Assembly: GCF_002571385.2 (NCBI RefSeq)
Contig: NW_019218293.1
Span: forward strand, 84,033 to 148,032
From: Stylophora pistillata
Lineage: Eukaryota
Direction: 5' to 3'
DNA length: 64,000 bases
Positions 1-64,000 of this stretch are shown in pieces. Made by a program: the position numbers and the translations under genes. The notes beneath the pieces were generated by a model. That model made no database searches. It was not told the DNA's origin and worked only from the letters and a program-made list of their open reading frames with translations. Position 1 is the first letter of the stretch. Each line of letters begins with the position of its first letter.

Positions 1-83
1 GGAAAATTCATAGAAACTGCAATGTTTACAAATACCGGAAGTCACGCATCATACTGACCCGTGATTGGCTTATTTACTGTTTA

Positions 84-353
84 GTCGCAGGGACTGGTCG
101 CACAAACAGTTCACACGAAGGGACAAACATTTGTTTCATGCGACAAGTCCCTGCGACTGGTCGCACAAACAGCTCACACGAAGGGACAAACATTTGTTTC
201 ATGCAACAAGTCCCTGCGACTGGTCGCACGAATTCAAACCAGTTTGAATTTGTGCGACCACAGAAATGTGTAGTTCACACGAAGGGACTGGTCGCATGAA
301 ACTGGTCCCTGCGACTAGTCACAGGGACTAGTCCCCTCATGTGTGCTGACCTT
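84..353. repeat. Minisatellite-like tandem repeat (~63-bp unit, GACTGGTCGCACAAACAG...), intronic
   Basis: The unit gactggtcgcacaaacagttcacacgaagggacaaacatttgtttcatgcgacaagtccctgc is seen twice in full, plus degenerate copies. It explains the repetitive 65..247 ORF. Confidence 0.8.
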
Positions 354-515
354 TAGAGAACAATGAAAAAAGTTTTACAGCCTGCAGTGAAGGAGTCTCA
401 GTTTGATTGAGATATTTATCACACAGAAAAGAGAAACAAAACCAATGCAATCCTCAATCACTTTCCACACTTAACTGAAAATCTCTCTTCAATTCAAAGT
501 ACTTTTGCCATTTAC

Positions 516-1603
516 CTTGCTTCATGCCGATACAGAGTGGTTTGTAATGAGGTTACAGTTGTAGTTGTATGTGTGTTACCATAATGGGGCAAGACTTGCT
601 CTCTGATATAATCCTCAATGAATGTCAAGGACCTAAAATAGGACAGAAGAGTAACCAATAATTTTTCACCCATGGTCATTTCATACCAAGTCAGTTTGTA
701 CCCAGCCAGTTGAGTTGATTTGTACTTACTCTAATAATTCAAAAGTATGTTTTCCATAGTAAGTATTTTTATCGTAGGGATAAAACAAATAAATGACCCT
801 TTCACCCCTACTTGTGCAATTCCATAGAAAACCATAGTGAAACCTGACTTGTCAACGCCTGAGAAACTTCGCAGGAATGAATACTGGGATTAGTTTGAAT
901 TGACCACTAGTTTGGGTAGGAACCAACTCAAACCTGGGTATGAAACAACTGAATTTGGACACAAAATGACTGGCTACAAAACGACCGTGGGTATGAAACC
1001 ACTGTATACTACAAGGATTCCCTCCACAAATGCTTAGCAATACACTTCGTTTTATGACAATTTTCCAGAGGAGTATGCCCCATATTCCACCCCCCTTAGA
1101 AAATTGATGCCTGCAGTATCAAGATCGACGGCTCTACGGTCGAAAATCTCACTCTTTGGCTTCAAAACAGCTTGAGAGACCTGGGTTTATGATCCAACAC
1201 GAAATACACGTATACCAAGCTTCCTAATTGTATGGGAAATGCTAATTACTGTCTTGTTCTCGCGCGCATCAAAGCACGATATCATACCTTCCCGATGCTG
1301 TGTAGTCACAATACGTCACTGTAGATAATAATGAAAACAATTCTCGTCTCAGGAACTAGAAGAGCAATCTCGAATTCAAGTTGCGCAAGAAATTTAGGAA
1401 TTAGTACGAACGACTAGCATACCATTTCTTCGCCCATATGGCCCAGAAAACGTCAAGTCTTTTCCAATACAGTTACGTTCAATGTACTTTAGAAGCTTCT
1501 CGTTGTTTCCTTTCTTCTTTCGCTGAGACCTTAGCCGCAAATTTGATAATTCTTCACTCGGAATATCGTAGAATTTCCTTGATCCGTGTTTCTGAGCCGC
1601 CAT
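516..1603 (-). CDS. PLP-dependent aminotransferase class V / cysteine desulfurase-like protein, first three exons (gene continues beyond the window start)
   Basis: GT-AG exons 1603-1423, 1318-1288 and 632-516 splice in frame to ...IGKDLTFSGPYGRRNVTYCDYTASGRSLTFIEDYIREQVLPHYGNTHTTTTVTSLQTTLYRHEAR. The YxDYTASG and YGNTHT motifs are typical of this family. Confidence 0.88.
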
Positions 1604-4306
1604 TTTGAATTAGACTAGAACCCAGGCTTTTTGAGGTAATGAAGTAATTGGAAAAGTTAACCGCTGGACAATCGGTGTAGTATACCACGCTGGTATACCG
1701 CTGAAAAGGAGCCAAAAATGACCCTGGGCTCGAGATTGAGTATCCTGTAGTAATCGAGGATTTTCATTCAGGGCAGATTGGATGAGCGATTGAGGAATCG
1801 ATGAACGAGAGAGGAAACACAATGATCGTGACTCATAATCGATCACTTTTAAAATTCTTTAAACCGCGTCCAAACTTCTCAGCAACCTTCTGTTTCTCAT
1901 CTCTTACCGACTGCACTGAGAGCTGCACCGCTAGCAAAAATTTGTCCCTGATTATCAAATAGCAGTCTTCAAACAAATGAATTTATTTCGTTTTTATTAA
2001 TCAGTTACCTGGAAAAGTGACTGAAATTAACTCCTCATGATGACCACATCCATAACCTTAAAAAGGTCATTAATTATTTTTTCACTTGTAATTTTCAGTT
2101 TCATAGACACGCAATGAATGCAAATTTCTGGGCTTTACGTAATTTTCGTTCGCAAATAAAAGGCAATGATTCCTTGCGTTTGTCTCGAACATCTTTACCA
2201 CCGAAGGCTTTATGATATGAATTGGGAAAACTTTAAGATTAGTGCTAAATATATAAATATAACAACCTTTGTGGTAGTTGTACCGCATTTCTTTTTTTTT
2301 TTTTTTTTTTTCAAGATATTTAGGTGGGCGCCGCGACAAAAACATAAAAGTTCCTGTCAATACAAGCTTGGCGATAAGCAGTATGGACAGACAAATATTC
2401 AACGGGAACTTCAGTACAACCTAACAAATAGATAAATCACCTGTTTCTGTAAATAAATACAAAACAGAGATTAACCTTAGGTTTGATTGCAAAGATCAAG
2501 CGATAAGATCCGCCTACAATATATTTCAAGTGCGAACTATATTTGACTTACAATGTACTGAATGCATAAGCACTGCTCAAGGTTATATCTATTCTTCAAA
2601 AATGAAAACGATCTAAATCCCTCTGTTGCTTTAATCTAAAAAATATTGCCTTTGGCGCCAAGATTAAGTCTCAGTCCTTGTGTTGTCAGTTCAATTTCAG
2701 TTTCAATGAAATTTCTAAAAACATTTCTCTGTTATTTCAGTAACCTCAGTTTATTCTTCCTCGGTTTTATGTTGTCAAAAGTGCCTCCGCCCGCACGGCA
2801 AATATTTACGCTTTAACTTATCGCCGTGTCGAGAGTGATTAAAAAGTTTCTTCCCGAAATACTCACGAGGAGACATAAACAGCCTAAGTTTTGCTTACAA
2901 GATTTCTTTACGTGCATTTTGACATAAAAAAGACCAAGTCGCTATAGCAGTTCGGTATATACATTGAGCGTCAGGCCATTTGAACGAAGAGCTGACAAGA
3001 ATCGATGCGTTATGTGTACAATGACGAACCAATGATTATTGAAAAAAGAACGGAAACACGAAAGCATTAAATCCCTTTTCTTGTGCAGACTTTAATAAAA
3101 CCATATGATACACTATAAGTCCCGAATTCGAGAAAAATTAAGGCCGTTATCAAATCTAAAAAAAAGGTTCCAAACAGAACTTATTTCAAACAGCAGTTAG
3201 GGTAAACGTGTAAAATAAATTATTTGTGATGTTGTAACAAGTCGAGTTTAAACTTTATCGGCTTCAGCGAATAACCTTATATCATTGCGTTAAAATTAAG
3301 TTTAATCAAGCAATTTAGTAGGTTTAGCGGAAAAGAATACGGTAAAAAAAGTGACCAATCATAACAAGTAGGTTTTTTTTAACTTTGTGTAAGTACTTAA
3401 TTATAGACGTACTTCCATTTCATGCTTTGTGTACTTTTTATGTACTTATCTTTCCATTCGCGTTCCCCGAAAATTATTCTTGGTCCCACTGCAAATGAAA
3501 ATATACCACCCAATAGAAATTTTAGACATCCAGAAACAAAAAATATTGCGCCCCGCAAAACAAGAGAAAATTACTGAATTCGCAAAAGAAGACTTGCAAA
3601 AAATTACCAATTAACGCGCTATCAGCCAAAGAACCTATAAATTTCAAAACAGAAAGCCTCGCAAGTTAGATCGGACACGGTTTAATTTCCCATCATCATT
3701 GATTCTCACTACGGCAAAATCAAAGTTGAATTCGAAAAAAGCCTCGGGCTTAATGAAAACTCTTTGAAAGGTTAATCCAGGAAACTTTCACGTCAACAAG
3801 GTAAATTTCCTATTTTATTTACAACTAACCGAGGTCTAGACTAAAATGCTTTGCTTTGAAGTTATTTTTGTACTGTCTTTGTATTTTCAGCAAGGGAATT
3901 ACAAAATCAATCGCTCGAAAGCAGGTAAAGTTTGCGTCCAAAAGTAGCATTTGAGAAGAAACGTTGACACCTTACTGCTCAAACCCTAAATCCAATTATC
4001 GCCAAAAATTTCGTTTCAAGGTAGTTGTAAACATTTTCAGCGCTAGAAATAAATTTTTAATTCGATTCTTGCACGTTTGAAGTCCCAATCGACGCTAATT
4101 GCTTTGGGGAAAAGTGCTAGTTTCTGTGGTTAATTGTCACTAACGAGACTTAAATCCTGAGGTTTCAATCATTTTTTTTTTAAGAAAAGTACGATGCACT
4201 ATGAATTCATGGGCCAACCGTTTCATGGTTTTCAAAAAACAGTAGCGGCAAACGCGTTTAAAACGCGGCTTTAAGCCCCTTTACGAACTGTTTCACGCAC
4301 TCTTAC

Positions 4307-7300
4307 TTTCATCTCTCTATTGTTGGACTTTCTCATTGTAGTTGAGTGCTGTTTCAGTTCCGCGAATAAATGGTCATTAATCTACAGGACAAATTTGCTT
4401 TAAGAGCGTTCATATATGTAAATTTGCCACCTTTACAGCTCGTTGACAGCTGAAAATACCGTTCAGAGTATAAACTCATCGGGTGCATTGACTGTTTAAA
4501 CCAACAAATCTATTTATTAGTTACAGAGGATAAAACACAGTTAGTACCAGGCGGACGAACATACAAATAATGCGGAATTAAATTTTGTTATATACAAAAA
4601 CCTCCCGTAGTGAAATAGCGCAGTCTCTACTGATCTCACTTGCCTTGGAAACTTAGCCTCAATTACGCAAAACAGAGGAAGTGAAATAAAAGAGAGAATT
4701 AACATTCGTCTTCATCGGTATAATTGTTTTAAAAATTCAGAGAAACTCTAACACGAATTTGAATGAGTGGTTCTTACTTCAAAAGTCTCAGGGACGCTTT
4801 TCAGTGATCTTTGAGGATGTAAAAGTTTCCCCGGCGGGAGGGATTGTGTGTTTGTTGTATCAGCTTTTGGCGGTAAAGTCGGGACTTGAATACTGATCTC
4901 TTCTCCAACATTGCCTTCGATATCCCCACTCGTGTTTTTACTGCTATTCCATTGCTCAAGCTCGTTCATAACAGCTAATATTTCTTCTAAGCTGTACAGT
5001 CCCTTTTCTGAATCGCTTCTGGAAAGAACCGGCGTGCGTGTGCCCTTTTCCCCTTGAGAAGACATCGTGCTGGACAGCCTTCTTCGTAATGGAGATTCGT
5101 CTGTGTTCAAAAGCGAGAGAAACTCGCCAAGGTCATATAGTGAAAGGCTCCCGCCGGAATCCTGGCGTGGGTTCAGCTGTGGTCGCGAAGAATTTTCCCT
5201 CCCCTGACTCGAACCAGTTGATTTTAACGCGCCATTAGTTTTGGCAGAATTTGATTCTGATTCACTTTCGCTGGATTTAGACGATGCAGATGACACGCTA
5301 GATAATCGTCTTCTCAAGGGAGATTCGTCTGCGTTTAAAATGCCCAAAAATTCGCGGAGATCATAAATAGAGCTTCTTTTTCGCGATGGATCGGGGGACG
5401 CACCACTAGGTTCGGTACCTGGTACTGGTAGAAAAACATCTTCGTAGAATTCGCTGTCGATGCTTCTGTTCGATTCATCAGTGACGAGTATGCTCACACC
5501 GCTTTGGGAAACGCCGGAAAATTTCCGCCTCGATAAACTTGCAGATGAAAGCTGTTGCTGATGAGTTGGCGACGGGTTTTGTTGAGCGGCATAAAGCGAA
5601 AGGAACTCTCTAAGATCATACACAGACATTTGCCGACTATTCTCGGTTACATCCGTAGCTGACGATGTATTTGTTGATGCTGCTAGGTCATTACCGGTCG
5701 AGTAGCCACTGCTCTCGTTCGTTGTAGTTACGGGGGAGGAAGCGACCGTAGATTTCTCGGATGAATTGGTCGATTGCAGGGGTGAAGATTGACCAGTTTC
5801 TTCGGCTTCACGTTGAAAATGAAACAACATCTCGCGTAAATTATACGTAGATTCGCCTCTTTACTCATTTTCCTGTTGTAACACACTCAGGATTTCTCTC
5901 AGGTCGTACACTGACCCTCTCGGCTGTTGCAAATCTCTTTTCGCACCTTCCTCAGAATTCAAACCAGTTTTGCTTCTAATTGTTGTTTGTTCTTCATCCC
6001 AAGGTGTGACTCGCGCAAGCGGTGGTATATCAGATGTCATAGACAGGAATTCTTCCAGATCGTATACAGACACACTTCGCTTCTCTTTAACCTTGCCAGT
6101 ACCTGAATCGCTCATGTCGCTTTCTGCAGCGCTAGGCCCTTCCTTGTGAAGAGCCGGGCTACTAGGACCTGAATTAGGGCGCGAATTACCCCCGGAACGC
6201 GGCAGAGATAAAAACTCCATGATGTCGTAAGTAGACGTTCTCCTGGCTTCCTCGCTGCGGTTGGCAACGGAGAGCAAGTCATTTGAACTAGAGCTGGCAT
6301 GCGGCGTTAATAAAATTCGCGGCGAAGTCGAACGGCTAGAGTTCTCGCTGGTAGATCCAGAGCCCGTTTCGCTGATATTTCCGAGAGAGAGAAACTCCAT
6401 TAGGTCGTAAACTGAGCCTTTTCTATCGTCTCGCTCTCTCCCAGGAGGCACAAGATGCGATGATGAGTTCGTTTGTGAGTTATTTGCGCTTACTTTGTTC
6501 GTTGTTGTCTTCTTAAGTTGCTCTGCGTTGGACGCTTCGGCCGCCGCCATCAACAGGAACTCCCTTAAGTCATAAACGGACTCACTGAGTTCCCTCTCGT
6601 TCGCATTAGAGGCGGCGCTTGCATTTCGAGACGATAAAGCCGTGGTGGAAGCCTGCCGCTTTAAATCTTCCTTCTGCAGCAAGGTTAATATTTGCTGCAA
6701 GTCGTACAATGAATGCCTCTTTTCCTCGTTTTTCGGTGGGTTTAACATATTGACGTTGCGCTCTGTCAGAGCACCTCCTCTTTGCAATTCTTTCTCACTT
6801 TGAGAGCAGCTCTTTCCTTCAATTTTTAGTCCATCGACATCGGCATCATAAATTAGATTTTGCTTTTTCAAAGAGGGTCTCCGCCTGTCAACAAACTGCT
6901 CTGCGTCCGTTATATCGTTTAATGACTTTCGACCTTTTTGCTTGATCTCAGAGTTAGCAGATTCACTGCAAACCGGTGAACTAGGGGTGCTCTGTGGTGA
7001 ATTTGCAACATCAGTTTTCCAGCGTTGATTACTGTAATTTCTGCGTTTGCCGCCGTGCTCTTTTGTTTTTTCCTCAATCTCAGCGTTATTCAGTACTCGA
7101 GAATTAAGCTTTGATCCGTCGATGTCCTGTACGGCAAGCTGTGGACGGGTTGAAAGGTTCGATCGGACTACTGGCATAAAACCTGCTACGAGGGGAGACA
7201 TAGAACGCTCACTGACATTTCCATCGGCGAGAAGTCGCAAATTTTTCTTCCTATTTGATAACTCAGGAGAAGATTTTGCCAGCCTGCGCGACCTTGTTAA

Positions 7301-7843
7301 CTTCTTTGTAGGTTGAAAGATGCTGCTTCCCCGGCGGGGCAAGAGCGAATCTTTATGTAAAGGGAGAAATTCGTCATTGCTAGTTTGTGAACCTAAGCGT
7401 TGGCGACTTGCTTTCCCTCTTACGTGAGAAACATTTTCGCTGTCAAAAAAACTTGTTTCGTCTTCACTGGTTTCCTTGACAGCTGCCTCCATAATTAATT
7501 TCATTTCATCCTCGGTCTTGTTGTTATTTTTCTTAAGTTTTTTCGAGCGTCCCTGCAACCTTAAACTCTCCACTTTGTTTGCCATATTCATTGGTGATGT
7601 TGACATCGCAACTTCGGCGTTTTCGGTTGATGCTGCAGTTTGGGTTTCGTTTCGAAACCTTTGCGCGCCGGTTGATGTGGAGCGAAGCGAATCCAACTGC
7701 ACGATAGGAGGAAGTCGCACAAGGCCATGTTTATCGCGAACGATCCCCAAATTTCTCTTGGAGTCTTCGCCGTCGATTTCAACGGAGCTTTCTTGGGTTA
7801 TTGGCGGAAGCTTCAGGTACGAATCTCCAAACGCGAAAGCCAT
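4307..7843 (-). CDS. Large Ser-rich, disordered protein with 11 [RK]xxSxYDLxEFL repeats; interrupted by an in-frame TAA at 5861-5863; 3' end unresolved
   Basis: First ATG is at 7843 (MAFAFGDSYLKLPPI...). ORFs 5861..7861 and 4748..5830 share a frame and are joined by open codons RGESTYNLRE. There is a donor GAA|GTAAGA at 4778/4777 and a probable next exon 4381-4307 (INDHLFAELKQHSTTMRKSNNREMK|GTAAGA). Confidence 0.75.
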
Positions 7844-10800
7844 AAAGACACCTCCAAACAACGATAATTTGAACCGCGAGAATAGCGTTGAAGTTTGTAA
7901 ACAGTTTTAAACTGGCGAAAAAGCGACACCTCGTTACCGCTACACTGTGTTTCTGTCGAGTATCGACTTGGAATGATATCTAAACAGCAAACATCGCTTG
8001 AAATTGCCCATCCATGAGCGCTTCAGCTCGTTATTGATTTATTTTTAGACTGGAAACAGAGCAACTGGCGGAAGGGGCATTGAAAATGACGTCGACGGCA
8101 ATAACTGAGACTTTTAGCGCATAAATTAGCCGGGGAGCCTATTTTTGATCTCAATGTTTTTTTCCAGTCGATGGCAGCCGGATGTGAGTTTAATCCACCA
8201 ATAGGCTGCGAGTCACTGATTCAAAGCGCTTAAATAAATGTGGTTCACTTGGACATTGAGATCACTTTTACGTCAAAGAAATACTTAAAGTTCAGCCTTG
8301 ACAGATCTGGCTAGATAGATTTGTTTTCAACAATTTACTGTAACCCTAACAGGTTTTTTTTTTTAACGTAAACTCTGACTTCGCAAGTTTCATCTAATCG
8401 AGAAAATATCTTTAATTGTTTCATTTCGACGGTAAACTCTGGCACCCCCTAAATGAGCCACATTTTAATTAGACCTTCCGTGCGCAGAGCTGATGTCATA
8501 AATGTTAGTCTTGCAGTCTTCGCTCGGTAAATAAAATTCAAACAGCAGGTGTTATCGGCACTAAGCGGACGATCGCGTTTCGCAAAATTCGCACAAGGCT
8601 CAATTGCCTGAGTAACTTACGATCGAACTGTATTCCAGTCGAATTCAAACAACATTAGCCTTATAGAGTTACGTTTGGTTACTGTCTACAAAGTACTTGA
8701 CTGTGTTCGGATCGATCAAATTTTCGTTTAGGCTTTCCTGACTAAACCTCTAAAATCTCAATTTTAAGGAAAACAAGTAAAAATATCGGCCTGGATTTAT
8801 GATTGACATGAAAAATTATGCTCAAATGAGAAGTTTTTTTTAATTGCTAGTCTCTGAAATTTCATATTCCTTGTTTTGGCGAATTAACACAAAGATCTTG
8901 AAGAGTTTTACGTTATGATCTTCTCTTTCATTTTACTGAAATCCCATATTTCGTACTGCTAGCCTACTGTTTGTTTTTTAACATAAATGGCTCTATTACG
9001 AAGCGCAATCCTCGCTAAAAGCAAATTAGTGATTCTCTCTCGAGGAAATTGCGACTTCGCAGGTTGCTGAAAAATTTGCATAAATTTACGTGGGCGAGAA
9101 CGAGACCCCAATTTTATGGAATAAACAGAAGAAGGAAAACACTCGATATCGTTTAGGCTAGTGACATTTCTTTTAACTACGTCATTGGCTCCCAAATTGA
9201 ATTGATAAATTTGTCTTTAAGCGAGTGGGAACAACTTTGCACCGATTACGGCCACAATGGAGAGGAGAAAAATTTCTGATGGCCGAAAAAATCGGCCTCT
9301 CTCAAAGACTGAGAGTCGTTCAGATATCGTCCAAGTTACAGTGTGTAAACAGTGTTGATGTGCAGCAAAAAAATATTAACATATTCATTTTTCCGAATGT
9401 AATGTTTCCTTTGTAAACACCTATTTCCCTTCGGGCTTCAAGAAAGATAATCAAATATTCCAAACATTAAATGGCTTTGGTAGGTTAATTGGAGAAAATT
9501 TTCAGGAACTGCAATTTGATAGAGTACAAGGTTCTGGCTCTATCCAGATGTTTGTTTCCTATCCCCACAGTTAGTCAATTACCTTTTTCCTTTTAAGCTT
9601 AGAGGCTAACCTTCATGATCTTGTTTCCTACAATTTATTGAAAAACACCAACTGGTCATCCATAAGTAATTGGATGTCCATCTCATAGTTTTTCTGATTC
9701 TGTATTCATGCTTTGCATGACTCCTTAGATATAAACAGAACAGAAACGATACTGAGGCACTTCTGAGCGATCAAAATCATCCTAAACATGATCATATAAT
9801 GACTGATCGGATAACGATCATACAAAACTCTGTTTTTAATACATCATTCAGTGGAACCTTATGGATTAAAACTTCTCGATTTCAGACTTTTTCAGTCACA
9901 GAACAGATAACTCAAGGAGTCAAAAATTCGATCGGCAAATCTCAAAGCAACATGTACAGCTGCTGCTTTTCTAACCGCTCTGGAAATCAAAGGCTGGGTT
10001 TTGTGCACAGTGATTGATGGTCACAGCTTCCAATATTCCCGGACAAAATGAACAGGAATGAAAACAAAAACACGCCACAATTTAGAAGTCCAAATCGTGG
10101 GCGAGTTGCACGCATGATTTTTTCTGCAGGGAAGCTCTACACGTACGACTGTCATCTTATCGACATTTACTAGCCTGCACGCCGCCTGTGATGTCTGCGT
10201 ATGCCCGCGAAAAATATAGAAGAAGCACTTGAGGAGCTTTATGTAAACATCAGCCTCTGTTGGGCGCGCAAATATTGCCCGGTTGATCATGATCGCGGAC
10301 ATTATTAGATCTTATGAGATCCGAAAGGCGAAAAGTTTTCTGCTGAGCAAAGAAAAAAAAAAAAAAAAAAGGAGGAGAACCGTTGGCTTTCATGTTTAAA
10401 TAATGTTCCTTTAACAAAGATTAGAATATATTTTCATGCCAAATTAGGGCCTCGCATGGCCATCCCTTCATTAACAAATTTTCTCCGCGCGCTGGGCAAA
10501 ATTTCGTGGAACAGTTCACCCGCAAAAATAATCAACTCTTTTAAGTGTTGACCGTTAAGCACTAGTGTAATTTTACGATCAAAATATTTTTCACTTCTTC
10601 AGCGATAACGTCAAAACGCTCTCCTTCTTAAATCAACTGTTTATGGAAGGCTTTCATCACACTGGAGTCAGGGAAAATGCTTCAGTTTATTCGGTCACAA
10701 GTCAATCATACGTGAACTTTAAGGCCAGTTCTTGAGTGCTATGGGTGTTGTCATCCAATTTTTTCAGAAATTGAGAAGGGTTTTTGTCCCTAACGTTTCT

Positions 10801-10879
10801 GCTACTTCCTAAAGTCGTGCGCAGCTTGGGTAAATACAGTGTTTGCAGTTGGCAGAACACAGAAAGTCAGTTAACAATG

Positions 10880-11195
10880 ATGTATTTAATTGATGGGTCT
10901 GCAATTTATTTACTTTACCTCCGGCCTGCAGAACGCTGATAATTCTATTCAATATTTTTTGTTTGTCTCTTCTTTATTTCATTAATTTTTTTTTTTTCTT
11001 CATCTTTCACGTTAGCCCGAGGGAGGAAGAGGCGTATTGATTTGATAGGCCGGTTATTTATTTACTTTATCTCTGGCCTGCAGAACACTGATGATTCCAT
11101 TCAATATTTTTATTTGTCTTTTCTTTATTTTTATTTAATTTTTTTTTTCATCTTTTCTAGAGTCTGAGTGTTCGTGCGACCGAGGGAGGAAGAAT
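10880..11195. repeat. Local tandem duplication (~150-bp unit, 2 copies)
   Basis: The block tttattttactttacctccggcctgcagaacgctgataattctattcaatattttt...gagggaggaaga is repeated at ~10905 and ~11055. Confidence 0.75.
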
Positions 11196-11534
11196 GCGAT
11201 GAGATTGCCCCTTGCGAACGCCAGCCTCGCGCACGCCATTTTTGCTTTGATAACTGTTCGCCATGATTGATCTGAAATCACTGGGTTTTTTTAATTAATT
11301 AATTAGTTTTTTTTTCCATTTTTCCCGTAGCTTAACTCAATCGGACAAACCCCGAATCAAACAAACTTAGTTTGTTAAGGGTAGAAGCAAAGAGGAAGAG
11401 AGTGATAATCAAAATAACGTTGGTCCTAATTAAAGTTGACATCCGAAATACAGGGAAAAGATAAAACAAAAGAGAATACAAAGAAAGTGGATCGCCTGAT
11501 CTATCCGTATTTGGTGATTGATTGTTCCATGCGG

Positions 11535-12175
11535 CTCTGATTGGCTAATTTTAATCACACGCGGGAAAAAGAACTTGAATTGTCTTACGGCGCCAAACTT
11601 GAATCACTTACCTCACATCGCCACAAGGTCAAGTTAGTTTGGAAATTTGCAGTAGATATTTTTCTTTTTGGTTACCCTTTTTAAGAGAATTTTTCTTTGC
11701 ACTATGGCCGACAACTCAAAGCAAGAGAAGAAAACCAAGAAACCTTCTTCTTACGTCCTTAAACGAAGTAAGGTTTTTGTTTTTCTCTAACGAACTGCGC
11801 AAGTATTGACCGCCATCTTGTTCATGTACATTTCACTTTCACTTCCAGATGGAAAAGAGGAGGAGATCAATCTAAATAAAGTCACTGCTAGGATCAAAAA
11901 GCTTGGTTATGAGCTCTCTGAGTTTGTTGACACGGTAAGATTACTTTTACGTGTAAATCGGTGAACGATAGGATCGACTAATCGAACTGAACAATAACTT
12001 ATCTTTTGGCGCCAAATGGCAAAACGAAATCTACAATTTATCTTTGGGATTGATTGCAAATGCCTGTTTCTGTTCCATAATATTTAACTTTTGGACAAAT
12101 GAATCTCGTGGAATCCTTGAGAGTACCATTTTCTTTGTCGTCTTCAGGTCAAATTGAAAAATCTTGGCGCGCAAT
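11535..12175 (+). promoter_or_regulatory. RRM1 promoter/5' region with an inverted CCAAT box and E2F-like sites
   Basis: ATTGG at ~11540; GCGGGAAA at 11561; GGCGCCAAA at 11589. The last two are each followed by TTGAA. Intronic TTTTGGCGCCAAA at ~12004 and TTGGCGCG at ~12164. Confidence 0.55.
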
Positions 12176-25760: not shown

Positions 25761-26460
25761 TGGTGGCCGAGAACTGCCATTAAAAATATTCAAATTTATA
25801 GGAATTATTGTTATTTTTTTTTTTTTTAATTTCGATTTATTTCTCATTTTTCTTTTTAAAATAAAAGCAAGTGAAAGTAAAATGTAAAATAGAAATAAAA
25901 TGAAACCAAAGATAAATGAAATCAAATCAAAACTAAACACTGCTCGGCCGAGGGCTGTCACTAGTTTNNNNNNNNNNNNNNNNNNNNNNNNNNNNNNNNN
26001 NNNNNNNNNNNNNNNNNNNNNNNNNNNNNNNNNNNNNNNNNNNNNNNNNNNNNNNNNNNNNNNNNNNNNNNNNNNNNNNNNNNNNNNNNNNNNNNNNNNN
26101 NNNNNNNNNNNNNNNNNNNNNNNNNNNNNNNNNNNNNNNNNNNNNNNNNNNNNNNNNNNNNNNNNNNNNNNNNNNNNNNNNNNNNNNNNNNNNNNNNNNN
26201 NNNNNNNNNNNNNNNNNNNNNNNNNNNNNNNNNNNNNNNNNNNNNNNNNNNNAAACTAGTGACAGCCCTCGGCCGAGCAGTGTTTAGTTTTGATTTGATT
26301 TCATTTATCTTTGGTTTCATTTTATTTCTATTTTACATTTTACTTTCACTTGCTTTTATTGTAAAGAGAAAAATGAGAAATAAATCGAAATTTCAAAAAA
26401 ATAATAACAAAAATAATTCCTATAAATTTGAATATTTTTAATGGCAGTTCTCGGACACCA
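25761..26460. mobile_element. Foldback/MITE-like element with ~207-bp terminal inverted repeats flanking an N-gap
   Basis: 25761-25967 is the reverse complement of 26253-26460 with a few mismatches. Both ends are flanked by TA. The interior is N (25968-26252). Confidence 0.7.
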
Positions 26461-26630
26461 TACAGAAGTCTAGTCAACAAGTGAAAGTTACGAAAAAAAA
26501 AAAAAAAACTAAAGGAATGTTTTGTATTCTTGTATTTCGTGACGTAACATCAGCTACCTTTCAGCGGTTACTCTCGCCAAGTAATGCGCAGAGAATTGCG
26601 CAGAGGCTGTCTGAGGTCGAAAGATTCAAG

Positions 26631-29600
26631 ATGGACGCTTTGGAGCAGGTATTTCGCAGAAAACATCAGTCGTCCTCAGTGACATTGTGTGATTCACATT
26701 TATCTTTATTAACCCTCACATTTTCTTTTACTTGTAGAATGATTACGACGTTTTCAGGCGAGATCGTTACAGGGTTGCGGTCTCAAAAGAATTTGAGGTA
26801 AAGTCTCCCGAGCGTTGCGGGGCAAATTTCGTTTGGACTTGTTGTTTCGCGGCATCTAGAATCCTTCGTGCCACAGATTTCGTACAACTCTTAAACAGAG
26901 TTATTGTTCTAATTTTAAACTAGGCCACTTGCTTGTACCTATGTATGTTGTGATGAGGAACTGTAAAATCGTAAAACACGAACGGAAGAAAGAAAATTGA
27001 CCGGGGGATTTGGGAGTATCATGCGCTGCAGTGTGTGTTACGTTTGCTTTGTTTTAAACAATGTTTAAATGGCCCTCTTCGTAGTCATTAGAGATTTAAA
27101 TCAATTCTTGTGCTATCAGTCTGAACTAAGCCTGAGTGGAGCTGCTGACAGGAGCTCAGTTATATTTTAAAAGTAACCACAACTCAGAGCCATGTTTTCA
27201 AAAAGAGTGTTTTTTTCCCATTTATTACATCCATTTTGAAATCACTGGTGGTCCCTGTAATCTGATTGGCTCTAATTGGTGCGATTTATTCCCAAATCGT
27301 GCCATTTTTTGCTCTAAATCGCATCATTCTACGCTTGACTGAGTTTTTGACACATGACGTCAAAGTCTTTCTGTTTTGCATACAAAATAAGCTGTAAAAG
27401 CGTTTTGCGGTTCCGCTTTTTATTTAAAATTAAAACCAGCTCAGTACTGCATCAGTAAAATATTTGAATTGACCAAGTCCTGTATTTGGGCGATTTCAAA
27501 ATGGATCTAATAAAGTGGTAATTGAACCTTGTGTTGTGCAATTTTGGTCTGAAATCATACTTGTGATTTCAAATCACGCATATGATTTCAGCGCAAATTG
27601 CACTCCACTCAGTTCAATTACCATTATTAAGGAATTAATTAATAAAATCTTCCTTTTGTCACTATATTGCTATTTTCATGTCTCTAACTATGCAAACTGT
27701 TAACTAGTTATGATATTAGTAAAACTAGAAAGTTTTGTGTAATTCTTAGTAAAGAATAGGGATTTAGAAGGGGAAGGTAGTTGTCAAAAGCCTTGCAGGG
27801 CTCAATTTGGGATTAGAACACAAACTGCAAGTTACAGTTTTTAAATTATCAGGTTAGTGCAAAATTTTTTGGGCTCAGCAAGACCAGTGCCATCTGGCTA
27901 CTTACCCCAGGGTGCTGGAGAGCAATGAGAATGCTTGTCACTTGACTTGTGGTTGCTCAAACCCTAACTTAAACTGTAACCCTAACATCAAAATACTGGA
28001 AAAAGGTCAATGGATTTCTGCAACCCCAACCCTAACCATTGGGTTAAGTCGAGACTCGCCATAGCTGTCTCCTGAGGGTGTCAAATACCTTAGTCAGGTG
28101 ATTTTAATTTTTTTCATTATTTAATTAAGTCCTTGCTAACCCTATGACCCCCAAGAGTGACTAACATTTAATTTCTCTTTACATTATCGACCCTGAATCA
28201 AACACATAAAGTAATGAGAATAAAGGAAATGATCACCAACTAAAGAGGCTTTTGACTGTAAATCAAATTCTCCTTGTCAGCATTGTCAGAAATGTATAGA
28301 GAGCAGTATGGAGAATATGCATATTGTTGTCAGTGCGGTGAAAGATTAAAACTCTTGGAGCTTTGTAATTTAGTTCATGTGGCTGAAAGTTGCAATGTAA
28401 GGGAAACACAGAACATCTCTTCTTACTTGGATGTCTTTTTTTTCCTTTAGCACAACAGAAGAATTGTTAAAAGTATAGATGATGATGATGATGAAGCTGA
28501 GGACTTTGATGATTTGGAAACATTGCGGCTTGCTGCCTTAAAGAGCTTGGGCACAAAGGCAAGAAAAAAAACTGCTTATCATGTGTCACCTCATTAGCAT
28601 GCCTTTTGTTGATCTGTTTTACTTGTCACATCAAGAAGAAACTCGCCCCTCTATTGCTTTCCATGTAAATACTTCTTTTTGAGCGAGTTAAGTTATGGAC
28701 TGAGCAGAAAAAAACATGTGGTTCTGTAACTTACGATAAGTAGGGCCTGAAGCCCAGTAGAAATTCAGTTTTGGCTAGTGGTTTTCAATTTCCACTTGCC
28801 AGTTTGGCTAGTAAACAAACTGAAATTGTCTTAACATCTAAGATGTCACTAGCCACTTGGCTCGTAAGTTGAAAAGTTAGTGTCAAGCCCTGGATACGTA
28901 CTGAAAAACAAGGTTAATAAGATCTTAAAGTATATATCTGGGTTCAAATAAAGGGGTAAACTTTTGAATTTAGTAGCTCATACAGCAAAATACAGCCTGC
29001 TAAATTGACCATTCATAGCATGCATACTAACTGAGAGAGAGAATGAAACAAATTATTTGTCGGTTATCATTTATATCCTGGTAGAGTCATTCTGCAAGGT
29101 AACAGCACTGTCATATCAATCTGTAGAGATACATCAGTGTCACTTGTCTTACTAACTGCATACTATGAAGCACATACATGTGTAGTAAACATTCAATTTG
29201 ATATTACATCCCAGTTGTTGTAGCAACCAATGCTCTGAACTGCCACTAAAAAATAAATGTTGTATTTGCAGAATTCTTATGGGAAACGGCAATCAGCTTC
29301 GGCAGATGTGGGAGATAGACGGCGTGTAAGTCTAGGACGAGAAGAAAAATGTGATTTGCAGATAGTTGCCCTTGAAAGACAGGACAGCTTCTCCTCATCA
29401 AGTACAGATTATGAAGAAATTGACCTTAGCGAGAAGTCATACCATGAGTCAGTTGGTAATGAGAGTGACTTGGATGTTGATAATTCAGGTAGTGATGATG
29501 ATTTTCAAAGCAATTCCCCCAAAAGTGATCAGGAAATGGATATTGAAGAGGATTCAGATGATGGTCTAAGTGAAGATGATAATGCTAAAAGTGATCTTGT

Positions 29601-32477
29601 TTTAACTGAAGAGTTTGCAGTTGAAAATGACACTTTTGTGGATCAGAAAGATGTTGATGACAATGATATTCTCACTGATGAAGATGATGAGTTTGATAAT
29701 GTCTCAAATGATGGTGAAGATGTGGAAGAATTTAACAGAGACTCGGAGGATAATTTGGAAAATAATTCAGAACAGTCGGAAGATGAATTGGCAAACTCTG
29801 ACAATGAAATCAGCATCTCAAATGACATTAGTATTACCATTGCCAATGAATCACTTGTGCTGAGCTCTGATGTCAATCTGGAAATTGTGGATGGTGAGGA
29901 CGATACTAACAGCAAGTTGAACCAAGTTGATGGAAGTGCTGGAGAAAGTGTAAACGAGAGTAGTTTGTCATCTTCACAACGCATCATTGTTAGTTGGTCA
30001 GACAGTGAGAATGAGAAGGACAACCACGTTGTGAATAAAACAAAAGTGCTGGAAAAAAATCACTCAAACGGAAGTCAAATAAAAAAGGATGAAGTTAGCA
30101 AAAGGGAAAATCCTGTGGTGGCATCTGTTACGGTGAGTACCCCTTCTGAAAACAAAAAAACTGAGGTATCACCTGCAAATCAAATAAAAATGAAAGATGT
30201 GATATCAAAAAGTGAAAAAAATACAATTTTAACTGTCAAGAGTCTACAAGAAGGAAAGAAAAGCAATTCCAAACCTTTTACTGGAGAGAAATCAGGAATT
30301 GCAACCTCATCAAACTTTCAAAACAAGAAAGATTTACCATCAAAGGAACAGTCGCAGGGGAAGGACAAAGAGAACCTAAACAACAAACAAGTGATACAAA
30401 AGTGCAGCGAAATTGTGTCAGTCAAAGCTGTTGGTCTGGAAAACAAAGCTAAAGCTTGTAGTGAGAAAGCTATCAGTCTTGAAAACAAGGCCAAACCTTA
30501 TAGTGAGAAAGCAATCAGTCATGAAAACAATGCAAAAGCTTGTAGTAGGAAAGCTATCAGTCTTGAAAACAAGGCCAAAGCTTGTAATGAGAAAGCTACC
30601 AGTCATGAAAGCAAGGCAAAGGCATATATTGATAATGAAACCAAGTCACTTGACATAGAGTTGAAATCAGAGGCTAAAAATGAGGAGAAAATGGACTTTG
30701 ATCAGCTTAGCATTGAGGATGAAGACAGTGATTTTGAAGAAGAGGAGGAGAGTCCTTCTGCAGTTAAATCTAAAGTAGGATTGAACAAAATACCCAAGAG
30801 TGAGTGTCGTAGGAAAAGGAGGAGTGACTCCAAAGAAAGTGACAGAAAAAAACGTTCCCATTCACCAGAAAGATCTCGTACTTCATCGTGTTCATACTAC
30901 AGTCACTCGCATTCTCATGACAGACTGCGAGATCAGCGCTTACCAAACAGATCGAGGGAGAGACCTAATCATAGAAGGTTACGTTCACCGTCAGCAGATA
31001 GAAAACATAGAAGGCAAAATTATAGCCATCGCCAGAGAAGTCGTAGCAGAGACAGAAAACATGAAAGAATTTCTAGAGACAGCAAAAATAATAGGCATTA
31101 CCGTTCTCGCTCCAGGTCAGACTCGCAAGCAAGGAGCAGAAGAACAATGAGACCAGTTGAGTCAAATGTAGAAAAATCAGACAAAAGAGACAGTGTGAAA
31201 AGTGAGGTTAAAAAACATCAGGACAGGAGAGATAAAAGTAAAGGGAAAGTTAGTGCAACACACTCATCAATGTCACCAAGAAAAGAGATGAGAAATCAGG
31301 ATAAAGGTGACAAGGAAAAAATTGTCAAAGTAAGAGGAGCTACTTCAACAGTTAAACAAAGTGCCAGTGGAAGCAAAAGTATTTCAAAGTCTACAATTCA
31401 AAGGGATGTGGATGGTGTAATAATTGTAAAACCCAAAGGTAAGTAGGCTGCCTGAGCAAGTAGGTACTCTTTGGTGTTAAGACACGCCTAAGGAAGGTCT
31501 CTGCAACTGAGCATTCCAAGAACCTTATATCCTGAAATGAGCACCTGCACTCTATTAAGTCTCCTCCTCTTAAAAGTACCCTCCCCTTAAAAATGCCCTC
31601 CCCTTAAAAGTGCCCTCCCCTTAAAAGTGCCCACTCGTAAGGCTTCAGTGTCAAACAAACAAACACAACCTCTTGAATAACCACCCTCTTCCCTGCCTTC
31701 CTTCTCCTTAAATACTAGGTAAACAAGGATAACCTGTGTCTGTTGCCACTTGATTTATCCCTTTTTCAGCCTTAACTACAATGGAATCAGTACAAGGCGA
31801 CCGCAACTTTTCTGTTAAAGTCACCTCTAGTTGGTGTAATCTCCATGTGCTCACAGAGTTCCTTTTTGTGCATTATCTGTCCTCTTAATTTTTTCCTATC
31901 ATTGGTCTTACTTTGGAAGCACCCCCCTCTTTTAAGCACCCTTTTTTCCAATAAGTGCCCTTCTTTTTAGCCTGAAATTTTACACAAGTGTTTGTGAACT
32001 TATTCCAGGGAATAAAATGTGTCAAAAATTCTTAGTTGTTTGGACCCGTTGCATGGTACTTGTCAATGTAAATTGTAACAGAGGTATTTCAAAATTTTTT
32101 TAAGGGACATTTGATGCATTGTCAAATTCTCCTTGTGTTCCACAAGGAAATGTAGGAAAGCATGGAAGGAGAATCCACAAATTTCTTAATCATCATCATC
32201 ATCCATACAAAATGTTCCCTGTGTTCGTTTCTGGGTCAACAATTTTTTGTTTGTTCTTACAGACCTGAGGTCTCGACTTTCAGAAAAGAAAGTAGCTGAG
32301 AAGAAAGCCACCCAGGTTGAGGAGCTTAACCAAAAGGAATCCCCAAAAAGGGAGACAAAAAAATTTGCAAGGGAAAGAGAACTGGATGCCCGTATTCAAC
32401 AGATTAAACAGAGAAATGAAGTAATTCTGAAGAGAGCTAAAGAAGTCCAAGCAGAGAAAAAGAAATTTAGTTCATGA
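26631..32477 (+). CDS. Acidic and RS-rich, probably nuclear RNA-processing protein with a C-terminal CCDC9-like coiled coil
   Basis: Exons 26631-26648, 26738-26797, 28451-28558, 29272-31438 and 32263-32477 are phase-consistent. Contains LETLRLAALKSL, a D/E-rich region, an RS/RH-rich region, DLRSRL, and ELDARIQQIKQRNEVILKRAKEVQAEK. Confidence 0.8.
27215..27570. mobile_element. Non-autonomous repeat/MITE-like element in an intron
   Basis: Inverted match catccattttgaaatc / gatttcaaaatggat, followed by a second palindromic unit gtaattgaac...gttcaattac. Confidence 0.5.
30424..30633 (+). repeat. Coding tandem repeat, 5 x 42 nt (14 aa)
   Basis: KAVGLENKAKACSE / KAISLENKAKPYSE / KAISHENNAKACSR / KAISLENKAKACNE / KATSHESKAKAYID. 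Confidence 0.85.
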
Positions 32478-32917
32478 CAATGAAAAATTTCTTTTATGTT
32501 TTTGGACAATTATTGTTTTCTCCATTCCCAAGTCAAATTTTGATTGGGTAGTAAAATTGCCTTTCTTAGCAAAAGAAACAGTTTTAATGCTCTGAAATTG
32601 TTATTTCCCAAGAACTTACAGCAATTATGATTATTTTTGTTAGCAGAACCTAGGTTTACTGATTAGTGGCTGATAAATGCTTATTTAGATTTCCCAGCAT
32701 TTTTTACAAAATAGTGTAGAGGTTTTTCATGTAGCTGTAGGTTTTGGCTGTACATTTTGTAGGTGTTCATGGGCAAAAATATTGCAACTCAACTTTTATA
32801 AAATAATATTTTGTCCTTCTAATGAGGCTAACACTTGTTTCTGTCAAAATGACAAGAGTTTCTTTTTACTCACCCTCATAAAGCATGACTGAATATGTAT
32901 TGACAGTGAGTATGTAA

Positions 32918-33232
32918 ATATATCCTATTAACCAAGCACAAGGGCCATACTGGGAGAATATCGGCCCACGGTCTTGACAGTACGGACGCAGCGCAGCGAG
33001 GTCCATACAAAAAAGAGCGAGGGCCGATATTCTTCCAGTACAGTCCCGAGCAAGCTTGGTTAATAAGAGATTTATTATACGACTGAAGTTCAAAGGGACA
33101 CAATTGCGGTATCATTCGGGACCATCCTGCACAGTGGCCAGTCCAATACTGAGAGAATATTGACCGGCAATAGAGCATTTTGATTGGTCTATTTTAGTTA
33201 TTGGCCCTCTGACTGCCTGAGTCATGTAATAA
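32918..33232. mobile_element. Dispersed ~310-bp non-autonomous repeat
   Basis: Near-identical to 37810-38122 (tatatc.tattaaccaagc...gtaataa). It has an internal inverted repeat tattaaccaagc/gcttggttaata. A related element lies at 47608-47930. Confidence 0.75.
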
Positions 33233-36011
33233 AAATGATTACCGCCTTTCACTTCCAAGATCACATTGGTAATTCTTCTTACTGTCAGCCATACAATTCT
33301 TATGATGTTAGTGCAGAGGATGTGGTGTTTGATCAACCAATTATCCCCTAATTGGTAGTTTTCTTTATTCTTATCACCTGTCTGCTTGATATTGTAAGCA
33401 GGGTTCATACGAGCCCTGAAAAACCTGGAAAGTCCTGGAATTTTATTTTGATATGTTCCAGTAATGGAAAGTCGTGGAAAAAGACTACAGGTCCTGGAGA
33501 TTTCCAGAAATCTGCCTAACTCAAGTAATCAAGTTTTAAGAATTTACAATATAAGAAATGTGTGTAGTTGGTGAGGAGATTGAGTTTTAAATCTAGGGAA
33601 TAAAAGGGTTTAAGTGAAATTTGGAGTCTTGGAAAAAATCAATCCGAGTCCTGGAGACTTCTTTGAAATTAGTTTCTGAAAAAGGGTACAAATACTGTAC
33701 ACAGCAATAGTCTGTCTTGGTCACCCATGGGAATTCAAGGGTCAAAGTGCACTATGCTGAAATTCAGCTTACCCAATTCATAGATAGGGAAATTGTATTT
33801 TCATTTGTTACTGGAAGGAAACATCAGCATTTATACAGGCATCTTTTTTTGCCCCACATTTGAACCGACACTTTTGTGGCTACTTAAACCCCTGTATGCT
33901 GTGTTCAATGACATACTTGTCACTAAATTGCATAATTTGCTTAGAGGTTTGGTTAGATTTGCCTGTGTTGGTTATAGCCTGCCCTCTGGGGGTTCTGGCA
34001 CTTTTAATCTCTGACCTCTTGCCAGGTCGCTTTACGTAAGGTTTGGGACTCTTGCAAGCTAAGAAACAATCGACTCACTGCACTGACAAAGCCTGCTTGA
34101 GAGCTATGTCGATGGGCTGAACTTTCCTTGCATAGCCATTCCTATGTTACATGAGAACATGTACTTGCCACGTTTAAATGTTTCTCCCTGTTTGACTACT
34201 TTTAAGATGTACAAGTTTACCGTCCAATGGTAGAGTTTTATGGTCATGTCAAATCTTTCATAGTGTGTAATATGAATATTTTATGTTGTGGATAAAATGG
34301 AGCATACATGTAACTTCACAACTCGTTTGGTTGGATGTGAAAAAAAAATAACAGAACAAACTTGGGAGCAAAATAGAAACAAATTGCATGCACTGTGTAG
34401 TTTAGTTGTAGTTACTATATTTTGGTTCAATAAATATGTATTTTCAGAGGTATTTTTTTTCAAGTTGATGTTGTTTAGAACCACAACTTTTTCCTTAAAC
34501 ATCACATGAATGTTGCTTGTATTTAGAAACAGTTGGTGTAACATTTAGCTTCAACATGCTGATGTAATTCACTCTGGTTAGAGCTCACACGCAAAAGGGT
34601 AGAAAGTAACCCCAGCTTTCAATGGTCTGAGTTATGGAATGCTCTTTTGTAAACTGTTTCTTCTACAAAACATTGTCATAGGAAACAATTTGTTAGCCTT
34701 TTATCTACTGAATGGTCCAGTTCAGTTTGTCTGTATGGCTAAGGTAATGCAGAGGCTAGTCATTCTGTTTGGCAAACATCTTCAGTTTTGAGCTTAAAAG
34801 CTTACCAGTACCTGCCAAAACAAAAACTAAAATTTTTGGAAGCTATAATTTATGAGCTTTACAGTGATTTAGAGGTTTTCAAGGTTTCTTTTAAAGTACC
34901 GTGCATAGGACAATTTTTCCAGCAGGCACCCATTTTTAAACCTTCACATCCTAACAAAAGTATTAACATTTTCCATACTGTCATCTCTACATTTCCTAAG
35001 GCACTGACAAGGAGAATTGATTGAACAATCAGGAGGTTCTATCGTTGGTGATCATTTCTTTCATCTGCCTGACTGTGGATGATATTGTAAGAAAATAGAT
35101 ACTGGTCACCTTTAGTGGTACAAGGGTCAACAGTAACCTTACACCGGCCCTGATTCCCAACCTGTGTGTCCTTTTAGGCCTGAAATGACAGATGATGGAG
35201 GAAGCTATTGGCCAGAAGACTATACCATATTAAGACATTTAGGCAGTCATGCTGAAGGTCATTGTTTTGTGATCTTATGCCACATACTGAATTGTAGTTA
35301 CAAACACACTGCAAAATCTGCAACATTTTTTAATAAAACTGTTCGTTCGTATTTCTTTTTTTTCTTTTTTTTTTTTGCTACAAAAGAATGTTCCTAACTG
35401 TATTCAGTATAGCCCAGTAGCTGAATGCATGCAAAGTTACAATTATTCTTCATTGGAGCTCTGGGACTGAATGAGAATCTGACAAACATATAAAAAAACT
35501 CGTAATTAGGCCATAATAAAGTACAACAATACCTGGGAAACCCCCGAGTTCTGTCACGATTGACTCCAATTCTGAAAAAACAAGAACTTTTACAACTGTT
35601 GGGTACAGAAATCCATTGATAGTAATTTCCTGGTAAAAACCAAGAGGGTCACCTCTCTAATTCTTTACTACATAGTTCCTTGATTAAGGTTAGTTTAGAG
35701 AATTCAATGTTTTGTCACTTTTACACAAAAATAATCTCAAGCCTCCTGAGTACCTACCAAAGCATGGTCCACATTATTATGAGTATCANNNNNNNNNNNN
35801 NNNNNNNNNGGAGGTGATAACATCTGGTCAGTCGCAACTCCTGGTTAGGGGCCAGAGAGGCCCAGACTAGGTATTACGTGACAATTTTCGTGCGTTTTCT
35901 CGCCTTACACTTTGGTGTGAATTGCGTGACCATTTTCGCGCGCGTTTTCCCGCTTCCCTTCGAAGCCAGGAGGGGGCTAGAACCTCTAATGCTCGAGAAC
36001 TATTTACAAAA

Positions 36012-39000
36012 TTATTTCTTCATGACTCGCGGTAGATTCTCCTGCCTTCTTTCAGAGTGCAATTTCGCTGTATCCGCCAAAAGTTTGGTTTTTCGCTCGT
36101 CGATCCAAGTGTAATCGCTCGATGGCTTTGCCGATTTTGGCGAAGTGCTTGCAAACGGACTGGACCCGTGAGACGAATCTACACCTTCAAGCTTTATATA
36201 GTTTAAATTGCCCTGATTCTGCTGTGACATGACATTAACGTACATTCGGTCCCTGTGCCCAATGTTTTGATAGGACGGATGCCCGCCCATCACGTTCGCG
36301 TACGAATGACCAGCGATGTTTTCAAAGCTGTGACTTCGCGAGGGATCGCTGTTCATGACATTTTGATAGCCTGGATGTGAAGGCATTAACGATTCCACAC
36401 TATGGTAAATCGAATCATCGTTCCCATCATATATAGCGTACGGGTTTAGTCTTGATTTACTGCTCGTACCAGTCTTTGCTACGCCGGTTTTTACGCGGGA
36501 TCTCCCGCCAGGGCTTGTTCGGGCACCTTTGACGTTAACATAATCGACGATTTTTGGTGAATTCACATAAAGGTGCTCTGCGCTGCCGGCTGTTGACGTT
36601 GGCTGAAGGGAAAGGCTTGGCGGGGTTTTCATACCACGACGCGTAGACACACTTCCAGACGTTCCATTCACATGTTTTTCGACCGCTTTTACACTTGCAC
36701 CGTTCAGCGTAATATCACCATTCACGTAATCAGGATTTTTATCAGCATTATCGCTTGTAACACGTACAGTTTTGATTCCCTCTGGAAGAAACACGTCGTC
36801 GATATTCGCCGTCTCTTCGCTTCCATTTTTAAGTTTTTCTTCGTCGGTCTCATTACTTGGAGTAACAATAATTTGACACTGCGCTAATCCTTTCGACGCC
36901 CGTTGATTTTCAATTTCGGATTTTTTTCTCACTTCTTCTTCTCCCTCCTCTTCTTTTATTACACTATTTGCCACTTTATCGCTTTGCCGTTTCTCTGAAG
37001 CGGAGGACTTCGTTCTCCCACCGTCTGACCCGCGGGAGGTTCTCTCGACGGAATCTCCGCGTTTTTCTTTTGCATATGAGTTTGTCCTTATTTTTTCAAG
37101 TAGTTCTTCATCTCTTCCATCTACCTCAACATATCCTTCCACCTCGTCAACTTTACCGTTTTCTGGTCCACTCTGACGTTTCCCCTGTGATTTCTTTCGC
37201 GAGGTGGCAGATACCCCACTGCTCTTCCTACCTTTGAAGGCCTCGTCATCCGCCGGTTCCATTACCTGATATCCCTCGGGTGTCACCCCGGGTATATTCT
37301 GGTAGCCCGGGGGTGGGATTTTGGGGGAGACTACAGAGGTTTTTTCGTTATTCAAAAATACTTCATTAAAACTGTCAGTGTGATCTCGACCACCTCCTAT
37401 ATCTGAGGGTACCGACTCATTTCTCCGAACCAAAGGTTTTTCTGCCTCTATTGGAGATTTCTGCTCGGTACCTACAGCTTTGTTCTTCTTCCCCTGGCTT
37501 GAGGACGGCATGCTCATACTCCTTGGCCTGGGTGCTTTTCCTTTTTTGGGCGACCGTTTGCCACTCATTCGGAGCCAGGCGCGCCTAAGGAACCCTGGTC
37601 GGCTGCCGTCTTCCTCACTAGTGCCAGGCTGACCTGACTCTGAAAAGGCAAATCAACAAATAATTTCTTAACCATCAAATATCCTTCTTTAATTCTCTCG
37701 AATTTCAAAAAATATCCCAAACAACCTTGGTAAATATACAAATGAATAAAGGCTAATAGTTTAGAAAGAAACTGTTTGGGGCTGCGTCGGTGGGAATAAC
37801 GAAATAAATATATCTTATTAACCAAGCGCGAGGGCCGTACTGGGAGAATATCGGCCCAAGGTCTTGACAGTACGGACCGAGCGCAGCGAGGTCCGTACAA
37901 AAAAGACCGAGGGCCGATATTCTTCCAGCACGGTCCCGAGCAAGCTTGGTTAATGAGAGATTTATTATACGACTGAAGTTCAAAGGGACACAAGTGCGGT
38001 ATCATTCGGGACCATTCGGGACAGTGCCCGGTCCAATACTGAGAGAATATTGAACGGCAATAGAGCATTTTGATTGGTTGATTTTAGTTATTGGCCCTCT
38101 GACTGCCCGAGTCGTGTAATAATTTGGATATATCAACAAAGTTGAAATGGCAAATTGGTCACCGTAACGATTACAAAAGCTGACGTTTCGAGCGTTAGCC
38201 CTTCGTCGGAGCGAAAAAGCATGCGCTGCTCTTAGAAAAGTATGCGCTGCTCTTAGAAAAGAGCCTCGTCTTGAAATAGAGGTAACAAAAACAAAACGAT
38301 GCTTGACTTTTTCCTTTGGACAGAATCGGTCAAAATGGGTGTATAATTCAGCTTGTCATATTACCTGATAGACATTCTTGACCAGGAACCACCTCTCCCG
38401 CTCTGCACACACTGTCAAATAACGCGTGTATCTCTTTTCCAGCTCGAGTAGCAAAGAAGTAAGTCATAAGTTTATCCCCTGATTGAGACTCCTGGCTGGC
38501 CTGAAAGGCAAATCCAGCTTCTACAGCACCATATTTGGGTAGCGCTGTAAACTTCCAGTGACCGATTAGACGATAGCTGTCCTTCTTAGTGAGTGAGAAG
38601 AAAGTGGCGTAGAAACGCAGGTGAGCTTCTCCAGCTTTGATCTTCTGCTTGTGTGGCACGATACCTTCAAAGGATTTTTCTGAGAAAGACACAACACAAG
38701 TGGTACAATTAACTTCTAACTTCAGACAAAGGCATCTAAATATTGCTCAAACTGCTATCAGTATAAGAAACCAGTTCTAATAATTTGCATTTTTGTTAGA
38801 ACTTTTATTTCCACTAGTGACAAAAAACACCCACGTGTTTATGTCTGCAAGCCCGGTCAATAAGCCTAAAATTTTCCACAATTTTTTCCATGCAATGGGC
38901 CTGGACTGCAGTAACACCACAAAGAAAAGTATGTCATTTGTAGCCAAAAAAAATTCTCCTTTCCATTTCCGCCTCTCGGTTAGCGCAGTGGTTAGCGCTG

Positions 39001-42000
39001 GACTGTTGTGCGGGAGGTCGAGCGTTCGAGCCCCGGCCCGACCAACACTCAAGGTCTTAAAATAATTGAGAAGAATATGCTACCTTTCTATAACATCAAG
39101 AGATGGTTAGATATTCTAGTCTTCTCGGATAGGGGTGAATAAATGGAGGTCCCGTCTCCTGCAGGGTTAGGGGTAGGAGACGTTAATTTCCCACGCACGA
39201 GATTTCTGTGTGATGGATCTCCTCCCCTGGGGTGGGATGGGTGGGGTACACAGCTTCAATGTAAATAAGTGACAACTTATTAAATTCTGTGTATAATAAA
39301 GTTTAATAATAATAAATAATAATACATTTTCAACAAGCAAAGATATAACAAGAAAGAAAAATACAAAGTGGGCAAAACTGTTTGATTAACCTCCCACTTA
39401 TCACAGCTAAAAGGCAGACTAAAAAGACAATTTATACCGAGTCCACAGGGGTGGAATGCCTTAACCCTTTACAGCTAACATCAGTGTGCATATTCTCCAT
39501 ACTGTTCTCTATAGATTTCCTAAGGTGTCCACAAGGAGAATTTGTTTAACAGTCAAGAGCTTCTTTGGTAGGTGATCATTTCATTTATTCTCCTAACCTT
39601 CTTGTTTGACTAAGGGATGATAATGTTAGGAGAAACTATATGTTAATCACCCTTCAAGGCTATGCTCAGAGAAAAAGTGAAGGGAGCCCAGTTCTCGGAA
39701 ACTGTGAAATCTAGGGTGCCTAGCATATGCTTTTTAGTCTAGTACCTGAATATTTGAGTGACTATTTCACTAGAAATTGTAATGTAAATAGCTATAATAC
39801 TCGCAGGAGAACAGATTTGCACCTGCCCAAACCGAAACTAAGCCTTGCAAAACAAACTTTAAGGTATTCGAAGGCAGCAAATGGAGCTACGTTATTGGTG
39901 GGAACATGAGTTTCTCAAGGTATTCGGGCTCAGCTCTTTTTAACCTTTTACCTCGTTGTATTCAAAATGCCGAGTCACTTTCTTCCTTCAAAGTTTTATT
40001 TAATACCTACAAATTTTAAAATTTTATAGACACTATATTCTTGTAAACTGTTGCACGTTTGTTTCTACCTTTACTTATAAATATTTTTTGTATTTTTAAA
40101 TTTTATCCTGTATTTTCAGCATTCAAGATGTCTTGTATTCTTAACTATTGTAATTTTTTACCCCAGGGCCCCTCTGGATATCAGCCTCATTGCTGAATGG
40201 GCCATCCCTGGCTAAATAAAGTCTACCTACTTACCTACCAACTAAGATTCTCGAGTCCCCCAAGAGCAAAAGTAAGGCGCCAGGGGCCACCGAGTGCTGC
40301 TAGACTGCAGCCCTCCTCTTAAGGGTTAACAGGTGAAAGAAATCTGATCAATTCAGCATCAAACACTACCTTGTTTTCTAAGGGTCACCAGCTCACTTAG
40401 GGATGTAAATAAAATTTTGCACATAAAGGAAGGTCAAAAGATCTATCATTTAGTTTCCATGAACACCTCCTCTTTTATTTTGTAAGAGAATTCAATGTTA
40501 TAAAGCAGACTCAATTGAGTGTTAAAAAAAAAAAATTTACAGCAGCAACTTAACCCCAACCCTATAACTCCCTTGATCCGATCATTAATTGTCCTTTCTG
40601 GCTACTACACATTTTCTTGTAAATAAGTTACAAAAATTTGGTGTTAGATCAATATATCAACTTCTACCTGATAGGTTTGAGTATTCTCAATACCTGTTTG
40701 CTGGATAGTGTATGGATGTAATAGGGAGAAGTTATATGTTAATCACATCAAGGAGTATAAGGGTTAAACATTTTAAAAATAAAAGCCACGTAACACAAAC
40801 AGTGTTAAAACACAATCAGGCTAAAATATGTTCTCCCTCCATAAATATAGACCTATTATTTACTGTATTTATCCATGTATAAGTCGACCCCCCTTTTCGA
40901 GGTAAAAAATTGGATTTTTCATAATTTCTAGTAAAGAAAAATTCAGATCGATAGAAATTTCCCAAATGGCTGATATCTTATTTCTGAGAATGTAATGAAA
41001 ACACAGTGAGATAAAAAAAAAACTGCAGAGCAAAACGTAACCATATGCTGTGAAGTTTATTAGCACTTGTTTACATCACCACAATTCATGATTTAAGCAT
41101 ATAAGAACACTTTGATTTACTGGAGAAGTTATTTACCATATTTTGTAAATCGCTTTGAAAATGAAATCTTCATGCATTTAAATAACCTTTTGAAAGGAGA
41201 TTTAGTAGACCAAAGGAACACCAAAGAGCTTCGAAGGATCACCTGATGAAAACACCACCATCTTGGAAACTACACAATAACATAATTGGTCCACGTGCGT
41301 AACAGACAAAACTGCGAGAGAAAACAGCATTTGCCAGGGTCACTAAGCTACAGCTGTACTGTAATCATTTGATGAAAATGAGAATTCTAGCACCGAAAAC
41401 AGCAGCAAAGCTGTAAGGAAAAATGTCTGCTCTACAGATCAGAAGATACAATAGAAATCAGCCCCACTAGGTTTCTGTTTAAGCCACATAAAATTTATTA
41501 TTTCAAACTTTTTCGTTGATGAATAACGGGCTGAAAACTGACGAAACTCGAACACAATTAGAACTGGTTTTGTGAACTTGGTTTTCCTAATGGACTTTAG
41601 GCAATTGTTATCATGCTCATTTCTTGGATTGCTTGGGTCAGGTCTTTGTCTATGATCTGTGTATAAGTCAAGGGTGATTTTTTGGGCTGATTTTTCAGTC
41701 ATAAAGGGTCAAATAAATATGGTGTATCCAGCCACTAATTTAACATATTATTCAACTGCTTACATATATACAAGTTAAAGGCAAAATGCAGAAATTATGT
41801 ATCAAAGAAAGCTAAAAGTACACCTGCGTACTTCCAAACAATTTTGATGTCTTGGTTTATGAGGAGAGGAGCCTAAATGGTAAGCTTAATATCAGTCAAC
41901 TATGTTTGCTACAACTTGTAATTAAATCAATTTTTCATTTGACTTTACTCCTAACAAGTGATTTTGTTGCTTATTTGTAGTATTGTGTATCCGGAAGACA

Positions 42001-45000
42001 CAAGTTTGAATCTGATCAAAGCCTGGAGGTTTTCAGGCTTCCTTCCTGCAATTACCAAAATTGCAGTTTACCTGCAAAGATCCAATTTTTTTTTTTTAGC
42101 TAGAGATTTATTACCTTGCATTACAAGCCGTATCAACGCATCCAGGTTCTGACAATGTCTATGTGTACCTCACATAATTTCATATTAGCTTACTTTACCT
42201 CTCGTATCAAATAACCTGTGTGATATTTAAGGATCAATTAATGTTCAAATAATGTTAAAAAGCTTAGTTTAAGGTTAATCTGAGTACATTCTTTGGAATT
42301 GTCTTTCTTCACATGATACTAAAGTATGTGATCATAGTGAGTTGAACTAAATTTAACCCTGATCCAAAGCAGAAATCAATCTAATGTTCACCTCATGATT
42401 TTTGCAAGCTAAGATCTAATCATATTCCAATGCGAGATTCAATGTTCTCATAATTCTCAAACAGTAAAACTGGCAATGGCCTGTTCTCCAACTTTTTGTA
42501 TTTTCATATTTAATTTTTAAGTAGTATTGTTGTCTTATATTTTTCCACTGATCCTTAGTCTGTGGCTGTTTCATTGATTACAACGTAAAAGCGTCAAATT
42601 TCTCTCAACAAGAAATATCACATTGTTATTCAACTATTTTATCTCTCTCTTTTGAGTACTGTTGTGTTCCATTCAAATTGGATATAAATCACAAATCAAA
42701 GCTGTAATATTCTTCAGCAAAATAATTTTCAGCTGAATTCTTCATTATGACCATTAGAACTGCTGTGATCCTCTTACAGAACAGTATCTACATAAGCATG
42801 TGTCAGGTCAAAATACTTGTCATCAACAGGCAATTTTATGTATTCTTGGATTAGCAACTCAAGAATTGTTACAGACATCAAGTTAAATCCTATCATCTTT
42901 ACTTGAGAACAGTACTAGAAATAGTTTACAAAAAAACATGCAAATTATCGTCATTTAGAATGTTCTAGGGGCAGACTATTTGACGCAGTTTCAGTTATTT
43001 AACAAGATAGTATCTCCAACAGACACCACAAACTGGTGGGCAGTGAAGGAAGGATTTATATGCAATAACTCAGTCATTCTTGTACATCTAAGGGTTTGCC
43101 AGGGGGTTACATAAACACCAAGTAGTTCTTTTTCTTTTGGATTATAGCCAGTTGGAAAAGCAACCTTAGATTAAATTTACACTTTTTTTTAACTCACCTT
43201 TTCCAAAGTGGCCTTGAAGCAGAGCCAGCCAGTCTGCTCTTTGGTCTATGGTTTCAAAGCTCAGAGGAATCACCTCCTCTGTGGTTATGATGACGATAAC
43301 ATTGAAGTGTTTGTCAATCTTGTTAAGCACTTGCAATCCACTAAACTCCTTGAGGGATAGCAGGGCTTTATGACGAGCTCCTGCATTGTTCTGATCTGGG
43401 TGACGATCAGGATACAGCACAAGATTCAAAACATCTACAAAGGAAGAGAAGACTTGTTAGAAGACTGTTTAAGCCTTCATCAGTAAGAATGATACAAATG
43501 CAATGACTTTATGACTAAAATGACTTAAAACATGGTTAATTGTGAAGACATATAACATTTGCCAGTTCTCATCCTGTTCATAGGTCAAAATATGTGTCAA
43601 TTCATAGTCAGTACTTGCGGTCAAATTTCTTTCAAGAAACCAGATTTTCTTTCCCTCCCAATCTGTGTCTTCATAACTCACTAGGCTGAAACACCCAAGT
43701 GAGTATGCCTCAGATCCCTGTCAATAAGCCTAAAACTTTTTGCACTTTTTTCCAAGCAATGGCCTAGACAGCAGTAACACTACAAAGAAAAGTTTTTCAT
43801 TTGTAGCCAAAATACCATTTATAACATACAAACCATCTGACAAAAAAAAATGTTGGCCACCAAACACAACCAAAGTCCACATGATTTTGTATTAGAAGGC
43901 CAATAACCACCTGTCTAATAAAAATTCTCTTACATTATGAAGTTCTTAGACATCACAAAGAAAATGAAATGAGCTCAGAGAAAAAAAAAAGGGCTCATCT
44001 TACCAGTAAAACAAAAATAACAAAACAGCTGGGTCAAGATAAGAGTACAAGCATTAAGAAAAGAAAAATTCACAGGAATAAACAATAATCGTGTTACACA
44101 CACGAAGAGAGACTTCTTTCACTTTTTATTAGGTTGGTTATGGTCAGAAATTTGTGCCATAAGTGGTAAATGCAGACCAGCTTTTTTCACTCGGGCCAAC
44201 AACCCTGCCCGCCTTACTTGTAAGGACATAAATTCAGCATGTGTCAATGTTTGAATTTTTTTTAAACCCATAGGTTTAAATCCAGGAGTGATATGGAGTG
44301 ATGATGACAATAAAGTCTCTAAAGAAACAGAAGATTTCAGCTGTCCCTTGTTGGACAGACCTTCCATATTTAAGAAACCTTTCATTTCTGAACTGATGTT
44401 TTAATGGTTAGGTCACAGTAAAAAACGGCACGGCGTTCTCTTATGTACACATAATCAACGATCAATTTGGACTTCTATCAACAACATCAATTATAGTTTC
44501 TCAAGAGACAGTGATGAGAGAGAAATAAAGAATATTGAAGAAGGTAATATGTTAATGTGGTGTCATTACCTTATGCAAAAAAAATTGAATAATAAAATTT
44601 ATGTATGTACGTAACAAAGCATAATCAAGTCATGTATATCCCTCGTTGAGAAACAGAATTCATGAAAAAATTTAACAAAAAAAACCTCTGCGGTTTCAGC
44701 TGTATTTTCTGTTTCAATATTTTAAATTGCGAAGTGGGCTTAAGTAAACACAAGCGAAAAGCGAAAAATTGAGAACGAAGCATGGCTATTTTAGATAGAA
44801 ATTCTTATCACCAGAAGAAATTTCTTCCTGAAAAATTAACTGCAATTTACGTAGACTAGAGACTGACGGACAAGTACATTTTAAACAGCGGAAGCATATT
44901 GCTACGACAGGTAATTACTGACGCGAATAGATGGCCTGCAAATTTCGCTTTATCACGCAACAAAGCAAATCTAACAGCAATATTAAAAGAACAACATAGG

Positions 45001-46187
45001 ATATGGAGAGTGCTTTTGTAAAACCAAGCTCGTCTAAATATTGCGATTGTCTTTCAGCAAACTGCTGAGCACTCTATTGAATTAATTCTAAAACTAGTGA
45101 CAAGTGACATAATAGCTTTAGCGATCTACAGTGAATGAATTACGAAATAAAGGTAGGGAAAAATGGGGGCCGAACACAATTTTCAACGACATTTACTAGA
45201 TAATACTGAGCGATTTCGACGCGACTCACTGTTGGGCGGTTAATTGATACGAGGTACGCAAATCAAATGTTTGGAAGCGGAAAAAGAAATCAGGCGCCTG
45301 CAACTGCGTTCAAAGCTCAAAGATTAGTTATAAAAAGGGCGAGATATGGCAAAAAAATTCACCAAAAAAAAAAAGTGCTAACGGCATGCGGCAGTGGATG
45401 GCAAGATTCAATGTTCCCTCAAGCGCGAGTGAAACCATCAATGCAATGTATACAACCCACACGCGATCAATTTAACGACATTCCAAAATAAAAAATAATA
45501 CGAGAGTTTCACTAGAATTAGTATGTGTGCAGTTACCTTTCCCATTAAAAGTCTAGTTGGCCCACTTAGAGCGATAATTCCACGGAACCTCTTTTTGTAG
45601 CCCGCGGACATTGAGGAGAGATTCGCAAATAGACGCTGAAGAAGGTCACATAACAATTCGAAGTAGAAATTAGTATTAGATTTTTATAGAGCAAGGGAAA
45701 TCCTTGACCATAGTCGCTGTTCCATTATCAGCGCCTCAACCTCAGACAATCGAAAGTGCTCTTAAATTGTTTAATCGACGATAACTCACCGCTGCGTTTA
45801 AGAAGAATTTTTGAACGAACCGCACCGCAGAGACATAAAATGTTTCCGATGCTCGAATTACTTATCAACGCTCTAGACGAAACCCATCAAACAACAGCCG
45901 TTTTACCATACAAAGAAATCAGGCCCGTGATGCCACCAGCTGCACTGTAGAACCCAATTGTGGCAATGTGTGTTTGCGAAGGAAATCACTGTACAAATTA
46001 TTTTAGTTACAAACGTGCACAACTTACCAGTCGCAGGATTTACCCGTCTCAAAACTGCCCATCGAAGCTTCCACTACAACGAACAGAACAACTTGAATGA
46101 GTACTGAAATATGCAAAGCATAATCCAAGATTTACAGCTTACCTTTTTGCCTTTCCGATACCGAACTCTACCCTCAATCAAGTCCAT
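36012..46187 (-). CDS. DOK7: DOK7-like PH + IRS-type PTB docking protein (~756 aa) with a multi-tyrosine C-terminal tail
   Basis: Exons 46187-46143, 46073-46028, 43434-43198, 38679-38365 and 37639-36012 splice in frame. The N-terminus MDLIEGRVRYRKGKK|WKLRWAVLRRVNPATD aligns with DOK7 LVEGQVKLRDGKK|WKSRWLVLRKPSPVAD. The PTB segment GHWKFTALPKYGAVEAGFAF...GKEIHALFDSVCR aligns with GQWKLSDLRRYGAVPSGFIF...GEQISFLFDCIVR. Orthology has not been tested. Confidence 0.82.
37757..38215 (-). mobile_element. Penelope-like terminal-repeat fragment carrying a hammerhead motif (38179-38212), split by a nested repeat (37810-38122)
   Basis: The flanks match the uninterrupted copy at 60640-60785. The insert matches 32918-33232. 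Confidence 0.65.
38975..39325 (+). mobile_element. tRNA-derived SINE (same family as 16448)
   Basis: cggttagcgcagtggttagcgctggactgttgtgcgggaggtcgagcgttcgagccccggcccgaccaacactcaaggtcttaaaataa...; (AAT)n tail. Confidence 0.8.
39727..40240 (+). mobile_element. Degenerate 3' end of an L2/CR1-type LINE
   Basis: The peptide VPEYLSDYFTRNCNVNSYNTRRRTDLHLPKPK resembles the LINE ORF2 C-terminus. It ends in AAATAAAG plus a (CTAC)n tail. Confidence 0.6.
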
Positions 46188-47974
46188 TTTGAGGGATTTA
46201 GTGGCTGAAGGGACAGAGAACCATACTGAGTTAGTTGACGATCCGTACGGTCTGCGCACGCAGGGATCGTGCAACATTCCTTTGCGTATTGTTCGAGATC
46301 GTATTCTGGCGGACTCTTCTGAATGTTACGATATTTTTAGAACTCCAATCTAAAATTTCCAATCTACAACCCAACGCAGACAGTCATTGTTTTTCCTTTT
46401 CCGTCGCTAAAAGCTCTTTTTCACTGACGTTAAGTGGCTCTGTCATTCTTTTGTATAGCAACGAATGTAATTTGTATGTGTCACTACACTTCCAATTTAT
46501 GATACTGATAAACACACCACATCTTGAACATCCGGTGAGTTTATTTATAACACACATCCGGTTCGAGCCGCATTAAGCAATAAATGTCCTGATTCTTTAC
46601 TAATAGCTTGATTATCATTTTAAAAATTTTCCATTCACGTTTAAATGCGATCTGTTACTGATGATATTTTGAGTTTCATTTTTGCTCGAAACTAAGGTTC
46701 GAGGTTTCCTCTTACGAATTTTGTAAAATGCGGTTCATGTAGTATGGGATATCGATAAACTCAAGTTTGTCAAAAAAAAAAAAAAAAGATGGGAAAGAAG
46801 CTGAAGTTTCCTTCGCTGTTATCGACCCTTAAGAATTCGCATATTTCTCGCGTGACCGAAAAAGTTGCGTTACTTTCTAGAGTAACGTCGAAAATTTACG
46901 GATTCTTCCTCGATCGCTGACATTTCGAAATTTACCGTTTCATTTTGAGACTTGACGATGATTCAAAGCAAGAGTTTCGAAACTGCTTTAATAGCGTCTC
47001 TGCCAACAAAGGAACTATTTACCAGCATTTGAAGTGAAACAGTTATGAGCCATCTGACTTCACCTCGAAAGAATGTCAACCGAGTGGAAATTATTAAAAC
47101 AAAAAAACCAAAAAGAAAAGGGGTTCTGTCCTCGTGTACCGGTTCATAAGAGCCAATACAAAATACCAAACAATACACAATAGCTAACCAATAACTCCTA
47201 AACAAAGAAAGAACAATGGTGATTCCCTTGTGAACCGGTACACCAGGACAGAACCAGAAAAGGGAAAGAGAGAGGGAGCAGCAACCGGATCAAATAATTT
47301 TAAACAGGATTAATGATTTCCCGCGACAGAACACTGAAAACCTTCCAAAGCGCTTCAATCACTTCCTCTGCAATTTGTTCGAGCTCGCGTAGGCGTGATT
47401 CACACCTCATTGCATTTACGTTACTCACTCTTAAAGGAAAGCTTCTTCCACTTGAAAGTACACTTATGGTTATTGTTCATTATTACTAAAAGTAGCTACA
47501 ATATCAATATTTAGTGGGTGTTGTAACACCCACTCATCTCTTCCTCCCCCACATCTCCCCTTCCTCCATGCCAGTGGCCCATATTTCTCGGAGTAATACT
47601 TAGTTCTTATTAACCGATCGAGCGGGAGGTCTGTATGAGAGAATCTTGACCGAGGTCGCCAGTACAGACCGAACGCAGTGAGGTCTGTACCAGCGACCGA
47701 GGTCAAGATTCTCTCATACAGACCGAGACCAAGCTCGTTTAATAAGATGTTTATTATATGGCTGTGTCTTCTTTGCCAATTTTTTTATATTCTTTGTACC
47801 TTTTTTTTCTAGACCGGTCCAAATGCCGGTCTAGATGGGAAAATCTAGACCGCTTTCAATGTTGATTTCAGCCAATCAAATTCGTGAATTCGGTAGTTCC
47901 CAGTCCTTGTGAGACACAGCCATATAATAATTCATGATAATAAGAATAACAATAAAAATAATTAATAAGAACAA

Positions 47975-47982
47975 GAATAATG

Positions 47983-48015
<33 letters not shown>
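47975..48015. repeat. (AAT)n microsatellite, probably the tail of a minus-strand retroelement remnant
   Basis: Direct (AAT)n run adjacent to ctttatttaa (AAATAAAG on the minus strand). Confidence 0.7.
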
Positions 48016-48332
48016 TACTTTATTTAAAGGGGATGGTACTGAATAGTTAAAATAACTGATCAACTTGTGGCCCTAGATCTAAAATTATAACAGAATTAAG
48101 ATACTTTGTGTAAGTGTACAGAGTGTATGTAAAAAAAAAAAGAGCTATGGACATTGAATATCAAACTATAAAATGTCTTTCTAATGTCTGAATATTACAA
48201 TATAAAAACATCTGAAAGTATAACAAAAATAGGATACTAGCTAGGTATACAAGATGTACATAAAAAATATGAGCTAATGATAAATTTAATATTAAACTAT
48301 AAAATGATGTAGTGTCTGCTGCACATTATTGA

Positions 48333-49290
48333 GTGCACCTCACGCACCTCACATATGCGGGAAGCAATCTTGAGAACGTTCAGTTTTGTCTAAATGAAGA
48401 CCTAGAAAACGTCTTCAACTGGCTACAAGCGAACAAACTCACGTTGAACATGACTAAAACCGAATTCATGCTAATAGGGTCGAGGCAGAGACTGAATACT
48501 CTCACAGCTTCACCAACAATTAGAATGAACAATACTCAAGTGAGCCAGGTTTCAGCTACAAAATCGCTTGGTGTAATAATAGACGATAAACTCGATTGGC
48601 ATAGTCACATCGAAAAACTAACGAAAAAGATCGCCTCTGGTATCGGGGCCCTAAAGCGAATTAGGCACCTGATCCCAGCATCAACCTTACATCTCATCTA
48701 CCAAGCTTTAGTAAAACCTCACTTTGATTACTGTGACATTGTTTGGGGTAGCTGTGGGAAAACGCTACGAGACAAACTGCAGAAATTGCAGAATAGAGCA
48801 GCCCGTGTGTTGACATTCTCTAACTATGATGCTGATGCAACTGAGCTACTCGAGTTTTTAGGGTGGAAAAATCTTGCACGCCAGCAGGAAATCCATAAAG
48901 CCACCATGATGTTTAGATGTCTGCACGGGCTAGCTCCAAGGTATCTATATTCAAAGTTTACGTGGCGTGACTCTGCTTATGACCTCAGGGACTCTGAAAA
49001 TAAGCTTAATGTTCCACTACCGCGCACTAATTATTACAGAAAAAGCTTTAGCTACAATGGCGCCACATTATGGAACAGTTTACCAAGCGATATAAGGAAC
49101 ACAGAGTCTCTGGGGTTATTTAAACGTAAGATCAATGACATTTTTTAAGTCTAACGCACGGCATTCACGGAAAACAGCTTTAGTGTTATAGTATGTAGTT
49201 TTAATTTTAAATATCTTAGCGTATGTGATATGTATTTTTATAGGCTGATGAATTGATCGTGTCTAAATAAAGATTACAATACAATACAAT
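48333..49290 (+). mobile_element. 5'-truncated L2/CR1-clade non-LTR retrotransposon (C-terminal RT/ORF2 plus 3' UTR)
   Basis: ORF with NEDLENVFNWLQANKLTLNMTKTEFMLIG, KSLGVIIDDKLDW, PHFDYCDIVWG, LQKLQNRAAR and SFSYNGATLWNSLP. The 3' end is AAATAAAG(ATTAC)(AATAC)n. The YADD motif is absent because of truncation. Confidence 0.92.
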
Positions 49291-51682
49291 TGAGTAGGCC
49301 AGGTAAAGCTCAGATGAGCTACACCACACGGCATTGGTTAATTCTGATAGGGACCTGGAACTGATTTTGAAGGCAGTGTGGCTAGCCAAAAAATTCAGAA
49401 GGCTTGATTTTAACTCTAATTATCATTAATTATCATTATTGTTTTTATCACTATCAAACTTGACCAACACTAGCACAGGAAAATCTGTGAGGAGCAATTA
49501 CACGTCCTTGAGCTGGGCATAATATCCCATAATATCCCATAGATTATGTCTACCACTGACTATAAAAAGATAGAAAAAGAAACCTGTGAAACTGAGAATT
49601 ACAGTTCCAGCTGAAGTAGCTTACATCTGCCTTAAACACAGCCAATATCTCCTAAACATTTTCATGTTGACTTTGCATGGTGCATTTTTTAGGGGGAAGG
49701 CCTACAAGGTCCAAACCTCCCACACCATCAGATGTGACACCAAGATTCTCTAGGTGTTTAAAATTTTCTTTCCTTGAAATATTTCTCAGCTTAATTAGCT
49801 GAAGGCAATAGTGTGATAACAATAATTCCACATTTTTTTTATCAAAGTTTGGACCCCCACCCCCCATCAAAACCTCCTAGATCCACTCGCATGCTCAAAA
49901 CATGGTCTTAATGTCCTGCATCTCCATTTCTATAGGAAAGATCACATCAGAAGATCCTAATATTGAGGCCAGTTTTTTTAGTTACTTTTTTGGAACTCTT
50001 TCAAAGTTGCACAAATGGGTGAATCTTAGACAGTTTCTTTTTGGGATAACCTCTCACTTGATCCAAAGGTAGCGATGAAGAAATTTGCTGAGTGGCAATT
50101 TCAAGTTGTTTGCAAAAACTAATATTTTAGTATACTGTATTTCCTTGATTTGGCTGGCAGAAGGTGCAGTAGCTGTTTTGATCGAAGTTCATTTGAAGTA
50201 ATACCTATCGAGAATCATTTGTCAGGTAGTATACCAGTCAGAGATAGAGGGGTGAATGCTTTCTTTCTTATAATAAAATACAATGACCCTTGATTTTCAC
50301 TCTCTTCCTTGTACTGGTGCTAGAGCTTATACCAGGCTTGTGTTGGATTGTGTAAATTCAAGTATGGCTTCTTTTACTGAAAGGAAAGAACCCCTTAGAT
50401 GCCTGCAGCTTCCCCACGATGAAATACTTTCGTGTACTAAGTGAACAAACAAACCCCAAAGTTCAGGTGGTTGACCTGACAGTTTGTGAGGTAGTCCAGG
50501 CACAGCACAGTTTCACCACCCTCCCCTCCCTTTGGTCCCTGTGCAGTATAAGGGACAATAACCATCAGAGAGATGAAAATGCTGTACACACTTGTAAATA
50601 CAACCATGATGATAAATTATCATTAGGCTTTAATAACCTGTTACTTTTCCTTTCAAAATGAAAGTACCTAAAACAAAACCAACAAAAATGAGTGGTTTAA
50701 CAAAAATATCAGAGGTTGGGCTTACACTCAATTCTTCTGGAAGAGTGTGTATTTCATAAGTTCATGCTCTATGAGCAGATTTTTAGAGGAGTAAACACTT
50801 CTCCATCTCAAACCAAACCTTTCAGGAGCTGTCTGCTCCACAAAAGCTAAATATGCAGGCTTTGATAAAAAGAAATTTTTGTTTTTCACACTAGCATGGT
50901 ACTGTTTGTTCATATACTGGTGTCCTTCAATGCTCTGATTTGCACACTAAATTTTGCCTTATGTAAATTTCGCATACTCTTAATTTCAACACCCAACATA
51001 TTTGAAATACAGCAATGTTTATGGTCATGTAATTATTACCTAAAATAAATTTTGGACAAGAGTGCATATGATATAATTTTTTTTGGTTTTGAAACAATAG
51101 TTATTGTAAGAAATATACAACTGTTTTAATAGACATGTTTCAGCATGCATATGTCATCTGAAGATGCCAAAACATGACTTTCAAAAAAGTTGTATATTTC
51201 TTACAATATCTATCATACTTGCTATTAGTGCGACCTTATGAAACAATAGTAATGAAAATTTAAAAAAATCCTTGAAAAACTTTAGAAATGTTCTGTTCCC
51301 CAATTTACCTCTAATTCAGTTTTCAGGAAACCTTGTCACACATTTACACCACCAATTTTACTTTCCTCGTTGTATTTTGAAATATTTATCTATTCGACCA
51401 TATATGGAACTACGACCTGCTACTCGATCGCGCTACATTTGCATCGGAAACTGTCAAATTGGCGTTAGGATAAACTCTTATAATTATGCAATAATTTCAG
51501 TTTTGAGTTATAATTATTCACAATGTCAACAAATACTAACGTACATACATAGTTGAATATCACAATTTCTGTTCTATTCTTGTGTTATAAAACTACAGAG
51601 AGGCTTTCTCAAAACAAATAAAAGCTAATAGTGAGAAAATCTAACATATAACATATGCAGACAGGTTTAGATGTCACTGATT

Positions 51683-52027
51683 TTAGTCGAGAACACAACA
51701 GCACAGACATGCAGCACAAAGCCCTAACAGAAAACAGTCAGCCGCATCACTGTTGTCTTGTCTTCGTCTCCCACTTTGATCATAAACGTAAACAGTTTTA
51801 GGCTGGTTTGTGTAGACGTACTGCGGTTGACCATACGGCTGCTGAAAGCCCTGCTGCGGAGGATAGCCTTGCTGTGTAGGAGGCCCGCCGTACTGCTGTT
51901 GAGGATATGGTGATGAATATGGCGGCGGAGGATACGGAGTTCCTTGTTGATATTGCTCGAAACCAACTCCAGCGTTCGGCTGAGGATTTGTTGGATTGTA
52001 TGGCGGTGGTTGAGGTGGGTAACTCAT
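51683..52027 (-). CDS. CYSTM (cysteine-rich transmembrane module) family protein, CYSTM1-like
   Basis: A P/Q/Y/G-rich N-terminus, then PKTVYVYD and the C-terminal CFLLGLCAACLCCCVLD. Single coding exon with a likely 5'-UTR intron (donor near 52427). Confidence 0.9.
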   Translation of the reverse strand: MSYPPQPPPYNPTNPQPNAGVGFEQYQQGTPYPPPPYSSPYPQQQYGGPPTQQGYPPQQGFQQPYGQPQYVYTNQPKTVYVYDQSGRRRQDNSDAADCFLLGLCAACLCCCVLD

Positions 52028-52822
52028 TGCAAAAGCTGATATAAGAAATAATTAAATGCTTCGTGGAGGAATATTTCTTTCTTTTACGATCCTTGCGAAT
52101 GGATTCAACGCATCAGTCGATCGTGATGTATTCGTTTACAGCTGATAGCGCTTTTTATTTCCTTGTGAAGCGCTCTGATTGGAAACTTCTTCGCCCTGAG
52201 TTTTCCTACGGACGAAACAAACTCCGAAATAAGCGAATAAGCGATATCGCTCCAGAACACGTCGAATAATATAATAATTATGTACAAACGAAGAAACTTA
52301 AGGAAAGCACTAGTAACATAATTAGGCACTGAATGGTCACTGTCCATTGCCTTTCAATGCACTCTATTTGAGGGACGCCAGGTGAGTTAAATTGATTTTA
52401 ATCTTAATTCAGCAAACTGCAACTTACCTTTTTTCAAGGTTTACCTTGACTGAGTCAGACAATATTCCCAAAGTGTTTAGTCACGTTCGAAGACAACTTT
52501 TCGTCATCGGCATATGCAGTGAAAGGTCATAAATATGCATACGTAATGTTCTAAAGTTAGTATAGTGCGTGACGGCATGACTTACCAAGAGTGTGAGTGG
52601 ATACTTTGTCAAAATAGTCTCCTGGGGTAGAATTGCATGAACTTTACGAAACGTTTAAGTTATTCGCAAATTTATGAAATGATAAATTCATTTGACTTAA
52701 AATGAATTAAAAAAAAAAAAAGAAAAACAAAAGATATAAAGTTCTACCCGATTGGACGTGGATGTAATAAAGGTGTTCGTGAAAGTATTGGTGCACATTT
52801 TTGGCAACATAAAATTGCGCTA

Positions 52823-53515
52823 ATAGACCCTTCCACGGTTTTATCGGCCATATGGTTGGGGGTCAAACAAAACCTCGTTGCGTAGCAACGAGCCATAGAA
52901 TCCCATATGATAAGAAGACGCGTATCGCTACTCTCGTTTAAATTTTCGCTTTGTTCAGGAACAAAAATTAATATTCATCGCTGAAAAAGAGAAGACATCA
53001 ATAAAGGCGAGTGACTTTTTCTCCTCTCGGCGAAAAACCTTTCCTTCTCTGCGTTTTATGGGAACATTGAGATCGTTTTTCTTTGGGCGTGACCTCGCGG
53101 CCGACATTATGCCAGAAGGTCAGAGTAAAGCTTTTCCGAATGACTTTTTGTATTTAAGTAACTTAAGTGTGCAGAGGAANNNNNNNNNNNNNNNNNAGTG
53201 CTTTTTAAAATGCCATTCTCGCACCATGGCGGCCACGAGGTCACCTTCAAACAACATATCAATCTGCCCATAAAACGCAGTGATAAAAAGGTACTTCGCC
53301 AAAAATTCGGCACTTACTTTCAGTAACGCCTTATCTATGTTCCCACTAGATTTGGAGACGAAAATAAGCGATTTTCTTTTTATAAAATTACGATATTGAG
53401 CGAAGTTACCCACGCGCGTCGAATAATTACAAAAGAATATATTGCTTCTTGCTACGCAACGAGGTTTTGTTTGACCCCCAAACAATATGGCCGTAAAAAC
53501 CGTGGAAGGGTCTAT
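52823..53515. mobile_element. MITE with ~65-bp terminal inverted repeats
   Basis: atagacccttccacggtttt...aacctcgttgcgtagcaa versus ttgctacgcaacgaggtt...ccgtggaagggtctat. Confidence 0.85.
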
Positions 53516-53924
53516 ACTTTCTTAAATTGTATCTATTTGTTCTTGGGTGGAAGCAGATGATGGAGTTTATGCGCAGTATTAGATGACACTGAGTACATGA
53601 GCTAATGACACTGTTCTTTGTGGCCTTAATGTTATACAATGCTAGTCGTGCGTTTCTGAGCACGTTCTTAGTATGACTTCAGGAAAAACATGGTGATATA
53701 AGGGCGCGCAATACTTTAACACCGGCCTTGTGCGGGTAATATAGGAGCAGATGGGCTATTTTCGGAAAGAATGACTTGTTTTGTACGAGAAATACGTACG
53801 GTAAAAGAAACGGCTGCGTATACTAGACCGATTTTCAGTCAACAGGATAAAAATTCTTTTGTGTTTGTTCAAAATTTTTGAGTAAGTTTGCGAATGCTCA
53901 GATACTGACCTGCGTTGCGGTAAA

Positions 53925-54279
53925 ATAATAGGGACGTTAAGAAACCACGACGGCGACGCCAAGGAAGACTTCGATTAAAAAACGAATTTCTTCTCTTAGT
54001 TAGAATTTTAAAAATGGCTGCGCGGGAGCTTACTGTCTCATACAGCGCCACAGCTCAACTTCCGCATGACGTAAAAAACAGCCGTTGAGTTCCAAATGGA
54101 AATTAAAATAATTTGCCGTCGCGGTTTCGGTTCGCAGGCGACGCAAATTTTGGCGATTTCACGTTGTTGTTTCAAAGTTTCAAAACGCACGTGCTGAGCG
54201 ATTGTTCTGCCAATTAGATCTCTTGTTTTTCCTCGTCCTCGTTGCCGTCGCTGTCGTGGTTTCTTAAGGTCCCTATTAT
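53925..54279. mobile_element. MITE with terminal inverted repeats
   Basis: ataatagggacgttaagaaaccacgacggcgacg ... cgtcgctgtcgtggtttcttaaggtccctattat. Confidence 0.85.
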
Positions 54280-55326
54280 CTTTTTTTTCGGAGGTGAGTA
54301 CTTTAGAGAGTAGCCCACACGATAGCCCATCATGGCCTCCCGGTACTGTCTGAACGCACATGCATAAGCAACCATAAAAACTTTATTCAGCACACGCAGA
54401 TCTACTCTGACATATGTATCTTATGACATTTGGTGTGTAATATAACTGACTACTTTTTACGAGTTGTGCCGTATTTGAACGATCCCGTAAGGCAAGTCAG
54501 AATGACAACGAGTAAAGATACTTGGCAGTAAAACACACCGAAACTTCTAAAGAATAAGTTATTAATTATCAAGCTGCGTTATTTCACATGCATGCATTTC
54601 CTACAAGGCGGGAAAAGTGATCGAATTAGATAGCGAAGCGCAGCACGCGTAACCGACCGGGTAACGAAATTTTTTTTTTCTTTTTTTTTTTTACAATGTG
54701 ACATTTATACTCGATTGGCGCGTTATTTAGCTCAGTCGGATAATAAATCAGTATTATAGCCATGCAGTACAAGGTCGACTTACATTTTTAGGCTCGTTTA
54801 CGTACATACACATTTCATTTTGATTGTCAATACAACTAGTAAGCGCCATTTATCGATCCTACTATATTACAACTTTCCTTCTCAGAGCAAAGAAGAATAA
54901 ACGCACGAAGACATTTCCGTGCCGAATGGAGGCCTCTTTCTTTAAGATTTTTTTCCTGTTTATGTTGAAATCGATTCAAAGTTGTTTTGAAAACTCAGAA
55001 CAAAATCTGCGGGCTTGTTATGTCTCGCAAACAAAATATCTGACACGCATACTCCTCGAACATGTACTATCTGTGTAGGGCTAATGAAGTGTAACCTATT
55101 CACTGTACAAACGTGCTTATCTCAGAAGACTGATTTGGCCAACTGAAATAATCTGGGCTTTAAATTTATAATTACCATCTAATTAACTTTGCGTAAAAAC
55201 ATCACATATCGACAATCATATCCTAGTAGTATACAGGAATTTTGTCTTTATGTATCCAGTTAAATGGCCTAGCCTGCCGCCAACCACGAGCTTCTAATTC
55301 CTCAGAAGTAGAACAACCGAAGTGCT

Positions 55327-55546
55327 AATAGGCCATTTTACAGTTGAGTACTTAGTTGCCAAGCCTTTGATTCAGAGTGAGGCTAAAGATGACCTTGTTG
55401 TGATAGAGACCTGTACCTAGTTAGCATGATAACAAAGTGATTTACATTTGAAAGGCAGCAAGTTTTCTATCATAACAAGCTCATCTCTAGCCTCACTCCC
55501 ATTCAAAGGCTTGGCAACCAAGCACACAACTGTAAAATGGACTATT
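55327..55546. mobile_element. Near-fully palindromic MITE
   Basis: aataggccattttacagttg...ttgccaagcctttga / tcaaaggcttggcaa...caactgtaaaatggactatt. Confidence 0.85.
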
Positions 55547-55609
55547 CGCAGAGAGTCGTAGGCTCGATTCCTATTGGAAGCAATCAAAGTTCATGCTTGG
55601 GAATTTCAT

Positions 55610-58600
55610 TCATCTCAGCCCAACGCTGATCAGGCGGCTCTTTAGAGACCGGTGGCCATTGATATTGAAGGCCACGCCGGTAAATACACTTGAATTTGCC
55701 GCTGTCCGGAAGAATGGAGAGATCTTATCGCTGCACCAATACGTACAGCGTATTCTGCAAACGTAAAAGTTTCCTGTCAAGAGGAATCCAGAATAAAACT
55801 TTGTATTGCAGATGAGAAGCTGATAGTGATATCTTGTGTCTGCTACACCTCCTGCTTTCCAGAACCCTGGAAATTGTTTTTGGTAATTTCCCGCCATTAC
55901 AAGACTAGAGCCAGACTGATGTGTAAAGAAGGCGTGGTCACCCTCTAGTTCGTCCACAAAAAGAATTTCGCGAAACTGCAATATAATATTTAAGAAAATT
56001 TTTGATGCGTCTTCTAAATAAATTGTAGAATAAAATGCAATTCATACTGGAAAACCCACGATAGACGAGTAGCTGAGAATTATTTATGTGTTATTTCTAG
56101 GGTCAATCAGTCATGTTATTGACGCAGTGCGTACCGCCTTAACAACGAGAAAGAACATTTTTTTCTCTTGATGCGAACTTACGAGGCTGATTTATATGTT
56201 CTCTAAGCAGAGATCTTTATTTAGCGAACAAAAAGCAAATAACCCAATTCCGGTATATTTATATTCTTTGTGAAGCAAAAAGCTCGTTAAGCTAAGGAAC
56301 CTGTCGTTCTTTATTTTCTGAGACGGATCAGAGGATTTTGGAGGGAAACAAGGTGATTTCATGGTGAACAGGGAAGAGATCGGTCGTTGCTAATAGAGTA
56401 TAAAGCTGGACTTTATGAATTTGAATACCACAAAAGGGGGAATCAATTGAATACTCATGACAGACCCTGGGGGGGGGGGATCAAACAAATTTTATAGTGA
56501 CTCAACTAAATTCCTCCGATCCCCGACCCCCAGGGGATAAATAAGGACCGGTCTGATCCCTGACTGAGCTAATTGCATGAAGAATAAAAGCTTTATTAAT
56601 CAGTCTAGGTTAATTTAAGATATCAAGTTTGAATTTTTCCTTCAATTTTCTTTGATCACTAACTTTCTCAAAGAGTTCATCTTACCTGAATATGATTACA
56701 GTCAGTTCTGTAGCCGTTTGTACCATATGGCAGACTCTCGTTGTATGTCACTTCCTTTCTGAGATGAACCTTGTTATTGGTTGAGTAACACATCGTCCAT
56801 CCGCCGCCAAATGACGTCATATCGCAATAGACCCAGATTGAGCGGCGCCCACCCTCAGGATGTACGCGGTACATACCATTCGGAGCATGAGGTGATGCAG
56901 TCTTAATATCTCGGCAACTCTTCCCTTTAAAGGAGAGAAAATGTGTTGGCAATACGTTTGATGATATACACGCTGGACTTTCAAACTGATGCTAAGAACA
57001 ACGATTTTGTGGGGGTGCCTAAAATCTCTGAGGATATAGTCTCAAAGTACGTGGCGAAATCAATATCATTTACATTCACTATTATTCGCAAGATGTCCCT
57101 AAACTAAGCTCAGCCTACCGACCCGTTTCGCAGTTTATCCCGGTAAATCCTGAGGAACATTGGCACTGGAAAGTTGTTGGTGACAGCGAAAGGCAAGTGG
57201 CGTTGTTCAGACACGGACTAGACGAGCATCCATTCTGAAAGGAATATAATAACTTTTTTCCAATATTCATTCAAACTGCATGCATCAAATTTTGTAACTT
57301 GGGCAGGGTGAAAATTTCATGATGAGCGCCACCTCGCTTTAATGCGCAGCACTGCAACTCGCAGTCTCTAGAGAAGTTCTCGTAGGTCCGCAAGGCGTAT
57401 TGAACGTTTTCAGAACTAGTTGGCTTTGAAGCTCAAAACATGTTGGATCCTGAATGGAGAAAGGTCCTATTCATATGGGCACAAATATTTTTCACTTTTT
57501 TTTAAGACAGTGAGCGATTCTTCTGTTTTTGGCACTTAATATTTCGTAGCAAACTACAAAACAGAAATTTTTCAAACGAATCTTCATAATGTAAGACTTA
57601 AACGGTAACCTGTTCCCCCTCTGGAGGTTTCCTTTTAGTGTGGCTGTTCTGTTTTTTTCTAAGCCCTATGGTTATTTAGGACTGCAAATAATCCACCAGC
57701 TCTCGTAGTTATTAAGTTAGCAAACAGTGTACACACAGGGCACAAATAAATCAAGAGTTGTGGACGTAGCTACGTAGAAACAATTGATTTATTCTATGCC
57801 ATATCTCTCTTTCTCTCTCCCACTCTCCCCCTCTCTCTCTCTCTCTCCCTCTGTTTCTCTCTCTCTCTCTCCCCCCTCTCTCACTCTGTTTCTCTCTCCC
57901 ACTCTCACCCCCCCCCTCTCTCCCTCTCTCACCAAATTTTCAAAGGCGATCGAATATGACAGCTTTATGATTCTAGCGTAAGGTATTGATTAACTGATCA
58001 TAGTGTAGGGATTAAAATCGATGACTACAATCCAAAATAATACAGAAGTGATCAGTCTAGTTAGTACTATAGTAAGCTCATTCCCTAGCTGATGGATGAA
58101 AGAGAAAAGAACGTCCTAAATTGAAAGCGGTTCTCTCGCGGTCACAGAAGAAAGGGTGACAAAAAGGTGAAACACCTGGTGACGTGAAATATGTTAAAGA
58201 AGTTAAAATTTAAAGCTTGAAAACAAGAGAGTTTACAGGAACTATTCTGTACCTCAGTCCCAATGTAGGTGTAACCTGGTCTAGAAACTAAATCTTGAGC
58301 GTGTTGCACATGATCTGAATTGCTGATTTCACATTCGTGTCCATAAGGCATATGAGGTCCCAGATTATAAGAGAGGCACCTAGGCTCCATGTAACATCGG
58401 AGCTGGCACTCGTCATCGTCCTTTACAAGCACGCCAGTAATCACGTGATCAATGAGTGATTTGTTTAGGAGGGGGAGTTGGTATCGAACTAGTCTGCAAA
58501 CATCTGCAAACGAATGGGAAAGACACCGTTGAGTCAGTAGATTGGCCACGTACGTAAGAAGAAAGACCGCCTACGATCGAGGATTATTTAAAAAGTACAC

Positions 58601-59793
58601 GCAAAAAAACAAATTTTAATCTGAGAAATTTCATGCTCAATGGTGCAGGAAATATACTTAATACTTGTGTCGATTTAATTTGCTCTTCGCCGGTCGACAG
58701 AGCTGAAATTACAATTTACCCTTTTTCCTTCTTTGTTTGAGCACAAGTCTCTCTCAACACCGCTGACCGTAGTAGCGAGGACAGCACTTGTCAAACGTGA
58801 GCCCTAAAAGGTCTCACTAGCCAACAAGTTACAACATGAACCCGACAGCAAATCTATACTGGTCTGACCAGTTTCTGTTTTTTTTTTTTTTTTTAAGGAA
58901 AGTCGGCAGCTTTTCCTGTTTTTCACTTGAAAATCCACTCGATCAAGTGACACCTTTCTAAATTTCCATGGTTCCGCCTCTGCTTTTTAAATTGAAATAG
59001 TTCCGGGCTATGGTTTAGGGTCGAAAGCTTTTTAGTGAACAATGAAGAATGTGTCAATTTTTTTTATTTGACCTTAAATAGTTATTCCGATCCTGACTTT
59101 TGTAGTTACTTTTTCCATTTCTATAGAACTGACGACAAAATTTCATAAATTATTAATTGAAAGAGAACAATTAAACGGCGAAGTTCACATTAGTGAGAAA
59201 TTGCTCCCGCATGTCGTGCTGTGAGCCGCACAAACTTTAAAATGCAAATGACATTTCTGTTGTTTTCAGGTTTTTCTTTAACTAACACTAAGGTTAGCAG
59301 TCTTTTAAGAAGTTTAGTTAAATACTTTTATTACGCTCACAAATCATAGCAAATCAAAGAAAAAAAGAAAAAGTGAGATTTAATGGCATAAAGAAAAATG
59401 AAAGGAAATAAAAAGATTTATCGTAATATTTCTTAGTAAATTTATTTCCCAACGAAGAAGTAATAATTGCTATGAAAAGGAAAAAAATAACGTGTTCAGG
59501 AAGAAATCCTTGAGGGAAAAGCTTAGAGTCTAGCACATTCTAAGCCTTGATTCAACCACAAGACAGAGGACCAAACGCCACCGTCACCGCAATTTCAAAA
59601 TCGAAGTCTTTATAAATGAAAGAAGATGCGTTTGCATAAAAACTAAATGTCCGACGTCGTGTTATTAGAAAAACTTTAAAACTTCTTAATATGAATTAAA
59701 AAACGCTCCGCACTTACCGTTTCCTTTAACTATAAGAAGATAAAATGTGAGCAAGATCTTCAGGAAGAGAAAAGGAAGGTAGACTCCGAACAT
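55610..59793 (-). CDS. Secreted PAN/Apple - EGF - fibrinogen-like domain protein (~347 aa)
   Basis: Phase-consistent exons: 59793-59718 (signal peptide MFGVYLPFLFLKILLTFYLLIVKG), 58503-58253 (PAN: CQLRCYMEPRCLSYN...CEIS), 57234-57123 (EGF: CSSSPCLNNATC...CQCSSGFTGINCE), 56924-56686 (KSCRDIK...VYCDMTSFGGGWT) and 55975-55610. Confidence 0.88.
57803..57930. repeat. CT-rich microsatellite
   Basis: Imperfect (CT)n run; the paralogous pure run is at 62254-62290. Confidence 0.85.
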
Positions 59794-59897
59794 TGTGTAA
59801 TCGACAAGACAGGAAAAAGCTCTTTGTGACGTAACAAACTGATCTGGGAGCTAACGGGTTTATTTTGAGATATCAGCTACATGATGAAATTTCTGCA

Positions 59898-60198
59898 TTA
59901 ATAATATACATGAAAACATTTCTCAGTTCTGATTGGTTAAGATGAATGCAGTTTTCAATTAATTCAGTGCAGAAGAGAGTTAATTCAGTGCAGAAGAGGG
60001 TTAATTCAGTGCACAGAAAGAAACAAACCAGACATTCTGATTGGTCAGAATGGTTAGTCAATGTCAATGTCAAGTTCAATGTCACTTGCAGGGTTTGAAT
60101 AAATTATTTTTGCACGTGATGCGCGCGCTTTTCTTCTGCGTAGTTATGAGAAGCTACCTCGTATTTTTCATGTATATTATTAATAGATAATCACATGA

Positions 60199-60229
<31 letters not shown>

Positions 60230-60359
60230 TTGTAAATTTTTTCAAAGACCACAAATTGCACTCGCCCTACGGGCTCATGCAATTTTGTTTGTCTTTGAAA
60301 AAATTTACTCGCGTGCTTATTTATTCCAAATTGCACTCGAAATCATGTGATTACCTATA
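59898..60359. mobile_element. Two adjacent MITE-like palindromic elements
   Basis: taataatatacatgaaaa...ttttcatgtatattatta (59899-60182) and atagataatcacatgattt...aaatcatgtgattacctat (60183-60358). Confidence 0.7.
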
Positions 60360-60404
60360 CGAATAGTATATGAACTTCGTAATGAACCTTGCTCATCATG
60401 GATC

Positions 60405-60530
60405 GAGGCTTTGTGGCTCAGTGGTAGAGCATCGGAGCGCGGAATCCGAAAGTCTGAGGTTGGATTCCTTATTGGGACTCAGAAGGGTTTCATCGTCCCA
60501 CGCTTGTACTTTGTAACTAGACGAAAACCA
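60405..60530 (+). mobile_element. tRNA-derived SINE, second family
   Basis: gtggctcagtggtagagcatcggagcgcggaatccgaaagtctgaggttggattcct: tRNA A/B boxes without a complete cloverleaf. Confidence 0.65.
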
Positions 60531-60639
60531 CTTTTCTCTACACTCTGGCTTATTCACGCAATTAAATCACGCCAGGAGCCCGTTTCTTGAAAGTTCCGTT
60601 AACTTTTCGGGCTCGCAGCAATATTACTGATAAATGCTG

Positions 60640-61055
60640 ATAGTTTCTAAAGAAACTGTCTGGAGCTGCGTCGGTGGGGGTAACGAAATATTGTGGATAT
60701 ATCAACAAAGTTGAGATGGTAAATTGGCCACCGTAACGATTACAAAAGCTGACGTTTCGAGCGTTAGCCCTTCGTCGGAGCGAATAGAGGAATTGTGGGT
60801 TGTGTGTGCTTGCTTTTAAAGGCAGAAAATGGAGCTTTTCATTCCAACGAACGCTTTTCATTCCACTAATTTATTCGTGTTTCTCTCTTTGCCATGTTCC
60901 CACCATTAACGTAGCTCCATTTTCTGCCTTTAAAAGCACACACAACCCACAGTTCCTCTATTCGCTCCGACGAAGGGCTAACGCTCGAAACGTCAGCTTT
61001 TGTAATCGTTACGGTGGCCAATTTACCATTTCAACTTTGTTGATATATCCAAATT
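60640..61055. mobile_element. Inverted pair of Penelope-like terminal repeats, each with a minimal hammerhead motif (60748-60781 minus, 60964-60997 plus)
   Basis: 60696-60835 is the reverse complement of 60913-61050. Each arm reads GCT-CCGACGA-A-GGGC-TAAC-GCTC-GAAA-CG-TC-AGC. Confidence 0.68.
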
Positions 61056-61884
61056 ATTTAGCTCAGAAACCCGATCATATTATTTCGCATCCTGATTTCC
61101 TTAGCGACTTTGATTAGTTATACTAGTACTTAGACTTTGTGCGACCTATAGCGAGGACCACGCAAAATCATTCAAGAGCCTCATGCAAACATAACATAGA
61201 AATAGGCAGTTCAGACTGCATAGGGCTACTGTTGCCGCATCCCACATATTTGCGAGTACCCTGTGCCACAAGAGGAAGATGATTCTAGAATATAGTGACT
61301 AACTGACAGTCAACCAATAATCGTGCTTAATCATAGATTGAGTTTCAATTATATGTTACCGTAACAAATAACCATTATTAACAATAATAATAATGATAAT
61401 AATAATAGTAATAATGATGATAATTTATAGGCACTAGCTCAAGAGCCTCACTGGCCCTCTGTCGGTGATTAAACTATGCTTCTTTCAATTTTTCCTATTA
61501 ATTATAAATCATTTTCTCTATTCATTGCAACATTTTCTATTTCTGTGAGATTTCTGCTTTTCAACAGGGCATTCCGGGTTGTAGGATATTCCGCTATCCC
61601 GCCATTTCACCGTTCCACCATTCCATCAAATAGGTTTATCCTGTGAAATGTATTTCGGACCTTTCTCGCTTTGCAACTTTAGTGGCTCTTTTGACCATAG
61701 GTCGTTGTTCGAAATGGTAGAAATGCTCTCTCTTCGAATAATTAAAAGTTTTCTTCAAGGAAAAGTCTCGTTTTCAATGACGTGCCGGAGACACTATTGA
61801 GAAATTATTTTGAGATGCGTATCATCTATAATAAATAATGTAATGTCAGAGCAAGGACTGAAACAATTGCATCATCAGATCTTC

Positions 61885-62252
61885 TGGATCTTGAATGGAG
61901 AAAGGTCCTATTCACATGGGCACAAATATTTTGATCGACAGTGAGCGATTCTTCTGTTTTTTTGCACTTAATATTTAGTAGTAAACTACAAAACAGAAAT
62001 TTTTCAAGCGAATGTTCATAATGCAAGAGATTAACAGTAACGTGTTCCCCCTGTGGAGGTTTCGTTTTAGTATGGCTGCCCTGTTTTTTTTTTTTTTTTT
62101 CTAAGCCTTATGGTTATTTAGGACTGCAAGTAATGTACCAACTCTCATTGTTATTAAGTTAACAAAAAGTGTACACACAGGGCACAAATAAATCAAGAGT
62201 TGTTGACGTAGCTAGGTAAAGAGAATTGATTTATTCTGAGCCATATCTCTCC

Positions 62253-62292
<40 letters not shown>

Positions 62293-63792
62293 AAATACTC
62301 AAAGGCGATCGAATATGACAGCAAACATCTGCAAAAGAATATAGGAAAGACACCGTTGAGTCAGCAGATTGGCCACGTAAGAAGAAGGACCGCCTACGAT
62401 TGGGGATAATTAAAAAAATACACGCAAAAAAAAAAATTAAATTCGAGAACTTTCAAGCTCAACGGTGTAGGAAGTACACTTGATCACATGCGGCAATTTA
62501 ATTTGCTCTTCGCTGGTCGGCAGAGCTGAAATTACAATTTACCCCATTCCCTTCTTTGTTCAAGCACAAGTCTCTCTCAACATGGAGTACTCACAAATAT
62601 GTGGGATGCGGCAGCAGTAGCCATATGCAGTCTGAACTGTCTATTTTTATATTTTTATATTTTTATATTTTTATATTTTTATATTTTTATATTTTATGTG
62701 GGATGCGGCAGCAGTAGCCATGTGCAGTCTGAACTGTCTATTTTTATATTATGTCTACACGAGGCTCTTGAATGGCTTTGCGTAGTCTTCGCTAGGCCAC
62801 GCAACGTCTAAGTACTAGTATAACTGATCAAAGTCAATAGGAAAATCAGCATTCAAAATAAAATGATCTGGTTGCTGAGCCAAACCCTGCACTTCTTTTC
62901 CTTAGAGTTAGAAAATTTTAAAAATAGGATTAAACTATCGATAATATTGCTACGCCCCCGAAAAGTTAATTGAAATTTCAAGAAAAAAGCTGCTGGCGTG
63001 ATCTAATTGCGTGAAGCCAGAATGTAGAGAAAGATGTGTTTCACGACGTCGGACATTTAGTTTTTATGCAAACGCATCTTCTTTCATTTATAAAAAGACT
63101 TCGATTTTGAAATTGCGGTGACGGTGGCGTTTGATCCTCTGTCTGGTGGAATCAAGGCTTAGAATGTGTTAGACTCTAGGCTTTTCCCTCAAGGATTTCT
63201 TCCTAAACACACTGTTTTTTTACTTTTAGCAATTATTAATTCTTCGTTGGGAAGTAAATTTATTAAAAAATATTGCGATAAATCTTTTTATTTCAGGTTT
63301 GATTAACTTTCATCTTCTCTTTTGCCACTAAATCTCACTTTTGCTTCTTTTCTTTGATTTGTGAGCGTAATAAAATGTATTTAACTGCACGTCTTAAAAG
63401 ACTGCTAACATAAAAAATCCTGAAAACAACAAAAATGTCATTTGGATTTTAAAGCTTGTGCGGCTCATAGTACGACACGAGGGAGCAATTTCTCACTGAT
63501 GTGAACTTCGCCGTTTAATTGCTCTCTTTCAATTAATAATCTATGAAATTTTGTCGTCATTTCTATAGAAATGGAAAAAGTAAATCCCGAAGGTCAGAAG
63601 AAATATTTAAGGTCAAATTAAAAAAAATGGATATATTTTTCAGTGTTTACTAAAAAGCTTTCGACCCTAAACCACAGCCCAGAACTATCTCCCTTTGAAA
63701 GAAGCAGAGGCGGGGGACCCTGGAGATTTAGAAAGGTGTCACTTGATCTAATGGATTTTTAAGTGAAAAACAGGAAAAGCTGCTGAGTTTCC
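61885..63792. pseudogene. Rearranged duplicate of the 5' half of the PAN-EGF-fibrinogen gene region, lacking the coding exons
   Basis: Direct copies: 61885-62322 ~ 57444-57963 and 62321-62582 ~ 58496-58760. Inverted copies: 62585-62880 ~ 61260-61060, 62993-63030 ~ 60575-60535 and 63043-63792 ~ 59660-58900. Confidence 0.7.
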
Positions 63793-64000
63793 ATAACTTT
63801 AACTTTAATCATTTTCTCAACAAACTTAACATATATACAAAGCTGATGGGAAGGCCAAGAGACAGGAACAGGTTCCCTTACAAAAGGCCACCCAAAAAAG
63901 AAAAACACTACACATACCTATATATATTTATACTAATATAATAATAATAATAATAATAATAAATTAGGTTAATTCAGTGTCTAACTGGTATAAATAAGCC

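What the first reader, a model, noticed from the sequence alone, without database searches (positions are those of the whole stretch)
4965..6730. Unrecognised multivalent scaffold: 11 dispersed copies of a basophilic phospho-site fused to an amphipathic helix, [RK]xxSxYDLxE[FI]L
Seen in sequence: KRHSLYDLQQILTLL, LSESVYDLREFLLM, RKGSVYDLMEFLSL, RRTSTYDIMEFLSL, RSVSVYDLEEFLSM, PRGSVYDLREILSVL, RGESTYNLREMLFHF, RQMSVYDLREFLSLY, KRSSIYDLREFLGIL, SLSLYDLGEFLSLL and EKGLYSLEEILAVM. They are separated by unrelated Ser-rich spacers of about 20-80 aa. Conserved motifs with diverged spacers imply selection on a short linear motif rather than a recent DNA tandem repeat. Established knowledge: R/K-R/K-x-S is a PKA/CaMK-type site; the L-x-x-F/I-L-x-x-L spacing resembles paxillin LD or LxxLL helices; YDLREFLL and YSLEEIL resemble eIF4E-binding YxxxxL-phi motifs (eIF4G YDREFLL, 4E-T YTKEELL), but with F/I at position +5. 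Inference: a phosphorylation-switched sponge or scaffold that binds many copies of one partner. I recognise no named family for it.
Basis: partly seen in the sequence, partly recalled or inferred. Interest (0 to 1): 0.78.

Follow-up and report, generated by a model that had tools for sequence, protein, structure and literature searches.

The report
Anthozoan disordered protein, eleven helix motifs
A transcribed, intron-less coral gene encodes a floppy protein of about 1,030 residues with eleven conserved copies of a short helix-forming motif, most of them preceded by a kinase-type serine. The family occurs only in corals, sea anemones and probably soft corals, has no name and no known partner, and looks like a multi-site docking scaffold.

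Summary
One minus-strand reading frame (window 7843 to 4748) carries 11 copies of [RK][RK]xS-Φ-YDLxE[F/I]L; composition shuffles give 0.03. Reads from four runs, including the likely source sample and two polyA-RNA runs, show AAA (Lys) there, so the gene is intact.

It is a single coding exon, covered by polyA-RNA contigs, and under purifying selection (dN/dS 0.06-0.15 in motifs, 0.19-0.24 elsewhere). About 60 hexacoral orthologues keep 8-11 copies at the same positions. A shorter form (500-600 aa, 5-7 copies) comes most probably from octocorals. A profile search of 1.84 billion proteins found only these. There is no Pfam match, no solved-structure relative and no paper.

AlphaFold2 gives disorder, with short helices that start at the D-L of the motifs. 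Y-D-x-x-E-F reads as a helix capping box plus hydrophobic staple.

The canonical eIF4E, LxxLL, LD and GBA (Gα-binding) patterns each fail at a defining position. The best reading is a new multivalent array of pre-formed amphipathic helices beside basophilic serine sites. The partner and the phosphorylation are untested.

The parts
4748..7843 (-). Complete coding sequence, one exon, 1031 codons plus the stop codon (4748-4750). The ATG is at 7841-7843 (protein starts MAFAFGDSYLKLPPI).
   Evidence: orthologues start and end at the same places; colinear polyA-RNA contigs over 4201-7670 and 4495-7034 with no joints; dN/dS 0.15-0.24 over the whole gene.
5861..5863 (-). In-frame TAA in the window sequence. 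This is an assembly error; the real codon is AAA (Lys661).
   Evidence: + strand 5863 reads A>T in all four runs laid, DNA and RNA. Codon effect. Orthologues have K or R here.
6734..7843 (-). N-terminal ~370 residues: disordered, with a few conserved short motifs (two [KR]LPPI, KLTRSRRLAKSSPELS, GRKSLNDIT, LKIEGKSC).
   Evidence: Alignments; AlphaFold2 pLDDT below 50 throughout.
6677..6724 (-). Motif copy 1 (KRHSLYDLQQILTLL), class I (Ile at +7, longer helix).
   Evidence: helix in the model.
6545..6592 (-). Motif copy 2 (SESVYDLREFLLM). No basic residues upstream in stony corals; NRSSS in anemones.
6380..6427 (-). Motif copy 3 (RKGSVYDLMEFLSL).
   Evidence: R, S, Y, E, F and L are invariant in 28 orthologues.
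6200..6247 (-). Motif copy 4 (RRTSTYDIMEFLSL).
6035..6082 (-). Motif copy 5 (RSVSVYDLEEFLSM).
5879..5926 (-). Motif copy 6 (PRGSVYDLREILSVL), class I. It starts a 40-residue predicted helix that runs into copy 7.
   Evidence: helix H655-694 at pLDDT 70-83 in the orthologue model.
5816..5863 (-). Motif copy 7 ((K)RGESTYNLREMLFHF), class I, 21 residues after copy 6. Its first codon is the false stop.
5591..5638 (-). Motif copy 8 (RQMSVYDLREFLSLY).
5336..5383 (-). Motif copy 9 (KRSSIYDLREFLGIL), followed by the conserved SPLRRRLSS.
5108..5155 (-). Motif copy 10 (SLSLYDLGEFLSLL), preceded by the invariant DSxGxxS and followed by a second SPLRRRLSS.
4967..5014 (-). Motif copy 11 (EKGLYSLEEILAVM), class I. 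Gly replaces the Ser in stony corals; Ser is present in anemones.
3300..4747 (-). Probable long 3' untranslated region (at least partly).
   Evidence: PolyA-RNA contigs cover 3300-4238 in both RNA runs. The next gene's first recognised exon lies only at 1412-1606. The strand of the RNA is not shown by contigs.

Best explanation
Shown: window 7843-4748 (minus strand) is one intact, intron-less gene covered by polyA-RNA contigs, for a ~1031-aa Ser-rich (16.5%), near-neutral protein. It has no signal peptide or membrane segment and is predicted to be almost wholly disordered. The family is confined to Anthozoa. Its main conserved content is 11 positionally conserved copies of a 14-residue motif, [RK][RK]-x-S-Φ-Y-D-L-x-E-[F/I]-L-[S/T]-Φ. 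Inferred from the sequence pattern and the AlphaFold2 models: Y-D-x-x-E-F is a helix N-terminus of the hydrophobic-staple (Y at N', F at N4) plus capping-box (D at N-cap, E at N3) type. Each copy would then be a pre-nucleated amphipathic helix of 2-3 turns that shows L+4, F/I+7, L+8 and Φ+10/11 on one face. Three residues before the cap sits a Ser in a basophilic (PKA, CaMK or Aurora type) context. Inferred mechanism: a multivalent docking array. Each helix would fit a hydrophobic groove of a folded partner, so one molecule could gather up to about ten partner molecules (avidity, clustering or condensate scaffolding). Phosphorylation of the Ser next to the helix N-terminus would tune or switch binding. 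Two conserved sub-classes exist, F-type and I-type with a longer helix, so there may be two partners or two affinities. The partner is not identified.
For: Gene reality: the false stop is refuted by reads. Colinear polyA-RNA contigs come from two studies, and one of them has no coverage upstream of 7634. dN/dS is 0.06-0.15 in motifs and 0.19-0.24 elsewhere. Microsynteny with RRM1 is conserved. Motif: 11 copies against 0.03 expected. There are 425 instances in 42 hexacoral orthologues: S 92% at position 0, R/K 70% at -3, Y 100%, D 82%, L 99%, E 89%, F 70% / I 26%, L 100%. Thirty-five of 49 invariant columns lie in the motifs. F or I is fixed for each copy across species. Disorder plus helices: mean pLDDT is 40.5 and 43.3, and the only secondary structure is helices starting at D/L of 9 of 11 motifs in the long form and of 5 of the 6 copies in the short-form model, whose only other helix is a 3-residue turn at 35-37. 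No folded domain: no Pfam hit, no solved-structure relative. Restricted family: 33 hits in 1.84 billion representatives, all of this family. The long and short forms are linked by hhalign at 99.2%. The staple and capping-box reading and the kinase consensus come from established knowledge, not from a test here.
Against: No binding or phosphorylation data exist. The strict basophilic context is present in only 4 of 11 copies here and in 49% of hexacoral instances, and the Ser is missing in copy 11, so the kinase site is less constrained than the helix. Ser is never replaced by Thr, Asp or Glu, which fits a phospho-acceptor but also fits a purely structural role. Most motif helices are predicted at only moderate confidence (pLDDT 50-70), apart from copies 6 and 7. 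No known motif class fits, so no partner can be named. The helices could instead mediate self-association.
Confidence: 0.6

Rival explanations
1. The copies are Gα-binding-and-activating (GBA)-like motifs. They would dock in the switch II/α3 groove of Gαi-GDP, making the protein a multivalent non-receptor G-protein regulator, perhaps under PKA feedback. This would be a third convergent origin of GBA, after vertebrate CCDC88 and nematode GBAS-1.
For: The GBA core is Ψ-T-Ψ-x-[D/E]-F-Ψ with an invariant F (PMC4760084). GIV has VTLQQFL and DAPLE has VTLEEFL (PMC5454376). This protein has YDLEEFL (copy 5) and YDLQQIL (copy 1), so Ψ, L, x, E/Q, F and L line up. Known GBA motifs lie in disordered regions, arose convergently and are tuned by nearby phosphorylation (PMC10943482). 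The coral Gαi keeps every contact residue cited: W211, F215, K248, L249, S252, N256, W258 and F259.
Against: The defining Thr is never present (D 82%, N 9%, S 7%, T 0%). In the GIV peptide array, replacing T1681 or F1685 by essentially any residue abolishes Gαi3 binding, and E1687 and E1688 after F-L also matter (Supplementary Note 2 of PMC5454376). Here those two positions are S/T and L, and 4 of 11 copies have I or M instead of F. A 5-of-6 pattern match found after trying many motif classes is weak evidence.
Confidence: 0.05
2. eIF4E or 4EHP sponge: each YDLxEFL helix binds the dorsal surface of a cap-binding protein like the Y-x4-L-Φ motif of eIF4G, 4E-BP and 4E-T.
For: Residue-level likeness of YDLREFL to eIF4G's YDREFLL (own knowledge). 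The motif is helical.
Against: The register differs by one inserted residue. The defining Leu at Y+5 is absent in 0 of 518 instances, although the search pattern allowed it. No test of binding was possible, because the coral eIF4E gene is split over several exons.
Confidence: 0.04
3. The functional unit is only the phospho-serine. The protein would be a multi-site client of 14-3-3 (or another phospho-reader), and the helix would merely position or mask the site.
For: R-x-x-S with a hydrophobic +1 is present in about 70% of instances. 14-3-3 proteins commonly read such sites (own knowledge). Intron-less 14-3-3 genes exist in this genome.
Against: The mode-1 Pro at +2 is never present; the position is an invariant Tyr. 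The helix residues are more conserved than the basic residues, which a pure phospho-site model does not explain.
Confidence: 0.15
4. Nuclear co-regulator. The acidic Φ-x-x-Φ-Φ helices would act as activation-domain or receptor-box-like motifs, binding KIX or TAZ domains of CBP, Mediator or nuclear-receptor grooves. The architecture would resemble NRIP1/RIP140 and the switch would resemble CREB's pKID.
For: L-x-x-[F/I]-L is a Φ-x-x-Φ-Φ pattern in all instances. The helix is acidic and amphipathic and lies next to an RRxS site, as in pKID. The protein is ~1000 aa, single-exon and disordered with about 10 dispersed motifs, like RIP140 (own knowledge). It has several basic clusters.
Against: LxxLL proper is met in 0 of 518 instances. 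The profile search found no homology to any co-regulator. Localisation is unknown. The KIX domain is split over exons, so no test was possible.
Confidence: 0.1
5. Atg8/LC3-interacting (LIR) array: E-F-L-S-L would serve as [DE]-[WFY]-x-x-[LIV] cores regulated by an upstream phospho-serine.
For: 7 of 11 copies here and 69% of hexacoral instances fit the formal core.
Against: Four conserved copies have I or M instead of the obligatory aromatic. The invariant Y-D-L upstream is not explained. The segment is predicted to be helical, whereas LIRs bind as extended strands (own knowledge).
Confidence: 0.04
6. The locus is a pseudogene, or two separate ORFs, because of the in-frame stop.
For: The window sequence has TAA at 5861-5863.
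Against: All four read sets give AAA. dN/dS is well below 1 on both sides of the site. Orthologues are uninterrupted.
Confidence: 0.01

Closest known systems
GBA (Gα-binding-and-activating) motif of GIV/Girdin, DAPLE, NUCB1/2 and GBAS-1
   Same: A short helix-forming motif in a disordered region. The pattern Ψ-(cap)-L-x-E/Q-F-L is shared, and LEEFL is identical to DAPLE. It arose convergently in unrelated proteins and is tuned by neighbouring phosphorylation (PMC4760084, PMC5454376, PMC10943482).
   Different: Known proteins have one copy each; this protein has 11. The invariant Thr is Asp here, the acidic pair after F-L is missing, and F is I or M in four copies. Published peptide-array data say that changes at each of these positions weaken or abolish binding to human Gαi3.
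NRIP1/RIP140, a nuclear-receptor co-repressor (own knowledge, not tested)
   Same: About 1,100 aa, one coding exon, disordered, with 9-10 dispersed copies of a two-turn L-x-x-Φ-L helix. This is the nearest architectural analogue.
   Different: There is no sequence homology. The motif here is LxxFL or LxxIL with a fixed Y-D cap and an upstream Ser, never LxxLL. RIP140 is a vertebrate protein.
CREB pKID (RRPSY...IL..L) binding the KIX domain (own knowledge)
   Same: An RRxS kinase site directly at the N-terminus of an amphipathic helix, so that phosphorylation controls the docking of the helix.
   Different: pKID is a single copy with a different register of hydrophobic residues. Nothing here shows binding to KIX.
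Paxillin LD motifs and eIF4E-binding Y-x4-L-Φ motifs
   Same: Short acidic amphipathic helices used as docking sites. Paxillin carries five of them.
   Different: The defining residues are not met: LDxLLxxL in 0 instances and Y-x4-L-Φ in 0 of 518.
NCBI automatic name 'serine-rich adhesin for platelets-like' (Montipora orthologue)
   Same: Only the serine-rich composition.
   Different: This protein has no signal peptide, wall anchor or SRR domain. It is an intracellular-type disordered animal protein, so the name is a compositional artefact.

Membership tests
eIF4E-binding motif (Y-x-x-x-x-L-Φ) | Leu at Y+5 followed by a hydrophobic residue | tested here: not met
   0/11 in the window, 0/425 in hexacoral and 0/93 in short-form instances. 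Y+5 is F, I or M.
Nuclear-receptor box | L-x-x-L-L | tested here: not met
   0/518; the fourth position is never Leu.
Paxillin LD motif | L-D-x-L-L-x-x-L | tested here: not met
   0 matches in any instance. The hydrophobic register is offset by one.
GBA motif | Thr at position 2 of Ψ-T-Ψ-x-[D/E]-F-Ψ | tested here: not met
   D 82%, N 9%, S 7%, T 0%. Replacing T1681 in GIV abolishes binding.
GBA motif | Invariant Phe at position 6 | tested here: inconclusive
   F in 7/11 copies here, 70% of hexacoral and 100% of short-form instances. I or M in four conserved copies.
GBA motif | The target groove (SwII/α3 residues W211, F215, K248, L249, S252, N256, W258, F259) is present in the organism's Gαi | tested here: met
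   The exons of the coral Gαi on contig C16 read RSERKKWIHCFEGV and ESMKLFDSICNNKWF. This is a necessary condition only.
GBA motif | Binds GDP-bound Gαi and speeds nucleotide exchange | not testable with these tools
   This needs biochemistry.
Basophilic kinase site (PKA type R-R-x-S-Φ) | Basic residues at -3 and -2, Ser at 0, hydrophobic residue at +1 | tested here: inconclusive
   The strict pattern holds in 4/11 copies here and in 207/425 instances. A basic residue at -2 or -3 is present in 8/11. Ser is 92% and +1 is V, L, T or I in 91%. Actual phosphorylation is not testable here.
14-3-3 mode-1 site | R-S-x-pS-x-P | tested here: not met
   Position +2 is an invariant Tyr, never Pro. Looser 14-3-3 patterns are not excluded.
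LIR / Atg8-interacting motif | Aromatic-x-x-[LIV] core in an extended conformation | tested here: inconclusive
   The formal core is present in 7/11 copies. Four conserved copies lack the aromatic residue, and the segment is predicted to be helical.
Helix capping box plus hydrophobic staple | S/T/D/N at the N-cap with E/Q/D at N3, and hydrophobic residues at N' and N4 | tested here: met
   The pattern is present in 11/11, 424/425 and 93/93 instances. AlphaFold2 helices begin at the D/L of 9/11 motifs in the long form and at 5 of the 6 copies in the short-form model.
Any Pfam family or solved structure | Significant profile match | tested here: not met
   The best Pfam E-values are 0.058-0.087, below the family cut-offs. 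The best solved-structure match has E = 2.2 and is a low-complexity match.

The most novel reading that the evidence does not exclude
The motif is a previously undescribed class of short linear motif: a self-capped amphipathic helix gated by an adjacent basophilic phospho-serine. Anthozoans would have evolved a dedicated disordered protein that uses 5-11 copies of it to gather many molecules of one conserved hub protein into a kinase-controlled cluster or condensate. The most striking candidate hub is Gαi-GDP, through a divergent GBA-like mode. That candidate alone has a probability of about 0.05.
Probability: 0.35. Interest if true: 0.72.

Novelty: new variant of a known kind. Interest (0 to 1): 0.55.

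Why it matters
Multivalent arrays of short motifs organise signalling complexes and condensates, but few have ten or more copies of one motif. This family offers a clean natural case: one exon and no folded domain. Each copy has stayed in the same place across the whole depth of the stony coral to anemone split. The motif has a clear structural logic, a built-in helix cap next to a kinase site. The family is restricted to Anthozoa, so it may mark lineage-specific wiring of a universal hub such as a kinase pathway, a G protein or a co-activator. It is experimentally tractable in Nematostella, which has an orthologue (LOC116604645). Finding the partner would define a new motif class and could annotate about 80 currently nameless or misnamed proteins.

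Tried and rejected
(1) Complex prediction of two copies of an intron-less coral 14-3-3 (L017:1474-2217:-) with residues 466-556 (copies 3-4) scored 0.22, under the mark of 0.34. The tool gave no verdict, so this counts neither for nor against binding.

(2) eIF4E, KIX and FAT domains could not be offered as partners.

(3) The ESM Atlas look-alikes scored 0.80 or less and were generic disordered proteins. They were not informative.

(4) Searches of solved structures with the family profile and with a 30-aa motif peptide found nothing.

(5) Full-text searches for motif strings and for orthologue locus tags gave only chance 5-mer hits, such as NFAT5 and a desaturase.

(6) Naming the organism of the short family from its neighbour gene failed, because none of the 14 listed hits (E <= 1e-20) carried an organism name. 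Sample accessions gave a partial answer. One member comes from a Tara Pacific metagenome of unknown host.

(7) Synteny between the short-family and long-family loci was not found.

(8) Rejected on pattern grounds: clathrin box, eh1, SIM, GoLoco, PAM2, calmodulin-binding helix (the helix is acidic) and a β-TrCP degron before copy 10 (the DSG is not kept in anemones).

(9) A secreted or skeletal-matrix role was rejected. There is no signal peptide (maximum Kyte-Doolittle value over 19 residues is 0.69), and the family is present in non-calcifying anemones.
Full report
**What is at the locus.** On the minus strand one reading frame runs from an ATG at 7843 to a stop at 4748-4750. It is 1031 codons long and is interrupted only by a TAA at 5861-5863. 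I searched the two pieces separately (window:5864-7843:- and window:4751-5860:-).

**The stop is not real.** I laid contigs of four public runs on 3300-9200: two DNA runs, one of them the probable source sample, and two polyA-RNA runs from different studies. All four read T instead of A at + strand 5863. That turns TAA into AAA, Lys, which is the residue class orthologues have there. In 5.9 kb the window differs from the source-sample contig at six sites, all transversions. The assembly is therefore locally error-prone.

**Transcription and gene structure.** PolyA-RNA contigs are colinear with the genome over 4201-7670 and 4495-7034, with no joints. In one RNA run coverage stops upstream of 7634. 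This fits a real single-exon message with a long 3' UTR better than DNA carry-over. Six of the runs that hold the stretch are recorded as RNA, from four studies. Orthologous genes are also uninterrupted ORFs. The gene sits head-to-head with RRM1, whose first exon lies near 11692 on the + strand. The first exon of the same downstream neighbour as in Oculina lies at 1412-1606. Microsynteny is thus conserved among stony corals.

**The observation.** The pattern occurs 11 times, against 0.03 expected from shuffles. Tandem Repeats Finder finds nothing. Genome-wide, the back-translated pattern is at control level outside this gene, and the genome has no paralogue.

**Conservation.**
- The word-based search found 61 relatives, all hexacorals. 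They include Oculina, Desmophyllum, Pocillopora, Montipora and Porites, and the anemones Actinia and Nematostella. They are about 900-1100 aa long, have no Pfam domain and are named 'uncharacterized', apart from one compositional misnomer.
- Almost all full-length ones keep 8-11 copies at corresponding positions, and the choice of F or I at +7 is fixed for each copy.
- Over 425 instances the positions not forced by my search pattern are also conserved. Ser at 0 is 92% and is never Thr, Asp or Glu. R/K at -3 is 70% and at -2 is 55%. V, L, T or I at +1 make up 91%.
- In a 28-sequence alignment, 35 of 49 invariant columns fall in the 15% of columns that make up the motifs.
- Against the two closest orthologues, dN/dS is 0.06-0.15 in motif codons and 0.19-0.24 elsewhere.
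- Nine non-synonymous variants seen in the RNA runs, and a tenth at codon 870 in all four runs, lie outside the conserved motif core. The closest, L419P, is three residues upstream of the Ser of copy 2.

**Wider relatives.** A profile of the alignment, scored against 1.84 billion representative proteins, gave only 33 hits. These were the long family, fragments of it, and a second group of 500-600-aa proteins.
- The second group carries 5-7 copies of RKxS-x-YDLREFLSLP and an N-terminal KVRLPP motif like that of the long form.
- Profile-profile comparison links the two groups at 99.2% probability.
- One short-form protein comes from metagenome BioSample SAMN12856808.
- The source papers list SAMN12856788-811 as 12 black-coral, 8 Callogorgia and 4 Paramuricea metagenomes, and give 800-807 as Callogorgia (PMC7068898, PMC11535214).
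- By elimination, 808 is most probably the octocoral Paramuricea. This is an inference. The short form is not found in the window's genome.
- The family is therefore anthozoan. Nothing was found in medusozoans or bilaterians, with the usual caveat for fast-evolving disordered proteins.

**Structure.** AlphaFold2 with the family alignments gives mean pLDDT 40.5 for the long form and 43.3 for the short form. No folded domain appears. In the long form the only secondary structure is short helices beginning at the D or L of 9 of 11 motifs. In the short-form model, helices sit at 5 of the 6 copies, plus one 3-residue turn at residues 35-37. Copies 6 and 7 lie 21 residues apart and merge into one 40-residue helix at pLDDT 70-83. 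The protein has no hydrophobic segment and is 16.5% Ser. From established knowledge of helix termini, Y-D-x-x-E-F fits a hydrophobic staple (N' and N4) with a capping box (N-cap and N3). The pattern holds in every copy here and in all but one of 518 instances. This explains why Y, D, E and F are as conserved as the hydrophobic face.

**Comparison with known motifs.**
- The canonical eIF4E, nuclear-receptor-box, LD, eh1 and 14-3-3 mode-1 patterns fail at a defining residue in essentially all instances. In particular, +7 is never Leu.
- The closest match I found is the GBA motif, Ψ-T-Ψ-x-[D/E]-F-Ψ. DAPLE has VTLEEFL and GIV has VTLQQFL, against YDLEEFL and YDLQQIL here.
- The coral Gαi keeps all the groove residues.
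- However, the published peptide array shows that the Thr and the Phe tolerate essentially no replacement and that the acidic pair after F-L matters. Here the Thr is Asp, four copies lack Phe, and the acidic pair is absent. I therefore do not file the motif as GBA, and I give that mechanism about 5%.

**Verdict.** This is a real, expressed and selectively maintained anthozoan gene for a disordered protein. Its function almost certainly lies in an array of self-capped amphipathic helices, most of them next to a basophilic Ser site. A multivalent, probably phosphorylation-tuned docking scaffold is the best-supported mechanism (about 0.6). The partner, the kinase and the cellular role are unknown.

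Noticed in passing
window 3811, 4260, 4609, 5235, 5863, 7914: The window differs from the contig of the probable source sample at six sites in 5.9 kb, all transversions (A>T x3, T>G x2, G>C x1). One creates the false stop. Another (5235) gives Asn870 where the reads give Thr or Ile and the closest orthologue has Thr. This suggests local consensus errors in the assembly.
   Followed up: partly
window ~11692-17329 (+) and beyond: RRM1 (ribonucleotide reductase large subunit) lies head-to-head with the gene, about 3.85 kb from its ATG. The same arrangement is seen in two other stony-coral loci (L006, L007).
   Followed up: partly
window 1412-1606 (-): This is the first recognisable exon of the downstream neighbour. 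It matches the start of the Oculina gene with Aminotran_5 and ATP_bind_3 domains at 69% identity over 65 aa.
   Followed up: no
proteins P0076, P0077, P0078, P0080: These database 'proteins' look like this gene with S>F/L, T>I/M, P>L/F, A>V and R>C/W throughout. That is a translation of C-to-T converted DNA, most likely assemblies of bisulfite-sequencing runs, and not real variants.
   Followed up: no
window 5156-5182 (-), before copy 10: There is an invariant R-x-D-S-x-G-x-x-S just upstream of copy 10. In stony corals it reads DSGGSLS, which is formally a β-TrCP-type DSGxxxS degron, but anemones have DSSG or DSEG.
   Followed up: partly
window about 5290-5335 and 5060-5107 (-): Copies 9 and 10 are each followed by the same conserved L-N-x-D-E-S-P-L-R-R-R-L-S-S, a second basophilic site. 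This points to an old internal duplication of a longer unit.
   Followed up: no
P0023-P0025: In one coral lineage the 16-mer of copy 5 (SRSLSVYDLAEFLSMT) occurs twice, 53 residues apart, and copies 6 and 7 are not detected. Units are still gained and lost while the total stays near ten.
   Followed up: no
G000:C49:451036-455662: Two intron-less 14-3-3 genes lie in tandem about 4 kb apart, each with the whole domain in one open frame. The other 14-3-3 loci are split by introns.
   Followed up: no
L002 5301-7232, L004 4643-6367: The short-form genes lie about 3 kb downstream of a conserved Filamin-repeat gene. Some relatives of that gene also carry RING and B-box domains (TRIM-like). This differs from the long form's neighbourhood.
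   Followed up: partly
window 7760-7843 and 7690-7730 (-), N-terminus: There are two copies of a [KR]-L-P-P-I motif (SYLKLPPI and GLVRLPPIV). The second is nearly invariant and is shared with the short family (GKVRLPPL). Its function is unknown.
   Followed up: no
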